DNA of 64,000 nucleotides from an uncultured Acidobacteriota bacterium (GTDB taxonomy: Bacteria > Acidobacteriota > Vicinamibacteria > Vicinamibacterales > UBA8438): contig CAJWLU010000003.1 in NCBI GenBank assembly GCA_913043225.1, positions 160,001 to 224,000 on the forward strand. The letters are read 5' to 3'. A model generated the notes under the pieces. It had not been told where the DNA came from and did no database searches. It saw nothing but the letters and a program-made list of their open reading frames with translations. Of the stretch, positions 1 to 64,000 are shown piece by piece (the first letter of the stretch is position 1; each line of letters begins with the position of its first letter). The position numbers and the translations under genes are program-made.

Positions 1-472
1 CGTCAGACAGTTGTGGGAACGGTATCCCGGCGAGGCTGCCGGCCTGCGTCCAGGCGATGTGCTTCTGGCCCTCGACGGCACGCCGTTGCAAGACCTCGAT
101 GCCCTCCGTATTCTCGACGCTGATGCGGCACCCGGTCAGGAGGCGTTCAGCCTGGAACTCCGGCGGGGCCTCGAGACGTTGACGGTGTCGCTCCAGGCCC
201 GCGGACTCGACACGCGGTTGGATGTCGAAATGCCCGATGCTACCGGTCTGGTCTGGGAGGAAGCGGAGCTGGGCTACCCGGTGGCGTCCGTGCTGCCGGG
301 CACGCGGGCGGCCGATGCGGGGATTGAGCCAGGGGATCGGCTGCTACGTGTTGATCACCAGACTCCCGAGAGCCTAGACGCCGTCCGTGAGCTGCTGTCT
401 GTCGAAGGTGGCGGCCCTGCCTTCCTCGAGCTGAGCCGGGACGGGCGACGGTGGGGGCTTCTCCTGCCGTGA
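1..472 (+). CDS. PDZ-domain protein, 5'-truncated by the window edge
   Basis: Two PDZ-like segments (AAGLRPGDVLLALDG; AADAGIEPGDRLLRVD); the frame is open back to the window start. Confidence 0.75.
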   Translation, partial: VRQLWERYPGEAAGLRPGDVLLALDGTPLQDLDALRILDADAAPGQEAFSLELRRGLETLTVSLQARGLDTRLDVEMPDATGLVWEEAELGYPVASVLPGTRAADAGIEPGDRLLRVDHQTPESLDAVRELLSVEGGGPAFLELSRDGRRWGLLLP

Positions 473-515
473 GCACGCGCCCCTCGCAGCTCGCCGAAGC
501 GACGCCAGGACGTTC

Positions 516-1736
516 ATGGACGAACTGACGTCACTCGGGTTGATCCTGCTGCTGGCACTGCTGGCTGGGCATCTGGTGCGCTACGCCCACGTGCCGGAAG
601 TCACCGGGTACATCCTGGCCGGGGTGGCGCTTGGACCGTCGGTGCTGGGGTGGGTTAGTCATGAAAACCTAGCGGCGCTGCAGGTCCTCAGCGAGGTCGC
701 GCTCGGACTGATCCTGTTCTCGATCGGGTCGGTCTTCGAGTACTCGCTCTTTCGTCGGGCGGGGCGCCAGATTCTCTATCTAACCCTGATCGAATCGGTA
801 CTGGCCGCGGTCCTGGTAACCGGCGGCATGTTGCTGCTCGGGCTGCCCTGGCAGGTGGCCGGCCTGCTCGGGGCGGTCGCCATGGCTACCGCCCCGGCAT
901 CGACCCTGATGGTCATCCGAGAGGTGGACAGTCGGGGGCCGTTGACGGACAACCTGCTCGGGATTATCGCTGTCAACAACCTGTTCTGCATAACCGCCTA
1001 CAGCCTGGTCGCCGCCGCGATCGACCTGACCGATAATCTCGGCGGGGCCTTCTTGCCCACGCTGTATCGCTCGGTGTTTCCTTTTGTGTGGCAGTTGTTC
1101 GGGTCGGTCGCCCTCGGGTTCCTCGTGGGGTTGATGCTGGCCGGGTGGTCGCGACAGGTACGAGAGACGGGCGAGATGCTCATCCTGCTCGCCGGTTCGA
1201 TTCTGCTGTGTGTCGGGCTCTCGCGGTTGCTCGATCTGTCGCCGCTGGTCGCCAGCCTGGCCGTAGGTGCCACCATGGTGAATCTTGCGGCGCAGAGTCG
1301 GAAGCTGTTCGGGACGCTTGCCGGCACGGATCCGCCGTTCTATGCGATCTTCTTCGTCATTGCCGGCGCCGACCTCGACGTCAGCTTGGTTCCCACGATG
1401 GGAGCGGCCGGGCTGCTCTACATTGTCGCGCGCGCGCTCGGGAAGTTCATTGGGGCCCGCGTGGGTGCCCAGTGGCTCAGGCTCGGGCCTGCGGTTCGCC
1501 GCTATCTCGGTCTGGCACTGATGGCCCAGGCCGGCCTGGCGGTCGGGTTGACGCTCGCCATCGATGACCGGTTCGAGACCTACGCGCCTCAGGTGTCGAC
1601 GGTGGTGCTTGCGGCCGTCGTCATATACGAGATGATCGGTCCGATCGCCACCCGGTTCGCGCTGGTGCGCAGCGGGGAGTCGGCTATGTCTGGAGAAGGG
1701 CCGCGCGCGGTGTTCGAGGCGGGCGCCCGAGGCTGA
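516..1736 (+). CDS. Cation:proton antiporter (CPA2/Kef-type membrane domain)
   Basis: About 12 hydrophobic segments; PEVTGYILAGVALGPS and QAGLAVGL motifs. Confidence 0.85.
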   Translation: MDELTSLGLILLLALLAGHLVRYAHVPEVTGYILAGVALGPSVLGWVSHENLAALQVLSEVALGLILFSIGSVFEYSLFRRAGRQILYLTLIESVLAAVLVTGGMLLLGLPWQVAGLLGAVAMATAPASTLMVIREVDSRGPLTDNLLGIIAVNNLFCITAYSLVAAAIDLTDNLGGAFLPTLYRSVFPFVWQLFGSVALGFLVGLMLAGWSRQVRETGEMLILLAGSILLCVGLSRLLDLSPLVASLAVGATMVNLAAQSRKLFGTLAGTDPPFYAIFFVIAGADLDVSLVPTMGAAGLLYIVARALGKFIGARVGAQWLRLGPAVRRYLGLALMAQAGLAVGLTLAIDDRFETYAPQVSTVVLAAVVIYEMIGPIATRFALVRSGESAMSGEGPRAVFEAGARG

Positions 1737-1781
1737 TCCGTCCGCGCCTATCTACCACCCTGAAGGAGTACTGCCCGACTC

Positions 1782-2957
1782 ATGTCCGACCATCGCGCCT
1801 TGCAGCGTATCGCCGATTTCGACCTGACCGACACCCAACGCCAGGTGCGCGCCGCAGTGCGCGAGTTCGCCGAACGGGAGATTCTGCCGACGGTCGAGGA
1901 GCATGAGGAGGCGAGGCGTTACCCGCGTGCGCTGATCGAGCAGCTGGCTCCCCTGGGCTATCTGGCGCCGTTGATTCCGGAGGAGTACGGTGGCTCCTTC
2001 AGCGACGTGGTCACCTACGGCATCGTCTGCGAAGAGCTCGCTCGGGTGGACTGGGTGGTCGCGTCGGCCGTGTCGGTCGCCAACTCCCTGGTCGGCAGTT
2101 CGATCCTTGAGTTCGGGACCGAGGAGCAGCGTCAGCGTTTTCTCCCCCGACTTGCCCGGGGCGAGATTCTCGCCTCGGCCTGTCTGACCGAGCCGGGAGG
2201 AGGGACGGACCTCGCGGGCATGCGCACCCGGGCTCGACCCGATGGGGAGGGCTGGCGCCTCAGCGGAAGTAAGGTGTTCATCTCCCATGCTGCCGAAGCC
2301 GGGGTCTTTTTGATCGCCGCGACCGTCGCTCCCGAGAAGGCGCATCGCGGGGTCACCATGTTCCTGCTCGATCCGGCCGTCGACGGAATCCAGATTAATC
2401 CGCTTCCGATGCGGACCCTGCAGCGGGACAACATCGCCGAGGTGCACTTCGATGACGTTCGGCTCGGGCCCGACGCTGTCTTGGGAAAGCCTGGCCGGGG
2501 CTTCCCGATCCTCGGCGCGGCTCTCGACACTGGCCGCTTTTCGGTGGCGGCGCGGTGTATCGGTCAGGCGCAGCGCGCGGTCGATCTTTCCTTGCCCTAC
2601 GCTCGCGAGCGGGAGGCTTTCGGGCAGCCGATCGGCGAGTTCCAGATGGTGCAACAGAAGATCGCCGACATGATCTGCCGGACCGAGGCGGCGCGAGCGC
2701 TGGTCTATCGTCTAGGACGAATGAAAGACGCGGGGCTCGAACGCTGCTCCATGGAGGCGTCGATGGCGAAGCTGATGGCGAGTGAGGCAGCCACGCAGAA
2801 CGCACTCGACGCTATCCAGATCTTCGGTGGCTACGGATTTTCGTCAGAGTATGAGGTGGGACGGTTGCTCCTCGAAGCGAAGACACTCGAGGTTGGAGAG
2901 GGAACCAGCGAGCTCCATCGCAAGCTGATCGCGGAGTTTGGTTTGGGGCTGCGCTGA
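1782..2957 (+). CDS. Acyl-CoA dehydrogenase
   Basis: CLTEPGGGTD, GSKVFIS, REAFGQPIGEFQMVQ, IQIFGGYG, EGTSE motifs. Confidence 0.93.
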   Translation: MSDHRALQRIADFDLTDTQRQVRAAVREFAEREILPTVEEHEEARRYPRALIEQLAPLGYLAPLIPEEYGGSFSDVVTYGIVCEELARVDWVVASAVSVANSLVGSSILEFGTEEQRQRFLPRLARGEILASACLTEPGGGTDLAGMRTRARPDGEGWRLSGSKVFISHAAEAGVFLIAATVAPEKAHRGVTMFLLDPAVDGIQINPLPMRTLQRDNIAEVHFDDVRLGPDAVLGKPGRGFPILGAALDTGRFSVAARCIGQAQRAVDLSLPYAREREAFGQPIGEFQMVQQKIADMICRTEAARALVYRLGRMKDAGLERCSMEASMAKLMASEAATQNALDAIQIFGGYGFSSEYEVGRLLLEAKTLEVGEGTSELHRKLIAEFGLGLR

Positions 2958-2997
2958 CAGCGGCTAGGCGGCGGGCGGCTCACCCTCTTGGACCGCC

Positions 2998-3198
2998 TTC
3001 GCCGCGATCGATTGGTTGGCCACACGGACCCGGTTCGCACACGTTGTCCTCGACCACCCGCTCGAGCATTCCCGATTCACGAAGGTTGATGTGCTTTCGT
3101 CCCCGCACTGTGGCCAGTATTTCTGGGCGCAGTCGCTCGCCAAGCCCAATGATGACGTCGTGGCCTGGCTGGCTGCCGCCTATCGCCAGAGCAGCTGA
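2998..3198 (+). pseudogene. Remnant of a DUF5655-like protein (C-terminal part only)
   Basis: Fragments RRDRLVGH and HVVLDHPLEHSRFTKV...DDVVAWLAAAY lie in different frames; no intact N-terminus. Confidence 0.4.
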
Positions 3199-3242
3199 CC
3201 TGTCCCCCCGGTCCCCCACCCGCGCCGTGGTACGATCCCGGC

Positions 3243-3773
3243 ATGATCCGATTCGGTCTGGTAAGCGCCGCCCTGTCTCTGCTCTATCCGACGGTGGCAT
3301 TCGCGCAGCCGACCCTGCGCTATGAGACGCCGACGGAATGGACCGAGTCGCCCTCTCGGTCGCCGATGCGAGTCACCCAGTTCATCCTGCCACGGGTACC
3401 GGGAGATCCGGAGGACGCGGAACTGGTGGTCTTTTACTTTGGCGGCGCGGGCGGAAGTGTCGACGCGAACCTTCAGCGCTGGATCGGGCAGATGGAACAG
3501 CCTGACGGCCGCTCCTCGTTCGAGGCGGCGGCGACCATCGGCTTCGATGCCGATGGTCTGGCGGTGACGCTGCTCGAGGTGCCAGGGACCTATGTGGCGG
3601 CTGTCCGACCCGGCTCGACCGAGCGCTTCAACAAGCCGGACTACCGACTGATGGCGGCCGTCGTCGAATCACCCGCTGGCCCGTATTTCTTCAAGCTCGT
3701 CGGACCCGACCGCACTGTGGAGCGGTGGGACGAGGTGTTCACGTCGTTTCTCAGGAACGTGCGCGTCGAATGA
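3243..3773 (+). CDS. Exported hypothetical protein
   Basis: Signal peptide ending VAFA-Q; FYFGGAGGSVDANLQRWIGQ and GPYFFKLVGP segments. Confidence 0.75.
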   Translation: MIRFGLVSAALSLLYPTVAFAQPTLRYETPTEWTESPSRSPMRVTQFILPRVPGDPEDAELVVFYFGGAGGSVDANLQRWIGQMEQPDGRSSFEAAATIGFDADGLAVTLLEVPGTYVAAVRPGSTERFNKPDYRLMAAVVESPAGPYFFKLVGPDRTVERWDEVFTSFLRNVRVE

Positions 3774-3777
3774 TCGA

Positions 3778-4193
3778 ATGATCGCAATCCGGCGAAAGAA
3801 GGTGGACACCTCGAGGCAGGACGATGTCCACGATTTCACGAAGGTGGTCGGTCGGATCGTGGTTGGGTCCGGGTGTTGGTTCGGCTTGGCGACGGTGAGC
3901 ATTGTCGGCTCCACCGTGGCCCTGACCACCATCGAGTATGAGCCGGGCGCGGTTGCCGACTTCAACGGTCTGTTTGAGACCCTGGCGCCTCCGGACGTGC
4001 ACGATGCTTATCACGAACGCTGGAGCGACGACAACGGGTCCAGCCACGTGCGCGCGGCGCTTGTGGGGCCATCGCTCAGCTGCCGTTCGAAGACGTTCAG
4101 CTCATGCTGGGTACGTGGCAAGAGATCATCCGCTTCGAATGTGACACTCGACTTCGCCAGCAACCATTGGGCGTACAGGTGATGGGCGAGTAG
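3778..4193 (+). pseudogene. yjbQ: YjbQ/UPF0047 family protein, frameshifted near 4081
   Basis: DDNGSSHVRAALVGPSLS in one frame; conserved C-terminus PFEDVQLMLGTWQEIIRFECD...VQVMGE* continues in another frame to TAG at 4191-4193. Confidence 0.8.
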
Positions 4194-4206
4194 GCTGGGC
4201 GCGAGC

Positions 4207-5523
4207 ATGCTCGATTTTCAGAAATACACGCTGGACAACGGTCTCGATGTCATCCTCCATGAGGACCACCGGTGTCCGATCGTGGCGGTCAACCTGTGGT
4301 ATCACGTCGGGTCCAAGAATGAGCGGCCCGGGCGCACGGGATTGGCGCACCTGTTCGAGCACTTGATGTTCGAGGGGTCCGCGCACCACGACAGCGGGTT
4401 CTTCGAGCCGCTGCAAAAGGCGGGCGGCGCCCTCAACGGGTCGACTAACTGCGACCGCACCAACTACTGGGAGGTGGTGCCGGCCGAGGCGCTGGAGCTC
4501 GCCCTCTGGTTGGAGTCTGATCGGATGGGGCACCTCTTGCCGGCTTTGACCCAGGAGAAGTTCGACAACCAACGGGATGTCGTTATTAACGAGCGGCGGC
4601 AGCGCTACGAGAACCGGCCCTACGGGATGGTGTCGATGGCCCTGATGGCCGCGTTGTTTCCGCCCGCTCATCCCTATCACTGGACCACCATCGGCGAAAC
4701 CGCGGATCTGCGGGCCGCCACCCTCGATGATGCTCGCGATTTCTTCGAGCGCTACTACCATCCTGCCAACGCGTCGCTGACGGTGGCTGGCGACATCGAC
4801 CCCGACGCGACCCTGGCGCTCGCGCAGCGGTACTTCTCCCCGCTGCCGACGGCCGCCGAGCCGCCGACGCTGACGCCACCTTTTGACCAGAACTCATTCG
4901 ACGCCGAGTTGGGCAGGCGTCTCCTGCTCGAGGACCGGGTGGAGCTGCCTCGTCTCTACCTGGCCTGGCGGACCCCGGCGCTCTTTGCTGCGGGAGATGC
5001 GGGACTCGACATGTTGGCGGAGGTACTGAGCGGCGGCAAGACTTCCCGCCTGTATCGGCGCCTGGTCCACGAAGAACGCGTGGCCACCGACGTTTCAGCC
5101 GTGCAGGGCTCGCGCGAGCTGGACGGGTGGTTCTCGATCACCGCCACCGCCGCGCCGGGGCGACGGCTGACCGAGCTTGATGAGATCATCGGCGAAGAGC
5201 TCGGGCGTCTCGTGGCGGATGGGCCGACCGACGATGAGATCGAGCGGGGATTGGCCCAGGTGGATGCGCAATTTGTGTATCGGCTACAGACTGTTGGAGG
5301 GTTCAACGGCCGGTCTGATCAGTTAAACGCCTACAACGTCTACACCGGCGATCCGGGCTTCATGTCGAGGGATCGTGCGAGGTACTCGGATTCTACGCCG
5401 GCGGCGGTGCGGATGCTGGCCGATCGCTGGCTGACGTCGTCCGGCCGCGTTGCGCTGAGCGTCGTGCCCGAGGGCGCGGCAGCGGATGCGTTGCACGGCT
5501 CGATCCCGGCGGTAGTGTCGTGA
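4207..5523 (+). CDS. M16 family zinc peptidase, catalytic subunit
   Basis: YHVGSKNE...GLAHLFEHLMF (HxxEH). Confidence 0.93.
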   Translation: MLDFQKYTLDNGLDVILHEDHRCPIVAVNLWYHVGSKNERPGRTGLAHLFEHLMFEGSAHHDSGFFEPLQKAGGALNGSTNCDRTNYWEVVPAEALELALWLESDRMGHLLPALTQEKFDNQRDVVINERRQRYENRPYGMVSMALMAALFPPAHPYHWTTIGETADLRAATLDDARDFFERYYHPANASLTVAGDIDPDATLALAQRYFSPLPTAAEPPTLTPPFDQNSFDAELGRRLLLEDRVELPRLYLAWRTPALFAAGDAGLDMLAEVLSGGKTSRLYRRLVHEERVATDVSAVQGSRELDGWFSITATAAPGRRLTELDEIIGEELGRLVADGPTDDEIERGLAQVDAQFVYRLQTVGGFNGRSDQLNAYNVYTGDPGFMSRDRARYSDSTPAAVRMLADRWLTSSGRVALSVVPEGAAADALHGSIPAVVS

Positions 5524-6893
5524 CCACTGCGGTAGACCGCACACGGCTGCCCGTGCCAGGCAATCCGCCCTTGGTCCGTTTCCCGTCGGCCAGGGTTGCA
5601 CGTCTACCTTCGGGTTTGGGCCTCCGCACGGTCGAGCATCCCGGCCCGCCGGTCGTGACCTGTGCGTTGAGTGTGCCGGTCGGGTCAGCGTCTGATCCCG
5701 TTGACCATCCCGGCCTTGTAGCGCTCACGGCGGACCTCTTCGACGACGGGAGCGTTAAGCGACCGTCGCTGGAACTCCACGGGGCGCTCGATCGGATCGG
5801 TGCCAGGCTGGGGACCGAGGTCGGCACCGACTCGACGACCGTTTCGCTGACGACGCTTAGCCAATACGCCGTCGAGGGCCTGCGGTTGCTGGCTGAGATC
5901 GTTTCTCAGCCCCGCTTCGACCCCCTCGACGTAGAGCGGGTGCGCGACCTCCGCCGCAGCCGTCTCCGACAACTGAAGACCGTGCCAGGCGCAGTCGCGG
6001 ACCGCCTGTTTCTTGAGACGATCTTCGGTCCGCATCCCTACGGCCATCTGGGTCTCGGCACCGACGAGGCGCTCGCGTCCATGGCGGCCGGGCTGGTGCG
6101 CGACTTCCATGGGGAAGCGTTCCGCCTCGGACCGGCAACCCTAGTCGTAGTAGGGGCGCTGTCGCATGAGGAGGCGGCGTCGGTGGCGGCCAAGGCCTTC
6201 ACCGACGTGCCGGCGGTTCCCGCGACAACGGTCGTCGTTGATGCGGCGGCCGTCCCGGCGCCGCCCGCGCCGGCGGGCCGTCTGTTCGTCGTCGATCGGC
6301 CAGGCGCCGTGCAGACCGAGCTGCGCATCGGTCATCTGGGTGTCCGGCGGTTGACGCCGGACTATCACGCATTGCTTGCGCTCAATATGGTGCTGGGCGG
6401 GCAGTTCACCAGCCGGTTAAACCAGCGCCTTCGGGAAGATCGGGGCTATACCTACGGCGTTAGGACGTCGTTCGATTGCCGACGAGCGCCCGGTCCCTTC
6501 TCCATGGACGGGAGTGTCCAGTCAGATGCGACGGTCGAGACCGTGACGGAAGTACTGGGTGAGATGTCCGGTATTGGTCGAGACCGACCGGTGACGGCTG
6601 ACGAGCTAGCGCTGGCTAGAGCGGCACTGACGCGGGGGTTCGCGCGCGGGTTTGAGACCGCGGGGCAAGTGGCCCGGGGGCTGACCCGCCTTCTGATCCA
6701 GCAATTGCCGCCAGACTACTACGACACTTTCGTGCCCCTGGTCGCAGGGGTTGACGAGGCCGCCGTGACCGAGGCGGCTCTGACCCACCTCCGGCCGGAA
6801 GAGGCCGTCGTGGTCGCGGTCGGGCCGGTCGAGCAGTTTGGCGCCGGGCTCGAGACGCTTGGACTCGGGCCGCTTCAGGTTGTCGACGCCTAA
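5520..6893 (+). CDS. M16 family peptidase, non-catalytic partner subunit
   Basis: Lacks HxxEH; has SRLNQRLREDRGYTYG (R/Y motif); GTGA overlap with the upstream M16 gene. Confidence 0.9.
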   Translation: MTTAVDRTRLPVPGNPPLVRFPSARVARLPSGLGLRTVEHPGPPVVTCALSVPVGSASDPVDHPGLVALTADLFDDGSVKRPSLELHGALDRIGARLGTEVGTDSTTVSLTTLSQYAVEGLRLLAEIVSQPRFDPLDVERVRDLRRSRLRQLKTVPGAVADRLFLETIFGPHPYGHLGLGTDEALASMAAGLVRDFHGEAFRLGPATLVVVGALSHEEAASVAAKAFTDVPAVPATTVVVDAAAVPAPPAPAGRLFVVDRPGAVQTELRIGHLGVRRLTPDYHALLALNMVLGGQFTSRLNQRLREDRGYTYGVRTSFDCRRAPGPFSMDGSVQSDATVETVTEVLGEMSGIGRDRPVTADELALARAALTRGFARGFETAGQVARGLTRLLIQQLPPDYYDTFVPLVAGVDEAAVTEAALTHLRPEEAVVVAVGPVEQFGAGLETLGLGPLQVVDA

Positions 6894-6923
6894 TTCGCGC
6901 CATAATCTGGTCTGGTCTCAGGC

Positions 6924-7175
6924 ATGCAGGCCATTCGCTTTCACGAGCACGGCGGCATTGATGTCCTGAAGCTGGAGGACATTCCAGATCCCTCTCCCGT
7001 GCCAGGAGAGGGACTGGTCGAGGTGCGGACCTGTGCCCTCAACTATCTCGCTTTCTGGCAGCGCCGGGGTATCCACGGGGTCCGTCTTCCGCATATCGTC
7101 AGCAGCGACATCGCCGGGGTCGTGCGCCGAGCCCAGTTCGGCAAGGGCTTGCTCGACGTTGGGGAAAGCCGTTGA
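6924..7175 (+). pseudogene. MDR-family (quinone oxidoreductase/alcohol dehydrogenase) gene with a large internal deletion
   Basis: N-terminus MQAIRFHEHGGIDVLKLEDIPDP...LPHIVSSDIAGVV is joined directly to a C-terminal-like QFGKGLLDV; 83 aa versus about 330 expected. Confidence 0.75.
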
Positions 7176-7215
7176 GCTGCTAGCTCTGTCAAGTCTGCTG
7201 GGGATCCAGCCGGTC

Positions 7216-7419
7216 ATGAGTCTGACCAGAATAGGAATGAGCGTCGCGGGAGCCGTGGGCATCATTGCGGCCACGCTTGCTGCGGCGACGATCTGGCTCT
7301 TGCTGACCGATCCGGTCACCGTGGCCGATGCGGTGAACGAGCAGGACGTTACCCCGTTCGTGCGCCAGTTGGCGCGCGTCCTCTATGACGCCGTGATCCG
7401 AATCGCCAGATACCTGTAA
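7216..7419 (+). CDS. Small membrane protein (67 aa)
   Basis: ATG at 7216; one TM helix followed by an amphipathic helix; fills the intergenic space. Confidence 0.65.
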   Translation: MSLTRIGMSVAGAVGIIAATLAAATIWLLLTDPVTVADAVNEQDVTPFVRQLARVLYDAVIRIARYL

Positions 7420-7436
7420 GCGCGCCGTGATGCTCG

Positions 7437-8441
7437 CTACAGGTGGTTCCGCAAGAACGTCACTAGCGCGTACCCATCCATCCATTTAAATGGCGCCTTA
7501 CCGGTGGTGTAGTGGCCGCATGGCAGCACTGTCACATCGTGATTGATGCCTCGCGCCGCGAAGTCGGCAATCAGCTGCTCGGAGAGTTTGACCGGGAAGG
7601 ACAGGTCGTAGCGCGCATAGACGAGCAGCACCGAGCGGGTGCCGAGACGGTCGATGTAGGGATGCGGGCTGATCGGGAGCCAGAGCCGTCGCAGGAGTTC
7701 GAGATCGATGGGGCCGTCCAAGCCGGCGCGGACGTGCGCCGTCGACAAGCCCTCCCAGACCACGTCGGCAAAGAACGGGGAAATGTGATTGAGCGCTGCC
7801 GCCCGCACGAGCGGTTCGTGCGCCGCAGCGAGCATGGCGAGACAGGAGCCGAGGCTGGTGCCCAGGATACCGATCCGCTCGTAGCCCTGTGAGGCCAGCC
7901 ATCCGATGGCTCGGCGCGCGTCGAGGACGGCCTGCCGGTTGACCTGCAGCGTCCGTCCGATGTTCGGGCTGACGATATAGTCCGCCCGGACCAACTCCGG
8001 CGGCATCCGGCTGTCGTGATACGGAAGGCTCAGTCGGAGCGCGCTGATCCCGACCCGGGCCAGCAGTTGGCACAGGCCCACATGGCCCTCCTCGTCCGAA
8101 TTCCACTGCGGCAGCACCAACGTCGCCCGACGCGGACTGTCCCCTTGTTCGGCCGGGAAGTAGCGGGCCGCGACAGTGTTGTTCTCGGCGTGCGGCGTGA
8201 TCAGTGCGGTCGGGAAGAGGAGGGTGTCGCCGTCCAGCGTATAGTCCTCGCAGGACGGGGCTGAGAACCAGTTCGGATTGGCGAGCGCGGCATCGGACCA
8301 GGCCCTCACCCGTTCATCCGGTGCTCCACCGACGGGAGCCCCGTCGAGCCAGTCGAGTCCCCACTCGAACGGCCGCACCACGCGGTTGGTGTCGACAGCG
8401 AGCAGCCGGCGTTCCCAGGCGTGGAAGAATCGAGCGATCAT
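7437..8441 (-). CDS. Alpha/beta hydrolase (ABHD18/DUF2048-like)
   Basis: GTSLG nucleophile elbow; C-terminal PCGHY. Confidence 0.8.
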   Translation of the reverse strand: MIARFFHAWERRLLAVDTNRVVRPFEWGLDWLDGAPVGGAPDERVRAWSDAALANPNWFSAPSCEDYTLDGDTLLFPTALITPHAENNTVAARYFPAEQGDSPRRATLVLPQWNSDEEGHVGLCQLLARVGISALRLSLPYHDSRMPPELVRADYIVSPNIGRTLQVNRQAVLDARRAIGWLASQGYERIGILGTSLGSCLAMLAAAHEPLVRAAALNHISPFFADVVWEGLSTAHVRAGLDGPIDLELLRRLWLPISPHPYIDRLGTRSVLLVYARYDLSFPVKLSEQLIADFAARGINHDVTVLPCGHYTTGKAPFKWMDGYALVTFLRNHL

Positions 8442-8543
8442 CCCAAAGCGTCGTCGGCGACCAGCCGACGCATCATCTTACTCGTCAGCGCCGTCGACCG
8501 CGATGGGGACGGCCAGCGGTCGGCGCCGTTGTAGCATGGGACC

Positions 8544-8993
8544 ATGAGTATGAAACATGTCGGCGTCCAAGAGGCGCGCCAGATGCAGTCCGAGGGCGGC
8601 TACACCTATGTGGATGTCCGCTCCGTGACGGAATACGAACAGGGACATGCCGAGGGAGCCCACAACGTCCCGCTTCTGCACCGGGACGCTCAGACTGGGC
8701 AGATGGCGCCGAACGTAGATTTCCTGGTAGTCATGCAGGCCAACTACGCCAGTGACGCCAAGCTTCTGATCGGGTGCCAGGTGGGGGGACGTTCCGCACG
8801 GGCTGCGCAGCTGCTTGCCGCCCAGGGCTATACCGACGTCGTCAACGTTAAGGGGGGCTTCGGCGGGTACCGCGATCCGGCGACCGGGCAGGTCGTCGAC
8901 GAGGGGTGGGCGCCGGCGGGGCTGCCGGTCGAGAGCGGCGACTCGGACGCGGCCGGATACGAGGCGCTTCGCACGAAAGCAGGCGGGTCGTAG
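8544..8993 (+). CDS. Rhodanese-like domain protein
   Basis: YVDVRSVTEYEQGHAEGAHNVP; CQVGGRS active-site loop. Confidence 0.9.
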   Translation: MSMKHVGVQEARQMQSEGGYTYVDVRSVTEYEQGHAEGAHNVPLLHRDAQTGQMAPNVDFLVVMQANYASDAKLLIGCQVGGRSARAAQLLAAQGYTDVVNVKGGFGGYRDPATGQVVDEGWAPAGLPVESGDSDAAGYEALRTKAGGS

Positions 8994-8995
8994 CG

Positions 8996-10333
8996 CTAGC
9001 CGAGGACGGCCTCGCACGCCTCGGCCACCGCCAGGAGTTGGTCGGTCTGATGCCGACGGCCCACCAACTGGAGCCCGACCGGCAACCCGTCTGGTGTCGT
9101 ACCGCAGGGAATCGACACGGCGGGATGGCCCGTGGCGTTGAACAGCTGCGTCAGCCGGAGCATGGCGTTCCGGAGCGGCTCGCGTGTCGCTCCGAAGTCG
9201 ACCGCCTCCGTGCCGAGCCTGTGGGCGGGGATGGCCAGGGCCGGCAGCGCCAGTGCCGACTGGCCCTTGAGCGCCGCGTCAACCGCCGCCGTCAGGACCT
9301 GTCGGCCTCGTTCGGCGCGGACGTAGTCCTCGGCCTGTATATACCGACCTAGTTCGAGTCGGAGACGGACCCCCTGCGTGTAGTCCTCAGGCTGGTGTTC
9401 CAGTCCCTCGGCATGCATGGCTGCCGCCTCGGCGAGTACGAGGTGCAGACACACGACGGCGGTATCGGCCGCATGTGCGATCGGGGTGTCGGTGACCAGC
9501 CAGCCGGCGTCGGTGAGGCGGGTCAGCGCCTGTTCGGTCACCACCCGCACGGACGTATCGAGCAGATCGAAGAAGTACGGCCTAGGACACCCAAGTCGCC
9601 CAGTGGTCGGTTTCCCGAGTATGGGGCTCGGGCTCTTGTCACGGATAGCATGGTAGACGATGCGGGCGTCGGCCACCGAGCGAGTAAGCGGACCGACGTG
9701 GTCGAGGCTTGGCGCCAGCGGGATGACCCCGGCGCAGGTGATCTCGCCAGCCGTGGGTTTGAGTCCGACCAGGCCGCATGCTGCTGCGGGAATTCTCACC
9801 GAGCCCCCGGTGTCGGTGCCGAGCGATGCGAACGCGAGACCCGCGGCGACAGAAACCGCGGACCCGCTGCTCGAACCGCCTGGTGAGCGCTTCGTATCGA
9901 GCGGATGGAGGGTGGGGCCGAACGCCGAGTCCTCGCCGGTCGTGCCGAAGGCGAACTCGTGCAGATTGCAGGTCCCCAGCACCACCGCCCCGGCGGCGCG
10001 TAGCTTTGCCACGACCGGCGCGTCGTCTGGGCTAGGAGTCCTCGCCGTCAATGCAGACGCTGCCGTGGTCGGCGCTCCGGCCACCCGGAACAAATCCTTC
10101 ACCGAGACTGGGATACCGTGCAGCGGACCCCTGTAGTGCCCGTCTGCGATCTCGCGAGCCGCTGTCTCCGCCTCTGCCAGGGCCTGTTCCGGGAGCAAGG
10201 TGGTGAAGGCGTTAAGTGGACTGGCAGCGGCTCGCGCCAGTAATTGCTCGGTCAGCGCGACGGGGGACACCTCACCGCCGGCTAGCGCCGGCGCCAGTTC
10301 ACGAATCTGCCGATGATTCCAAGCGTCGCTCAT
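8996..10333 (-). CDS. Amidase (amidase signature family)
   Basis: GPLHGIPVSVKD, PGGSSSGS, LGTDTGGSVRIPAA. Confidence 0.93.
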   Translation of the reverse strand: MSDAWNHRQIRELAPALAGGEVSPVALTEQLLARAAASPLNAFTTLLPEQALAEAETAAREIADGHYRGPLHGIPVSVKDLFRVAGAPTTAASALTARTPSPDDAPVVAKLRAAGAVVLGTCNLHEFAFGTTGEDSAFGPTLHPLDTKRSPGGSSSGSAVSVAAGLAFASLGTDTGGSVRIPAAACGLVGLKPTAGEITCAGVIPLAPSLDHVGPLTRSVADARIVYHAIRDKSPSPILGKPTTGRLGCPRPYFFDLLDTSVRVVTEQALTRLTDAGWLVTDTPIAHAADTAVVCLHLVLAEAAAMHAEGLEHQPEDYTQGVRLRLELGRYIQAEDYVRAERGRQVLTAAVDAALKGQSALALPALAIPAHRLGTEAVDFGATREPLRNAMLRLTQLFNATGHPAVSIPCGTTPDGLPVGLQLVGRRHQTDQLLAVAEACEAVLG

Positions 10334-10509
10334 TGGGAGCCTGCCCGGGAGGGCGGGTCCTCATGCACGCCCGCGGCTCGCTGGTTCCACTCGGCGGCGC
10401 GGAGGGTTGCGGTCGCCTTCGCCAGCGCGCGGAGTAGCGGTGTGAGGTCTTCGAGTCTGCGTCGTTGGGCGTCGGTCTCCGCCGCCGAGAGCCATTCGTC
10501 GACCGTCAT
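10330..10509 (-). CDS. Small hypothetical protein (59 aa, MTVDEWLSAAETDAQRRRLEDLTPLLRALAKATATLRAAEWN...), absent from the ORF track
   Basis: ATGA overlaps with both the upstream methyltransferase stop and the downstream amidase start. Confidence 0.7.
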   Translation of the reverse strand: MTVDEWLSAAETDAQRRRLEDLTPLLRALAKATATLRAAEWNQRAAGVHEDPPSRAGSQ

Positions 10510-11162
10510 CCTGCCTCCACTGGCCGGCGGATCGCGATAGCGACGCCGTCTCTTACCGGGAGAAAGCTTGTCGCCAGTCGTGAGTCACCCGCCAGACGGG
10601 TGTTGAACGCTGCGATCGCCGCCGTCTCGGCCGGATCTCGCTGTGGCGCGCTCACCAGGCCAGGCACTACCTCGCCTTCCCAGAGGACATTGTCGGTAAT
10701 CAGGAGCCCCCCGGGTCTGAGCAGCTCGACCAGCCGGTCGTGGAGCGGCTCGTACTGCAGCTTGTCGCCGTCGTTGAAGATCAGGTCGAAGGGGCCTGCG
10801 ATCTTGTGCACCAGGCGTGCCGCGTCACCGACCATGACGCTGACCTGATTAGCGAGGCCAGCCGCGGCCAGATGGCCCCGGGCCAGGATGGCCCGGTCGG
10901 CGTCCATCTCTATCGAGATGAGGCGTCCGCTCGCGGAGAGCGCCCGAGCCATCCAGAGCGTCGAGTACCCGTTGGCTGTGCCGATCTCGAGTACGCTTTT
11001 GGCGCCGCTGGCTACCACCATGGCGTGCAGGAACGATCCCACGGTCGAGTCGATGTTCGGGAGACCCAGCGCCTCGCCCTCGGCGGCCACCGTCTCGAGA
11101 AGAGGCGTGGACCTGTCGAGGCTAGCCAGGTAGCGTTCGATCTCTGGCGCGATGATCTGCAT
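10506..11162 (-). CDS. SAM-dependent O-methyltransferase (Methyltransf_3/YrrM-like)
   Basis: VLEIGTANGYS, FDLIFNDGDK, LRPGGLLITDNVLW; start at MQIIAPEIERY. Confidence 0.9.
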   Translation of the reverse strand: MQIIAPEIERYLASLDRSTPLLETVAAEGEALGLPNIDSTVGSFLHAMVVASGAKSVLEIGTANGYSTLWMARALSASGRLISIEMDADRAILARGHLAAAGLANQVSVMVGDAARLVHKIAGPFDLIFNDGDKLQYEPLHDRLVELLRPGGLLITDNVLWEGEVVPGLVSAPQRDPAETAAIAAFNTRLAGDSRLATSFLPVRDGVAIAIRRPVEAG

Positions 11163-11173
11163 GAGCCGCTCCT

Positions 11174-11698
11174 TCAGATCTCGTCCCCGTCGAGCATCTG
11201 CCTGAGCCGGTCTGCGTGCGCCGCGAGGAAACGCCGGTCCCGCTCCCGGTTGGCGGCCGCCTTCGAACGGATGATCTGGCTCAGTTTTGCCACCGGAATC
11301 TCGACCTTGTCGACGAGGAAGGTCCGCCGCTCGGCCCACAGATCATCGAATTCGAATGCCGCGACCTCCAGTGTCAGGTCGACGGCAAGCTCGATGGGAC
11401 GGGCAGCGCGTGTCGTGCATCGTTCGGCCACGACGCGGCGCGGTTGGTCGGCCTCCACGTGGAAGCCGAGCTTGTCACATGCGTCCCATGCGCGAACCAG
11501 ATTCCTGGAATCGAGCGGTAGCAACAGGTCGAGGTCGTCGGTCTCGAAGGTGTCGGCCGGATTCAGTGTATGGAAGTTCGCCCCCCCGACGCCGATCACG
11601 ATGTAGGTAACCCCGGCCTGGTCCAGCTGCCTGGCCACATCGACGAACGTGGCCAACCAAGGTGGGATGCCGCCCTTCACGCGCTCGTTGTCACTCAC
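11174..11698 (-). CDS. Nucleotidyltransferase-fold protein (DUF6036-like)
   Basis: YIVIGVGGA...TDDLDL; IIRSKAAANRERD C-terminal motif. Confidence 0.7.
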   Translation of the reverse strand: MSDNERVKGGIPPWLATFVDVARQLDQAGVTYIVIGVGGANFHTLNPADTFETDDLDLLLPLDSRNLVRAWDACDKLGFHVEADQPRRVVAERCTTRAARPIELAVDLTLEVAAFEFDDLWAERRTFLVDKVEIPVAKLSQIIRSKAAANRERDRRFLAAHADRLRQMLDGDEI

Positions 11699-12179
11699 CG
11701 TTCGATGAGGTCTGACCCCGTTCGAGGTAGCGCTTGAGCGATTCGAGCGAGTCAGTCCATCCAGCCGAAATCAGGGCGTAGTACCGTTGCCAGCGCTCCC
11801 CTTCCTCCGAGCCGCTCTGCCGCACGGTCAGCCGAGTGGCTGGACCCTCAACGCCACAGCTCACTTCCAGTGCCATCGGGCCGAACGGCTCCGATTGGGG
11901 TGGGAGCCAGTAGGCGTCGGCCAGAAAGAACTCCTTTTTCGGACGGAACTCCATGACCGTACCGTAGAAGACACCCCCAAGGGTGCCGAGCATCTGATCG
12001 CTGAACGGTGTCGACCGCCATTCCACCGCGTACACCCCGAGCGGACGCGGCGTGGTGACCGAACGCGCCGTGTCCCACCAGTCGCCGAGGGCCTTCGGGT
12101 CGAAGAACGCTGACAGGACGGTGCCGGGGGCCGCGGTGATTACGACCGAATGCTCGAAGGTTAGGGGAGGGACAGCCAT
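11691..12179 (-). CDS. SRPBCC/AHSA1-like domain protein
   Basis: VVITAAPGTVLSAFFDPKALGDWW ... TRLTVRQSG ... GWTDSLESLKRYLE. Confidence 0.8.
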   Translation of the reverse strand: MAVPPLTFEHSVVITAAPGTVLSAFFDPKALGDWWDTARSVTTPRPLGVYAVEWRSTPFSDQMLGTLGGVFYGTVMEFRPKKEFFLADAYWLPPQSEPFGPMALEVSCGVEGPATRLTVRQSGSEEGERWQRYYALISAGWTDSLESLKRYLERGQTSSNGE

Positions 12180-12217
12180 TAGTGAGACGCTGCCGATGGT
12201 ATCGGTCAGGCCCAGGT

Positions 12218-13375
12218 TCAGTAAAGCAGGTAGCGCTCGCACTGCTGCTTGAATTTGTCGACACCGTCCTCGATGGCGTGGTCCACCTCGGACCAGTCGG
12301 CGTCGGCATCGATCAGCGTTCGTATCCGGGACGAACCGGTCAGGATGTTGATCGGCGGGAGCACGGTCTCGTACTCGTATGGCGGCGTCCGCCAGCGGAA
12401 GTGGTCCGGCGCTTGCGCCCGGCAGGTCGCGAGCACTGCCACGGCCGCTTCCACCGGCTTGAAGCGGATCCGGTCCGTTACATGTAGCTGGCATCCACCG
12501 CACGTTGCTCCGGCGTGCTTCTGGAACGTGGGCTGGAATTCCGTCGGCCGAAAGTGTACGCCCGGCAGACTGCGCGCGTTCAGGGCGTCGGCCAGTGGGG
12601 TGGCTGTGAGCCATGGCGCTCCGAATAGCTCGAACGGCCGGGTGGTGCCTCGACCTTCTGACAGGTTGGTGCCTTCGAGCAGCACCATGCCCGGGTAGAC
12701 AATCGCGCCCTCGAGGGTGGGCAGATTCGGTGAAGGCAGCACCCATGGCAGTCCGGTGTCGTCGTGAAACATCTCCCGCCGCCACCCGTCCATCGTCAGC
12801 ACGTCGAGCTCCGCCCCGATGCCGAACCCTGCGTTGCAGAGCCGGGCCATCTCCCCGATCGTCAGTCCGTGCCGCAACGGCACCGGGTAGAGGCCGACGA
12901 ACGATTCGAAGCCCGGCTCGAGCATCGGGCCTTCGACGGCTAGCCCGCCGATCGGGTTGGGGCGATCACACACGATGACGGGCACCTTGGCCCGTTCGCA
13001 CGCCTTGAGGCAGTTTGCCAGGGTGTGGATATAGGTAAAGACCCGGGTGCCTACGTCCTGCAGATCCACGACCAGCGTGTCGAGGTCGGACAGCATCTCG
13101 GACGTCGGCTCGCGGGTTTCGCCGTAAAGCGAATACACCGGCACGTCTAGGGCAGGATGGCGCGCATGGTCGGTTTCGACCATGTTGTCCTGGACGTCGG
13201 CCCGGAAACCGTGCTGCGGGCCGAACAGCGCCGCCAGTGAGACGTCGGACATCCCGACCACCTGGTCCACGATGTGTCTGAGCCGGCCATCGATCGAGGC
13301 CGGGTTCGAGAGGAGGCCGACCCGCCTATCGGCAATCCGCGGCGCGAGCTTCGCCGAGCCCAGCGAGACTGTCAC
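12218..13375 (-). CDS. namZ: Exo-beta-N-acetylmuramidase NamZ family (DUF1343)
   Basis: LFGPQHG, YSLYGETREP, DLQDVGTR, DRPNPIGG, PSPNLPT, SEGRGTTRPFE. Confidence 0.9.
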   Translation of the reverse strand: MTVSLGSAKLAPRIADRRVGLLSNPASIDGRLRHIVDQVVGMSDVSLAALFGPQHGFRADVQDNMVETDHARHPALDVPVYSLYGETREPTSEMLSDLDTLVVDLQDVGTRVFTYIHTLANCLKACERAKVPVIVCDRPNPIGGLAVEGPMLEPGFESFVGLYPVPLRHGLTIGEMARLCNAGFGIGAELDVLTMDGWRREMFHDDTGLPWVLPSPNLPTLEGAIVYPGMVLLEGTNLSEGRGTTRPFELFGAPWLTATPLADALNARSLPGVHFRPTEFQPTFQKHAGATCGGCQLHVTDRIRFKPVEAAVAVLATCRAQAPDHFRWRTPPYEYETVLPPINILTGSSRIRTLIDADADWSEVDHAIEDGVDKFKQQCERYLLY

Positions 13376-13451
13376 AGGCGCAATTATAAGGCCGTTGCCT
13401 TATGGTTCAGGACGCTATCCCCAGTCCGTGCTATCATTTGCGACCGACGAC

Positions 13452-14426
13452 ATGTCAACCGCACAGGCCCGGAGCCGGGTTTCCGTGTCGCCGCCGTCTC
13501 CGCCCGCCGTCCGTCCCTTCCTCAAGTGGGCTGGAGGGAAGCGTCAGCTCCTCCCGGAAATTACCCGATTCGTGCCACCCAGTTTCGGGGCGTACTGCGA
13601 GCCGTTCCTGGGGAGCGGTGCCGTGTACTTCGATCTCGAGAGCCGGGGGCTGCTGGAGGGCCGTCGGGCGGCCCTGATGGACAACAACCCCGACCTCATC
13701 GGGGCCTGGCTGTCTCTGCGGGAGGATCCAGAAGCGGTGATCCGTGCGTTGCGTCGGTTGGCCGGATCGCACCGAGACGACCCTAAGGCCGCCTACTACC
13801 GGGTGCGGGACGAGCGTTTCAATCCGGCCCGCGCTGAGCTGATCTCTGCTGGCGGCCGGTGGAGCGAGGATTACGACGCGTCGCTGGCTGCGATGTTCGT
13901 CTACCTTAATCGCACCGGCTTCAATGGCCTGTTCCGCCTCAATAATGCGGGGCGCTTTAATGTGCCCGTGGGTAGATACGCCAACCCTCGGATCTGCGAC
14001 GCTCCCAATCTGCGCGCCGTTTCCACCGTCCTCTCTCGTCCTGGCGTCGAACTGCGCGAGGACCGGTTCGAGTCGGTCTGCGAATGGGCGATGCCGGGCG
14101 ACTTCATCTATTTCGATCCCCCCTACGCTCCAACAAGTGCGACCGCGTCCTTCACCGCCTACACCCCGGGCGGCTTCAACGGCGACGCTCAGCGTCGGCT
14201 CCAGATGGTCGTGGTCGAGCTAGCGCGCCGCGGTTGCCACGTGCTGCTCAGCAACTCCACTGCTCCGGATATCACTGCCCTTTACGCCGATAACGTGATG
14301 GCTCGGGCCGCCGGGTTGCGCGCGGTGCGGGTGTCGGCCCGGCGCGCGATCAACTCCAGGGGCGGATCGCGCGGAGCGGTCGAGGAGTACCTAATCTCCA
14401 ATATCCCGGCTCGCGACCGAACCTGA
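13452..14426 (+). CDS. DNA adenine methyltransferase (Dam/D12 class)
   Basis: PFLKWAGGKRQL, EPFLGSGAV, YLNRTGFNGLFR, YFDPPY. Confidence 0.92.
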   Translation: MSTAQARSRVSVSPPSPPAVRPFLKWAGGKRQLLPEITRFVPPSFGAYCEPFLGSGAVYFDLESRGLLEGRRAALMDNNPDLIGAWLSLREDPEAVIRALRRLAGSHRDDPKAAYYRVRDERFNPARAELISAGGRWSEDYDASLAAMFVYLNRTGFNGLFRLNNAGRFNVPVGRYANPRICDAPNLRAVSTVLSRPGVELREDRFESVCEWAMPGDFIYFDPPYAPTSATASFTAYTPGGFNGDAQRRLQMVVVELARRGCHVLLSNSTAPDITALYADNVMARAAGLRAVRVSARRAINSRGGSRGAVEEYLISNIPARDRT

Positions 14427-14500
14427 CGGTTGACGGCGTTCGATAGGTAGGGCGAACACGGGTATGATGTCCGTTTCGATCCACGCTCGATGGAGCTGCC

Positions 14501-15658
14501 GTGACCAATACCGAGCTGCATACTGACCTGCGCACCGCCGTGCGCGAGCTCTGCTCCCACTTTCCCGATACCTACTGGCGAGAGCTCGACGCGAAGGAGG
14601 CGTATCCCGAGGAATTCGTTAAGACGCTGACCGAGGCCGGATTCCTGGCCGCTCTGATCCCCGAAGATCTCGGCGGGTCTGGCCTGGGGATCGCCGAAGC
14701 GTCGATCATCCTCGAGGAGGTGAATCGTTCGGGTGGGAACTCCGCCGCTTGCCACGCGCAGATGTACATCATGGGCACGTTGCTGCGGCACGGGTCCGAC
14801 AAACAGCGTCGCCAGTATCTGCCCAAGATCGCCTCGGGCGAACTGCGTCTGCAGGCGTTCGGCGTGACCGAGCCGACGACGGGCACCGATACGACGCAGA
14901 TGAAGACGATGGCTGTCCGCAAGGGTGATAACTATGTTGTCAATGGGCAGAAGGTGTGGATTTCGCGGGTCGAGTACTCGGACCTGATGCTACTGGTTGC
15001 GCGCACCACGCCGATCGAAGAGGTCAAGAAGAAGACCGAGGGCCTGACCGCCATGCTGGTCGATCTGAAGCAGGCAGTGGGGAGCGGGATGACGGTGGTA
15101 CCCATCCGGGCGATGATCAATCACGCGACGACCGAGGTGTTCTTCGACAATCTTGAGGTGCCGGTGGCGAATCGGATCGGCGAAGAGGGGCAGGGGTTTC
15201 GTTATCTCCTTGACGGTCTGAACGCCGAGCGGATCCTGATTGCGGCCGAGTGCGTCGGTGACGGTCGCTGGTTTATCGACCGGGCCCGGAAGTACGCCAG
15301 CGATCGCGTCGTCTTTGGCCGGCCGATCGGTCAGAACCAGGGCATCCAGTTCCCGATTGCGCGCGCGCACGTCAACGTTGAGGCTGCCGATCTCATGCGG
15401 ATCCGGGCTGCTGCGCTGTTTGACGAAGGGAAATCCTGTGGCGCCGAAGCGAACATGGCGAAGCTGTTGGCCGCCGACGCCTCTTGGGAGGCGGCGAATG
15501 TCACCATGCAGACCTATGGAGGGTTCGGATTCGCCGAGGAGTACGACATCGAGCGCAAGTTTCGCGAGACTCGGCTCTATCAGACGGCGCCGATCTCGAC
15601 GAATCTCATCCTGTCCTACATCGGCCAGCACGTGTTGGGCATGCCGCGGTCGTTCTGA
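14501..15658 (+). CDS. Acyl-CoA dehydrogenase (possibly methylsuccinyl-CoA dehydrogenase-like)
   Basis: FGVTEPTTGTD, NGQKVWISR, FGRPIGQNQGIQFP, GGFGFAEEYDIERKFRE; first gene of a CoA-catabolic cluster. Confidence 0.9.
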   Translation: MTNTELHTDLRTAVRELCSHFPDTYWRELDAKEAYPEEFVKTLTEAGFLAALIPEDLGGSGLGIAEASIILEEVNRSGGNSAACHAQMYIMGTLLRHGSDKQRRQYLPKIASGELRLQAFGVTEPTTGTDTTQMKTMAVRKGDNYVVNGQKVWISRVEYSDLMLLVARTTPIEEVKKKTEGLTAMLVDLKQAVGSGMTVVPIRAMINHATTEVFFDNLEVPVANRIGEEGQGFRYLLDGLNAERILIAAECVGDGRWFIDRARKYASDRVVFGRPIGQNQGIQFPIARAHVNVEAADLMRIRAAALFDEGKSCGAEANMAKLLAADASWEAANVTMQTYGGFGFAEEYDIERKFRETRLYQTAPISTNLILSYIGQHVLGMPRSF

Positions 15659-15663
15659 TCACC

Positions 15664-16842
15664 ATGCTTCCTCTCGAGGGGGTCACCGTCCTCTCGCTCG
15701 AGCAGGCGGTGGCCGCGCCCTTCGCGACCCGCCAGCTGGCTGATCTGGGCGCCCGCGTCATCAAGATCGAGCGCCCCGGTGTGGGTGACTTCGCACGTTC
15801 GTATGACGCGACGGTGCAGGGCGAGTCGTCGCACTTCGTCTGGCTCAACCGGTCGAAGCAGTCGCTCACGCTCGATGTCAAGCATCCCGAGGCCGCTGAG
15901 GTGCTATCGCGGTTACTCAGCCGGGCGGACGTCTTCGTACAAAACCTGGCCCCGGGGGCGACCGGCCGACTTGGCCTGTCCGCCGAGACGTTGCGGGCGC
16001 GGTATCCCCGCCTGGTGGTTTGTGAGATCTCCGGCTATGGCTCGACGGGCCCCTACCGGGACCGCAAGGCGTACGACCTGCTGGTGCAGGCCGAGGCAGG
16101 GCTGCTCTCGATCACCGGCACGCCGGACGAGTCGGTGAAGGTAGGTATCTCGGTGGCGGACATCGCGGCCGGGATGTATGCCTATTCCGGCATCCTGACC
16201 GCGCTGTTGATGCGACACCAGACTAATGCCGGCACGGTCGTGGAGGTTTCGATGCTCGAAGCTCTGGGTGAGTGGATGTCGTATCCGTACTACTACGGTG
16301 TCTACGGCGGTACTCCGCCTCCACGCTCAGGAGCCAAGCATGCCGTGATCGCCCCCTACGGTCCGTTCGCCGGCGGCGATGGAGACGTCGTCTATCTCGG
16401 TATCCAGAATGAGCGGGAGTGGAAGCTCTTCTGCGCCGATGTGTTGCGCAGTCCCGAGCTCGCCGCGGATCCACGGTTCGACTCTAACGCGCGTCGCGTG
16501 GCGAATCAGCGGGACCTCGACCTGGAGATCGAAACGGTTTTCAGCGCCCTCGCCACTCCGGAGATTTTGGAGCGGCTGGAGCGCGCGAAGATTGCCAGCG
16601 GGCGGATGCGGACGGTGGCGCAGTTCGCCGAACACGAGCAACTGGCGGCCCGGTCGCGCTGGTGCGATGTGGAGACACCATCGGGCACCATCCGCGCCAC
16701 CTTACCGCCCGCCACCATTGAGGACGTCAAGCCGGTCATGGCGTCCGTGCCCTCGCTTGGCGAGGCCACCGATGCGGTCTTGGACGAGCTGGGTTTCGAT
16801 TCCTCGACGGTCCGTCGGTGGCGCGACGATGGAGTGATCTAA
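15664..16842 (+). CDS. Class III CoA-transferase (CaiB/BaiF; itaconate CoA-transferase-like)
   Basis: PLEGVTVLSLEQAVAAPFATRQLADLGARVIKIE, WLNRSKQS, KAYDLLVQ. Confidence 0.92.
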   Translation: MLPLEGVTVLSLEQAVAAPFATRQLADLGARVIKIERPGVGDFARSYDATVQGESSHFVWLNRSKQSLTLDVKHPEAAEVLSRLLSRADVFVQNLAPGATGRLGLSAETLRARYPRLVVCEISGYGSTGPYRDRKAYDLLVQAEAGLLSITGTPDESVKVGISVADIAAGMYAYSGILTALLMRHQTNAGTVVEVSMLEALGEWMSYPYYYGVYGGTPPPRSGAKHAVIAPYGPFAGGDGDVVYLGIQNEREWKLFCADVLRSPELAADPRFDSNARRVANQRDLDLEIETVFSALATPEILERLERAKIASGRMRTVAQFAEHEQLAARSRWCDVETPSGTIRATLPPATIEDVKPVMASVPSLGEATDAVLDELGFDSSTVRRWRDDGVI

Positions 16843-16860
16843 GACGAGGGAGTGATCTAA
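16825..16860 (+). repeat. 18-bp tandem duplication of the CoA-transferase 3' end
   Basis: gacgatggagtgatctaa / gacgagggagtgatctaa (1 mismatch). Confidence 0.85.
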
Positions 16861-16876
16861 TAGGAGAGGAGTCACG

Positions 16877-17377
16877 ATGCCAATCAAAGAAGGGTGGACC
16901 GGACGGGTCTACGAAGATTTCGAGGTGAGCGACATCTACGAGCACCCCCTCGGCCGCACGGTGCTTGCCGCTGACAACACCTGGGCCACGCTGCTTTCGA
17001 TGAACACCAACCCGATCCACTTCGACCATGCGTTCGCTGCCAATACGCCGTTCGGACGCACCCTGGTGGACTCGACGTTCACCCTGGCGGTGGTGACTGG
17101 CCAGTCGGTGACCGATCTATCTCAGAACGTCATGGCCAACCTGGGCTGGGATGAGGTGCGGTTGCCGAATCCGGTGTTCGACGGCGACACGATCTACTCG
17201 CGGAGCGAGGTGCTGGCTAAGCGGGAATCGAACTCAAGGCCGACGGTTGGCATTGTCACCGTCAAGTCGACCGGGTTCAACCAGGACGGTAAGATCGTCA
17301 TCGAGTTCAAGCGCACGTTCATGGTCTACAAGCGAGGGCACGTGCCGCCGCGGTTCCGTCCGCCCTCACCCGAGTAG
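16877..17377 (+). CDS. MaoC-family (R)-specific enoyl-CoA hydratase (RipB/Ich-like)
   Basis: GRVYEDFEV..YEHPLGRTV..DN..MNTNPIHFD, ANLGWDEVRL, KRESNSRP; RBS aggagagg. Confidence 0.88.
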   Translation: MPIKEGWTGRVYEDFEVSDIYEHPLGRTVLAADNTWATLLSMNTNPIHFDHAFAANTPFGRTLVDSTFTLAVVTGQSVTDLSQNVMANLGWDEVRLPNPVFDGDTIYSRSEVLAKRESNSRPTVGIVTVKSTGFNQDGKIVIEFKRTFMVYKRGHVPPRFRPPSPE

Positions 17378-17395
17378 GACGAGTCTGGGAGCGTT

Positions 17396-18850
17396 ATGCG
17401 GGACTGGACGCGGCGGGTGTGTCGCGTAGGGTGGGTCTCCGGACTGGGCCTGCTGATCGCCGTTCTGGCGGTCGGTTGCGGGCCTTCCTTGCCAGAGGTT
17501 GATGGCGATCTGGCCTTCGTCGGGGTGAACGTGCTCCCGATGACGGGCCGCGGCGGTCCGGTGGTTCTCGAGAACCAGACCGTGGTAGTCGACGGTCGCC
17601 GGATCGTCGCGATCGAGCCTACCGCCGACGTGGCCGTAACCGACGGCGTGAGGCTGGTCGAGGCCGAGGGCCAGTATCTGATGCCCGGGCTGGCAGAGAT
17701 GCACGGGCATCTGCTGGGTCGGCCGCTGCTACCGGCTGACATCCAGAACCTGCTCTTCCTCTACGTCGCCAATGGCGTGACCACGGTTCGCGGGATGCAG
17801 GGCGATCGATCGCACTTCAGGCTTCGCGACCAGATTGCGCGTGGGGAGACCATCGGTCCCCGTCTGTTTCTCGGCAGTCCCTCGTTGAACGGTGCGCGCG
17901 TCACTTCTCCCAAGGTTGGCGCCCAGCTCACCCGCGAGTACGAGCAACGGGGGTACGACCTGGTCAAGATGCACGAGGGGTTGAGCCTCGAGAGCTTTGA
18001 TGCGGTGGCCGATATGGCCCGTGAGGTTGGTATCCCCTTTGGGGGCCACGTGCCAGACGAGGTGGGGCTGCTCCGCGCGCTTGAGGCCGGTCAGGTGTCG
18101 ATCGACCACCTCGATAACTACATCCAGGCGCTGGTCCCCGAGGATCTTCGGCCGGCCGAGTCCGTCGGGCTGTTCGGGGTGGGCGAGCTGCTGCCGTTCG
18201 TGGACGAAGGCCGCCTGCCTGAGCTCGTCGAAGCGACCCAAACTGCCGGTGCCTGGGTGGTGCCGACGATGGTGCTGTGGGAGACGGCTTTCTTCGGCGC
18301 TTGGTCATCGGCGGAGTTGCGAGGCGAGCGGCCCGAATTGCGTTTTGTGCCGCCGGAGCTCGTGATTGAGTGGTCGCAGGCGATCGACGGCCGACTCGCG
18401 GGGACGGATCGGGTGGCCAATCGAGGGATCCGTGAGCTGCGGCGAACGATCTTGCGGGCGCTCGTCGATGGCGGCGTTCGGATCTTGCTAGGTACTGATT
18501 CGCCCCAGATCTTCAGTGTGCCCGGGTTTTCGCTGCACCATGAGATGGCGTTGTGGGTCGAGAACGGCATGACGCCCTACGAGGTGCTCGAGACCGGCAC
18601 CCGCCGGGTGGCCGAGTACTACGATGCGACCGACGACTTCGGGTCGGTCGAGGTCGGTCTCCGCGCGGACCTTCTGCTACTGACCGCCAATCCAATCGAG
18701 AATATAGACAATGTCGCCAAGCGCGCGGGGGTGATGTTGAACGGCCGTTGGTTCCCCGAAACCCACATTCAGCAGAGGTTGGCGGAGATGGCGACGTTCT
18801 ACGGTCATTGGACCGCACCCCTGCAGCCAAGAACCCATGAAAACCCTTGA
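17396..18850 (+). CDS. Amidohydrolase family protein, probable lipoprotein
   Basis: Lipobox LAVGC; LMPGLAEMHGH, ANGVTTVR, SIDHLD, LLGTDSP, ADLLLLTANP. Confidence 0.85.
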   Translation: MRDWTRRVCRVGWVSGLGLLIAVLAVGCGPSLPEVDGDLAFVGVNVLPMTGRGGPVVLENQTVVVDGRRIVAIEPTADVAVTDGVRLVEAEGQYLMPGLAEMHGHLLGRPLLPADIQNLLFLYVANGVTTVRGMQGDRSHFRLRDQIARGETIGPRLFLGSPSLNGARVTSPKVGAQLTREYEQRGYDLVKMHEGLSLESFDAVADMAREVGIPFGGHVPDEVGLLRALEAGQVSIDHLDNYIQALVPEDLRPAESVGLFGVGELLPFVDEGRLPELVEATQTAGAWVVPTMVLWETAFFGAWSSAELRGERPELRFVPPELVIEWSQAIDGRLAGTDRVANRGIRELRRTILRALVDGGVRILLGTDSPQIFSVPGFSLHHEMALWVENGMTPYEVLETGTRRVAEYYDATDDFGSVEVGLRADLLLLTANPIENIDNVAKRAGVMLNGRWFPETHIQQRLAEMATFYGHWTAPLQPRTHENP

Positions 18851-20216
18851 GCCGTCGTCCGCCCTGGTGCGCTGTGGTGAGTTTGTCGCCAGCGCCCATG
18901 TTCTTCCTGCCGCACGAAACGCGGCGCGCAACGCTGTACTGGATACGGTCGGCGTGACCCTGGCCGGGTCGATCGCGCCGGCAGCTCGCCTGGTGCGCGA
19001 GGTGGCCAGGAGTGAGGGGGGCGCAGCGCGTTGTGGCGTTCTTGGCACGGGCGAGCGGACGGGAGCCGGCTGGGCGGCGCTGGCCAACGGTACCGCCGCC
19101 CATGCCCTGGACTTCGACGACATGTGCTTCGTGTCGATGGCCCATCCCTCCGCCCCGCTAGTTGCGGCTGGCCTGGCGGCGGCGGAGTTGGTCGACGCCA
19201 GCGGAGAGGCGTTGCTCGATGCCTACTGCGTCGGCTTCGAGCTTGAGGCGGCGCTCGGCCGGGTCATGAACCCGACCCACTACGAGCGGGGGTGGCACGC
19301 CACCTCCTCCATCGGCACGTTGGGGGCGGCCGCGGTGGTTGCCCGTCTACTCGGGCAGGATCCTGCGACCACCGTACGTAGCTTGGCCATCGCGGCGTCG
19401 GGCGCCTGCGGGCTGAAGGAGAGCTTCGGCACCATGGTAAAGCCACTGCAAGGCGGTCTAGCTGGCCGCCACGGGGTGCTGGCGGCACAGCTGGCCGCGA
19501 CCGGCTTCACTGCGACCGAGCTCGCTGTCGAGGGGGCGCAGGGGCTGTTGGTGGCGATGCAATCGCGGGGGGACGATTTCTCTTCCGAGGTGAGGGCGCT
19601 CGGGCAGCAGTGGGAGATCGTTGATGGCGGGATCACGGTGAAGCTCTATCCGTGCTGCGCGGCGACCCACCCGACCATCGACACGCTCATCGACCTGCGA
19701 GCCGAACATGGATTCGGGCCCGAAGATGTCGAAGAGATCGAGGTGGCCGTCGACAGCGTCACTCCGACCGTGCTCATTCACGACCGGCCGTCGACCGGAC
19801 TCGAAGGGAAGTTCAGCATGCACTTCTGCGCCGCCGCGGCCGTCGTCCACGGCCGGGTCGGTATCGAGACCTTCGAGTCAGGTGTCGACGACCCGACTGT
19901 GCGTGCTCTCTTGCCGCGGGTCGTCATGCGGGCCGACCCTGAGGTCGGCATCGATCAGCCCACGCTCACCGAGGCGGTCGTCACCGTGCGGCTGAAGGAC
20001 GGTCGAACCCTCGAGCGCCGCGTGCGCGGGGCTCGCGGCTATCCGATGAATCCGCCGACGCGTGACGATTTGGAGCAGAAGTTTCTGTCCTGTGCCCGTC
20101 GTGCCCTGTCGGCCGAGGCCGCCGATGATGCGCTGGCCTGGCTTCGCGATCTCGACCAGCGCCCTATTGCCGGGTTGGTGGAACTGGTTGGCCAGCCAGC
20201 CGCCGCCGTCGTCTGA
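18837..20216 (+). CDS. MmgE/PrpD family protein
   Basis: ALANGTAAHALDFDD, HPSAP, GWHAT, KLYPCCAATH, GKFS. Confidence 0.92.
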   Translation: MKTLEPSSALVRCGEFVASAHVLPAARNAARNAVLDTVGVTLAGSIAPAARLVREVARSEGGAARCGVLGTGERTGAGWAALANGTAAHALDFDDMCFVSMAHPSAPLVAAGLAAAELVDASGEALLDAYCVGFELEAALGRVMNPTHYERGWHATSSIGTLGAAAVVARLLGQDPATTVRSLAIAASGACGLKESFGTMVKPLQGGLAGRHGVLAAQLAATGFTATELAVEGAQGLLVAMQSRGDDFSSEVRALGQQWEIVDGGITVKLYPCCAATHPTIDTLIDLRAEHGFGPEDVEEIEVAVDSVTPTVLIHDRPSTGLEGKFSMHFCAAAAVVHGRVGIETFESGVDDPTVRALLPRVVMRADPEVGIDQPTLTEAVVTVRLKDGRTLERRVRGARGYPMNPPTRDDLEQKFLSCARRALSAEAADDALAWLRDLDQRPIAGLVELVGQPAAAVV

Positions 20217-20223
20217 GGAAGTT

Positions 20224-21078
20224 ATGCCACATCGCCGTGTTCGTCGGTCCATCCTGTTCGTGCCAGCCGTCCGTCCCGATCGTCTTCCGAAAGCGATCGC
20301 GACCGGGGCCGATGCGGTCTGTCTCGATCTGGAAGACGGTGTCAGTTTCGCTCAGAAGGACGAGGCCAGATCACAGGCGCTGGCGTTGTTGAAGGACCCG
20401 GACGCGGGGCGGGCCGAGGTGGTGCTCCGGGTGAACGAGCCGGCGTCGGAGCTGGGCGAGCGGGATCTCACCGCGTTGCTCGAGTCTGGCGTTCGCCCTG
20501 ATGCGCTGATGATACCCAAGATCAGCGGGCCGGAGACGATCCAAGCGCTCGACCGCCGGCTGGCTGGCCGTTTGGATGATCTGCCGCTCTACGCTCAGAT
20601 CGAGACGGCCGCCGGGGTCGCCCACGCTGACGCGATCGCCACCGCGTCGCCGAATGTGGCTGTCATGTTCTTCGGCGCGGTCGATCTGTCAGCCGACCTC
20701 GGGTGCGTCATCGAATGGGACGCATTGCTGTATGCGCGCTCCAAGGTGGTCACGGCGGCGGCGCTGGCCGGAGTCGACGCGATGGACACTCCGTTCCTCG
20801 ACGTCAAGGTACCTGACGCGCTGGCGGAGGAGTCGCGAGCGGTACGGCGGCTCGGGTTCACCGGCAAGGCTGCGATTCACCCCACCCAGGTGATGCCGAT
20901 TCAGTCCGCCTTCTCACCGGACGAAGAGACCGTCGCCTGGGCCAGGAAGGTGGTGGTCGCCTATCAGGAGAACCGGGGCGGGGTCTTGCTGGTGGAGGGG
21001 AAGCTGGTCGAACGTCCCGTGATCGCGGCCGCGGAACGGGTCCTGGCGATCGCCGACGCGATCGAGGCGGCGACCTAG
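20224..21078 (+). CDS. CitE/HpcH-family CoA-ester lyase (citramalyl-CoA lyase-like)
   Basis: RRSILFVPA, DAVCLDLEDGV, IETAAG, FGAVDLSAD, GFTGKAAIHPTQ. Confidence 0.9.
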   Translation: MPHRRVRRSILFVPAVRPDRLPKAIATGADAVCLDLEDGVSFAQKDEARSQALALLKDPDAGRAEVVLRVNEPASELGERDLTALLESGVRPDALMIPKISGPETIQALDRRLAGRLDDLPLYAQIETAAGVAHADAIATASPNVAVMFFGAVDLSADLGCVIEWDALLYARSKVVTAAALAGVDAMDTPFLDVKVPDALAEESRAVRRLGFTGKAAIHPTQVMPIQSAFSPDEETVAWARKVVVAYQENRGGVLLVEGKLVERPVIAAAERVLAIADAIEAAT

Positions 21079-22529
21079 CCGACGGCCGGGCTGGCAACCA
21101 GTGCGGGCGGCGGGGTGGCCGGCACCGACACGGTGTCTCTGCTGTGGCGTTTCCGTATCTGCTCATTACGGTCATGGGCCAGCGCGTTCTGGAGCAGCGG
21201 CAGGTGGAACACGCCGTCGCCGCAGATCGCCACCGTGTCCGCCGAGATCGAGACCCACCCCAACTCTTCGAACGCCGCCCACACGACTCGGTGTTCCTCG
21301 ACCACATCGGTCCCGAAGAGCCGGACGTAGGCGGCGCGATCGACAGACATCCCTTGCATTTCCTGGAACAGCAGATGCAGCTGGAGGTCCGGTCGGCCGT
21401 AGTGAAAGCCCCGCATCACGGGATAGCGCCCCTCCCGGATGCAGTCGAAGTACTCGGCGATGCGGACCTGATTCATGAAGGCCCAGCCGGGCGCTTGAGG
21501 AGTGCCGAAGAAGAATGAGATGCCGGCGTAGCCCCAACCCCAGGCGTCGAAGCCGATGGCGCCCTGGTCGTCGGTCTGGAACGGCTTACGGAAGAGTTCC
21601 TCGTAGAGATAGGAGCTCGGGAGCTCCGAGTCCTGCCGCTCGAAGTCGTATGGCGTCACTTGCCGATAGCCATGCGCTTCCAGCACCTCCTTGCCCACCC
21701 GATACATCTCCAGGTTCTGTTCGGTCGAGGGCAGCTCGGATCGATGGTGACGCGAGAAGGCGGTGCGACCGGCCACGTTGAGCTCGTAGTGGGTGATGTG
21801 GGTGACGCCGGTGGCGGAGACCGCCTCGAGGTCACGTACCATGTGGTCCAGCGTCTGGTTCGGCCAGCCGAAGATCAGGTCCACGCTCGCCGGGAGCCCC
21901 AGCGCCTCACATGATTCGAGGGTTTGAAAGACCTGCTCGGCCCGTTGCTTTCGCCCACTCGCCTTGATCAGCTCGTCGTCCAGCTGCTGGACACCCATGC
22001 TGATGCGGTTCATGCCGCTCTGCTTCATGCCGAGTAGCTTGTCGTGGCTGAACGTCTGCGGGATGCCTTCGAGGGTGATCTCGATGTGGGGAGGGATCTC
22101 GAAGACCCCTCGCACGACGTCCATCAGCCGCGGGTATTGATCAGCTTTGTAGAGGTTCGATGTGCCTCCGCCGAAGTAGATGCTGGCCAGCTCGGCCCCG
22201 GCGAAGTGGTCGCGGAATAGATCGCCCTCACGTTCGAGATAGCCGAGATACTCGTCCAGCTGACGGTGACTCGTGTAGATCTCGCTCGGGAACAGGCAGA
22301 AACCGCACCGATCTGGGTCGGTCGGCAGGCAGTACGGGGTCCCGACGTAGAGGTTGACCCGTTTCCTAAGAGCGCGGCCCGCTGTGGCGCGGTCCGCGAG
22401 TACCTGGTCCATCGGAACCTGCTGCTCCAGCCACTGCACGGGCGACGGGTAGCCGTGGAGCACCTTGTTGCTCTGGCGGCGGCGGCGTTGCTTGTCCACG
22501 AAGGCGTGAACCGCCTCAATGCTGTGCAT
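21075..22529 (-). CDS. HemN-like (class C) radical SAM enzyme with CX7CX2C motif
   Basis: LYVGTPYCLPTDPDRCGFC, IYFGGGT, NRISMGVQQ, VDLIFGWPNQT. Confidence 0.85.
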   Translation of the reverse strand: MHSIEAVHAFVDKQRRRRQSNKVLHGYPSPVQWLEQQVPMDQVLADRATAGRALRKRVNLYVGTPYCLPTDPDRCGFCLFPSEIYTSHRQLDEYLGYLEREGDLFRDHFAGAELASIYFGGGTSNLYKADQYPRLMDVVRGVFEIPPHIEITLEGIPQTFSHDKLLGMKQSGMNRISMGVQQLDDELIKASGRKQRAEQVFQTLESCEALGLPASVDLIFGWPNQTLDHMVRDLEAVSATGVTHITHYELNVAGRTAFSRHHRSELPSTEQNLEMYRVGKEVLEAHGYRQVTPYDFERQDSELPSSYLYEELFRKPFQTDDQGAIGFDAWGWGYAGISFFFGTPQAPGWAFMNQVRIAEYFDCIREGRYPVMRGFHYGRPDLQLHLLFQEMQGMSVDRAAYVRLFGTDVVEEHRVVWAAFEELGWVSISADTVAICGDGVFHLPLLQNALAHDRNEQIRKRHSRDTVSVPATPPPALVASPAVG

Positions 22530-22600
22530 GCTGGGTACAGAGAAACCAGAGGCGCCGAACGGCGTGCCATGGCGCTGGAACTCGGCTCGTTAGTGACTGG

Positions 22601-22629
22601 ATTGTCGACCGGACAGGAGGGGTTGTCAA
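22601..22629 (-). promoter_or_regulatory. Sigma70-like promoter of the radical SAM gene
   Basis: Minus strand TTGACA-17 bp-GACAAT. Confidence 0.55.
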
Positions 22630-22718
22630 CCCGAGTCGAGTGGGTGTCCGCGGGCAAAGCCGAGACCTGGAATACAACCTGCGGGCGACTGATTTTGAGT
22701 GCTTGCGAGGGAACTTCG

Positions 22719-25265
22719 TTACCGGATCTTCGCAAGAACGGCGTGATGATAGTTGAAGTCGACCCGCTTCGGTCGTGCTGGGAGCGGCAGGGTCACCCGC
22801 ACTTCTTCCTCATCGACCCAGATCCTTCGGAGCATCGGCGGGCGGTTCTCGAAGGTTAGATGGATCGGCACCGGCATCCGAAATCCGGCCGAGACGTCCC
22901 TCTGGCGAATGGTACCCTCCAAGACGTACCCGTCGCTCTCCGTGCGCACGTCCAGGTCCACGTCGTAGGTCGGGACCTCGACTCCGTAGACCCACTGGTC
23001 GAAGAACCAGTCCATCGGTTCGCCAAACGTCTCGTCGACCGCGTCCTCGAACGATCGGGTCGACATGACGCCGCCGACGTGCGCGGTCGCGTATCCCCGC
23101 ATCAACTGGCGGAAGCGTTCGTCGCTCCCCGTGTCGGGGTCGAGCAGCATGGCGCGCAGCATATGCAGGATGTAGGCGCCTTTCTCGTAGACGATGACCC
23201 GGTAGTCGAACGGGGTCTCGGTGGAGTTCAGCCGATGGCCTACCACCAGCGCTCCAGAGTCGTGGCCGTCGCTTCGCTGGAGCGCGCCCGGCGAAAATCC
23301 GTAGTGGCGCAGGCCCATACCCTGTCCCACCTGGCCTTCGCCTAGCACGTCGTGCCGCCAGGCGTCGATCATCTCAAGGAACTGGTCCTCATCCTCCAGG
23401 GCTTGAAGCGCGTACAGTGCCGCCGCGTACTGGGCAAAGCCCTCGCTCATCCACTGGTCCCGATAGTCTTCCCAGTCAATGGCGGCGCCCCACCACTGGT
23501 GAGCGACCTCGTGGGCCCGGAACAATTCCGCCTCGCCGGTGTGGAGCTCCCCGAAGGCCTGATAGGAGAGTAGTAGCAGGCCGGGAAAGGCTTGACCACT
23601 TTGGGTCGGGGTTTCGGTGGTCAACAAGGAGGAGAACGGGAACGGTCCGAAGTAGTCGCTGAAGAGCTCAATCGATGCCGTGAGGTCCTCGACCGTCTTT
23701 TCCCGGTTGCCCGGCGCAAAGCCCAGGTGGTTGTCGTTGCCGTACACTGAGACCGCCGGCGGCGACGCGCGTTCGACCGTTGTTACGTCGAATTGTCCGA
23801 GGTGGAATGACATGTTGCGTACCGGCTTGTCGGTGACCCAACGCATGATCCGAGTGTCGTCCACCACCTCTTCGCGGGTCATGACGCCGCCGCTGGCCAC
23901 CTGATAGCGCTCAGGCATCCGGAAGGTCAGGTCAAGCCGGGTCAACCGGGTGTCTGGATGACGGGGTTGCCAGTAGATAGTGTCCTTGAGCAGGAAGTCG
24001 TTGCTCTCGCGAAGGCGTTCGATGAGCTCGCCCTCGTAGGCCAGCTGGACGACGAATCGTTCTCCCGCCTCGAACGTGCGCGGTAGCTCGATCGTGATCC
24101 AGGGCTCGAAGACGTCGTCAGCCATGAGCCGATCGTCACGTTCGCGGACGAAGGGGACCGCCTCGCCGGAGAGGGGGGTCGGCTCGTCGGGTGCGGGAGC
24201 TTCCGCGGCGGTGTTCTCCTTCGCCTCCATCTGGAGGAGCGAGGGCGACGTGTCTCCCTCTGGCGGCGGAGCGAGTCTGACGTCGATCACCTCCAGCACC
24301 TGGCTCAGTAACAGACGAAGACCCCGCGTGGGTTCCAATGGCTCGATCAGCAGCGCCGCGGTCCCACTCGCGTCTCCGTTGCCCTCAAGCGCGAGATCCA
24401 CCTGGGCGCGTGGCACTCTGATGCGCGGGTTCCATGCGTCGCTGTCGAGTGGCCGGGCCGGTAGCCCAAGCGCGCCACCGGTTACCTCGTCGTCGAGGCT
24501 TTCCGGATCGACGACGTAGCCATCAAGTGCGCGCGCGCGCTGCTCCGCGGTGAAGTCAGGCAGGAAGTCGACGCGGAGCCAGTAGTCTCGGATGCGTCGC
24601 CGGCTATCGTGCTTGTAGAGTTCGACTTCCTCTCTCGCGCCGGGGTCGCGCGTGATGGTGAGCCAGCCTTCGTCCTTAGTGTCGATATCGGCTAGGAGAA
24701 ACGCACGGTCGCTCTGAAGCGTGCCGGCTTGCCGCCGGAGGAGGTCCTCCAGGATCCGTCCGTCCGGGTTGTGGAGCTGGTCCTCAAGCCGATCTTCCCG
24801 CCGGTCGTCGAGATACCGCGCGGCTCGTTTGGGGTCGCCCTCGTCGTCGGCCGGGTCGGCCAACGCACGGAGGTCTCGCAGTGTGTCGCTTACGGACCAG
24901 ACCACGAGTCGCTCGAACGCTTCGTCGACGTGGTGGTCGTCGGAGAGCTTCTCCAGCTGGTGGTACTCCACCGCGTCCGGGGCGAACCCGCGGAGCACGC
25001 CGTCTCCGAGGTAGACGGCGATCGGGATTAGGCCGTCGACTTCTTGCCCGAGATAGAGTCGGCCGTCGGATAGCTCCAGTTCGAAACGGTCGAGACGCAG
25101 GCGCTGGCCACGGATGCGACCTGCGTAAGTCATCTCCTCCCCGCGCAGCGTGGAGTAGCGGCCTGGCGGTTCCCGTTCCTCGTCCTGTGCCACGCTCGGG
25201 GTGGGTATCCCTAGAGTGACCGCGTAGACGGCGAGCGGCAGCAGTACGACTCGGCCGCTGGGCAT
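22719..25265 (-). CDS. Exported M1-family (gluzincin) aminopeptidase
   Basis: Signal peptide ending SVA-Q; AHEVAHQWWG...WMSEGFA; YEKGAYILHMLR. Confidence 0.85.
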   Translation of the reverse strand: MPSGRVVLLPLAVYAVTLGIPTPSVAQDEEREPPGRYSTLRGEEMTYAGRIRGQRLRLDRFELELSDGRLYLGQEVDGLIPIAVYLGDGVLRGFAPDAVEYHQLEKLSDDHHVDEAFERLVVWSVSDTLRDLRALADPADDEGDPKRAARYLDDRREDRLEDQLHNPDGRILEDLLRRQAGTLQSDRAFLLADIDTKDEGWLTITRDPGAREEVELYKHDSRRRIRDYWLRVDFLPDFTAEQRARALDGYVVDPESLDDEVTGGALGLPARPLDSDAWNPRIRVPRAQVDLALEGNGDASGTAALLIEPLEPTRGLRLLLSQVLEVIDVRLAPPPEGDTSPSLLQMEAKENTAAEAPAPDEPTPLSGEAVPFVRERDDRLMADDVFEPWITIELPRTFEAGERFVVQLAYEGELIERLRESNDFLLKDTIYWQPRHPDTRLTRLDLTFRMPERYQVASGGVMTREEVVDDTRIMRWVTDKPVRNMSFHLGQFDVTTVERASPPAVSVYGNDNHLGFAPGNREKTVEDLTASIELFSDYFGPFPFSSLLTTETPTQSGQAFPGLLLLSYQAFGELHTGEAELFRAHEVAHQWWGAAIDWEDYRDQWMSEGFAQYAAALYALQALEDEDQFLEMIDAWRHDVLGEGQVGQGMGLRHYGFSPGALQRSDGHDSGALVVGHRLNSTETPFDYRVIVYEKGAYILHMLRAMLLDPDTGSDERFRQLMRGYATAHVGGVMSTRSFEDAVDETFGEPMDWFFDQWVYGVEVPTYDVDLDVRTESDGYVLEGTIRQRDVSAGFRMPVPIHLTFENRPPMLRRIWVDEEEVRVTLPLPARPKRVDFNYHHAVLAKIR

Positions 25266-25432
25266 GTCGCCAGCGTACACCAGCTTGTCAGGACTGGACG
25301 TAGGTAGGGGGCCCGGCAGCGGGTGGTGGGGTCATCGGTCACCCAAGCTTAGGCTGGCGCCACTTGAGGAAAAGTGAGCGGTTTTCCCCCATGGGTGACT
25401 CGTCCGGTCGCGTTCCCGATGACCCTGCTATG

Positions 25433-25885
25433 TCAAACGCTAGGGCGTCGAGAACTGAACACCGGTTCTCTCGGAACGTCCTCGACGGCAATCCTGAAGC
25501 AGTGGGAGCCCGAAGGATGCGACCAGAAGGCACCTTCGTCCTGAAGCTGTTCCGCGGTGGAGAAGCTCGTGCACAGCTCGTAGCTGTCTTCTGCAAGCAC
25601 TTGATAGGAATACGGTTCTCCGGACTCAGGGTCGCTCAGCTGAAGTTTCGGTTCGGCCGAGGACTCCAGCACCCTGAGCGCAAGAGGAAGCGCGCCGACC
25701 CGATTCCAGTACACGTCCACAGCCCGGGCCACCGCACGAAGCTCGCTCCGGCGTCGGGCATCAAGGCGTCGGTCCCGCTCGACGGCCGGCGACCCGAGGA
25801 GCCCGAGCCCGATTCCCACCGCCATGGTGGCTACGAGGATCGCCGCGACGAGTAGTCGCGTGCCCCCGGGGGAGCCGGCCTTCAT
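25433..25885 (-). CDS. Membrane-anchored hypothetical protein (pilin-like N-terminal helix)
   Basis: TM helix, then RRLDARRRSEL, DPESGEPYSY, YELC..F, HCF; ATGA overlap with the DUF5671-like gene. Confidence 0.7.
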   Translation of the reverse strand: MKAGSPGGTRLLVAAILVATMAVGIGLGLLGSPAVERDRRLDARRRSELRAVARAVDVYWNRVGALPLALRVLESSAEPKLQLSDPESGEPYSYQVLAEDSYELCTSFSTAEQLQDEGAFWSHPSGSHCFRIAVEDVPREPVFSSRRPSV

Positions 25886-26529
25886 GCCTCAGTCTCGCGT
25901 TCGTCGGCACGGAGGTCTGAGAGGTAGTACCAGAATCCGCCGCCCGCCAGCGCTCCGACGGTGAGGACCTTGAGCAAGAACCTGGTGGTCAGCTCACCCC
26001 CCAGCAGGTTGAAGACCAGCGTGGTGACATCGCCGATCAGCACCGCCGCCGCCACGAACAGCGTGAGATAGGTCAGCCACCGCCGCACCTTCGATGCCCG
26101 CTTCGCTGGGTCGGCCGCCAGTTCCTTGCCTACCAGCTTGGAGAGTCCGACGAAGAGTGGGCCGGCGACGATCAGGAGAGATACGGACCAGCGGATTTGT
26201 TCGCGCATGACCTGGACGGGTCGCGTGTAGCTGAGGTCTGGGAACGCGTAGTTGATCAGTTCGAAGAGGAGTTGGCCCAGGCTGAACGCACTCAGATAGA
26301 GCGCCGTGAACAGCAGGAGGTAAACGAAGGCGTCCCTGGCTGACAGGTACGGCTGCGGGCGGGGGACTGGGAGCGGAAATTCCACGTCAGCGTAGCAGGT
26401 AAGGGCTCCGCGAATGTCCGCCCCATCCCAGCCGGCGTTTTTGAGCGCCGTCCGCAGGCGAGATCGATCTACACCGCGGGCCAGACCGTCCCTGACGAAT
26501 CGCCGAAGTTCTTCGGGGGCTGCCATCAC
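25882..26529 (-). CDS. DUF5671-like membrane protein
   Basis: SARDAFVYLLLF, RRWLTYLTLFVA, LLGGELTTRFLLK; four TM segments. Confidence 0.75.
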   Translation of the reverse strand: MMAAPEELRRFVRDGLARGVDRSRLRTALKNAGWDGADIRGALTCYADVEFPLPVPRPQPYLSARDAFVYLLLFTALYLSAFSLGQLLFELINYAFPDLSYTRPVQVMREQIRWSVSLLIVAGPLFVGLSKLVGKELAADPAKRASKVRRWLTYLTLFVAAAVLIGDVTTLVFNLLGGELTTRFLLKVLTVGALAGGGFWYYLSDLRADERETEA

Positions 26530-26535
26530 TCCTCC

Positions 26536-26997
26536 TCAGGTATCCAGTCTGTGTGTGAGCTCGCGTATCGTACCGACCGTGCGCTCTAGGTCGGCCTCGG
26601 GCAGACCGTCAGCGATTCGGGCGGCCCAGTCGTGACCGACGTCGGTCAGCGCGGCTTCGATCCGTTCACCTTTCCGAGTCAAGACGAGCAAGGGTGAACG
26701 AACATGGTCGGGGTTGGGGTCGTAACGCACGAGGCCGTCCTTTGCGAGCAGGTCTGCGACCCGCTGCACGCTCTGGCGCGACATACCCATGCGCCGGGCG
26801 ATCTGCGGAACGGTCCTGGTTTCCTCGGCCACTGCACCGATGACCTGCCACCGCGCCTGCGTCTGGCCGAGCGGCGCGGTCAATGCGGCGCCGTGGCGCA
26901 GGAGCGCGCCGTTTAACCGAAAGATCTCGAGTACCAGCTGTCGGAGGGTGTCTGCGCTGGCGGGTCGAGTGGCCGGGGTGTACTGGTCTGAACCCAT
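26536..26997 (-). CDS. MarR family transcriptional regulator
   Basis: ARWQVIGAV, TVPQIARRMGMSRQSVQRVADLL, NPDHVRSPL. Confidence 0.9.
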   Translation of the reverse strand: MGSDQYTPATRPASADTLRQLVLEIFRLNGALLRHGAALTAPLGQTQARWQVIGAVAEETRTVPQIARRMGMSRQSVQRVADLLAKDGLVRYDPNPDHVRSPLLVLTRKGERIEAALTDVGHDWAARIADGLPEADLERTVGTIRELTHRLDT

Positions 26998-27004
26998 ATG
27001 ACAC

Positions 27005-27035
27005 TATTGAACCATATAGACATTATTCTGTCAAT
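27005..27035 (-). promoter_or_regulatory. marR promoter with putative operator palindrome
   Basis: Minus strand TTGACA-17-TTCAAT just upstream of the ATG; imperfect palindrome atagaca-ttattc-tgtcaat at 27016-27035. Confidence 0.5.
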
Positions 27036-27268
27036 ATGAATAGCCGTGCTACTTTGCCGCATTTGCCGGCGACCCGAGGCGCTGGTCGGGTTATGACTGG
27101 ACGGGAAGGACCGGTGGCTGAGGTCGCAACTCACTACCTCCGCGCGGTCCTTGGGGGAGGCACTCGTGTGGCTACGAGCCCCATCCAAGTCATGGAAGAT
27201 CCCGACCAGACGCCTCGAGTGACGCCCGCCCGCAGGGCCGGAGAGCCTGCTCCAACCCCGCGGTCCTG

Positions 27269-27502
27269 CTAGTGGGGAGTCGTGTGCTGTATATCGACTT
27301 CTGAATCGAGTGTCCGCTCTTCGTCTTCGACTCCGAACTCAACATAGGCGTCGCCAAGCAGACGCACCAGCTCCCGTAGTTCTCGCTTGGTGAGCTTCAA
27401 CACTAGGGGACCCAGATCTACGTGGATGCAGCCGTGTTGACACTGCGACACGGCCCAGTGCCGCCGTTTACGGGGTTGCTCTTCTGACGTTTCCTGTTTC
27501 AT
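27269..27502 (-). CDS. Small CxxGCxH protein (77 aa), last gene of the receptor operon
   Basis: RBS ggag; 12 bp downstream of the receptor stop; VSQCQHGCIHVDLG motif. Confidence 0.7.
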   Translation of the reverse strand: MKQETSEEQPRKRRHWAVSQCQHGCIHVDLGPLVLKLTKRELRELVRLLGDAYVEFGVEDEERTLDSEVDIQHTTPH

Positions 27503-27514
27503 GATGTCTCCGTA

Positions 27515-29791
27515 CTACCAATCAAGGGCTAGAGACGTGATGACGCTGCGTCCCGGGCTCGAATAGCGGTCGATTACTGGGTCGTTCGTGCCTCGGCCGC
27601 GGACGTTCCACCACTCAAAATAGGTTTCATCGGCTAGGTTCAGTAGTCCGATTCGGAAGGTCACCGCGTCGGCCGGCCGGATCGAGGTGACGAAGTCAAC
27701 CACCTGGTACCCGTCCGGCGCGAATTGTCCGTCACCGGCATCCAAAGCAGTCTGTCCTTCGGTGATCCGTACCGACAGCTCGCTTGTCCACCAGCCGTCT
27801 GGGTCGATGTACTGGAGCCCAATGACGCCTTCGTCCGGCGTAATCGAACCGAGGGGTGTGTCGGTGTCGCCGGACACGTCGGTCCCGGTTATGGCGGCCC
27901 AGCTAGCGCGGAGGCGGACACGGTTGGTGAGATACGTGTCGGCCCTCACTTCGACTCCCCCGATCTCTACCTCTGACAGGTTCTGGCTCTGGAACTCCAG
28001 GAGGAATGTGGCGGGGTTGAACCCGACCGCGGTTAGCTCGATGAAGTCATCGTAGCGATTCGAGAAGGCGGTGACATCCAGGCTTGTCCGGCCAAATGCG
28101 GCCCGCAGCCCAACTTCAATGTTGTCGCTCGTCTCGGCATTCAACCCCGCGTTCGGGAGCGTGGTGTATCCGCCCGCTAGGTTGGTGAAGCCGGTGTTGA
28201 TCGCGCTGTAGGGAGGTGCGCGGAAACCGCCGGCATACTGGGCGTGCGCGGTTAGGTCGTCCGTGATCAAGACCGTGGCGCCAATCTTCGGCGACATCGC
28301 GTCGGCCGAGAAATCAGCTGGCACCGGATTCAGTCCGGCAAGGTAAACCGCGTCCTCCTGGTTGGCGTCGAGTGAGTACCGGTCGTAGCGGACTCCCGGG
28401 ACGATGGTCAGACGGTCTACGCGGAGCTCGGCTTGCACATAGACGCCGGTCTCATCAACGTCGCTCTCTGGGAAATACTTCGCCGGGAAGATGAGGCTGG
28501 TCGGCACCGGCGCACCGGTGATGATGTTCGTTTCGCTGCGATCACGCAGCACATCGAACGCATCACGTGTGAAGCTGGCGCCGAAGGTCAGCATCAGCCC
28601 GTTCTCGGTACCCCCGACCCAGTGTTGTCCTTGCCCTGAGGCGCCGAAGCCCCGCTGCTCGAAATTGACGGTGCCGGTCCTCGAGGACAGCGTGGGCGGA
28701 CCGAACGCGACGATTGATCGGGACTCGTCTACGACTTGGGAGGTGTCGCCCCCCTGGCCGTAGACCCGCCAGGTGAGCACGTCTAGTCCACGCTGCGGTG
28801 TCAGGACGTGATCGAGCGAGATTCGCCAGCGCTTCTGAGTGTCGAGGGCCTGCGCGCTCGTCGTGCTGAACGCGACCGGACCGTAGAAGGTTGTGCCCTG
28901 AAGCGAGTACGCCGTCGTGTTGATCTGGGTGTCGAACACCTCGATCGCGCTTCGGAAGATGTTTCCTGGAGACGCAGTGAAAACCATCTTGCCGAGCGCC
29001 TGCAGGCCTTCGCGGTCTTGAGGGTTTGGTGCGGTGCGGGTGACGTCCAGTGTTTCGATTGTGCCCTGGTTCTTGGTCTCGTTTCCCCGGCTGTAACTGG
29101 TAAACAGCGACCCCTGCACGCTCTCGTTGCCTAGGGCGAACGCGAAGTTGCCGCTGGTATCGTCAGAGCGCCCGTCCCAGGTGGTCTTGACGCCGAGGTA
29201 GCGCTTCTGGTCCAGCAAGTAGTCGGCAGGGTCTTTCGTGAACAAGGACACGACACCGCCTAGGGCGTCGCTGCCGTAGAGGGCCGAGTTGGCGCTCCGG
29301 ACGATCTCGACCGACTTGAGCGTGTCCACGTCGAGGCCTGCCTGATGGATGCTGAACGGCCCGAAGTCGAACTGCTCGGAGGTCTGTACCCCATCGACCT
29401 GGGTCATGACACGGTTACCACCCACGCCACGAATGTTGAAGCCGTTCAAGCCGAGTCGGGTTACGTCGTTCTCGACATAGACGCCAGGTTCGAACTTGAC
29501 GAGGTCGGAGAAGCTCTCGACCATCCGCTCCGCGATGGTTTCGCTATCGATGACCGACACCACGCCCGGGGTCTCCCTCAGCGATGACGGCGAAAGCGTG
29601 GCCGTGACCGTTATCTCATCGAGATACGTCGTCGGCTCGTCCTCGGTCGACTGATTGGTGCTGGCACTAGTCGACGTTTGCGGCTGAGCCAGCACCTCGG
29701 CGGGCAGGAGTGCCACCGTTAGCGAGAAGACGAGGACGGCTCCTGCCCCCTGGGGACCGCGTCCGCGTCGGAGCTGTTGTACGAGCTGCAT
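27515..29791 (-). CDS. TonB-dependent heme/hemoglobin-type receptor
   Basis: TonB box DEITVTAT; FNIRGVGGNRV; IVRSANSALYGSDALGGVV; FRAP and NPNL-like (NAGLNAE) motifs; C-terminal W. Start uncertain (29791 or 29842). Confidence 0.9.
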   Translation of the reverse strand: MQLVQQLRRGRGPQGAGAVLVFSLTVALLPAEVLAQPQTSTSASTNQSTEDEPTTYLDEITVTATLSPSSLRETPGVVSVIDSETIAERMVESFSDLVKFEPGVYVENDVTRLGLNGFNIRGVGGNRVMTQVDGVQTSEQFDFGPFSIHQAGLDVDTLKSVEIVRSANSALYGSDALGGVVSLFTKDPADYLLDQKRYLGVKTTWDGRSDDTSGNFAFALGNESVQGSLFTSYSRGNETKNQGTIETLDVTRTAPNPQDREGLQALGKMVFTASPGNIFRSAIEVFDTQINTTAYSLQGTTFYGPVAFSTTSAQALDTQKRWRISLDHVLTPQRGLDVLTWRVYGQGGDTSQVVDESRSIVAFGPPTLSSRTGTVNFEQRGFGASGQGQHWVGGTENGLMLTFGASFTRDAFDVLRDRSETNIITGAPVPTSLIFPAKYFPESDVDETGVYVQAELRVDRLTIVPGVRYDRYSLDANQEDAVYLAGLNPVPADFSADAMSPKIGATVLITDDLTAHAQYAGGFRAPPYSAINTGFTNLAGGYTTLPNAGLNAETSDNIEVGLRAAFGRTSLDVTAFSNRYDDFIELTAVGFNPATFLLEFQSQNLSEVEIGGVEVRADTYLTNRVRLRASWAAITGTDVSGDTDTPLGSITPDEGVIGLQYIDPDGWWTSELSVRITEGQTALDAGDGQFAPDGYQVVDFVTSIRPADAVTFRIGLLNLADETYFEWWNVRGRGTNDPVIDRYSSPGRSVITSLALDW

Positions 29792-29902
29792 GGCTATACT
29801 CCAAATGGGTTCCGGTCCGCCCCATGCGGTACCGGCGCTCACTTGGGCGCTCCCGTTCGGCTCCTACACCATGGGCGGGGGCGCCCACCTCTGATCCAAC
29901 GT

Positions 29903-31216
29903 TCAGTTCAGTGCCTTGTCGTCCGAGCTGACTCGGATAAGTTCGGTCCCGGCCCGGATCAGGATCGCATCGTCAACCGCCGCGATCGCTGTGACGGGTG
30001 CGCTGACCGACAAGTGGTTAGTAGCCACAACCTGGGCCGTTTTCGCCGATGCCGCCAGTATCTCGGTCGTACCGTCCTCACCAAAGAAGAAGACGTGGTC
30101 TCGGTGACCGAGCGGAGTAGCCCACGTGGACGCGGAAAGCCGATGGGTCCACTGGACCTCGCCCGATTGTGGGTCCAGGCAGCGTGCCGCGCCCGCTGGG
30201 TTGATCCAATATATGCACTTGCCGTACGCGAACGGGGAGCCGAAGTTTGAACCGCTACCGGTCTTCCAGGCGACGGCCGTTTCGTCGAGTTTGCCGAGCC
30301 CGCCCCGTCGGATGGCAAGGTTTGCATCGACCGCCAGTCCTCCCACCACGACGAGCTCGTTCGTGACCGTTGGGGAGGGCACATGGTTGCCGCTCAGACC
30401 GGCGAAGTGCCAGCGGCGTTCGCCGGTGACGGCGTCGAAGCCTTCGATCTGTCCGGACGCGCTGACGACGATCTCATTGCCTTCGGGCGATAGCACTGGT
30501 GTGGTCCAGGCGACTCCGGCGTCCCGCTCGGTCCGCCATAGCGTGTCGCCAGTGGTTCGATCGACCGCGAGAAGATAGGAGTAGGTACGTCGAGTCAGAA
30601 GTACCACGACCGCACGGGGAGTCAGCAGCAAGGAGTTTCCGACCCCGTGATTACCTCCTACGGATCCATAGTCCTTGGTCAGATCACGTTGCCAATGCAC
30701 TGCACCGTCGTGGCCCAAGGCGATAAGGTCGCCGCTGGCGAAGAAGCTATAGATGCGGTCTTGGTCGACGACTGGAGTGGGCGCTGCTTTGGAGACGTAG
30801 TCATTGAACTCGTGTGGTTCGGAGGCATCGAAAGCCTGGCGCCACTGTTCGCTGCCGTCTTCCAGATTGAGCGCCGTGACCCACAGACGTTCTTTCATGG
30901 CGCCTTCAATCGAGGTGACGAACACTGAACTGTCCCAGATCACCGGGGAGGACTGCCCAAACCCCGGGGTGGTGACACGCCAGGCGACAGTCTGGTCGGA
31001 CCAGGTAAGTGGGAGTCGGGCGGCGTGGCTGACGTTGGTACCGTCGCCGCGGAAGCCCGGCCATCGCGTAGCGGCCTCGGAGGTCGCAAAAACGAAACCC
31101 GCGCGCCGAGTTTGGGCAGCATGGTCTGCCAGGAGGAGGAAGACCAAAGCCACGATACAGCCGCCCGCAGAGGGCAGTAGCCCTCCGAAGATCGGTGGAG
31201 GCGCTAGCGATCGCAC
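29903..31216 (-). CDS. PQQ-like/BamB-type beta-propeller repeat protein
   Basis: WPGFRG, GQSSPVIW, APTPV, repeated A.D..TG...W blades. Confidence 0.85.
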   Translation of the reverse strand: MRSLAPPPIFGGLLPSAGGCIVALVFLLLADHAAQTRRAGFVFATSEAATRWPGFRGDGTNVSHAARLPLTWSDQTVAWRVTTPGFGQSSPVIWDSSVFVTSIEGAMKERLWVTALNLEDGSEQWRQAFDASEPHEFNDYVSKAAPTPVVDQDRIYSFFASGDLIALGHDGAVHWQRDLTKDYGSVGGNHGVGNSLLLTPRAVVVLLTRRTYSYLLAVDRTTGDTLWRTERDAGVAWTTPVLSPEGNEIVVSASGQIEGFDAVTGERRWHFAGLSGNHVPSPTVTNELVVVGGLAVDANLAIRRGGLGKLDETAVAWKTGSGSNFGSPFAYGKCIYWINPAGAARCLDPQSGEVQWTHRLSASTWATPLGHRDHVFFFGEDGTTEILAASAKTAQVVATNHLSVSAPVTAIAAVDDAILIRAGTELIRVSSDDKALN

Positions 31217-32985
31217 CGGCGCCCCCCTTTCAGGCTGACGCCGGCAAGGCTGGCGTCGCTGTCACAGCGGCTACGTTCGTCAGGCTGCCACCCCATGATC
31301 TGGCGCATCGCTGCCTCGCCTTGAGTGATTAAGTCACCGATCCAGCGAGCAAATAGCGGGTGGGGAGCGAAGCCAGCTCCGATCTGCACTCCGTCGAGGT
31401 CGCTGAGTTCGTACTGGGATGGGCCGGTCCCGGTCATCCGGGCTGGAATGGCCAGCACTGTCCGGCCGAGGGCTCGTTCGGCTTCAATGATGCCGTGGAT
31501 CTGGGCCTCGGCTTCCTCGCGGGCGTCGGGCCAGTCTTCTCGCCAGTTGGCCCAGTGGAATGCCGCGAAGTTCGGTTCGTGCTCCTGCATCTGCGAGGCG
31601 ATCGACTCAAGGTTCTCCAACCACGCCGCGTTTCCCTCGTCGCTGCCCGCACCGTGACCAAGGAGCAGCACGGCCTCCTGCGAGGGATTGTTAGAGAGGG
31701 CTCGGGCGCGCGCCGCGAGCGCCTCCGCAAATGCCGGGTGGTCTTCCAGGCCGCCAAGGGTGGCGAAGATCGCCGCAGAGCGCACCCGAGGGGGTGGTCC
31801 CATGCCCATGGACATGCCCGGTTCATCGCCGAGCCCCATCAGATACTCGATGCGGTCGAGAAATGACGCTGCTTGGGCGAAGACCCGAATGAGCACGATG
31901 GCCCGCGCACCGCGTTCTTCCAGGCGTGAGACGGCTCGACCGAGCACGACCGGGTCGGCCATCGAGAAGGCATATTCGACCAACCGGCTCTGGGTTAACT
32001 CGGCGAGCGGCTGGCGAATCGACTCGTTCCAGTCGATGTCGGCGCCGTGCGGCATCAGCACGTACCCGATCTCGTTGGCTGTGGGTGGAATCCAGCGATT
32101 GGCCTCTTGGGCCATCCAGACTGTTGCCATGGGGTCTGGGATGACCCCTTGAGCGAGGAACTCCACCGAGACCCCGGCAAGGCTCCTACGTAGGGAGCCG
32201 TTCAGGTCCATCATCGAGTCCATGCGGGAGCCCAGGTGCCAGGGGATCACCAGGACGCGATCATGGGCTTTGGCCAGCGCGTCTGCAGCTGGTCGAATCC
32301 GGTCGAGCGACGATTGGAGTTCATCGAAATCACCACTGGGTCCTCGTACCACCACGACGTCAGTGGCTGCGAGCCCAGTTGCCCGGCTAACCCTCCCGAG
32401 AGTGTCTGATAGGTCAGCTTCCATGGCGGAAGTCGAGCTTGCGTCGACCGCTCCGGAGCCGACCACGAGGACCGCGACGTCCGGTGGAGGGGCCCCGGGC
32501 ATACCTGGTCGCACGCCTGCGGTAGAGAGGCGCTCAATCAGGATCTCTTCGGCCAGATACGAAGCTCCGAACGGGTCCGCCACGGCAATGTCTAGTCCGG
32601 TGTTGTTGATGGCGTCGTGGACCCGCACCAGCAGGGGGTGAGTACCGGCCAGGAAGAGCGGCAGTGCCGCGATCTTAGATGCCCCGTTGAGGCGGAGACG
32701 CTCTATCGCAGGTGAGGCGAAGCGCATCGGGTCACCGTCCCACGGAAGGAATGCGAGTTCAGCCCGGAAGGCTTCTGAGAACTTGCGAAACGCATCGCGC
32801 ACTTCGTCGTTTCCGAGAAATCCACGGTCTGGGGCCACGACGAGGAAGCCGACCTGACCAGGATCGGCCGGTGGTACCAGTCGCGGCACTCGGGTTTCCA
32901 TGACGTGCTGCGCTGACGTCGTGGTTCCGGCAACCACAATGAGGGCGAAGAATGCCGCGAGGTAGCGTATGGGCAGTCTGGTCAT
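31204..32985 (-). CDS. Exported tandem CbiX/SirB-like (class II chelatase fold) protein
   Basis: Signal peptide ending TSA-Q; GFLVVAPDRG, IAALPLFL, YVLMPHG, VEYAFSMAD, EAVLLLGHGAGSD, FAPHP. Confidence 0.7.
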   Translation of the reverse strand: MTRLPIRYLAAFFALIVVAGTTTSAQHVMETRVPRLVPPADPGQVGFLVVAPDRGFLGNDEVRDAFRKFSEAFRAELAFLPWDGDPMRFASPAIERLRLNGASKIAALPLFLAGTHPLLVRVHDAINNTGLDIAVADPFGASYLAEEILIERLSTAGVRPGMPGAPPPDVAVLVVGSGAVDASSTSAMEADLSDTLGRVSRATGLAATDVVVVRGPSGDFDELQSSLDRIRPAADALAKAHDRVLVIPWHLGSRMDSMMDLNGSLRRSLAGVSVEFLAQGVIPDPMATVWMAQEANRWIPPTANEIGYVLMPHGADIDWNESIRQPLAELTQSRLVEYAFSMADPVVLGRAVSRLEERGARAIVLIRVFAQAASFLDRIEYLMGLGDEPGMSMGMGPPPRVRSAAIFATLGGLEDHPAFAEALAARARALSNNPSQEAVLLLGHGAGSDEGNAAWLENLESIASQMQEHEPNFAAFHWANWREDWPDAREEAEAQIHGIIEAERALGRTVLAIPARMTGTGPSQYELSDLDGVQIGAGFAPHPLFARWIGDLITQGEAAMRQIMGWQPDERSRCDSDASLAGVSLKGGRRCDR

Positions 32986-33123
32986 AACGTCTCTCTGCGT
33001 TGCACGTCACGACCCCAGTTGCCTGTGATGCGGGCGGGTGTCGTCACGCTCTTCGTGCGGTCGGCCCTTCTGGACCAAGCGCTCGACCAGCTCGCCGGGT
33101 GCTGCTACACCTAGCGGACTGTC

Positions 33124-33152
33124 TTGATATTGAGAATGAGTCTCAATATCAA
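33124..33152. promoter_or_regulatory. Fur-family operator box 1 (upstream of the chelatase-propeller-receptor operon)
   Basis: Perfect 12-5-12 inverted repeat ttgatattgaga-atgag-tctcaatatcaa. Confidence 0.8.
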
Positions 33153-33200
33153 CATTAAGGTGAACTGTATGTCCGACCGAATCGGTCGGTCAAGGAAAAA

Positions 33201-34415
33201 TTATTTGAGGCGAGAGCGTTCGTGGTGGGATCTCAAGAGGCCCTCTCTTGCGAGTCGCCGAATCAGTGTGAGGTTTCCTGCGGTGTCGAGCGGACCCGGG
33301 AGTTCAAGGGCGGTAAACCTTTCATTAGCACAGATGAACTCGATGGCTTCGGCGACATGGAGCGGGAACCGCAACTCCTGCCCAGCGAAGCACATCACGC
33401 ACTCGTTCTGCGAGAGGTACGAGTGGATGGCCATCTCTCGTCGAATGACCACCGTATCCTCGTTCACCAGATGCTGGTCGGCCCGCTGAGTCAGAAGGTC
33501 TGAGAAAAGCGGTTGATTGGCCGCAGATACCTCACTGGCAAACCGTCGCCAGACATCCTCAAAAGAGCGATCGAGTGCCAAGTCAAAGTGCTGGCGAGCC
33601 AGGGTCGCGGTCTCTTCTGGTGTGAGTTTCCCACTCGCGAAACCGACTGGGAGGTTGGCGCGGAGGGCTGGGTTCTCGAGGGCTGCGGCCGACACTGCGT
33701 CGGCGAGAAAGTCAGCCCATGTAAAGGCGGTCAATCCGAGGGTGATGTGAAGAGAAGCGGTATCGACCGACCGCGCGGCATGCATCAGTCCTCGCGGAAG
33801 ATAGACGAAGTCGCCCGCATGAAGATCGAACTCGTCGATTGTGCGCCCAGGGCGATCGACGTCCGGATTGCACTTCTGCCCTCGCAAGGGCAGCGCGATC
33901 GGGCTCTCGAAGACACTCCACCGTTTTGAGCCGCTGACTTGCATCACGAAGACGTCGTGGGTGTCCCAATGGGGCTTGAACCCTTGGGCCTCTGGGGGCG
34001 TGAGATAGATGTTGGTCTGGATGCGGGAACCGAAGCGCTGCCCCAGCGCGACGCAAAGCGCCGCGAGTTGGGGGAGGCGACGATGGAGCCCACGAAAGAT
34101 GACGGTCGCGCCTTCGTCGAAGAGGCGCGTCACTTCCAGCGGTTCGGCTACCCCGGCTGGGCCGGTGAACCGGCTGGCGTCGATGGCGGTCTCGTCGGCT
34201 CGCACTAGTGAAATGTCAGGGAAGCGGAGCGCATGCGTCCCCAGCACGTGGTCCAAGTCGGCGAAGGTCAGGAGCGACTCGAAGTAATTGGGCTGTTGGC
34301 GGTGGACGACCCGGTGTCGTCGCTCGTAGAACTCATCCTCGAAGGTTGAAGTCGAGAGCGGATCGAGTAGCCAGGCGTACGGAGCGTTGGCGATGGGCGG
34401 CGTGTGTGGCTTCAT
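33201..34415 (-). CDS. JmjC/cupin_4 Fe(II)/2-oxoglutarate oxygenase (NO66/YcfD-like)
   Basis: NIYLTP, FKPHWDTHDVFVMQVSGSKRW (HxD, K), YLPRGLMHAA (distal H); C-terminal winged-helix-like LIRRLAREGLL. Confidence 0.88.
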   Translation of the reverse strand: MKPHTPPIANAPYAWLLDPLSTSTFEDEFYERRHRVVHRQQPNYFESLLTFADLDHVLGTHALRFPDISLVRADETAIDASRFTGPAGVAEPLEVTRLFDEGATVIFRGLHRRLPQLAALCVALGQRFGSRIQTNIYLTPPEAQGFKPHWDTHDVFVMQVSGSKRWSVFESPIALPLRGQKCNPDVDRPGRTIDEFDLHAGDFVYLPRGLMHAARSVDTASLHITLGLTAFTWADFLADAVSAAALENPALRANLPVGFASGKLTPEETATLARQHFDLALDRSFEDVWRRFASEVSAANQPLFSDLLTQRADQHLVNEDTVVIRREMAIHSYLSQNECVMCFAGQELRFPLHVAEAIEFICANERFTALELPGPLDTAGNLTLIRRLAREGLLRSHHERSRLK

Positions 34416-34477
34416 GGTGTCGCCTGGCCGCTGCGCGAGCGCCAGCCCGTCGACGCTCTGTCTGGGAAGGCCTGGCG

Positions 34478-34945
34478 CTACTGATGAAGCTCGACGCCCT
34501 GGGCGACGAAGCTTACTTCGGTTGCCGTGCCGTCAGGGTTTCGAGTCAGCGCGACACCCTCGGCGATGAGGTGATCCGCGTCGGCTTTGGAGAAGACGTT
34601 CGTTTCCAGGCGGCCTTCGAGGCGAGCTCGTTGTCCGGCTGAGTCCGTGGGGACGAAGAAGGCGTAGTCTCTGAAAGTTACCCGGATTCCACGGTCGTCG
34701 CCAGGCCTGACTAACTCCATCCAGCAGCCCTTGACCTGACAGACCCGCTTGACTTCTCCCTCGAGCGTCAGCAGACGATCCGCATACTGGTCAGCCTGTT
34801 CGACAGCTTCGTCAAGCCCAATCGCTGGGGAGCCGCCGAGCCTGGTTCCTCGGGTCACGATGTTCTGGGCGGTGGCCGAGCCTATCGAAAGCACTGCGGC
34901 GATGGTGAATGCGCTGATCTGACGAGTAGGGCGTAGTGATATCAC
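34478..34945 (-). CDS. Exported DUF4920-like protein (OB fold)
   Basis: Signal peptide ending ATA-Q; VCQVKGCWMEL, RVTFRDYAFFVP. Confidence 0.8.
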   Translation of the reverse strand: MISLRPTRQISAFTIAAVLSIGSATAQNIVTRGTRLGGSPAIGLDEAVEQADQYADRLLTLEGEVKRVCQVKGCWMELVRPGDDRGIRVTFRDYAFFVPTDSAGQRARLEGRLETNVFSKADADHLIAEGVALTRNPDGTATEVSFVAQGVELHQ

Positions 34946-35054
34946 CTAAGGTCCCTTCTGTGAGCGTCGGACAGAGCTTTAGCATAGCAGAAGCCGATCC
35001 GACCGCGAGGTGAGCGGTGAGGTCTGTGCAAGCGTACCTAAGAGTTTTTGATTT

Positions 35055-35084
35055 ATTGAGATTGAGACTCAGTCTCAATATGTT
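35055..35084. promoter_or_regulatory. Fur-family operator box 2 overlapping a sigma70 promoter, between the divergent DUF4920 and flavodoxin genes
   Basis: Perfect 9-1-9 attgagact-c-agtctcaat (35061-35079) plus an extra attgag hexamer; + strand TTGAGA-17-TATGTT. Confidence 0.8.
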
Positions 35085-35094
35085 ATATGTAGAG

Positions 35095-35184
35095 ACCCAC
35101 CTGCCGGGTAGGTGGGTGTAGCGGGATATCGGGGAAAGGGGACCCCAGATAGATGCCCGTGGGGCGAGGCAACGCCCCACGGGC
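35095..35184 (+). ncRNA. Candidate structured sRNA or 5' leader with three hairpins
   Basis: acccacctgcc/ggtaggtgggt; tatcgggg/cccc-a-gata; perfect 12-bp gcccgtggggcg/cgccccacgggc; begins about 10 nt after the -10 box. Confidence 0.35.
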
Positions 35185-35361
35185 CGTCGAACCTGCATCG
35201 GCCGTCTGAGAGCGAATCAAACGGGTAACCAGCGTCGTCCGACCTAGCGAATGTAGCACACCGTTGGACGGCTGCTGCGGCCACTTTCTGCATGCGTGCA
35301 TCTACGGCGGACCAGGTCGAGGATCAGCACGGTGTAGCTACTTCCCCAAGGACCTCAATAC

Positions 35362-35922
35362 ATGGAAGCGTCAATCGCCATCTTCTTCGGATCCACCACC
35401 GGCAGTACACAGATGGTCGCGGAAAAGATCCGTGATCTCCTGGGTGAGCGGCTCTCTCACCTCGCCGATGTGAACACGGCGGAAGCGTCTGAACTCGAGC
35501 AGTACGACGTGATCTTCTTCGGAGTGCCAACGTGGAACGTTGGTGAGATGCAGGATGACTGGGCCGATTTCATTCCCAATATGTCGGAACTGAACCTTGC
35601 AGGAAAGAAGGTTGCCTTCTTTGGGGTTGGCGATGCGGTCGGCTACGCCGAGAACTTTCTGGATGCTATGGGCGAGCTCTGGGCGGCCGTGTACGCACAA
35701 GGCGCGCCGACACTGGTAGGCGTGTGGCCGACCGACGGATACGTGTTCGAAGCATCGAAAGGGCTTTACGACGACAACCATTTCCTCGGCGTGGGTCTCG
35801 ACGAAGACAACGAATCTCACCTAACAGATGAGCGACTGGACCTCTGGCTTGCGCAGGTGCTCCAGGAGCTGGCCTTGGTTGAGGCCGCAGGAGAGGCCGT
35901 CGACGAGGCGGTTGCTCAGTAG
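35362..35922 (+). CDS. fldA: Long-chain flavodoxin
   Basis: [52 protein letters not shown]. Confidence 0.95.
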
Positions 35923-35950
35923 CCGTTGGTGCTATGCAGGAAGGAGAATA

Positions 35951-36556
35951 ATGATGAACTACACCGGGCCCAAAGTGCGTCTGAGTCGAAAGCTGGGCGT
36001 CGCCCTGACCCCGAAGGGGCAGGTGGCGATGGAGAAACGGCCGGGGCGACCTGGCCAACATGGTGGGATGCGTCGCCGCCGGCAGGAGACGTCTTACGGA
36101 AAACAACTGCTCGAAAAGCAGCGTCTACGCTTTCAGTACAACGTACACGAACGTCAGATGCGCACCTACTTTAAGCGGGCGATGCGGAGAGAGGGACCGA
36201 CTGGAGATAACCTCGTTCAGCTTCTCGAATCGAGACTTGACGCCCTCGTATATCGGGCGGGTTTGGCCCGTACGATCTACGCGGCACGTCAGTTCGTTAA
36301 TCACGGCCATATCGACGTCGATGGCAAGCGTGTCGACATTCCCTCCTTCAGCGTTCGCATCGGCCAGACCGTTGGAGTCCGAGAGAAATCCCGTCAGCTG
36401 GATTGCTTTCGGGACGGACTGGGACTAGAGAGCGCGCCTGCCTATCTGAGGGTGGCAGACACCGAGCTTTCGTTCACGAAAGACCGCGAGCCGGAAAGAG
36501 ACGAAGTTCCGGTCATTTGTGACGTTCGCCAGGTGGTCGAGTTCTATTCCCGCTGA
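35951..36556 (+). CDS. rpsD: 30S ribosomal protein S4, zinc-ribbon-less (C-minus) form outside the alpha operon
   Basis: [62 protein letters not shown] aaggag. Confidence 0.96.
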
Positions 36557-36830
36557 CGTCTGTTTTTGGGTCGAGTCTGGCTCAGCTAACTGGTGATGAC
36601 CAGCTGGAAGGGGTGTGGTTGATGTCGTTCGGTAGTTCTCCGAGCTGCCAGTGTTGATAGTAAGGCTGTTGACGATTCGAGACTCGTCCTTGTCACGCGT
36701 GCGACGCTGCTGATGAGGGCGGGGCGTAACTCTGAACGGCGAGCGTCGGTCAACGGCCGCTAGCCGGGTTCTTCAGGAATTTCCGTGACTAGGCCGGACC
36801 AGAATAAGTATCCGGCTCCCACGAGAGCGT

Positions 36831-37136
36831 CTAACGGGCCGCCGCTCGTTTACCGAAAAGCCTACCGACAGCTTGCATCCGCTGCCAGAAAAAGTCGAAC
36901 TGCCCGAGCAGCGTGCCGTACCCGATCAGGAAGAGGTGATACATCGGAACCATCACCACGAGGTAGACGGTCCACTGTACCCATCTCTGGGCATCCGGCG
37001 GTAGCAGGAAGGCGATGAGTGGAGCCTTCACCAGTACCGTCGACGTGCCAGCCAGCGAGAAGGCCACCAGGACGGCGACGGTGCGCCAGAGTGTCAAGCG
37101 CCAGCGCTCCTGCATGCGCTGCAGGGTCGCTTTCAT
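36831..37136 (-). CDS. Small membrane protein (DUF6787-like)
   Basis: LVAFSLAGTS, PMYHLFLIGYGTLLGQFDFFW; TAATG overlap with the upstream peptide gene. Confidence 0.75.
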   Translation of the reverse strand: MKATLQRMQERWRLTLWRTVAVLVAFSLAGTSTVLVKAPLIAFLLPPDAQRWVQWTVYLVVMVPMYHLFLIGYGTLLGQFDFFWQRMQAVGRLFGKRAAAR

Positions 37137-37342
37137 TACTGAGAGTCGCTATCGGAGTCTGTGCCGTCGCCGCCGCTGCTCGGGCAGGCCGCCGTCATGG
37201 CCGCGCTCACGCCGATGGCTCCGGCGATCACCGTCTTGGCCAGGAATGAGCGCCGGTCCACGCGGGCCGTCTGAATGTCGCTGTCGGACAGCGTGGCGGT
37301 CCCATCCTTCAGTTTCTTCGCTTCCGGGTGTCTGGTCGTCAT
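37136..37342 (-). CDS. 68-aa Tat-signal/lipobox precursor with an acidic Ser/Asp tail
   Basis: RBS aggag 9 nt before the ATG; DRRSFL twin-arginine motif, hydrophobic stretch, TAAC lipobox, tail CPSSGGDGTDSDSDSQ. Confidence 0.75.
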   Translation of the reverse strand: MTTRHPEAKKLKDGTATLSDSDIQTARVDRRSFLAKTVIAGAIGVSAAMTAACPSSGGDGTDSDSDSQ

Positions 37343-37400
37343 TGGTCTTGTCTCCTGATTGTCCGAAGGCATCGGCCTAGCTTGACCGGCACCTCGAGTA

Positions 37401-37442
37401 GCATGTAATTTACACCGTATGAGATTGAGACTCAATCTCATA
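37401..37442 (-). promoter_or_regulatory. Fur-family operator box 3 overlapping the promoter of the Tat peptide gene
   Basis: Perfect 12-1-12 tatgagattgag-a-ctcaatctcata (37418-37442); minus strand TTGAGT-17-TAAATT. Confidence 0.8.
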
Positions 37443-37681
37443 TTTCTCTAGTGAAATCTGCCCTGAGTCCATTCCTCGAGGGGGTGTGCATCCAGCCGGT
37501 TGAAACCTCGCAGGCCGGCGACCTGCTTTTCATGCCTCGGCGACAGATGAGGTCGACAATCCAGAGCTTTCTGCCTTCGATCTGGGCGCCCTGATTCTAG
37601 AGGTCGCCTGGGGACAGCTTGCTGGCGAGCGTGCCGAACTGAGTAGCGTCCATTTGCTACAGTGAGTTTCGACGAAAAGGG

Positions 37682-37769
37682 TGGTGCGGAAGGGGGGATT
37701 TGAACCCCCATGAGCCATTGGCTCGCTAGCCCCTCAAGCTAGTGCGTCTGCCAGTTCCGCCACTTCCGC
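37682..37769 (-). tRNA. tRNA-Leu(GAG)
   Basis: gcggaag...cttccgc-acca acceptor; ctagc-ttGAGgg-gctag anticodon arm; long variable arm; ggttcaaatcc T-loop; downstream of secG. Confidence 0.97.
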
Positions 37770-37796
37770 TCGGGTGGGTGCGGTGGGTGCACCGCC

Positions 37797-38183
37797 CTAC
37801 TGTGGTGCGGCTGGTGTGTCTGCTGCTTCCTCGGAGGTTTCGGCCGGGGCTTCCGCCGGCGTGTCTGGCGCTGGAATCTCGACCGGCGCGGTCGCCGGCG
37901 CGGCGGTCGGTAGGCCTGGGCCGTCGACGCCGCTCAACACCGATCCGGTGGAACTTTGCCCCGTGATGGCGAGTGCCATCGCCCCCACCATAAACAGAAT
38001 GCCGAGCACCGTGGTGGCCCGTGTCAATACCGTGGCGCCGGCACGGGCGCCGAACGCGGTCTGACTGCCGCTTCCGCCGAAGGCGGCCGCAATGTCGCCT
38101 CCTTTGCCCTGCTGCATCAGCACAACGGCCACGAGCAAGAGACAGGTAACCACGTACAGTGCGTTGAGAAGAATGCCCACCAT
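37797..38183 (-). CDS. secG: Preprotein translocase subunit SecG
   Basis: VLMQQGKGGDIAAAFGGSGSQTAFGARAGATVLTRAT. Confidence 0.95.
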   Translation of the reverse strand: MVGILLNALYVVTCLLLVAVVLMQQGKGGDIAAAFGGSGSQTAFGARAGATVLTRATTVLGILFMVGAMALAITGQSSTGSVLSGVDGPGLPTAAPATAPVEIPAPDTPAEAPAETSEEAADTPAAPQ

Positions 38184-38220
38184 AACCGACCCAGTATATC
38201 GCGCCTGACGCCGATCGCTA

Positions 38221-38985
38221 CTACCTCTTCGGCCGGCTCGCGGCCACGATTTCGGCAAAGCTCGTCGGCTCGAGACTGGCGCCGCCCACTAGGGCGCCGT
38301 CCACGTCCGCCCGTTCCATCAGCTCCGCCGCGTTGGCAGGCTTGACGCTGCCACCGTAGAGGATGCGGCAGGCGGCAGCCGCTGTTTGACCGAACGCCAG
38401 CGCAAGCTGCTCCCGGATGTATCGATGGGCTTCGTCGGCCTGATCTGGCGTGGCGACCTTGCCGGTGCCGATCGCCCAGACAGGTTCGTAGGCCACCACC
38501 AACTCGGTGACCTGCGCCGGGGTTAGCTGGGCGAGGCCGTCCCCGATCTGCCGGTCTAGCACGCCGAAGGTGTGTCCCGATTCCCGCTCCGCCAGCGTTT
38601 CCCCGACACAGACGATGGGCGTCAGCCCGGCCGCGAGCGTGGCCCGTGTCTTGGTATTGACGCCGGCGTCGGTCTCACCGAAGAGCTGCCGTCGCTCGGA
38701 GTGTCCGATGATCGCGAGCTGAACCCCGGACGCCTGGAGCATGCTCAGACTTACCTCGCCGGTGAATGCCCCGTGCGGCTCGGCGCTCACGTTCTGGGCG
38801 GCGACGCGGACCCGGCTCTCCGAGACGGCCTCGACCAGCGCCGGCAGAGCCAGGAACGATGGCGCTACCACGATGTCCATATCGGTGACGTCGTGCACGA
38901 GCGGTGTGAAGGCGCCGGCGTACTCCACCGCTTCGGCCACGGTCTTGTGCATCTTCCAGTTCGCGGCGACGAACGGTTTTCGCAT
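38221..38985 (-). CDS. tpiA: Triosephosphate isomerase
   Basis: ANWKM, GAFTGE, IGHSERR, AYEPVWAIGTG, LYGGSV. Confidence 0.98.
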   Translation of the reverse strand: MRKPFVAANWKMHKTVAEAVEYAGAFTPLVHDVTDMDIVVAPSFLALPALVEAVSESRVRVAAQNVSAEPHGAFTGEVSLSMLQASGVQLAIIGHSERRQLFGETDAGVNTKTRATLAAGLTPIVCVGETLAERESGHTFGVLDRQIGDGLAQLTPAQVTELVVAYEPVWAIGTGKVATPDQADEAHRYIREQLALAFGQTAAAACRILYGGSVKPANAAELMERADVDGALVGGASLEPTSFAEIVAASRPKR

Positions 38986-38988
38986 CCT

Positions 38989-40194
38989 TCAGTCCATTTC
39001 CTCTCCGGCATCCGGGAGTACATGGACTCCGGGCAGCGTGCGACCTCCCAGCAGTTCCAGCGAAGCGCCGCCACCGGTGGAGACGTGCGTGATGGCGTCG
39101 GCGACCCCGGCGCGGCCAATCGCTGCCACCGAGTCACCGCCCCCGACCACCGAACGAGCCGCACTCTCGGCCACCGCCTTGGCTACGGCCACGGTCCCCG
39201 GAGCGAACGGCTCGACCTCGAACACCCCCATCGGCCCGTTCCACATGATCGTCTTGGCTCCCGCGATCACCTCCGCGTAGCGAGCTATGGTCGTCGGACC
39301 GATGTCCACCCCGAGCCGCTCGCCGATGGCCGGATCGTCGACGGCCAGGGTCTCGTGCGTCGTGTCCGCGTCGAGCGATGGCGCGACGACATGGTCTCGC
39401 GGGAGTTCCAGTCGAACGCCGCGGCTCGTCGCCTCGTCGAGGATGCGTCGTGTCGTCTCGATCAGGTCTGGCTCAACCAGCGAGCGTCCGACCGGGAGGC
39501 CCTGGGCCAGGAAGAAGGTGTAGGCCATGGCTCCGCCGACGAGCAACGCGTCGACCCGACCGAGGAGATTGTCGATGACCTCGAGTTTCCCCGACACCTT
39601 GGCGCCGCCCAGGATGGCGATAAACGGTTGGGCCGACTGGCTCAGCAGTCCACCCAGGTGCTTGAGCTCGGCCGCCATGAGCAGGCCGGCGGCCGCGTCG
39701 TGCAGGTGGTTGACGATGCCGGCGGTTGAGGCGTGGGCGCGATGGGCAGCCCCGAACGCGTCGTTCACGTAGCAGTCGGCCGATTCAGCGAGCTGGTGGG
39801 CGAAGTCCCGATCGTTGCTTTCCTCGCCCTGGTGAAACCGCAGGTTCTCGAGCAGTACGATGCGTCCGCTGCCGACCTGCGCCAGAGCCGCCTTCACTGG
39901 TGCGCCGACGCAGTCGTCCGCAAATACCACCGGCCGGCTCAGCACCTGTTCCAGATGTACGGCCACCGGTTTCAGGCTGAACGCCGGGTTGGACTTTCCC
40001 TTCGGTCGACCCAGATGAGAGCCGACGACGACGGTCGCGCCACGGTCGAGGGCGTGCCGCAGCGTTGGTAGGGCCGCCCGGATTCGGGTGTCGTCCCCGA
40101 TGATGCCATCCCGGATCGGAACGTTAAAGTCGACACGGATGAACACCAGCCGCCCGTCCAGGGCAAGGTCGTGGATCGTCCGCTTCGCGATCAT
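38989..40194 (-). CDS. pgk: Phosphoglycerate kinase
   Basis: RVDFNVP, SHLGRP, LLENLRF, WNGPMGVFE, STGGGASLE. Confidence 0.98.
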   Translation of the reverse strand: MIAKRTIHDLALDGRLVFIRVDFNVPIRDGIIGDDTRIRAALPTLRHALDRGATVVVGSHLGRPKGKSNPAFSLKPVAVHLEQVLSRPVVFADDCVGAPVKAALAQVGSGRIVLLENLRFHQGEESNDRDFAHQLAESADCYVNDAFGAAHRAHASTAGIVNHLHDAAAGLLMAAELKHLGGLLSQSAQPFIAILGGAKVSGKLEVIDNLLGRVDALLVGGAMAYTFFLAQGLPVGRSLVEPDLIETTRRILDEATSRGVRLELPRDHVVAPSLDADTTHETLAVDDPAIGERLGVDIGPTTIARYAEVIAGAKTIMWNGPMGVFEVEPFAPGTVAVAKAVAESAARSVVGGGDSVAAIGRAGVADAITHVSTGGGASLELLGGRTLPGVHVLPDAGEEMD

Positions 40195-40202
40195 TGCTCG
40201 TA

Positions 40203-42671
<2,469 letters not shown>

Positions 42672-42675
<4 letters not shown>

Positions 42676-43694
42676 TGCAGCACCTGCTGGCCCGTCTCTA
42701 CGCTGCCGCGGCTCGTCGCCGTCGTCGGTACTTTGCCACCCATCCTTCCGCGCGGCGCCGCCTGCGGTGTCCGGTCGTGAGCGTCGGAGCGCTCAGTGCG
42801 GGTGGCAGTGGGAAGACCCCGGTAGCAGCGGTGGTAGCTCGTCGCCTGGTGGCGATGGGCGAGCGTCCGGCGTTGCTGAGTCGTGGCTATCGCCGCGCGG
42901 ACCCGGTCGAGGGCGTGGTGGTCGTGCGCGATCATTCGACCGTGCGCGGGACCCTCGAGACCGCCGGCGACGAACCGTGGATGCTGGCCCAGCAGCTCGA
43001 CGGTGTCGCGGTCGTGGTCGCGCCCGATCGCCATCTCGCGGGAACGCTCGCCGAGTCTCACTTGGGCGCCACCGTGCACGTGCTAGATGATGGGTTTCAG
43101 CATTTCGCCCTTGAACGGTGTGTCGATCTGGTGGTGGTCCGGCCCCACGACCTCGAAGACGCTGTCTTGCCCGCAGGGAAGTTGCGTGAGGCGTTGACGA
43201 CCGCGGTCGAGGCGGATGCCGTTCTCGTCGTTGATCCCGATGCCGGGGTTCGCGCCGGCGTGGCCGAACGGCTCGGTGTCACCACCTGTTTCGGTGTCAC
43301 GACGACCCTCCAGCCTCCTGTCGTTCGGTCGCCCGCCGCGGCGGAGGAGCAGGTACTCGTTGGTGTGCCGGTCTTCGCCGTGGCAGGGATTGCCGACCCC
43401 GGCCGTTTTGTGCGCGACCTATCCAGTGCCGGTTGGGCGCCGGTTGGCAGCGCGCTCTTCCCTGACCACCATCCCTACACAGAGGCGGACATCCAGCGCT
43501 GTGTCCGCCAGGCGGCCGCCGCTGGCGCCGAGCTGATCGTCACGACCGAGAAGGACTGGGTACGTTCGGCTCGCTGGTTCCCCAGCACGGTTCAGGTAGC
43601 CGTGGCGTGTCTGGAGACGAAGGTGGAGCCGGCAGGAGGCTTTGACCGGCTGCTGGCCGAGCGTCTGGCCATAGCCCGGGAGCATGCGGCGTGA
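42672..43694 (+). CDS. lpxK: Tetraacyldisaccharide 4'-kinase
   Basis: VSVGALSAGGSGKTP, SRGY, LDDGFQH, FPDHH, TTEKD. Confidence 0.95.
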
Positions 43695-44671
43695 GCGCCT
43701 TCTCTCCCGGGCGTCGACTTCGTCCGATCCGCCATCGGCTCGAATATGCGACGGTAGTTGCTGTTCGGCTAGCGGTGCGCCTGATGCCCCGGTCGTGGAT
43801 GCTCACGGCCGCGACCGGGTTGGGCCTGGTGTTTCACCGACTGGACCGTCGCCGCCGTGAAACCGCGGTGCGGAACGTGTGCGCGGCGTTCCCCCTGCGC
43901 ACGGAGGTTGAGTGCCGGGAGATTGTCCGGGGCGCGTTCAGCAATCTCGGTCGCCACATTCTCGAACTGCTGCGTTTCGACACCCTGAATGTGGAACAGA
44001 TGACGGACGTGGTCGAGCTCGAGGGCGTCGAGCGGGTGGAGCAGGTCCTCGCGTCCGGGCGGGGCGCCATGTTCTTCACCGGTCACTTTGGGTTCTGGGA
44101 GCTCCAGATCATGGTGCACGCCGTACGGTTCGCGCCGATCGTGATGGTGGCTCGCACCCTCGACAACCCACTGCTCGAAGCGATGATTGAGCGGCTGCGT
44201 ACACGGGTCGGCACGCGGGTGATACCCCGCCAGGGCGCCATCCGGGAATTGCTGCGGGCATTGCAGCAGGACGAGTCGGTCGGCATGATGATCGACCAGC
44301 ACATGCAGGACCGCAGCGCGATCGTGGTGAACTTCTTCAATCGGCCTGCGGCCACCACCTCAGCGATCGCCGCGCTGGCGCTTCGGACCGATGTTCCGGT
44401 GATCCCGGTCTTCGCGTTGCCGCTGCCGGACGGGCGTTATCGCCTGATCTATGAGGCTCCCGTCGACCGGCCGGATCCGGATGATCCCGACGCCGTCCGG
44501 TTGCTGACCCAACGTTGCACCGATGTGCTGGAGATTTACGTGCGTCGCTACCCGGAGCTGTGGCTCTGGATGCACCGCCGTTGGCGGGTCGCCGATGAGA
44601 TCGCCGCGCCGACCTCTTCGGCGCCTGCGGTCGACTCTGCGCCTCCCGCGTCGGCCCGCGGAGGGAAGTGA
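43691..44671 (+). CDS. lpxL: Lipid A late acyltransferase (LpxL/HtrB family)
   Basis: GHFGFWE, IDQH, PELWLWMHRRW. Confidence 0.88.
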   Translation: MSAFSPGRRLRPIRHRLEYATVVAVRLAVRLMPRSWMLTAATGLGLVFHRLDRRRRETAVRNVCAAFPLRTEVECREIVRGAFSNLGRHILELLRFDTLNVEQMTDVVELEGVERVEQVLASGRGAMFFTGHFGFWELQIMVHAVRFAPIVMVARTLDNPLLEAMIERLRTRVGTRVIPRQGAIRELLRALQQDESVGMMIDQHMQDRSAIVVNFFNRPAATTSAIAALALRTDVPVIPVFALPLPDGRYRLIYEAPVDRPDPDDPDAVRLLTQRCTDVLEIYVRRYPELWLWMHRRWRVADEIAAPTSSAPAVDSAPPASARGGK

Positions 44672-44676
44672 CACCC

Positions 44677-45723
44677 ATGCGCTTCCTTGTCCGCACGCCG
44701 AACTGGTTGGGCGATCTGGTGATGGCACTACCGGTGTTTACCGCCTTACGGGCGCAGGAGCGCGACGCCATGCTAGTGGCGGCAGCGCCAGCTGCATTCG
44801 CTCCGTTGCTGAGCGCTGTCGGGTCGATCGACGAGGTCGTCCCGCTCGATCGTGCCGTCTCCGGCGGGATGGCGCGGCTGCGGGCCGAGGCGGCGACGCT
44901 CCGCGAGGGCCGATTCGACCGGGTCTTACTGCTGCCCAACTCCTTTGGTTCGGCCTGGGCGGCCCGACAGGCCGGTATTCCCGAGCGGTGGGGATATACG
45001 GGTCCGGCTCGTCGGTTGATGCTGACGCGTGCTGTCCCGCGTCCGCCTTTACGTCCCCATCGCCATCTGACCGTCGATTACCAGACGCTGGTCGAGGGGG
45101 TGGGCGTAACTCCGGTGGCTCCCGTGCCTCGCCTCGCTCCGACCGGCGGGATGACCCGCCGGGCCAGGACCCTGCTCCAGGGTGTTGGCGTAGATCTCTG
45201 TCGACCTATGGTGGGGGTGGCGCCGGGCGCGGCCTACGGACACGCTAAGCGCTGGTCTCCAACGAGCTACGCCGATGTCGTCGCCCGGCTTGTCGCCGAC
45301 CGACACCTGCAGGTGGTGCTGGTCGGGAGTGGGCACGATCGCGATGCGGGCTATGCGATAGAATCCTCGCTTCCGCGCGATGGGTTGGTGCGGGACGGTG
45401 TCTTCAACCTGATCGGCCGTACCGACCTTACCGAACTGGTCGGCGTGCTCGCAGGCTGCCACGCGTTCATTTCGAGCGATTCGGGCGCCATGCATCTGGC
45501 CGCGGCGCTCGGGGTTCGCGTCACGGCGCTCTTCGGCCCGACTGATGAACGGTTGACCGCGCCGGTCGGATCGCATGCGGTGCTGAGTCGGTCGGTCCGG
45601 TGTCGGCCCTGCTTCTTCCGTGACTGTCCGATCGACCATCGCTGCATGCGTCGCATTACCACTAGCCAGGTCTTCGAAGCCGTGAGCGATGGCTTAGATC
45701 AGCAGGTAGGAGGATCGTCATGA
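44677..45723 (+). CDS. waaF: LPS heptosyltransferase II
   Basis: PNWLGDLVM, LPNSF, PGAAYGHAKRW, DSGAMHLAAA, FGPT. Confidence 0.9.
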   Translation: MRFLVRTPNWLGDLVMALPVFTALRAQERDAMLVAAAPAAFAPLLSAVGSIDEVVPLDRAVSGGMARLRAEAATLREGRFDRVLLLPNSFGSAWAARQAGIPERWGYTGPARRLMLTRAVPRPPLRPHRHLTVDYQTLVEGVGVTPVAPVPRLAPTGGMTRRARTLLQGVGVDLCRPMVGVAPGAAYGHAKRWSPTSYADVVARLVADRHLQVVLVGSGHDRDAGYAIESSLPRDGLVRDGVFNLIGRTDLTELVGVLAGCHAFISSDSGAMHLAAALGVRVTALFGPTDERLTAPVGSHAVLSRSVRCRPCFFRDCPIDHRCMRRITTSQVFEAVSDGLDQQVGGSS

Positions 45724-46283
45724 GGCAGGCGGTCTTCCTGGATCGTGACGGTACGCTCAACGAGGACGTCGGGCATCTCGATCGGCTCGACCGTCTGACG
45801 CTTTTTCCGTTCGCGATCGATGCGGTCCGTCTTCTGCACCAAGCCGGATACGCGGTTGTGGTTGTGACCAATCAGGGTGGCATCGCGAAGGGCTTGGTGG
45901 AAGAGATGTTCGTCACCGACCTGCATGCCCGTTTGACCGAGTGGTTCGCGGCTGGTGGCGGGATTATCGAGCGGTTCTACCACTGTCCGCATGATCCGCG
46001 AGCTGCGATCCCCGCCTACCGCCGCGAGTGTGACTGTCAGAAGCCGCGACCGGGCATGGTGCGACAGGCTGTGGCAGACCTCGACTTGGACCCCACACGC
46101 TCGTACGTGGTGGGCGACAAGTGGAGCGACATCGGTCTGGCCCGCAACGTGGGTGCTACCGGCATCCTGGTACGGACCGGCTACGGCGTAACCCAGGAGC
46201 GGCATGCGGACACGAGTGAGTTATTGGTGGCCGATGACCTGATGGCAGCCACGGTACACATCCTTGCCGAGACCGACCGATGA
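45720..46283 (+). CDS. gmhB: D-glycero-D-manno-heptose 1,7-bisphosphate phosphatase
   Basis: FLDRDGTLN, TNQGG, CPH...CDCQKP, VGDKWSD. Confidence 0.93.
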   Translation: MRQAVFLDRDGTLNEDVGHLDRLDRLTLFPFAIDAVRLLHQAGYAVVVVTNQGGIAKGLVEEMFVTDLHARLTEWFAAGGGIIERFYHCPHDPRAAIPAYRRECDCQKPRPGMVRQAVADLDLDPTRSYVVGDKWSDIGLARNVGATGILVRTGYGVTQERHADTSELLVADDLMAATVHILAETDR

Positions 46284-47332
46284 AGCTAACGACTATCCAT
46301 CCGGCTCCGGGTGAGGTCTCGTTGTCGACCCGTCTCGTCAAACTCATCGAGGCATTCGCCACTCCGCGCATCACGGTGGTGGGCGATCTCATCGCCGACG
46401 AGTTCATCTACGGTCGTTTGGACCGGGTGTCGCGAGAGGCTCCGGTCCTTATCCTCCAGTACGACTCCACGGAGGTCACTCCCGGCGGGGCTGGGAACGC
46501 GGCGCACAACGTGGCGGCCCTAGGCGGCCGGGCGGATCTGGTCGGACTTGTGGGGAACGACGAGATGGGCCGGCGCCTGCGAGCCAGCTTTCCGCGACGG
46601 GTTGTCCGTCGTCGGCTGGTGCGGTCTCCTGGCTACCGAACTCCGACCAAGACCCGCATCCTCGCCGGTGGCATCCACTCGGCCAGGCAGCAGGTCGTGC
46701 GGATCGATCGAGCCAGCGTCGACATTACCCGCACGCTGCGTGATGCCGTGCGAGATCAGGCGATGGCTGCGGCAGCCGAGAGTGATGCCGTCGTGATCTC
46801 CGACTACGGATCCGGCCTCATCACGCCCGCGCTGGTCGCCGCGGTGAAGCGGGCGCTGCCCCGACGCGGGCGGCGGGCGGCGGCGCCGGTGTTGCTGGAT
46901 TCCCGCTATGCGCTGCTCCGCTATCGGGGACTGTCGATTGCGGCGCCAAACGAATCTGAGGTCGAACAGCTGTTGGGGGTGACCATCGGTGATGACGGGC
47001 GCGCGCTCGAGCGCGCTGGCCGACAGATTCTTGCTCAGACGCGGATGCAGGCGATCCTGATTACGCGCGGTAGTCGGGGGATGGCACTCTTCGAGCCGGA
47101 TCGTCCTACCCAGCACATTCCCATCTACGGGAGCGACGAGGTGGCCGACGTGACGGGCGCGGGCGATACCGTGATCGCCACGATGGCCATGGCCATGAGT
47201 GTCGGCGCCTCCTGTGCAGAGGCGGCGCTGCTGGCCAACTATGCAGGCGGTCTGGTCGTCATGAAGCGGGGGACGGCCACGATCGACGCTAGTGAACTCC
47301 TGCAGGCGGTGACGACGGATCTGGCGCCATGA
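46280..47332 (+). CDS. hldA: Heptose-7-phosphate kinase (RfaE/HldE domain I, PfkB family)
   Basis: RVSREAPV, GGAGNAA, SDYGSG, DVTGAGDTV. Confidence 0.9.
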   Translation: MKLTTIHPAPGEVSLSTRLVKLIEAFATPRITVVGDLIADEFIYGRLDRVSREAPVLILQYDSTEVTPGGAGNAAHNVAALGGRADLVGLVGNDEMGRRLRASFPRRVVRRRLVRSPGYRTPTKTRILAGGIHSARQQVVRIDRASVDITRTLRDAVRDQAMAAAAESDAVVISDYGSGLITPALVAAVKRALPRRGRRAAAPVLLDSRYALLRYRGLSIAAPNESEVEQLLGVTIGDDGRALERAGRQILAQTRMQAILITRGSRGMALFEPDRPTQHIPIYGSDEVADVTGAGDTVIATMAMAMSVGASCAEAALLANYAGGLVVMKRGTATIDASELLQAVTTDLAP

Positions 47333-47346
47333 CCGGGAGGTAGTGA

Positions 47347-47832
47347 GTGGGCGAGGGCCGTGTGTTGACCGAGTCGGCGCTGGTCGAGCGGGTGGCCGCC
47401 GACCGCGCGCGGGGACGGACCTTCGTGTTCGCCAATGGCTGCTTCGATGTGCTACATGTCGGACATGTGCGCTACCTGACCGGGGCGGCGGTCGAGGGCG
47501 ACCGGCTAATCGTCGCCGTGAACGACGACGCGTCAGTACGTGGACTCAAGGGGCCGAATCGGCCGGTGCAAGCGGCCGGGGATCGGGCGGCGCTGGTGGC
47601 CGCGCTGCGGGTGGTGGACTACGTCGTGGTGTTTTCGGACTCGGACGTCGAGCGCCTGTTGACTTTGTTGAAGCCGGAGGTGCACTGCAAGGGCTCGGAC
47701 TACACGATCGACACGGTGCCTGAGCGCCAGGTGGTCCAGGGATATGGCGGACGGACCGTCATCGTTGGTGACAACAAGGACCACTCGACACGCGACGTCA
47801 TTGCCCGGATCCTGTCGGGTAAGGGGGTCTAG
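47347..47832 (+). CDS. hldC: Heptose-1-phosphate adenylyltransferase (RfaE/HldE domain II)
   Basis: ANGCFDVLHVGHVRYL, LKGPNRP, HCKGSDY. Confidence 0.92.
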   Translation: MGEGRVLTESALVERVAADRARGRTFVFANGCFDVLHVGHVRYLTGAAVEGDRLIVAVNDDASVRGLKGPNRPVQAAGDRAALVAALRVVDYVVVFSDSDVERLLTLLKPEVHCKGSDYTIDTVPERQVVQGYGGRTVIVGDNKDHSTRDVIARILSGKGV

Positions 47833-47863
47833 CTTGTAGCGCGGCGCGTTCGCACGACACTCC

Positions 47864-48880
47864 ATGCACGCGATCCTGATCGTTCGTCTCGGCGCCCTGG
47901 GCGACATCGTCCACACCTTGCCGATGACCGCCGCTCTCCGCGCCAGGTTCCCCGAGGCTCGCCTCGACTGGCTTGTGGATGAAAGATATCTCCCGCTGCT
48001 CGATCTGGTGCCCGTGATCGACCAGCGGGTCGCCTGGCGGTCTCGTTCCCGGTCCCTCCGCCAGCGAATTTCTGAGCTCAAGCGGATGTTGAGTGCCACC
48101 CCCTATGACGTGGCTCTCGATGCACAGGGCCTGATCAAGTCGGCGGTACTGGCCAGCGCGAGCGGCGCGTCTCGCGTGATCGGGTTCACGTCTGACGCAC
48201 TGCGGGAGCCGCTGGCGAGTTGGTTCTACACCGAGACCCACCGACCGGACCTCTCGGGCCACGTCATCCAGAAGAACCTGGCGCTGGCCACCGCGCTGGA
48301 AGCATCGGCTGGCGACCCGCAGTTTCCGCTCGAGATTCCAGATACGCCCGAGGTTGCGCGCCTCCGTGCGCAGATCGATGGAGCGCCCTATGCCGTACTG
48401 AACCCTGGCGCCGCCTGGTCGAACAAGCGCTGGTCGCCGCAGCGCTTTGGTGAACTCGCGCAGTTGTTGGCCACTCGCCACGACATCAGGTCGGTCGTGA
48501 CGTGGGGGCCAGACGATCGCGACCGGGCGTCCGCGGTGGTCGAAGCCGCCAGTGTGGCCGCCGTGCTGGCTCCCGCCACCGACATTGCGGCTCTGGCCGA
48601 TGTTCTTCGGGGCGCTCGTCTCGTCGTGTCCGGCGATACTGGTCCGATGCACCTGGCGGCAGCGCTCGGGACACCGGTGGTGGCGTTGCATGGTCCAACC
48701 GATCCCACGCGCAATGGTCCATGGGATTCCGCCGACGTGGCCGCATCCCGCTACGAGGCCTGCCACTGCCCGCAACGGCGGCGGTGCCGTCAGGCTGTGT
48801 CCTGTCTAGATGAACTCGCGACCGAGGCCGTCGCCGAAGCCGTTGCGACGCGATTAGGGGCAGGGGAGGCCGGACGGTGA
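47864..48880 (+). CDS. waaC: LPS heptosyltransferase I (GT9)
   Basis: VRLGALGDIVH, DAQGLIKS, KRW, GDTGPMHLAAA, GPTDPTRNGP. Confidence 0.85.
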   Translation: MHAILIVRLGALGDIVHTLPMTAALRARFPEARLDWLVDERYLPLLDLVPVIDQRVAWRSRSRSLRQRISELKRMLSATPYDVALDAQGLIKSAVLASASGASRVIGFTSDALREPLASWFYTETHRPDLSGHVIQKNLALATALEASAGDPQFPLEIPDTPEVARLRAQIDGAPYAVLNPGAAWSNKRWSPQRFGELAQLLATRHDIRSVVTWGPDDRDRASAVVEAASVAAVLAPATDIAALADVLRGARLVVSGDTGPMHLAAALGTPVVALHGPTDPTRNGPWDSADVAASRYEACHCPQRRRCRQAVSCLDELATEAVAEAVATRLGAGEAGR

Positions 48881-49446
48881 GGTTGCCCACCGCGCCCGAG
48901 GCCAGACCCGCGTCCGAAGTCACGCCGGTCGCCGTGTCGCCATGGCTGATCCGGGTGGCTCGGTTACGGGTAACCGGTGGGTTTCTAGTGGCGGTGCTCG
49001 CCTACTGGCTGGCTCAGCCCATCTGGCAGTCTCTACTTACCGGCGCGGTCGTCGCCCTTGTGGGGGAGGGAGTCCGCTTCTGGGCCGCCGGACATCTGGA
49101 GAAGGCGACGGAGGTGACGGTGTCGGGGCCGTACCGTTGGACACGCCACCCGCTCTATGTCGGGTCGTCGATTATGGGCCTCGGGGTGGCCGTGACCTCA
49201 CGGGCGCCACTGGTGGCCGTGCTTGTCACGGCCTATCTGGTCGTCTCGCTCGGCGTGGCGGCGCGCCTCGAGGAAGCGACGCTTAGGGCGAAGTTCCCTG
49301 GCGACTATAAACGCTACGCTGAGGGCACCGTCCGCGACGATCGAAGTTTCTCTCTCGCCCGTGCTCGGCGGAACGGTGAGGTCCAGACCTTGCTCGGGTT
49401 GCTCGCAGCGCTGGCGTTGCTGGCGCTCAAGATCCCTTGCATTTGA
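48877..49446 (+). CDS. Isoprenylcysteine carboxyl methyltransferase/PEMT family membrane protein
   Basis: SGPYRWTRHPLYVG, EEATLRAKF..Y..Y. Confidence 0.85.
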   Translation: MRLPTAPEARPASEVTPVAVSPWLIRVARLRVTGGFLVAVLAYWLAQPIWQSLLTGAVVALVGEGVRFWAAGHLEKATEVTVSGPYRWTRHPLYVGSSIMGLGVAVTSRAPLVAVLVTAYLVVSLGVAARLEEATLRAKFPGDYKRYAEGTVRDDRSFSLARARRNGEVQTLLGLLAALALLALKIPCI

Positions 49447-49512
49447 CCGCGGCCCCGAGGGCGACGGTATAATTGCCTGTTTGGTGTGGTCGCGGGACAC
49501 GGGTCCTAAGCC

Positions 49513-49588
49513 GGGCGGTTAGCTCAGCTGGTAGAGCACCGGCTTTACACGCCGGGTGTCACAGGTTCGAGTCCTGTACCGCCCACCA
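49513..49588 (+). tRNA. tRNA-Val(TAC)
   Basis: 76-nt cloverleaf; ccggc-ttTACac-gccgg; ggttcgagtcc; CCA end. Confidence 0.97.
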
Positions 49589-49648
49589 TCATGCACCAAG
49601 GCGGTGGGGCATCGAAGCGACCGCCGAACACTTCGTCAACTACGATGC

Positions 49649-49725
49649 GGGGTCGTAGTTCAGTTGGTCAGAACGCCGGCCTGTCACGCCGGAGGTCGCG
49701 AGTTCGAGTCTCGTCGGCCCCGCCA
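49649..49725 (+). tRNA. tRNA-Asp(GTC)
   Basis: 77-nt cloverleaf; ccggc-ctGTCac-gccgg; gttcgagtc; CCA end. Confidence 0.97.
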
Positions 49726-49738
49726 TTACTCTTACGGA

Positions 49739-49780
49739 GCCCGTCGCTCGGGGATGCCCCGGGAGGCGGGTTTTTCGTTT
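49739..49780 (+). terminator. Intrinsic terminator after the tRNA pair
   Basis: gcccgtcgctcgggg-atg-ccccgggaggcgggt stem followed by a T run. Confidence 0.7.
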
Positions 49781-49813
49781 CCTGCACCTCCTTATCTTTG
49801 ATGGTTCGACGCC

Positions 49814-50110
49814 GTGAGTGACCAGGATCCTAAAGACGGCCCGCGCCTTGATGCCGACCTGCGCGGTGGAACCTATCGCGGCTGGGCTCGAGTCGGCGTG
49901 TGCCTGATGGGATTGTCTCTGGCTCTCTGGGTGGCGCTGCCGGTGGTTCCCTTCCTGCCCTTGTCTACAGCACAGAAGGGTGGGGTGGCTACGGGTCTCA
50001 TCGTCGTGGCCGAAATTGCCTTTTGGGGAGGGGCAGTGATGGCCGGGCCGACGGCGGCGCGGCGGATGCGGTCTTGGTGGCGGTCGTCGTCCAAGGTCGA
50101 TTCGAACTGA
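49814..50110 (+). CDS. Small two-TM protein (transporter-suffix-domain-like)
   Basis: VVPFLPLS..QK...ATGLIVVAEIAFWGG. Confidence 0.7.
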   Translation: MSDQDPKDGPRLDADLRGGTYRGWARVGVCLMGLSLALWVALPVVPFLPLSTAQKGGVATGLIVVAEIAFWGGAVMAGPTAARRMRSWWRSSSKVDSN

Positions 50111-50194
50111 ACCACTGCTCGCTGGAGGCGCTCCGGGCTCGTGGGCCGCCGATGCCCCCAGACCCAATCTGCCGAGCATAGTAGGATGGCTCCG

Positions 50195-51220
50195 ATGGGG
50201 TTCACGTCCATCCGAGGCCACCAGGCTGTGCGCCGCTTGCTGCAGCGGGCCGTGACCCATGATCGTCTCCCGCCCTGCTTGCTCTTCACCGGTCCGGGCG
50301 GGGTCGGGAAACGGCTGACGGCCGTGACCCTGGCAGCTCGCATCAACTGCGAGTCGAGATTCGATCGGGAGAATGAGTCGGCGGAGGCCTGCGGGGCCTG
50401 TGGTGCCTGCGAGCGAATCGGGCGTGGCGTGCACCCCGACGTGATTCTGATCGCTCCAGAAGAGGCCGGGGCCATCAAGGTCGACACCATCCGTGCTGCG
50501 GTTGCCCAGGCGGGCTATCGACCTTTCGAGGGTCGGCGTCGCGTGGTCATCATCGACGAGGCGGACCGTATGGTGGACCAGGCGCAGAATGCGTTGCTGA
50601 AGACCCTCGAGGAGCCACCGTCTGGGTCGATGTTCTTGCTGGTCACGGCACGTCCGCACCAGCTACTCGCGACGATCCGGTCTCGGTGTCCCGCGCTCAG
50701 GTTCGGTGGCGTGCCGGTCGATGACATCGTCGACCTGCTGGTCACCGAGCATGGGATTACCCGCGCGGCGGCGCGGGCGGCCGCCGTGGCGTCTGATGGC
50801 AGCGTTAGTGTGGCGCTCGAGGCCGAGTCGGATGAGTATCTCGAGGCGCGCGACAGCGCGGCTGCTGCGCTCCAGGCGCTGGCCTGTGCCCGGGACCCGA
50901 AACAGCGGCTCGAAACGGCCAAGACGCTGGTCCCAGAGCGGCGGGGTAAGAAATCGAGTCCGGCTGCGGATCGTGAGACACTGAGACGTCGGCTGCGGGC
51001 CATGGCCGCGTTGCTCCGGGACCTGCAACTCGTCGCCGCCGAAGGCGCATCGTCAGGTCTCGCTCACGCCGACCTCGAGTCGGACATGCGTGCGCTGGCT
51101 CGCGGGTTCGACGCAGCCAGGTCCCGGCAAGGGTTCGCGACGGTCGATCGAGCCTTGAACGCGCTGTCTCGAAACGCCAGTCCGAAAGTGGTCGTGGACT
51201 GGTTGGCCCTGCGTTTGTGA
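50195..51220 (+). CDS. holB: DNA polymerase III subunit delta'
   Basis: LFTGPGGVGK, CGACGAC zinc module, HPDV, AQNALLKTLEEP, TIRSRC. Confidence 0.93.
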   Translation: MGFTSIRGHQAVRRLLQRAVTHDRLPPCLLFTGPGGVGKRLTAVTLAARINCESRFDRENESAEACGACGACERIGRGVHPDVILIAPEEAGAIKVDTIRAAVAQAGYRPFEGRRRVVIIDEADRMVDQAQNALLKTLEEPPSGSMFLLVTARPHQLLATIRSRCPALRFGGVPVDDIVDLLVTEHGITRAAARAAAVASDGSVSVALEAESDEYLEARDSAAAALQALACARDPKQRLETAKTLVPERRGKKSSPAADRETLRRRLRAMAALLRDLQLVAAEGASSGLAHADLESDMRALARGFDAARSRQGFATVDRALNALSRNASPKVVVDWLALRL

Positions 51221-51227
51221 GAGTACC

Positions 51228-52019
51228 GTGGAGACCTCTGCCTCGCCATCCACCACGCCACGCTATGTCAGCGTCAAATTTGACGCGGTGGGACGGACCC
51301 ATTCGTTTCTCTTGCCGGAAGTGGACTTCGAGCCACGGTTGATTCCGGGTGAGGCCGTCGTCGTCCAGAGGGGTGAGCGCCTGGCCTACGCCGCCGTGGC
51401 CAAGACGATACCGGCGCTGGCCGAGCGGAAGGCGCCTAGGGGCGACCACTCCCCGACGGTGCTGCGCCGGGCCACGCGCGACGACGTGCTCAAGCGCTTT
51501 CGCCACGAACAGCGAGAACGTGAGGCGCACCGGCTGTGTAGTCTCAAGATTCGCGAGCATGGTCTGCAGATGAAGCTGGTCAAGGTCGAGCAGCGCTTCG
51601 ATGGGTCGAAGCTGCTGTTCTTCTTCACGGCCGAGGGCCGGGTTGACTTCCGCAACCTGGTTCGGGAGCTCGCCGGCGAGTTCCGGGTGCGTATCGAGAT
51701 GCGTCAGATCGGCTCCCGAGATGAGGCGAAGGTCATCGGGGGATACGGGACCTGCGGCCGACCGTTGTGCTGTACCACGTGGCTGCCATCTTTCGAGCCC
51801 ATCTCAATCAAGATGGCCAAGCGCCAGAATCTCAGCCTGAATCCGTCCCGCCTCTCGGGCGCCTGCGGCCGGCTCAAGTGCTGTCTGCGTTTCGAGCTTC
51901 CGAACGCCAAAGGCGAGCAGCACGCCGGGTGTGCTCATGAACGGAGTTGTTCCAACGCAGCCGGTGGCTGCGGAGGATGCGACGGAGGCTGTGGCCCTGG
52001 CGGGTGTGGCAGCGGCTAG
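51228..52019 (+). CDS. ricT: PSP1/RicT (YaaT) family Fe-S protein
   Basis: FTAEGRVDFRNLV, RIEMRQIG.RDEAK, CGRPLCC, LSGACGRLKCCL. Confidence 0.9.
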   Translation: METSASPSTTPRYVSVKFDAVGRTHSFLLPEVDFEPRLIPGEAVVVQRGERLAYAAVAKTIPALAERKAPRGDHSPTVLRRATRDDVLKRFRHEQREREAHRLCSLKIREHGLQMKLVKVEQRFDGSKLLFFFTAEGRVDFRNLVRELAGEFRVRIEMRQIGSRDEAKVIGGYGTCGRPLCCTTWLPSFEPISIKMAKRQNLSLNPSRLSGACGRLKCCLRFELPNAKGEQHAGCAHERSCSNAAGGCGGCDGGCGPGGCGSG

Positions 52020-52051
52020 CGGCCGCCCGTCCGCGAGTTCCCTCGATTTCG

Positions 52052-52978
52052 ATGACCCGTTCGTTGCGTCCGCGCGTCGGCGTGACCGTCGGTGACCCCG
52101 CCGGCATCGGTCCTGAGATCGCGCTCAAGGCGGTCGAAGATGCCCAGGTGCGCGCGGTGTGCGAACCGGTGCTTTACGGACCATCGACGGCGGACGAACT
52201 GGCCGCCTACGCGCCAGGGCAGATCACGGCCGCGGCGGGCCGGGTCTCTTATGACGCTGTCGGGCGGGCGGTGGCCGACGCGATGGCAGGTCGTCTGGAT
52301 GGGCTGACCACCGGTCCGATCCACAAGGAAGCCTGGGCGCTCGCAGGGTTCAAGTGGCGCGGCCACACCGAACTGTTGGCCCACTTGACCGGTACCGAGC
52401 ACGTGGCCATGCTGTTCGAGGCGCCGCGCCTTCGCGTTGTGCTGCTGACGGTGCACGTGCCGCTGGCCGAGGTTTCTGGTCTACTGACCCGTGAGCGGGT
52501 CGATCGAGTACTGGCACTGATCGCCGACGAGTTGCCGGCCTTCGGCGTCTCGCACCCCCGCCTGGCTGTCGCCGGTTTGAACCCGCATGCTGGTGAAGGG
52601 GGCCTCTTAGGGGACGAGGATAGGTCTGTGCTCACGCCAGCAATTTTGGCCGCCCGCGAACGTGGTGTGGATGTCACCGGGCCGCTCCCGGCTGATACGG
52701 TGTTTCGTCAGGCAGTCGAGGGACGCTACGACGTCGTGGTGGCCTGCTATCACGACCAGGGGTTGATTCCGGTCAAGCTGGCCGCGTTCGGCGAGGCCGT
52801 CAACGTGACGCTCGGTCTCCCGATCGTCAGGACGTCGGTCGACCATGGGACTGCGTTCGACATCGCGCGTCAGGGTGTCGCCGATGCCGGAAGCCTGGTT
52901 CGGGCAGTCGTGCTCGCGGCTCGGCTCGCCCGATCGCGTCGCACCGGCCTCGACCGCCCGGCGATGGGTACGTTATGA
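52052..52978 (+). CDS. pdxA: 4-hydroxythreonine-4-phosphate dehydrogenase
   Basis: GDPAGIGPE, GHTE, GLNPHAGE, YHDQGLIP, RTSVDHGTAFDIA. Confidence 0.95.
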   Translation: MTRSLRPRVGVTVGDPAGIGPEIALKAVEDAQVRAVCEPVLYGPSTADELAAYAPGQITAAAGRVSYDAVGRAVADAMAGRLDGLTTGPIHKEAWALAGFKWRGHTELLAHLTGTEHVAMLFEAPRLRVVLLTVHVPLAEVSGLLTRERVDRVLALIADELPAFGVSHPRLAVAGLNPHAGEGGLLGDEDRSVLTPAILAARERGVDVTGPLPADTVFRQAVEGRYDVVVACYHDQGLIPVKLAAFGEAVNVTLGLPIVRTSVDHGTAFDIARQGVADAGSLVRAVVLAARLARSRRTGLDRPAMGTL

Positions 52979-53460
52979 CGAGCCACGTTCCGGTCACCGA
53001 GACGCTCATTACCGACAACCGGAAGGCGCGCCACGACTACCACCTACTGGAGAGTTTCGAGGCAGGGATTGTGCTGCTTGGCACCGAGGTGAAGGCGATC
53101 CGCGAAGGGCGGGTCAACCTTCGAGACAGTTACGGGCGCCTCGAGGATGGCGAGGTCTATCTCCACAATATTCACATCAGTCCCTACAGTCATCGCGGCT
53201 ATGCCACACACGAGCCGCTGCGTCGGCGGAAGCTCCTGCTGCACAAGCGCGAGATCCGCAAGCTGATTGGAAAGGTCGTGGAGCGGGGGATGACGCTGGT
53301 GCCTACCCGCATGTATTTCGCACGAGGGCTGGTGAAGGTGACCGTAAGTCTGGCCAAGGGGAAGCGTACGTACGACAAGCGGGAGACGGTCCGGCGGCGC
53401 GAGGCCGACCGCGAGGCGCGCGCAGCAATCAAAGAACGCGCAGCAATCGAAGAACGATGA
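52975..53460 (+). CDS. smpB: SsrA-binding protein
   Basis: NRKARHDY, EAGIVLLGTEVK, RKLLLHKREI, GKRTYDKR. Confidence 0.97.
   Translation: MTSHVPVTETLITDNRKARHDYHLLESFEAGIVLLGTEVKAIREGRVNLRDSYGRLEDGEVYLHNIHISPYSHRGYATHEPLRRRKLLLHKREIRKLIGKVVERGMTLVPTRMYFARGLVKVTVSLAKGKRTYDKRETVRRREADREARAAIKERAAIEER
53419..53454 (+). repeat. 18-bp in-frame tandem duplication at the smpB 3' end
   Basis: cgcgcagcaatcaaagaa / cgcgcagcaatcgaagaa (1 mismatch), encoding RAAIKE-RAAIEE. Confidence 0.85.
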
Positions 53461-54329
53461 GAACGCTTGTCACCGGGGCGGCCGGACAGTTGGGACGTGA
53501 GGTCACGAGGCGTTTCGCCCAGTACGGACCGGTGGTTGCTCTTCGCCGAGACGGTCTGGACATCACCGATCACGAGGCCGTGCTGACTGCCGTTGGCGAG
53601 GCGGCGCCGGATGTTATTCTGAACTGCGCCGCCTACAACAAAGTCGACGGGGCAGAGGACGATCCTGTGACGGCGATGCGGGTGAACGCCTTCGCGGTGC
53701 GGTCCCTGGCGACTGCAGCCCGTGAGCGCGATGCGGTCTTCGTTCACTATGGCACCGACTTCGTCTTCGACGGCGACGCGAGCGAGCCCTATACCGAGTC
53801 GGTGGCGCCCGGTCCGCAGAGCGTGTACGCCACGTCAAAGTTGCTGGGAGAGTGGTTCGCGGCAGGTGCGCCCCGGCACTATATCCTCCGTGTCGAGAGT
53901 CTCTTCGGTGGAGGGGCCGAGCGCACCGACCCCGGTGATCGGCCGCTGGGTAGCACGCTCGACCGCATGGTAGACGCGCTCGAAGCGGACCGTCCCATCA
54001 GCGGGTTTACCGATCGGATCGTCTCCCCGAGCTATGTGCCTGACGTCGCTGCCGCCACCGCGGTGCTCGTGACTACGTCGTCGGCGCCTGGACTGTATCA
54101 CTGTGTCAACACCGGGTACGCCAGCTGGTATGACCTCGCGCTGGCCGCAGCCCGGCGCCTGGGGAGAGAGGCCCTGCTGTCACCCATTACCATGGCTGAG
54201 GTCAACACGCCGGCTGCACGTCCACGCTACTGCGCACTCTCGAACGACAAGATCCTCGGCGCCGGGGCGGTCATGCCCCGGTGGGAAGACGCGCTCGAGC
54301 GCTACCTTGAAGCGAGGCAGGCCTCCTGA
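53457..54329 (+). CDS. rfbD: dTDP-4-dehydrorhamnose reductase
   Basis: LVTGAAGQLG, NCAAYNKVD, TDFVFDG, YATSK, AARPRY. Confidence 0.92.
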   Translation: MRTLVTGAAGQLGREVTRRFAQYGPVVALRRDGLDITDHEAVLTAVGEAAPDVILNCAAYNKVDGAEDDPVTAMRVNAFAVRSLATAARERDAVFVHYGTDFVFDGDASEPYTESVAPGPQSVYATSKLLGEWFAAGAPRHYILRVESLFGGGAERTDPGDRPLGSTLDRMVDALEADRPISGFTDRIVSPSYVPDVAAATAVLVTTSSAPGLYHCVNTGYASWYDLALAAARRLGREALLSPITMAEVNTPAARPRYCALSNDKILGAGAVMPRWEDALERYLEARQAS

Positions 54330-54333
54330 TGCC

Positions 54334-54975
54334 ATGACGCCAACGATGGCGCCCGCGGCGGCGCTTGCCAGACTGCAAGCGGGGAACCGACGGTTCACGG
54401 CGGATCCCGAGCGCCGGGGGGCGCCAGGCGGGTCGTGGCTCCAGCGCGCGGGGACTCAAGCGCCGTTCGCCGCGGTGCTCGGCTGTGCCGACTCTCGGGT
54501 GCCGGTGGAACGGGTGTTCGACCAGGGTTTCGGCGAGTTGTTCGTCGTTCGGGTGGCTGGCAATATCGCTGGTCCCACTCAGGTCGGTTCGGTCGAGTAT
54601 GGGGTGCGGCATCTTGGCATCCGCTTGGTGGTGGTGCTCGGTCACTCCGGGTGTGGCGCGGTCGACGCCACCGTGGCGACGCTTGACTACGTACCTGCGC
54701 CGTTGTCGTCTGATTTTGTGTCCATCGTGGACGAGATCCGTCCCGCCGCCGTGGCCGCCCAGGAGGCCGTTCCCAAGGCCACCCGCGAGGAGTTGGTTCG
54801 TATCGTCGTTCGACGGAACGCGGAGGCGGCGGCCGCGCGGCTCCGAGTGGCGGCAGGACTCGAACCGTTGGTGTCGGCAGGGCAGGTTCTAGTGACCCCG
54901 GCCGAATACTCGCTTGAGACCGGGGTCGTGGAGTTTTCTCCGCCTCCGCTCTTGGATAGCCGGCATCCTCACTAG
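54334..54975 (+). CDS. Beta-class carbonic anhydrase
   Basis: LGCADSRVP, RVAGNI, LGHSGCGAV. Confidence 0.93.
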   Translation: MTPTMAPAAALARLQAGNRRFTADPERRGAPGGSWLQRAGTQAPFAAVLGCADSRVPVERVFDQGFGELFVVRVAGNIAGPTQVGSVEYGVRHLGIRLVVVLGHSGCGAVDATVATLDYVPAPLSSDFVSIVDEIRPAAVAAQEAVPKATREELVRIVVRRNAEAAAARLRVAAGLEPLVSAGQVLVTPAEYSLETGVVEFSPPPLLDSRHPH

Positions 54976-55187
54976 TCCAGCGCACTGAGTGGACTTAGGC
55001 TGATCGATTAGGGCACAAGGATCTACTGTTTCAGGAGTAAGGTTTCGGCAGGAAGGGCTCTTTCACTATGGAGCCACCCAACACTGTCACGACGAATGGG
55101 CTAACTCGCTGCTTTTCGCAGGTTCTTGGGCTTCGCTGATGGTCCAGTCTCGTGGAGAAGCTGCGTTTCGCAGGAGATAGTATCGTT

Positions 55188-56366
55188 CTATTCCTTACCA
55201 TCCGTTGGGAAGAAGACGTGGTGGCGCTCCTCCTGCGGTGAGTGCCTGTCGGGCCCGGCCGCGACATCGTCCAGCACCTCGTCCGCCAGCATTCCTACTC
55301 GTCGAGCGATCGCGAGGCAGGCCGTTAGGCCAGGCGAGTCGATGCCGGCGGCCTGGATGAGTCGAGGCTGGTGCGGGTCCAGCCCGATCAAGAAGTCCGA
55401 GAACGCTCCAGGATCTTCGCTGAGCTTCGCCCGGATCCCGGTGCTACCAATTCGCAGATCGCCTGGCCTGACCTCGGGCAGTAACTGGCGCGTCGATTCC
55501 ACGAACGCCTCCACCGGAAGCCGGTCTCGCTCGTGATCCTGCTTGTCGTCCTGGTAGTGGATGGTGGGTCCTATTGTGACCCCGCCCCAGGTGGTCGGCG
55601 TGACATGGATTCCCAGATGTTCGCCCGTGGGCGCCGGCATCGGGTAGACCGGGCGGGACACCAGCTGTTGGCTGGGGCCGATCAGCTCGGCGTATTCGCC
55701 GCGGCAGGGGTAGATGCGGAAGCGCTGGCCCCCCAGCATCTCCGAGACGACGTCGGCGTCAAGTCCCGCCGCGTTCACGACCGCCCGGGCGGCGATCCGT
55801 TCAGCCGTGGTCCGTACCTCGATCCGCTCGCTTCCCGGTTTGGCCTCGAGCAGTTCGCTGGCCGGCAGCAGCGCTGCATCGACGCGCTCGGCCGCGTCCC
55901 GCAGTGCACGTACTAGCGCTTCTGCCTCGACAATACCGGTTGACGGTGACCACAGCGCGGCCGAGCCGCGCACGTGGGGCTCGAGCCGCTTGAGGCCGGC
56001 CTCGTCCAGGAGCGCGAGATCCTCGACACCGTTGGCCCGGGCCCGAGCCTGGAGGGTTTCCAGGCTGGCGATGTCATCATCCGGGCCGGCGACAATGAGC
56101 TTGCCGCAGCGGCGATGTGGTACTTCGTATCGTGCGCAGAAACGATAGAGCGCCTCCTTGCCCTCGACAGAGAGAGCCGCCTTTAGCGAGCCCGGCGGGT
56201 AGTAGATGCCGGCGTGGATGACCCCGCTGTTGTGGGTGCTTGTCTCGATGCCGAAACGCGGGTGTCGTTCCAGGAGGCAGACCGTGCGGCCCGGGCGTGC
56301 GGCGGCCGACGCGCAGGCGAGCCCCACCACGCCCCCTCCGACAATGAGCAGATCAATCTCTTCCAT
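55188..56366 (-). CDS. FAD-dependent oxidoreductase (LhgO/DAO family)
   Basis: GGGVVG, TSTHNSGVIHAGIYY, NAAGLDAD, GIDSPGLT. Confidence 0.88.
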   Translation of the reverse strand: MEEIDLLIVGGGVVGLACASAAARPGRTVCLLERHPRFGIETSTHNSGVIHAGIYYPPGSLKAALSVEGKEALYRFCARYEVPHRRCGKLIVAGPDDDIASLETLQARARANGVEDLALLDEAGLKRLEPHVRGSAALWSPSTGIVEAEALVRALRDAAERVDAALLPASELLEAKPGSERIEVRTTAERIAARAVVNAAGLDADVVSEMLGGQRFRIYPCRGEYAELIGPSQQLVSRPVYPMPAPTGEHLGIHVTPTTWGGVTIGPTIHYQDDKQDHERDRLPVEAFVESTRQLLPEVRPGDLRIGSTGIRAKLSEDPGAFSDFLIGLDPHQPRLIQAAGIDSPGLTACLAIARRVGMLADEVLDDVAAGPDRHSPQEERHHVFFPTDGKE

Positions 56367-56487
56367 GGTGTGCGGGACGCGGGATCCCAGGTTTCACTAG
56401 GGGTGGCGGGGTGCGCCACGGTGAGGACACTACCATGGGCGCGTGCTATATTCCTCGGCTTGGGCTGCCGCCCGTTGCTGTCGCTTT

Positions 56488-57801
56488 ATGTCATCGGCTT
56501 CGAGTCAGGATCTCATCGCGCGTCTTCGCGACCGGTCCGCACGGTTGGGGGTAATCGGCCTCGGCTATGTCGGTCTGCCGTTGGCGGTGGAGTTTGCCAA
56601 GGCTGGGTTCCAGACCGTTGGATTCGACGTCAAGGACGACAAGGTCCGCGGGATCCGGGACGGCGACACCTTCGGGTCGGACGTGGAGCCGGATGAGCTT
56701 CGGCGGGTGACGAGTTCCGGGCATCTCACAACGACGACCGATTTTGGACGTCTGCAGGAGCTCGATAGCATCAATATCTGCGTGCCGACACCGCTCCGGA
56801 AGACCAAGGATCCCGACCTGTCGCATGTCATCTCCGCCGTGGAGAAGATTGCGAGCCGTCTGCAGGCGGGCCGGCTCGTCGTGCTGGAGTCGACCACGTA
56901 TCCAGGTACGGTCGAAGAGGTGGTCCGCCCGTTGCTAGAACACAGCGGGCTGCGCGCCGGGGACGACTTCTTTCTGGCATTTTCCCCAGAGCGGGTCGAT
57001 CCAGGGAACCGGCAGTGGACCACGGCCAATATCCCGAAGGTGGTCGGGGGCGTGAACCAGGACTCTACTGCGGTGGCCAAGGTGCTCTACGAGCAGGTGG
57101 TCGACACGGTTGTACCGGTTTCCTCGCCCGGGGTTGCCGAGATGGTGAAGCTTCTCGAAAACACCTTTCGCGCGGTCAATATCGCGCTCGTCAACGAGAT
57201 CGCGCTCATGAGCCACGAGCTAGGGGTAGACGTCTGGGAGGTGATCGACGCGGCGAGCACCAAACCGTTCGGGTTCATGCCGTTCTATCCGGGGCCGGGG
57301 CTCGGCGGACACTGTATTCCGATCGATCCCTACTACCTGAGCTGGAAGGCGCGGCAGACCGGGTTCGAGAGTCAGATTATCGAGCTGGCCGGACACATCA
57401 ACTCGAGCATGCCGCGCTTCGTCGTCGACCGGGTGGTCGAGGCGCTGAGCTTCGCCCACAAGCCGCTCCGCGACTCGCGCATCCATCTGTTCGGGGTGGC
57501 CTACAAGCCAGACGTGGATGACGTGCGCGAGTCACCGGCTATCGACATTGCGCAGCTGTTGCAGCGTGGGGGAGCCGTGGTGTCGTACAGCGATCCCCAC
57601 GTGTCCTCGGTGGTGCAAGGCAACGTGGTGCTGGAGGCGGTGGAGGTCGAGGCGGCGCTCGACGGCGGGTTCGACTGCGGTGTGATTACCACGAGCCACC
57701 GGGAATTCGACTACGGGCTGATTGTCGAGCGTGCTCCCCTGCTCGTGGATACCCGGAACGCGCTCAAGGGGCAGACTGGCAGTCACATCCACCGACTGTA
57801 G
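56488..57801 (+). CDS. Nucleotide-sugar 6-dehydrogenase (WbpA/WecC/TviB-like)
   Basis: GLGYVGLP, ICVPTP, ESTTYPG, FSPERVDPG, GGHCIPIDP. Confidence 0.92.
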   Translation: MSSASSQDLIARLRDRSARLGVIGLGYVGLPLAVEFAKAGFQTVGFDVKDDKVRGIRDGDTFGSDVEPDELRRVTSSGHLTTTTDFGRLQELDSINICVPTPLRKTKDPDLSHVISAVEKIASRLQAGRLVVLESTTYPGTVEEVVRPLLEHSGLRAGDDFFLAFSPERVDPGNRQWTTANIPKVVGGVNQDSTAVAKVLYEQVVDTVVPVSSPGVAEMVKLLENTFRAVNIALVNEIALMSHELGVDVWEVIDAASTKPFGFMPFYPGPGLGGHCIPIDPYYLSWKARQTGFESQIIELAGHINSSMPRFVVDRVVEALSFAHKPLRDSRIHLFGVAYKPDVDDVRESPAIDIAQLLQRGGAVVSYSDPHVSSVVQGNVVLEAVEVEAALDGGFDCGVITTSHREFDYGLIVERAPLLVDTRNALKGQTGSHIHRL

Positions 57802-57871
57802 CCCGCTGCTGACGGCCTGCGGGTAGAATGCCCCCGGCGTCCTTATCCGGGCGACTCGATAACGAAACACT

Positions 57872-58864
57872 ATGGCTAAGCGCGCAATCATCACCGGGAT
57901 CACAGGCCAGGACGGGTCCTATCTTGCCGAGCTTCTGCTCGAGAAGGGGTACGAGGTCGTCGGCGTCACTCGTCGGCTGAGTGCGCCCAACCTCCAGCGT
58001 ATTGAGCACCTGCGAGATCGGGTCGAACTGCGGCCCGCCGATCTGCTCGATCAGATGTCGCTGCTAAAGGTCATCGACGAGGTGCGTCCACACGAGTTCT
58101 ACAACTTGGCGGCGATGTCGTTCGTCCCCGCGTCGTGGGACCAGCCCATGTTGACCGGTGAGTTCAACTCGCAGGGTGTGACGCGCGTGCTCGACGCGAT
58201 CCGTCGGGTGGACACCGCGATCCGGTTCTACCAGGCGTCGTCGAGTGAGATGTACGGGAAGGTGCGTGAGACTCCGCAGACCGAAGATACCCCGTTCTAT
58301 CCCCGAAGCCCGTATGGCGTCTCGAAGGTGTTCGCGCACTACATCACCGTGAACTACCGGGAGAGCTATGACCTGTTCGCCGTTTCAGGCATCCTCTTTA
58401 ACCACGAGTCACCCAGGCGTGGGCTTGAGTTCGTGACACGGAAGGTCACCGAGGGGGTGGCCCGTATAAAGCTCGGTCTGACCGATAGTTTGGCGCTCGG
58501 CAACCTTGGCGCTCATCGCGATTGGGGGTTTGCCGGCGACTACGTCCGCGCGATGTGGTTGATGCTTCAGCAGGACGAGCCGGACGACTATGTGGTCGCG
58601 ACCGGGGTGAGCCACTCGGTGCAGGACCTAGTGGAAACGGCGTTCTCGCACGTGGGACTCGACTGGCACGAACATGTCAAAACCGACCCCAGGTTCCTGC
58701 GGCCGGCTGAGGTCGACCATCTGATCGGGGACTCGAGCAAGGCTCGGGCCGCGCTCAACTGGGCGCCGTCAGTGGATTTCACCGGGCTCGTAGCGATGAT
58801 GGTGGACGCCGATCTCGACCGGCTGCGCAACAATTCACCGACCCAACCGGTGTCGCCACCCTAA
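57872..58864 (+). CDS. gmd: GDP-mannose 4,6-dehydratase
   Basis: [44 protein letters not shown]. Confidence 0.96.
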
Positions 58865-58886
58865 CTCTTTCTCAGGTGAGCTGTTC

Positions 58887-59867
58887 GTGCCTAGGGTGCT
58901 GATTACGACCGTGCCGTTCGGTGAGGTCGACCCGATCTCGCTGCGTGTACTCGAAGACGCCGGTCTCGAGTACTTCCTGAACCCGATCGGCCGCCGCCTG
59001 ACCGACGATGAGCTGGCGTCGCTGGTGCAGGGGTTCGACTGTCTCATCGCCGGCACCGAGCCGATCACCGACCAGGTAATGGCGGCCGAACCGCGACTGC
59101 GGTTGATATCCCGGGTAGGGGTCGGCCTGGACAACGTCGATCTGACTGCGGCTCGGACCCGAGGCGTCGAGGTGTCCTACACGCCAGAGGGGCCCGCCGA
59201 CGCGGTGGCGGAGCTCACTATCGGGCTTTCCCTGTCACTCCTCCGGAGTGTCCATATTGCCAACCGGGCTATCCGTACCGGGGTCTGGAAGCGTATCCAG
59301 GGGCGTCGACTTGAGAAGGTGACGGTCGGGGTCGTCGGGGTGGGCCGGATTGGCACCCGGGTGATCCGTCTGCTCTCGGCGTTCGGTGGCGAGATTCTGG
59401 CCAACGACCTCTCACCGGTCACGCTCGATCAGGCGGTCCGGTGGGTCGACAAGGAGACACTGTTCCGGGAGGCGGACGTCGTGACCCTCCACGTGCCGCT
59501 GACGCGTCACACCCGGAATCTGATTGGCGCTGATGAGCTCGAGGTGATGGGAGCCGAGACGCTGCTAGTCAACACCTGTCGGGGAGGCGTAGTCAACGAG
59601 GCCGCGCTCGCAGACGCGCTTCGTCGCGGTGTTATCGCCGGGGCTGCCGTCGACACCTTTGCCGAGGAGCCGTACCACGGTGAGCTCGTCGAGGTCGAGA
59701 CCTGCCTGATCACGGCGCACATGGGGTCGATGTCGGCTGACTGCCGCCTGGCGATGGAGGTCGGTGCGGCCCGGAATGTCGTGGCGTTTCTCGCCGGCAA
59801 GCCGCTCGACGAGACAGTGCCAGACACTGAGTACGAGATGCGGGCCGCCGACGAGGAGGTCGGCTGA
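58887..59867 (+). CDS. D-2-hydroxyacid dehydrogenase (phosphoglycerate dehydrogenase-like, no ACT domain)
   Basis: SRVGVGLDNVD, GVGRIG, LHVPL, NTCRGG, TAHMGS. Confidence 0.88.
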   Translation: MPRVLITTVPFGEVDPISLRVLEDAGLEYFLNPIGRRLTDDELASLVQGFDCLIAGTEPITDQVMAAEPRLRLISRVGVGLDNVDLTAARTRGVEVSYTPEGPADAVAELTIGLSLSLLRSVHIANRAIRTGVWKRIQGRRLEKVTVGVVGVGRIGTRVIRLLSAFGGEILANDLSPVTLDQAVRWVDKETLFREADVVTLHVPLTRHTRNLIGADELEVMGAETLLVNTCRGGVVNEAALADALRRGVIAGAAVDTFAEEPYHGELVEVETCLITAHMGSMSADCRLAMEVGAARNVVAFLAGKPLDETVPDTEYEMRAADEEVG

Positions 59868-59868
59868 C

Positions 59869-60876
59869 ATGACCTCCGTGGCCCCTTCGTTCTGGCAGGA
59901 CCGGCGGGTACTCGTGACCGGGGCCGGTGGATTCATCGGCAGTCACCTTGTCGAGGCGCTCGTCGCCAGTGGGGCTCGGGTGCGAGCCCTGGTGCGGTAC
60001 ACCTCGCGTGGCGACCTGGGCGCTTTGTCGGAGGTCGAGGCTACGGACCGGGACCGGGTCGATTTGGTGCACGGCGACCTCACCCGGGCCGATATTGTCG
60101 AGGCGGCGTTCGACGGGGTGACCGACGCGTTCCACCTCGGCGCTCTCATTGCGATCCCCTACTCCTACCAGAGCCCGGATGAGGCGGTGGCGGTTAACGT
60201 GGTGGGTACCCTGAACGTGCTCCAGGCGGCGCGCCGCGCCGGAGTGCGGCGGCTGGTCCATACCTCTACCAGCGAGGTGTATGGCACGGCGCTCCGCGTG
60301 CCGATCGATGAGACGCACCCGCTACAGGGGCAGTCTCCCTATTCGGCCAGCAAGATCGGCGCGGACAAGCTGGCGGAAGCGTTTGCGCGGTCGTTCGACC
60401 TACCGGTCGTGACGGTGCGTCCATTCAATACCTTTGGGCCCCGCCAGTCGACCAGGGCGATAATTCCGACCATCATTACCCAGCTGCTCAACGGACCCAG
60501 AGTCCGCCTTGGTAGTCTGCATCCCAGGCGAGACTTCACGTTTGTTACCGACACCGTGGCCGGTTTTCTCCGTGCCGCTGAAGTTGACGAGCTGTCTTGG
60601 CAGGAGATCAACCTCGGTACAGGCCGGGATGTCTCGATCGGCGAGCTACTGGATGCGATCGCTGGCCTGCTCGGCGTGACGCCGGTCGTGGAGACTGAAC
60701 ATGAGCGGGTCCGACCCACGAACAGCGAGGTCGACCGACTCTGCTCTTCGAATCAGCGGGCTCGGGAAGTTCTCGGCTGGCAACCTGAGCTCAGCCTCGA
60801 AGAGGGGCTGCGGCAGACAATCGACTGGGTGCGCGAACACCGGTCCTTCTATCTCACGGAGCGCTACCATCGCTGA
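59869..60876 (+). CDS. NAD-dependent nucleotide-sugar 4,6-dehydratase (LegB-like)
   Basis: VTGAGGFIGSHL, ALIAIPYSY, HTSTSEVYGTA, QSPYSASK, RPFNTFGPRQS. Confidence 0.88.
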   Translation: MTSVAPSFWQDRRVLVTGAGGFIGSHLVEALVASGARVRALVRYTSRGDLGALSEVEATDRDRVDLVHGDLTRADIVEAAFDGVTDAFHLGALIAIPYSYQSPDEAVAVNVVGTLNVLQAARRAGVRRLVHTSTSEVYGTALRVPIDETHPLQGQSPYSASKIGADKLAEAFARSFDLPVVTVRPFNTFGPRQSTRAIIPTIITQLLNGPRVRLGSLHPRRDFTFVTDTVAGFLRAAEVDELSWQEINLGTGRDVSIGELLDAIAGLLGVTPVVETEHERVRPTNSEVDRLCSSNQRAREVLGWQPELSLEEGLRQTIDWVREHRSFYLTERYHR

Positions 60877-60904
60877 TCAGGGTGCGCCTGGGGTCCGACG
60901 GGCG

Positions 60905-61615
60905 GTGGTTCTGGCCGGCGGTCGGGGCACCCGGCTTTCGCCGCTAACCGTGGCTTTCCCCAAGCCGTTGGTGCCGATCGGCGACGTCCCGATTCTCGAC
61001 ATCCTGGTGCGACAGCTGGAGGCCGCCGGCGTCGAGCGGATCACGATGGCCGTGGGTCACCTGGCCGAGTTGATCATGGCCTACTTCAGCGGGGGGAATC
61101 GCGGGGTCTCGATCGACTACTCACGCGAAGACCAACCGCTTGGTACGGCCGGTCCGCTGACGCTCGTGCCCGATCTGGACGAGCGGTTCCTGGTGATGAA
61201 CGGCGACGTGCTCTGTTCGATCGATTACAACGATATGGTCCGGCGGCATGTCGAGTCCGGCGCCTGCGCGACTGTGGCGGCCTACACCAAGCAGGTGCAA
61301 AGCGATCTCGGGGTGCTGGAAGTCGACGAGCGAGGTCAGCTGCTGGCCTATCACGAGAAGCCGACCCAGACCGTCACGGTCAGCATGGGTATCTACGTGC
61401 TCGAACCCGAGGTGCTCGAACTGCTTGTACCCGGTGAGCGCTGTGACCTACCAGACCTGGTGTCCCGTATCCTCTCGGCCCGCAAGCCCTTGTACGTCTA
61501 CCCGTTCGACGGGTACTGGCTGGACATCGGCCGGCCGGAGGATTACGCCCGGGCGGTCGCGGAGTTCGACGAACTGAGGCCCCATCTGCTTCCCGGTCGC
61601 GGGGAAACGACCTAA
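60905..61615 (+). CDS. Sugar-1-phosphate nucleotidyltransferase (start uncertain)
   Basis: VLAGGRGTRL, PKPLVPIG, PLGTAGPL, MNGD, YWLDIGRPEDY. Confidence 0.85.
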   Translation: MVLAGGRGTRLSPLTVAFPKPLVPIGDVPILDILVRQLEAAGVERITMAVGHLAELIMAYFSGGNRGVSIDYSREDQPLGTAGPLTLVPDLDERFLVMNGDVLCSIDYNDMVRRHVESGACATVAAYTKQVQSDLGVLEVDERGQLLAYHEKPTQTVTVSMGIYVLEPEVLELLVPGERCDLPDLVSRILSARKPLYVYPFDGYWLDIGRPEDYARAVAEFDELRPHLLPGRGETT

Positions 61616-61676
61616 ACTCAATCCTTGCCAACGAAATTCAGCTAGGTGAGGGCGGGGCGGCGTCCTGCCGTCCGGC

Positions 61677-61704
61677 TTGACTGTTTCTCTGTCTAGCCTA
61701 TACT
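61677..61704 (+). promoter_or_regulatory. Sigma70-like promoter of the second polysaccharide block
   Basis: TTGACT-16-TATACT, preceded by a GC hairpin and followed by an AT-rich tract. Confidence 0.5.
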
Positions 61705-61765
61705 GTTCAGGTTCACTCCGTGAACGCTATCGTCGTAAGTATACATTTTATAATACGTTGCAGTT

Positions 61766-62470
61766 GTGATTGACGGGGACGGAGTCCCTCCGGTGGGGTC
61801 GCACGACCACCACACCTTGCGCCTGTTGTCTCGCATTGAGACTGGACAGCTGGTGACTCAGCGATCCTTGTCCAAGGACCTGGGCATTGCGCTGGGGCTC
61901 ACCAACCTGCTGATTCGCCGGGTAGCGAAGAAGGGGTGGGTGAAGGTCGTCAACATTCGACCAAATCGCGTGAGGTATCTCATCACCCCCGCCGGGATGA
62001 TCGAGAAGAGCCGGATCACGCGAGAGTATCTCGACAATACCGTGCGTCTCTACACCGAGACGCGCGAGCGGATCCGGGCCAGCCTGCAGGTCATCTCTCA
62101 CGAGTGGTCGGATGCCGACTGCGCGGCAGCCGGGGTGGGAGACCGCAAGCCGGTCGTGTTCTACGGGGCAGGCGAGGTGGCCGAGATCGGCTATGTCAGC
62201 ATGCAGGGGACCGACTTGCGGCTGACCGGTGTGGTCGACGATCACCGCACCGGGACCTTCTTCGACCTTCCGATCGACGAGCCGGCCGCGTTGCGGGCTG
62301 CGACCCTCAACGGCCGGTCGTTCGGACGGCTGGTCGTCATGACGTTTAAGCAGGCGCCACAGATCCGCCTGCAACTGGAAGGGCTTGGATTCCCGATCGA
62401 GCGGGTGTGCTGGCTCCACCCGACCGCCGGACGTGACGGGACGCTGCCGTTGCCTAGGAGCACATTGTGA
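61766..62470 (+). CDS. EPS-associated MarR-type winged-helix regulator with C-terminal Rossmann-like domain
   Basis: TQRSLSKDLGIALGLTNLLI, RYLITPAGMIEK, FYGAGEVAEI. Confidence 0.85.
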   Translation: MIDGDGVPPVGSHDHHTLRLLSRIETGQLVTQRSLSKDLGIALGLTNLLIRRVAKKGWVKVVNIRPNRVRYLITPAGMIEKSRITREYLDNTVRLYTETRERIRASLQVISHEWSDADCAAAGVGDRKPVVFYGAGEVAEIGYVSMQGTDLRLTGVVDDHRTGTFFDLPIDEPAALRAATLNGRSFGRLVVMTFKQAPQIRLQLEGLGFPIERVCWLHPTAGRDGTLPLPRSTL

Positions 62471-63594
62471 TGAGTGAGGACACCGCAACTCCATTCCCGA
62501 CCCTGCAGTACTGTCTCCGGTGCTGTCTTCCGGAGACATCGGAGGGACTCGAGTTCGACGAGCTCGGCATTTGCAAGGCCTGCCGCAGCTCCGAGATGAA
62601 GATGCACATCGACTGGGTGGCCCGTGAGGTCGAGCTCAGGAAGCTCCTCGACCACGCACGCGAGGAGGCCGGAACAAACTACGACTGTCTGGTGCCGATC
62701 AGCGGCGGCAAAGATAGCTGCTTCCAGCTGCACGTGCTCTGCAAGGTCTACGGGATAAAGCCGCTGACCACCACGTTCAGTCACACTTGGTGGACCGAAA
62801 CCGGCTGGTGGAATTTGCAGAACTGCCTCCAGCAGTTCGATGTGGATCACGTCATGTTCACGCCGAACCGCAAGTTGGTGAACAATCTCGCGCGGCAGTC
62901 CCTTCCGCAGATCGGGGACTCCTGCTGGCATTGCCATGCCGGCGTTGGGGCTTGGCCGCTCCAGACGGCTCGGATGTTCAAGATCCCGCTCATCATCTGG
63001 GGCGAATCAGCCGCGGAGTTCGGCAGCAAAGCCACCTACGAGGACCAGATCGAGTTCGATGAGGAGTACTACCTCAAGGTCTCGACCAAGGTGCATCCGG
63101 ACAAGATGGTCAGCGACCAGGTGAGTCGGCGCGATCTTCGCCCGTTCCAGCTTCCGACTCGCGAGGAACTCCAGGCCGAAGGTGTGCATGGGATCCACTT
63201 GGGAGACTATCTCTTCTGGGATGGCGAGCGGCAGGTCGACTTCATCAAGCGCGAGTACGGCTGGCGCGAAGACCACGTTGAAGGGACCTACAAGCGTTAC
63301 AAGAGCGTCGAGTGTCGCATGGCCGGTGTCCACGACTACGCCAAGTGGGTCAAGCGCGGTTTCGGCCGGGCGACCGACCACGTCAGCGTCGATGTCCGGA
63401 ACGGCCTAATGAGCCGCGAGGAGGGGTTGGCGCTGGCGAAGCAGATCGATGCGGAGCGGCCTGGCGAGCTCGACTACTACCTCGGTATCACGGGCTATAC
63501 CGAGGAGGAGTTCCTCGAGATTCTCGAGAGCCAGCGCCGGGGGGTGGCCGCCAGCCTGCCCAAGGTGCCGCGGCCGAAGACGGTGAAAGCGTGA
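62470..63594 (+). CDS. N-acetyl-sugar amidotransferase (WbpG/PseA-like PP-loop)
   Basis: YCLRC...GICKAC, YDCLVPISGGKDS, CWHCH, HDYAKWVKRGFGR. Confidence 0.9.
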   Translation: MSEDTATPFPTLQYCLRCCLPETSEGLEFDELGICKACRSSEMKMHIDWVAREVELRKLLDHAREEAGTNYDCLVPISGGKDSCFQLHVLCKVYGIKPLTTTFSHTWWTETGWWNLQNCLQQFDVDHVMFTPNRKLVNNLARQSLPQIGDSCWHCHAGVGAWPLQTARMFKIPLIIWGESAAEFGSKATYEDQIEFDEEYYLKVSTKVHPDKMVSDQVSRRDLRPFQLPTREELQAEGVHGIHLGDYLFWDGERQVDFIKREYGWREDHVEGTYKRYKSVECRMAGVHDYAKWVKRGFGRATDHVSVDVRNGLMSREEGLALAKQIDAERPGELDYYLGITGYTEEEFLEILESQRRGVAASLPKVPRPKTVKA

Positions 63595-64000
63595 CCGCGC
63601 CACGCCCGTCCGAATTGACCGCCAGTCAGAGCGTACGCGCCATGCGCGCGGGCGATCTCACTCCGACCGCGCTGCTTGAGGACTGCATCGCCCGCGTCGA
63701 CGAGATCGAGGCGTCAGTCTCCGCCTGGGCGCGGTTCGAGCCCGAGGCAGCCCGCCGCGACGCGGCACGCCTGGATGAGGAACTAGCCGCGGGTACCCAC
63801 ACCGGGCGATTGCCCGGCATCCCGGTTGGGGTGAAGGATGTCTTCAACACGGCGGACCTGGGCACCGAGATGGGGAGCCCGATCTGGCGCGGCTTTACGC
63901 CAGGCAACGACGCCCGGGTCGTGGCCCATCTGCGGTGGCAGGGCGCCGTTGTGCCAGGCAAGACAGTCACTGCCGAATTTGCGGTCCACCACCCCGGACC
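63591..64000 (+). CDS. Amidase-signature (GatA-like) protein, 3'-truncated by the window edge; absent from the ORF track
   Basis: GTGA overlap; translates MTAPRPSELTASQSV...GRLPGIPVGVKDVFNT...GKTVTAEFA. Confidence 0.85.
   Translation, partial: MTAPRPSELTASQSVRAMRAGDLTPTALLEDCIARVDEIEASVSAWARFEPEAARRDAARLDEELAAGTHTGRLPGIPVGVKDVFNTADLGTEMGSPIWRGFTPGNDARVVAHLRWQGAVVPGKTVTAEFAVHHPG

Follow-up and report, generated by a model that had tools for sequence, protein, structure and literature searches.

A candidate Tat-type, leader-dependent RiPP-lipoprotein family linked to a NO66-like JmjC oxygenase in uncultured Acidobacteriota

RiPP-lipoproteins have already been described as a class, so the class itself is not new here; the DAG-RiPPs or RiPP-lipoprotein hybrids of PMC13056109 include DybA, NedA, lipidated bufferins and oxazolins. 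Its authors anticipate that RiPPs bearing a lipid will either need no leader or rely on a follower, and the available text of that paper does not mention JmjC, cupin, Tat or Acidobacteria. In the portions of the literature cited here, RiPP metallophores bind copper, and beta-hydroxyaspartate iron chelators are NRPS products, e.g., potashchelin, OHAsp-Ser-Gly-Ser-Ser-OHAsp-Thr-Ser-cOHOrn (PMC7100376). The chemistry of the ROX family is C3-hydroxylation of an i/i+2 motif (PMC4556315, PMC9994133, PMC6006756), and NO66 recognises N-H-x-H through two pockets (PMC4556315). Asp beta-hydroxylation is known for CinX and CanE (PMC11575548), cupin-4 has been reported with NHLP precursors (PMC9426513), and PMC12710340 holds a JmjC-RRE note. 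FoxB is a di-heme siderophore reductase (bioRxiv 10.1101/2021.01.28.428567), and its PepSY_TM family also serves copper, as in CrpH (PMC13038864).

The window, i.e., the whole 64,000-nt stretch of DNA analysed, comes from an uncultured Acidobacteriota bacterium (genome G000) and holds a 68-aa ORF which is a real, conserved gene (Table 1). Its layout is as the sequence-only reading described, with a long N-region carrying LSDSDIQT at residues 18-25, then DRRSFL at 29-34, TAAC at 50-53, a non-canonical lipobox, and a predicted mature core of 16 aa, CPSSGGDGTDSDSDSQ. A start at an upstream ATG (101 aa) is unlikely, since AGGAG stands 9 nt before the ATG at 37342 and all 8 of 8 database homologues are 65-76 aa long. 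Among 55 homologues, L18, D20 and I23 are each at least 90% conserved and R30, R31, S32, F33 and C53 are invariant; LxDxDIxT occurs in 70 of 78 homologous peptides, and the RR-to-Cys spacing is 23 in 65 of 66 type-I rows. The peptide is thus a short precursor with a conserved leader and a variable core, as in RiPPs, and its invariant Cys at a fixed spacing, its RRxFL motif before a hydrophobic helix and the Lgt, LspA and TatC encoded by G000 predict lipidation and Tat dependence. However, in two loci (L189 and L200) the leader and D-x-D repeats are kept but the Cys is absent and the hydrophobic helix mostly gone, which, like the non-canonical lipobox, counts against the best reading. The profile for the formate dehydrogenase region TAT target (TIGR02811) was ruled out (15.2 bits vs. 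a cut-off of 48.45).

Table 1. Features of the locus; positions count from the first letter of the window.
Feature	Position	Strand	Basis
CbiX-like chelatase, PQQ-type beta-propeller and heme-type TonB receptor; co-regulated, non-core	27515..32985	-	profile matches
Fur-type box upstream of the CbiX-like/beta-propeller/TonB receptor unit	33124..33152		box pattern
NO66/MINA-like JmjC Fe(II)/2OG oxygenase, predicted modifying enzyme	33201..34415	-	PF08007
RRE-like C-terminal three-strand/helical winged-helix domain, JmjC residues 317-398	33222..33467	-	fold match, complex model
DUF4920 protein, upstream of JmjC in the same unit, this genome only	34478..34945	-	PF16267
Tandem Fur-type boxes between divergent DUF4920-JmjC and flavodoxin-rpsD units	35052..35079		box pattern
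Long-chain flavodoxin, inserted co-regulated gene	35362..35922	+	TIGR01752 above cut-off
Second rpsD (uS4) without the Cys motif seen in the housekeeping copy; co-regulated insertion	35954..36556	+	Cys motif absent
DUF6787 membrane protein, accessory	36831..37136	-	PF20584
68-aa precursor gene (leader, Tat-type signal, lipobox, D-x-D core)	37136..37342	-	homologues; third-codon-position bias among 55
Predicted 16-aa mature core, 4 Asp, three in a DSDSD run	37139..37186	-	family D-x-D enrichment
Lipobox-like TAA-C53	37184..37195	-	C53 conservation, RR-to-Cys spacing
Twin-arginine motif DRRSFL	37241..37258	-	conservation among 55
Leader motif L18-x-D20-x-D22-I23-x-T25, predicted binder of the JmjC RRE-like domain	37265..37291	-	conservation, complex model
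Perfect 12-1-12 palindrome (two overlapping Fur-type boxes) upstream of the precursor	37418..37442		15/19 vs. Xanthomonas Fur consensus

Two types of precursor have leader and enzyme in common. Type-I cores, in which the lipobox Cys is the only Cys, carry 1-8 D-x-D units, the unit being fixed and the repeat number variable. The (D-x)n tails sought across homologues are enriched here, with 500 of 556 Asp inside D-x-D and 231 units among the 60 unique cores, vs. a mean of 112 and a maximum of 136 in shuffles. The type-II cores (n=12) carry two additional Cys and show no D-x-D enrichment (35, with a shuffle mean of 31), and a Fur-type box is found at 1/12 and PepSY at 0/12, which counts against the iron reading. 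Three genomes with both types (G017, G052, G091) have a separate JmjC for each.

A JmjC enzyme was expected to co-occur with such peptides, and the two genes are in fact usually adjacent. The 104 family genomes contain 78 such peptides, 71 of them no more than 5 kb from the JmjC orthologue, and the peptide is present at 80/80 of the closest GTDB JmjC loci, which span several Acidobacteriota classes, and at 19/19 GTDB loci whose titles omit Vicinamibacterales/-aceae/-ia, although most loci come from one 60-row clade, so that the counts are not independent. The 104 genomes hold 65 head-to-head pairs (median gap 179 nt); 66 have both genes, three have JmjC alone, and in one the peptide is flanked by no more than a JmjC fragment. 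At metagenome loci, JmjC was found in the available flanking DNA of 16/25, one of which is this window's own locus. The peptide thus has a genetically linked putative modifying enzyme, as RiPP precursors do. However, the 7/78 unlinked peptides and the 9/25 metagenome loci without a nearby JmjC, three of these with long flanks, count against the best reading.

The JmjC protein matches PF08007 (E 1.7e-26) and nothing in NCBIfam, and its gene starts 62 nt downstream of DUF4920. It has the JmjC, dimerisation and winged-helix architecture of ROX enzymes, the triad H149-W-D151...H212 and the 2OG Lys; H149, D151, H212, K164, T139 and Y137, and the pocket residues R131, Q133, H153 and G227, are invariant in 55/55. 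The His-binding Ser421 of NO66 aligns with Gly227, beside Arg131 and Gln133. The C-terminal domain, which the sequence-only reading did not mention, resembles the leader-bound RREs of PbtF (Z 7.5, rmsd 3.2, 77 aligned) and TbiB1 (Z 6.9, rmsd 2.8, 72 aligned). Its match is Z 12.5 to NO66, 9.4 to MINA and 6.1-6.7 to YcfD vs. 6-7.5 to RREs, and because all three share this fold, the fold alone is no mark of a RiPP enzyme. In a complex model, LxDxDIxT placed on JmjC scored 0.62 vs. 0.02 for the best control, with at least 38% of contacts agreeing between runs and a partner pLDDT of at least 46; the score mark is reached by 116/157 solved and 2/215 mismatched pairs. Peptide residues 22-26 would run antiparallel to strand 346-351, with L18 on helix 376-387. 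The confident interface covers residues 13-37, Tat motif included, but the core (53-68) is not confidently placed and the partner fold is uncertain, which counts against the best reading; the high score may also come from resemblance to RRE complexes with solved structures. Together with leader conservation, the model lends support to the proposal that the N-region is an enzyme recognition leader.

The palindrome reported upstream of the precursor is indeed perfect (12-1-12, 24 of 25 positions), and the second copy by DUF4920-JmjC was likewise found. A 19-nt box pattern has five matches in the window (33129, 35055/35061, 37418/37424) vs. 0.05 expected, a number reached in 0/100 shuffles, and lies upstream of 53/66 type-I precursors (shuffle mean 1.9, max 6). 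In G000, it also precedes a FeoA-FeoB fusion and flavodoxin. The box consensus agrees at 17/19 with the Xanthomonas Fur box, as printed in PMC1790865. The genome has one Fur-family gene (Fur 72 bits vs. Zur 61, both below cut-off), so a Fur-like box, a Fur-family regulator and iron genes under the same box occur together, Fur binding and iron sensing being predicted.

The DUF6787 start overlaps the precursor stop (TAATG), and DUF6787 had been proposed to handle the peptide; however, it lies within 5 kb of only 7/80 JmjC loci and the family does not conserve it. What is conserved as a partner is a FoxB-like PepSY_TM protein, whose gene follows 56/66 type-I precursors and whose four His are invariant in 54/54. 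In this window, no PepSY_TM is linked to the peptide, the four PF03929 matches of G000 all lie elsewhere and the family occurs in 99/104 genomes, which counts against the best reading. DUF4920 was found at none of the 80 GTDB JmjC loci, and CbiX and TonB homologues are each near 2/80. The flavodoxin and the Cys-free rpsD, also absent from the earlier reading, sit between the JmjC and peptide genes, whose distance of 2727 nt is an outlier in the family.

Our best reading, held tentatively and with slightly less than even confidence, is a Tat-type, leader-dependent RiPP-lipoprotein family in which beta-hydroxylated Asp binds Fe(III). In this two-gene module, usually joined by a third gene, a Fur-family repressor would free the precursor gene under iron limitation. 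In the cytoplasm, JmjC would hold the leader via its RRE-like domain, as modelled, and C3(beta)-hydroxylate Asp in [T/S]-D-x-D units; Tat would then export the precursor, Lgt diacylglycerylate Cys53 and LspA cut, and the result would be a lipopeptide anchored in the membrane that offers Fe(III) several alpha-hydroxycarboxylate ligands. The co-oriented PepSY_TM protein of most relatives would reduce the Fe(III) so captured and allow its uptake, FeoAB under the same box being one example of a route. Very probably the peptide is a JmjC substrate, and if so, its Asp residues are probably C3-hydroxylated; export and lipidation are rather likely, and an iron-capture role, given all these steps, could be expected with good confidence. 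The reality of the gene, its linkage, the conserved box, the D-x-D pattern and the family and fold of the enzyme are shown by the data; Asp hydroxylation, lipidation and iron binding are what we infer. What the sequence-only reading observed is confirmed, none of the three refuting outcomes covered here, out of the four it named, came true, and its interpretation is partly, in fact largely, supported, with the chemistry a prediction.

The same RiPP logic might instead serve other chemistry (Ser/Thr/Pro oxidation, cross-link, decarboxylation), another metal (Zn, Mn, Ca, lanthanides) or a cell-surface role, which is possible though distinctly doubtful. The 2OG enzymes of RiPP pathways have a broad repertoire: CzlI converts Phe to Tyr, and enzymes of the HEXXH kind act on Gln by hydroxylation and on the backbone by cleavage. 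Pro follows Cys in 65/78 peptides, and the extra Cys of type II lack an iron context. A Cys-free rpsD is a zinc-sparing trait, and its presence under the same box counts against an iron-only reading. However, the D-x-D Asp is the only repeated unit common to type-I cores, the box targets include FeoAB, flavodoxin and the unit ending in a heme-type TonB receptor, and no ZnuA match was found in G000. It is improbable that the peptide merely binds JmjC, with the enzyme an iron/oxygen-sensing gate or signal-peptide chaperone, or the peptide its regulator, and an acidic lipopeptide exported unmodified; the modelled interface, which leaves out the core, would fit this, but the invariant triad and pocket suit a fixed substrate, and 1-8 repeats of one unit are as expected for iterative modification.

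Still less probable is that the two genes are independent members of one iron regulon, with JmjC as a ribosomal oxygenase, acting on uL16 or some other protein, and the peptide as an acidic lipopeptide that stays unmodified and shares a promoter region. The closest solved relatives of JmjC are ribosomal oxygenases, shared Fur boxes are frequent between divergent genes, and here the genes lie 2.7 kb apart with rpsD between. Against this, the genes stay linked where the box is missing and where they lie in tandem, and JmjC is patchy (69/104 genomes) and tracks the peptide. Its YcfD match is poor (E 2e-6 over 88 residues vs. 1e-30 for NO66) and YcfD is missing from the profile search at 1e-5, so the uL16 hydroxylase orthologue, which had been named as a possible refutation, was rejected. 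A truncated Tat lipoprotein or spurious ORF, another such refutation, is already largely refuted and hardly credible: the precursor has no Pfam match and its Tat profile is sub-threshold (TIGR01409, 14.5 bits vs. 16.7), but there are 78 intact homologues with cores of 14-60 aa, and single changes among 55 homologues are mostly synonymous (13885 vs. 6263). No long Tat-lipoprotein form was found among the cluster representatives or in a further test, the latter weak by the tool's own note, and just one of 78 further cluster representatives exceeds 150 aa.

Extending the best reading to a membrane-tethered ribosomal beta-hydroxyaspartate siderophore is, as one joint claim, somewhat more doubtful. 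One NO66-like enzyme would recognise a leader concealed within the Tat signal and make Fe(III) sites out of TDSD repeats whose number can be tuned; since it would mask the twin-arginine motif, export would wait until the peptide is fully modified. A dedicated FoxB-like reductase would be fed by the lipopeptide, and the same leader/enzyme pair would yield a second, two-Cys product class with another role. If true, uncultured Acidobacteriota would have a two-gene ribosomal iron-capture route in a genome without an NRPS or NIS match (no NRPS condensation or IucA/IucC families were matched in G000, 96% complete), and a bacterial NO66-like enzyme would gain a non-ribosomal substrate. The complex model would also mean that ROX enzymes have, in their winged-helix domain, a part able to work as a genuine RRE.

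Like the DAG-RiPPs (PMC13056109, as far as its available text goes), the family combines a short precursor, a lipoprotein signal and an invariant Cys with an adjoining gene for a cytoplasmic metalloenzyme without signal peptide, and with repeated core motifs and proposed metal binding at the membrane. However, theirs are MNIO enzymes with Cys-based motifs and copper or unknown roles, and an MNIO-type DAG-RiPP (chryseobasin, bufferin, oxazolin) was rejected, since none of 13 window or 123 neighbour proteins scanned is an MNIO and type-I cores have only the lipobox Cys. Contrary to their expectation, a conserved leader lies inside the Tat-type N-region, with predicted RRE-like binding; if true, DAG-RiPPs would extend beyond MNIOs to a leader-dependent, Tat-type form unforeseen there.

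With NO66/RIOX1, MINA53/RIOX2 and YcfD, in the parts of PMC4556315, PMC9994133 and PMC6006756 drawn on, JmjC shares domain architecture, HxD...H and the Tyr328/Asn326 equivalents, whereas it is only ~22% identical, has Ser421 replaced by Gly, lacks Arg297, gains invariant Arg131/Gln133, and is patchily distributed, its partner being a peptide gene rather than a ribosomal protein. CzlI, CinX, CanE and ThoJ/TsaJ, as portrayed in the consulted sections of PMC11575548, are also Fe/2OG enzymes acting on precursor peptides; however, these perform tailoring steps in multi-enzyme, protease-released pathways, whereas JmjC is the sole conserved enzyme, with repeated sites and maturation apparently left to Tat/Lgt/LspA. 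Potashchelin, serobactin, pacifibactin and cupriachelin (PMC7100376, in excerpt) similarly have a lipid tail and two beta-OH-Asp among Ser/Gly/Thr, but are NRPS-made with TauD-type hydroxylases, and potashchelin adds a hydroxy-ornithine ligand, whereas the predicted product would be DAG-anchored and use Asp alone. Finally, the PepSY_TM protein resembles FoxB/FpvG (bioRxiv 10.1101/2021.01.28.428567, in part) in PF03929, a length of ~380 aa and four invariant His, and differs in being linked, in relatives of this locus, to the peptide gene rather than to a TonB receptor.

The 68-aa ORF belongs to a real, conserved peptide family. A first database search returned 8 precursor homologues and a wider one 79 clusters at 50% identity, a handful of which resemble unrelated Tat proteins; 81 fetched loci yielded 78 intact precursor ORFs. 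Differences among 55 precursor sequences concentrate at third codon positions (21138 vs 9551 and 7963 at the first two), and no homologue starts a long protein. The ORF is thus very unlikely to be the truncated N-terminus of a longer Tat lipoprotein, a possibility raised by the sequence-only reading. The layout is fixed: past a variable N-terminus come L-x-D-x-D-I-x-T and V-D-R-R-S-F, then a hydrophobic helix; the Cys stands 23 residues past RR and is directly followed by Pro in 65 of 78 precursors. Type I cores (66 rows, including one misassigned type II ORF of locus L115) read C-P-[GS]-G-[TS]-D-S-D, then a variable count of TDSDQA-like repeats, giving 1–8 D-x-D units in total; 500 of their 556 Asp residues lie within D-x-D, roughly double the level expected from shuffling. 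Type II cores (n = 12) contain two further Cys and show no D-x-D excess. Core, box and PepSY counts leave out the frameshifted loci L118 and L031.

Two variant precursors have no Cys and little of the hydrophobic helix; their DSD repeats, box, leader and RRS motif are retained, and they are possibly cytoplasmic or non-lipidated products. Alongside 8 of the 12 type II precursors is a 150-aa protein that has a hydrophobic N-terminal stretch and matches neither Pfam nor NCBIfam; PQQ-type enzymes also occur at several of these loci. In a phylum sample, the peptide search matched 21 of 401 genomes at E 0.001, 7 of them strongly (G000, the genome holding the window, five family members and G501); the other 14, at E 1e-5 to 1e-3, were classed as generic Tat signals en bloc, not one by one. 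The ESM Atlas returned only unnamed clusters at 0.88–0.90 and no usable structure match. On expression, one RNA run was uninformative: its contigs contained 0.10 of the words, and the bin that includes the peptide showed no depth.

Among 104 family genomes, both peptide and JmjC genes occur in 66 and neither in 34; in 1 the peptide is next to a JmjC fragment, and in 3 JmjC occurs without the peptide (two 84–85% complete with partial hits, one with a 31% paralogue). The co-occurrence expected by the sequence-only reading is borne out by the neighbourhoods: the peptide lies within 5 kb of JmjC in 71 of 78 matches (7 not; 83 peptide rows were reduced to 78 by removing 3 weak hits and merging 2 frameshifted pairs, and 80 orthologue or fragment JmjC rows were used, distant paralogues excluded), 65 pairs being head-to-head and 6 tandem, and in 80/80 of the best GTDB JmjC loci, which overlap heavily with the family set. 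These loci include records titled Bryobacterales, Terriglobia, Thermoanaerobaculia and Versatilivorator; record titles of the 80 closest JmjC sequences name Acidobacteriota in every case, and one peptide homologue is likewise labelled, which makes an Acidobacteriota host probable. A metagenome motif scan gave 25 family loci once 3 of 28 were dropped as unrelated proteins; JmjC is present in 16, and the other 9 comprise 6 that are too short or at an edge and 3 long ones. Two distant CDxD-type metagenomic peptides are likewise JmjC-linked. The linkage counts are not independent, related genomes being among them, because a single clade of a quick tree takes in 60 of 72 enzymes; in that tree, 28 of 69 inner branches are open and the window's own branch is long. 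The link is also kept in several lineages outside that clade, down to 47% identity. The type II JmjC grouping (support 64) is no evidence, since 44 of 500 shuffles were equally low. JmjCs from other Acidobacteriota classes (loci L132, L142, L168, L178, L197 and L208) nest among family f1 sequences in this tree, a pattern that horizontal transfer could produce.

Among solved structures, JmjC is closest to human NO66 and MINA53 (E 1e-30), with YcfD a far weaker match (2e-6); the enzyme is not a YcfD orthologue, and a full-length structure model agrees with this relationship. Its metal and 2OG residues do not vary in any of 55 sequences. As outlined in the available text of two studies (PMC4556315, PMC9994133), NO66 binds its N-H-x-H motif via two side chains in two pockets, with Tyr328 and Ser421 holding it. 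In the alignment, Tyr328 and Asn326 are kept as Y137 and N135, the Ser421 position is an invariant Gly227, and the same strand carries Arg131 and Gln133, also invariant. Judged from this sequence alignment, the pocket may be remodelled for D-x-D. In the model of the C-terminal domain (pLDDT 90), helices follow three strands; its best structural matches are ROX winged helices, with leader-bound RREs next. In the excerpts consulted, PMC12710340 places bacterial homologues of PF08007 proteins with RRE-like folds in RiPP-like contexts.

A model of JmjC with the precursor scored 0.62 vs 0.02 for the best control; solved pairs attain the mark in 116 of 157 cases and mismatched pairs in 2 of 215, figures that are only rough for this case, and the pass may be owed in part to resemblance to known RRE complex structures. 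Contact agreement between runs was at least 38% and partner pLDDT at least 46. Precursor residues 22–26 run antiparallel to JmjC strand 346–351, and Leu18 rests against helix 376–387; such strand pairing and helix packing constitute the RRE–leader binding mode. The core is not placed in this model. Because the predicted interface also takes in Tat-motif Arg30, Ser32, Phe33 and Leu34, the model suggests that export could be gated by JmjC.

The box TGAGAnTnAnTCTCA lies within 150 nt of the start of 53 of 66 type I precursors, mostly near −39 (shuffled control 1.9, maximum 6), and 17 of 19 positions of its consensus agree with the Xanthomonas Fur box (PMC1790865). The window holds 5 matches vs 0.05 expected, with a perfect 12-1-12 palindrome upstream of the precursor ORF. 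The top G000 sites precede an ApbE-containing unit, a CbiX/TonB unit, flavodoxin plus DUF4920-JmjC, a lipoprotein-like gene, FeoAB and the precursor. A PepSY_TM gene lies 3' of 56 of 66 type I precursors (median gap 111 nt), and the linked proteins share four invariant His; the PepSY_TM family includes FoxB, which frees iron from a siderophore (bioRxiv 10.1101/2021.01.28.428567). The window has no PepSY_TM gene beside the peptide, the four family matches of G000 all lying elsewhere.

At the window locus, every item described from sequence alone is present. Between precursor and JmjC lie DUF6787, a second rpsD and flavodoxin, and further out a CbiX-like protein, a beta-propeller and a heme-type TonB receptor; relative to the family's linked layout, the locus is a rearranged outlier. 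The proposed handling of the peptide by DUF6787 was not borne out and is rejected, as this gene occurs at only 7 of 80 JmjC loci. Lower GC and a terminal tRNA-Leu suggest that the iron-gene block is an inserted island. In loci L039 and L033, the peptide adjoins homologues of the CbiX-like, beta-propeller and TonB receptor unit.

Features in the window, in its genome (G000) and in fetched loci (L numbers)
Feature	Position	Strand	Remark
Precursor gene, 68 aa	37136-37342	-	ribosome-binding site 9 nt upstream
JmjC gene (PF08007)	33201-34415	-	2727 nt from precursor; DUF4920 in front
Second rpsD	35954-36556		zero Cys; behind flavodoxin, under Fur-type box
Other rpsD	G000:C1:409938-410228		four Cys in N-terminal region
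Iron-gene block	26001-38000		GC 0.60-0.64 vs mostly 0.63-0.69 elsewhere
tRNA-Leu	37682-37769		end of iron-gene block
CbiX-like/beta-propeller/TonB receptor unit	27.5-33 kb
Four-gene unit	L123:575-4051 (G000:C1)		467-aa exported protein, two unnamed proteins, ApbE; behind strongest G000 box
Fur-rubrerythrin/ferritin-like fusion	L129:2728-3708 (G000:C2)		sole Fur-family gene of G000; adjoins Fe-S biosynthesis gene
Ribosomal protein L31 gene	L025:8598-8849		directly 3' of JmjC in one relative
Variant precursors	L189:4574-4787, L200:4574-4787		no Cys
150-aa type II companion (examples)	L028:9527-9976, L032:9993-10442
Two different precursor genes close by	L115:3546-4083, L231:1060-1797

Taken as a whole, the likeliest account, held tentatively, is that iron starvation would set the pathway off; JmjC would bind the leader in the cytoplasm and beta-hydroxylate Asp iteratively; the precursor would be exported by Tat and lipidated via Lgt and LspA (all three machineries are present in G000); and the lipopeptide would capture Fe(III) at the membrane, for subsequent reduction and uptake. 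Pro after the lipobox Cys can favour inner-membrane retention, so the peptide would stand next to the reductase. A different chemistry or metal is a substantial possibility, somewhat less probable. Fur-type boxes and PepSY_TM genes are found with type I precursors; counted against the iron reading are the missing PepSY_TM neighbour at the window locus, the type II precursors, which lack both as class features, and the Cys-free rpsD under the same box, which hints at zinc. Cys-free rpsD paralogues are usually tied to zinc; ZnuA was not found in G000.

It is unlikely that the peptide is a binding partner of JmjC and not its substrate. That the two genes are independent members of one regulon is less probable again. 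An artefact is very improbable given the codon-position bias. The system is real and conserved, its reading as a peptide–enzyme pair is well supported and very probable, and an iron-chelating role for the peptide is plausible. If the proposed chemistry is true, the peptide works like a tethered siderophore.

Our search of mostly open-access main texts found no description of the peptide–JmjC family, which RRE and DAG-RiPP datasets could nonetheless list. Asp beta-hydroxylation is already known in RiPPs (PMC11575548), lipopeptide siderophores made by NRPS and bearing two beta-OH-Asp have likewise been described (PMC7100376), and PMC13056109 defined RiPP-lipoproteins, with MNIO enzymes and expected leader independence. 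By its design, the system described here is a putative DAG-RiPP; unlike those of PMC13056109, as far as its consulted text goes, it would use a new class of enzyme and a Tat-type signal, carry its leader embedded and belong to an iron regulon.

Follow-up and report, generated by a model that had tools for sequence, protein, structure and literature searches.

The flavodoxin–S4 gene pair and its surroundings

The window (the whole stretch of DNA that was analysed, 64,000 nucleotides) is part of a 3.85-Mb genome assembly (G000) that is 96% complete. On the forward strand, it codes for a flavodoxin (fld) and, directly downstream, for a second version of ribosomal protein S4 (rpsD2). The fld gene (35362–35922) encodes a long-chain flavodoxin of 186 aa. 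The protein matches the Pfam domain Flavodoxin_1 (E-value 1.3e-21) and scores 196.4 bits against the NCBIfam long-chain model TIGR01752 (flav_long; cut-off 146.75), while it stays under the cut-off of the short-chain flavodoxin model. A search of the whole assembly found no other Flavodoxin_1 gene. The rpsD2 gene (35954–36556, forward strand; alternative start at 35951) encodes a Cys-free (C-) paralog of bacterial S4 with 200 aa. Both Pfam domains are present (PF00163, Ribosomal_S4, 83 bits; PF01479, S4, 56 bits), and the equivalog cut-offs are exceeded for NF003717 (239.7 bits; cut-off 116) and TIGR01017 (209.8 bits; cut-off 177.2). As these models match from end to end, the protein qualifies as a full-length uS4.

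The two genes are separated by a short spacer (35923–35953, forward strand), which carries the ribosome-binding site AAGGAG and in which we found neither a promoter-like nor a terminator-like site. The distance from fld is 28 nt to a first ATG (35951) and 31 nt to a second one (35954), and AAGGAG is located 7 nt ahead of the latter. Position 35954 is probably the true start of rpsD2 (protein MNYTGPK..., 200 aa), because a strain variant encountered in three marine metagenomes (T>A at 35952) abolishes the first ATG. A sequence-only reading that preceded this analysis had described fld and rpsD as adjoining on the same strand, 28 bp apart and behind an operator (box 2), and had noted that this S4 is devoid of the CxxC motif. 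The layout is as described, with the distance of 28 nt applying to the first ATG, and there is no Cys within the first 45 residues of the rpsD2 product.

Box 2 (35055–35079) is a predicted Fur-type operator with the sequence ATTGAG-ATTGAG-A-CTCAGT-CTCAAT, thus consisting of two direct hexamers, a spacer base and two inverted hexamers. This array overlaps a promoter-like site on the forward strand (TTGAGA-17-TATGTT, 35056–35084). It is located 282 nt upstream of the fld ATG and only 109 nt from the start of a divergent DUF4920 gene. Two similar boxes occur nearby. Box 1 (33129–33147; ATTGAG-AATGAG-T-CTCAAT) is upstream of a reverse-strand operon coding for a CbiX-like protein, a beta-propeller protein and a TonB-dependent receptor; the CbiX-like protein is exported. 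Box 3 (37418–37442; TATGAG-ATTGAG-A-CTCAAT-CTCATA) is upstream of the reverse-strand genes for a small TAT-signal protein and a DUF6787 protein, which are convergent with rpsD2. In all three boxes, a spacer base separates direct from inverted hexamers, which we take to be the classical geometry of a Fur box. When searched as a 17-mer with at most 3 mismatches, 3 sites are found in the window against 0.04 expected.

The region between box 2 and fld (35090–35361, forward strand) is predicted to be a structured 5' leader. Its RNA fold (computed for 35090–35365) has an energy of -121.8 kcal/mol (z -2.99), which was equalled by only 1 of 200 shuffled sequences. An Rfam search of positions 32900–37800 returned no match apart from one tRNA.

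Two reverse-strand genes, for a DUF4920 protein (34478–34945) and a JmjC_2 ribosomal-oxygenase-like protein (33201–34415), are divergently oriented with respect to the box-2 region and probably belong to its regulon. Among PDB entries, the JmjC protein is matched best by NO66 and MINA53 (E-values from 7e-31 to 5.5e-29). Its attribution to a "ribosome remodelling module" was considered and rejected, as the gene occurs in 14 of 41 related genomes and does not co-vary with fld-rpsD2.

A four-Cys primary S4

A whole-genome search revealed exactly two S4 genes in the assembly. The primary gene, rpsD1, is located on another contig (C1, 409605–410234), between rpsK and rpoA in the ribosomal gene order rpsM-rpsK-rpsD-rpoA. 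The two S4 copies share 41% of their residues, and the primary protein has four Cys within its first 45 residues. The sequence-only reading had suggested looking for four Cys in the rpsD of the alpha operon, and these are present: the genome has an rpsD besides the window copy, and the primary protein is not of the C- type.

Among proteins of solved structure, the closest relative of the primary S4 is that from Thermus thermophilus (phmmer, 253 bits; chain 1fjg_D and related chains). The N-terminal module of 36 residues is almost identical between the two, and all four Cys align one-to-one. They form the motif CxxC-x13-CxxxxC, which is aligned with the metal ligands of the T. thermophilus protein. 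According to the available part of a 2023 NAR paper (PMC10450194), an Fe4S4 cluster is coordinated by S4 in T. thermophilus (PDB 4Y4Y). Thus, the metal site of the primary S4 may likewise hold a [4Fe-4S] cluster; the analogy that suggests such a cluster extends from a hot-spring organism to one from seawater. Chen, Roberts and Luthey-Schulten (2009), as far as their text is available, regard the S4 Cys site as a zinc site (PMC3087516).

An operator shared with iron-acquisition genes

An exact match to the core of the boxes (TGAGA-N5-TCTCA) is found at 10 sites of the genome, while 1.3 are expected from base composition. One of them is found 33 nt ahead of a gene for a FeoA-FeoB fusion protein; several other neighbours of such sites have no Pfam family. 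The pattern was also searched in related genomes. G004, which represents a second genus, has 9 sites against 1 for a control pattern, and G053, from another family, has 4 sites against 0. In G004, boxes precede the orthologs of feoAB, of a pair coding for a 467-aa and an NHL protein, of the CbiX-like//DUF6787 genes, of a gene for a 170-aa protein, and of fld-rpsD2, so that five box-gene pairs are common to G000 and G004. The locus orthologous to the box 1 operon retains a box in G004 (L243), and a box adjoins the DUF6787 gene there too; by this sequence comparison, box 1 belongs to the same regulon as box 2. In G053, the same box is found at the feoA-feoB promoter. The operator is, therefore, located ahead of iron-acquisition genes at orthologous loci in all three genomes (feoAB), as typical for a Fur regulon.

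In G004, fld is located 32 nt upstream of rpsD2, as part of the same arrangement. A 27-nt stretch that includes box 2 is 100% identical upstream of fld-rpsD2 in this genome, whereas the remaining leader cannot be aligned; the distance from the box to fld is about 650–690 nt. Judged from these comparisons, the box is a conserved operator that serves an iron-acquisition regulon, with fld-rpsD2 among the conserved members. Iron control of the Cys-free S4 paralog is thus well supported by comparative genomics, because the box also precedes feoAB and the TonB-receptor operon and is conserved together with fld-rpsD2 in G004. From this conserved regulon, we strongly infer iron control. The sequence-only reading had favoured iron over zinc as the controlling metal, and this agrees with an operator that is found in an iron regulon (feoAB, TonB receptor, flavodoxin) and not in a zinc regulon.

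The position of box 2 raises the question of which genes it serves. It might control only the divergent DUF4920 and JmjC genes, to which it is closer (109 nt from DUF4920 versus 282 nt from fld), in which case fld-rpsD2 would be transcribed from a promoter of its own that is nearer and not regulated by iron; the long and structured leader would be consistent with this. This is improbable, since the fld locus of G004 is devoid of the DUF4920 and JmjC genes and yet has the identical 27-nt box upstream of fld, with a separate second box for the divergent gene. Furthermore, the promoter-like site that overlaps the box in G000 is on the fld strand.

The candidate regulator

A genome search identified only one Fur-family gene (contig C2, locus L009, 1444–2427), which comes after an IscA/ErpA-like gene. 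Its product (327 aa) is a fusion of a Fur domain with a C-terminal rubrerythrin domain. It scores 72 bits against the Fur model, 61 bits against the Zur model and 53 bits against the PerR model, all of which are under the respective NCBIfam equivalog cut-offs, with Fur being the highest. The rubrerythrin domain could mean that the regulator senses peroxide or oxygen.

Flavodoxin is also known as an oxidative-stress gene in enterobacteria. Together with the domain structure of the sole Fur-family protein and with its below-cut-off scores on the PerR, Fur and Zur models, this leads to an alternative in which fld-rpsD2 is an oxidative-stress back-up. A PerR-like regulator, or one that senses both iron and peroxide, would induce the two genes to replace oxidation-sensitive ferredoxins and the oxidation-sensitive Cys4 or Fe-S form of S4; a Cys-free S4 would be insensitive to the oxidation of thiols or of a cluster. 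We consider this decidedly unlikely. The box is likewise found ahead of feoAB (in three genomes) and of the TonB-receptor operon, which points to iron acquisition and not to peroxide defence. No catalase, AhpC or Dps-type gene was found beside the 10 sites, many of whose neighbours have no Pfam family.

A zinc-dependent switch has to be weighed as well. According to the available parts of two publications, pairs of C+ and C- ribosomal proteins are usually controlled by Zur (PMC3087516, PMC11672702). If the single regulator were a Zur, for which the 61 bits on the Zur model might be quoted in spite of the cut-off, rpsD2 would replace a zinc-ribbon S4 upon zinc limitation. However, the box precedes feoAB, a TonB receptor gene and the flavodoxin gene, and an operator common to zinc-uptake genes or to other C- paralogs was not found in the genome. 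ZnuA was not found in a genome search, and L31, L33, S14 and L36 are each encoded by a single gene, with the protein being of the C+ type. Thus, among the five metal-site ribosomal proteins tested (S4, L31, L33, S14, L36), S4 is the only one with a Cys-free back-up. The Zur reading is unlikely because of these single-copy C+ proteins, the lack of ZnuA in the assembly, and the presence of only one Fur-family gene. In the available text of Chen et al. (2009), no Zur sites are reported near S4 paralogs, and the authors conclude that these are regulated in another way than the zinc paralogs (PMC3087516). Zinc sparing is, therefore, the least likely of the rival explanations, and we judge it to be very improbable.

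Distribution of the gene pair

The pair is rare, even among close relatives. Within 41 genomes from the same family or order, a second S4 gene was detected only in G000 and G004 (rpsD2 copies 73% identical), and these are also the only two with a flavodoxin gene; the other 39 have neither. In G027, two S4 matches were obtained, which are adjacent pieces of one gene. G001, which is from the same genus as G000, lacks both genes in an assembly that is only 77% complete. The flavodoxins from G000 and G004 are 62–65% identical, depending on the comparison (65% over 162 aa; 63% in the search of the 41 genomes; 62% over 179 aa). Comparison between these two genomes results in pN/pS values of 0.22 for rpsD2 and 0.32 for fld, with dS being saturated. 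By this measure, both genes are under purifying selection.

In a sample of 301 genomes from the phylum, 8 genomes gave two S4 matches. Two of these (G191, G246) were set aside, being duplicated or fragmented alpha-operon copies, which leaves 6 genomes with a C+ and a C- form (G000, G064, G076, G159, G312, G330); G004 is from the sample of relatives. In every case checked, rpsK and rpoA flank the four-Cys copy, and 0–1 Cys are present in the paralog. A C+ primary S4 and a C- paralog thus coexist not only in G000 but likewise in G004, G064 and G076. Among the genomes with two copies, fld is adjacent to the paralog only in G000 and G004. We saw no iron-related genes beside the paralogs from G076, G159, G312 and G330. 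The paralog from G064 is followed by a gene of the DtxR family. As an iron link, this gene was considered too weak, as its nearest model is MntR, with a score under the cut-off. A family-level search around G064 yielded 2 genomes only.

Broader searches gave a similar result. An fld gene was found beside a C- S4 gene in 0 of 80 genome_contigs loci and in 0 of 80 metagenome loci. The 80 metagenome loci obtained with rpsD2 as query are all at most 49% identical, so that no close relatives were encountered. The best matches in the genome_contigs scan are L040 (57%) and L041 (54%), which are sole-copy S4 genes and have no fld gene next to them. In a 401-genome sample, 13 genomes have a member of the rpsD2 clade, with 9 of these being sole copies in one genus. 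No iron-related neighbours were found for the clade member from G347. Both the 301- and the 401-genome samples include three unpublished genomes (G188, G089, G066), which contribute to the denominators only. The sequence-only reading had suggested a survey for fld-rpsD linkage across the Acidobacteriota. Such a linkage does exist in G000 and G004, but it is not general, as it was found in no other genome of those sampled.

Origin of rpsD2

In a maximum-likelihood tree of 44 S4 sequences, the paralogs from G000 and G004 group together (support 100/99). They belong to a wider clade (96/92), which comprises the paralogs from G064 and G076 and the sole-copy S4 proteins from a Thermoanaerobaculia MAG, an Eisenbacteria MAG and genus g161. 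The rpsD2 clade is sister to sequences from Nocardiopsis and Marinactinospora and is distant from the clade of alpha-operon C+ proteins. By its protein type, rpsD2 is an ordinary working S4 and not a specialised one, because its closest relatives (L040, L041, genus g161) are sole-copy S4 genes.

The fld and rpsD2 genes have a GC content of 58–59%, which is to be compared to a genome mean of 64%, and their GC3 is below that of rpsD1, rpoA, tpiA and pgk. In related genomes, the JmjC gene adjoins the genes for the small TAT protein and DUF6787 in divergent orientation, and 3 of 9 such loci have box-like sites in the intervening region. The fld-rpsD2 cassette of G000 is located between exactly these genes. 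The position in the tree, the low GC and GC3 values, and the insertion between otherwise neighbouring genes suggest that the cassette was acquired and was inserted into a locus that was already regulated by iron.

Acquisition could also account for the gene pair without any benefit related to metals. A flavodoxin gene and a foreign C- S4 gene might have been transferred together, as hitch-hikers, to a locus that was under iron control beforehand, rpsD2 then being a redundant copy that is merely expressed along with fld; this would be consistent with its placement among out-of-operon C- S4 genes that are sister to Nocardiopsis (and far from the C+ clade), with the deviating GC and GC3, and with the insertion site. 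A variant of this idea is that rpsD2 acts as an S4-type translational repressor, which slows down the alpha operon in low iron, S4 being a known repressor of this operon in E. coli. What argues against such explanations is that fld, rpsD2 and the box have been kept together in two genera, at 62–73% protein identity and with a pN/pS of 0.22 for rpsD2, while a useless copy would decay. Also, a working ribosomal protein is what the S4 equivalog scores, obtained over the full length, would suggest. We rate the hitch-hiker or repressor explanation as unlikely, if somewhat less so than the other rivals.

A possible iron-sparing S4 switch

Our preferred reading is that fld and rpsD2 form a two-gene operon which is repressed by Fur and derepressed in low iron, and which supplies a flavodoxin and a Cys-free S4 for an iron-sparing swap. 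As a whole, this is a prediction for which we consider the chances of being right or wrong to be evenly balanced, and its steps are as follows. The single Fur-family regulator would repress fld-rpsD2 as long as iron is sufficient, by binding to box 2, which overlaps the -35 element and the promoter spacer. When iron drops, the two genes would be derepressed along with feoAB and the uptake operon for the TonB receptor and the CbiX-like protein. Flavodoxin would then replace iron-sulfur ferredoxins, and the Cys-free S4 would enter newly built 30S subunits instead of the metal-binding primary S4 with its four Cys. S4 is a primary binder of 16S rRNA, and for this reason replacement is expected to proceed through new assembly. 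That rpsD2 enters ribosomes at all is made plausible by the purifying selection acting on it, by sole-copy genes being its close relatives, and by its scores on the equivalog models.

If the primary S4 carries a [4Fe-4S] cluster, as described for T. thermophilus, the swap would spare iron and would mirror, for this metal, the Zur-controlled switch to zinc-sparing paralogs; this part of the proposal is an argument by analogy to the T. thermophilus protein. It is tempting to extend the analogy further. Every ribosome of this organism would then normally have a [4Fe-4S] cluster on S4, and iron starvation would lead to a Fur-type release of the flavodoxin/Cys-free-S4 operon, so that new ribosomes would be iron-free. 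We put forward this stronger version tentatively and are more inclined to doubt than to accept it.

Relation to known systems

Each half of the proposed switch has a known counterpart. Fur-regulated flavodoxin is an iron-sparing substitute for ferredoxin, an example being isiB from cyanobacteria. As in such systems, a Fur-type operator here precedes the gene for a long-chain flavodoxin, and genes for iron uptake belong to the same regulon; the difference is that the flavodoxin gene shares its predicted operon with a gene for a ribosomal protein.

The second counterpart is provided by Zur-controlled C- paralogs (L31B and L36B in E. coli; S14, L31, L33 and others in B. subtilis, Streptomyces and mycobacteria). 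In these systems, as in our genome, a Cys4 primary protein is encoded in a ribosomal operon, while a Cys-less copy is encoded elsewhere behind a Fur-family operator, which is a predicted one in our case. The presumed logic is also the same, namely that ribosomes can still be made, or that metal is released, when the metal is scarce. There are, however, three differences. The protein is S4, which is a primary rRNA-binding assembly protein and not a small peripheral one. The operator is that of an iron regulon, in a genome in which neither ZnuA nor, for the five proteins tested, any other C- paralog was found. Finally, the partner gene codes for a flavodoxin, not for a COG0523 protein or ZnuABC.

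S4 paralogs as such have been described. In the available text of Chen et al. (2009), S4 is classified into C+ and C- forms, and 26 genomes are reported to have more than one S4 gene, mostly an alpha-operon C+ copy and an out-of-operon C- copy (PMC3087516). For the out-of-operon C-(IV) paralogs, phylogeny there likewise points to transfer and not to a recent duplication. In contrast to the genomes reported here, the two-copy genomes named in the available text include no Acidobacteria. Regarding regulation, that text reports that the S4 paralogs from Clostridium rise in sporulation, and that no other regulator was found (PMC3087516). The words "iron" and "flavodoxin" have 0 occurrences in the text of this paper.

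We searched the literature, excluding supplements, for an S4 paralog that is linked to Fur, iron or flavodoxin and found no such paper. An iron-controlled counterpart of the zinc-sparing ribosomal paralogs is not described in the literature searched. In the available parts of a Fur review and of a metallostasis review from 2024, the paralogs discussed are all Zur-controlled. Nitrosomonas europaea is one of the C+/C- genomes in Chen et al. (2009), and a paper on its Fur (PMC3050691) makes no mention of ribosomal genes.

Metal-free alternative ribosomal proteins are a textbook device for sparing zinc. The S4 paralogs do not conform to this, as they have no nearby Zur sites, and this has lacked an explanation since 2009. 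If the stronger version of our reading is correct, the locus would represent the first iron-sparing switch of a ribosomal protein, equivalent for iron to the C- paralogs that spare zinc, and would explain why S4 paralogs alone among the C- paralogs lack Zur sites. By tying a Cys-free S4 to a flavodoxin and to a conserved iron regulon, the locus turns both questions about S4 (the absence of Zur sites and the meaning of Fe-S) into simple experiments.

Occurrence in seawater

At least 60% of the words of the stretch are present in each of 17 DNA runs, which without exception are metagenomes from marine, seawater or plankton samples; the assembly may stem from two of these runs, and 6 rows name no study. 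Variants that are ~99.2% identical retain the whole locus. In a marine metatranscriptome, one contig of 168 nt matches positions 35770–35932 with 100% identity. It covers the 3' end of fld and 10 nt of the spacer, thus ending short of rpsD2. We take this contig as weak evidence for transcription of fld, and it could represent DNA carry-over. In iron-poor seawater, ribosomes could represent a sizeable sink for iron if they carry an Fe-S cluster, and remodelling of S4 could then help marine bacteria to economise iron.

Genes adjoining the operators

Behind box 3, a Fur-type hexamer-array operator at 37418-37442, lies a single minus-strand unit (36831-37442) coding for a small TAT-signal protein and a DUF6787 protein. 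The signal of the small protein is twin-arginine-like (RRSFLAKT). The same pair, or the DUF6787 gene alone, also adjoins a box in G004, the second genus with both flavodoxin and Cys-free S4 paralog (fld-rpsD2; 35362-36556 in the window), and adjoins the JmjC gene in relatives. The unit seems to belong to the core of the iron regulon.

The JmjC_2 gene (33201-34415, minus strand) is also found behind an operator (box 2, 35055-35079), downstream of the DUF4920 gene. Among proteins of solved structure, its product is closest to NO66 and MINA53 (E 7e-31 to 5.5e-29), both ribosomal histidyl hydroxylases; the L16 arginine hydroxylase YcfD is a weaker match. In relatives, this gene and that for the small TAT protein are divergent, with intervening box-like sites. 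The JmjC_2 gene was found in 14 of the 41 genomes from the same family or order and is, thus, not tied to fld-rpsD2.

The 276-nt plus-strand leader between box 2 and fld (35090-35365) has an unusually stable predicted RNA fold (-121.8 kcal/mol, z -2.99), which includes a perfect GC-rich hairpin of 13 bp. It has no match in Rfam, and conservation was not found upon comparison with G004.

The operator in other organisms

In G053, from another family, the feoA-feoB promoter (locus L221, G053:C207, 2223-5540) bears the same box (TTATTGAGACTGAGTCTCAATTG) as the genome of the window (G000). At this locus, these genes are divergently transcribed from that for the sole S4, which retains three of the four Cys. 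In three marine metagenomes, other contigs match 35049-35083 or 33125-33151 over the box only (25-35 nt, 1-3 differences) and are unrelated to the window on either side. The same operator is, hence, present in these communities at further loci or in further organisms.

Candidate regulators and additional S4 paralogs

G000 codes for one Fur-family protein only (327 aa; G000:C2:25727-26710, L009 1444-2427), a fusion with a C-terminal rubrerythrin/ferritin-like domain. It scores below every cut-off of the NCBIfam equivalog models for Fur, Zur and PerR. Its gene is immediately preceded by one for an IscA/ErpA-like Fe-S assembly protein.

In G064, which has both four-Cys and Cys-lacking (C-) S4, the locus of the C- paralog (L216, G064:C158, 4060-5306) continues on the same strand with a gene for a DtxR/MntR-family metal-dependent repressor. 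The C- paralogs of G159, G312 and G330 (L213-L215) are of a second, more divergent kind. The sole S4 detected in G029 (L012, G029:C31), Cys-free and encoded out of the operon, clusters with them (98/93, long branches).
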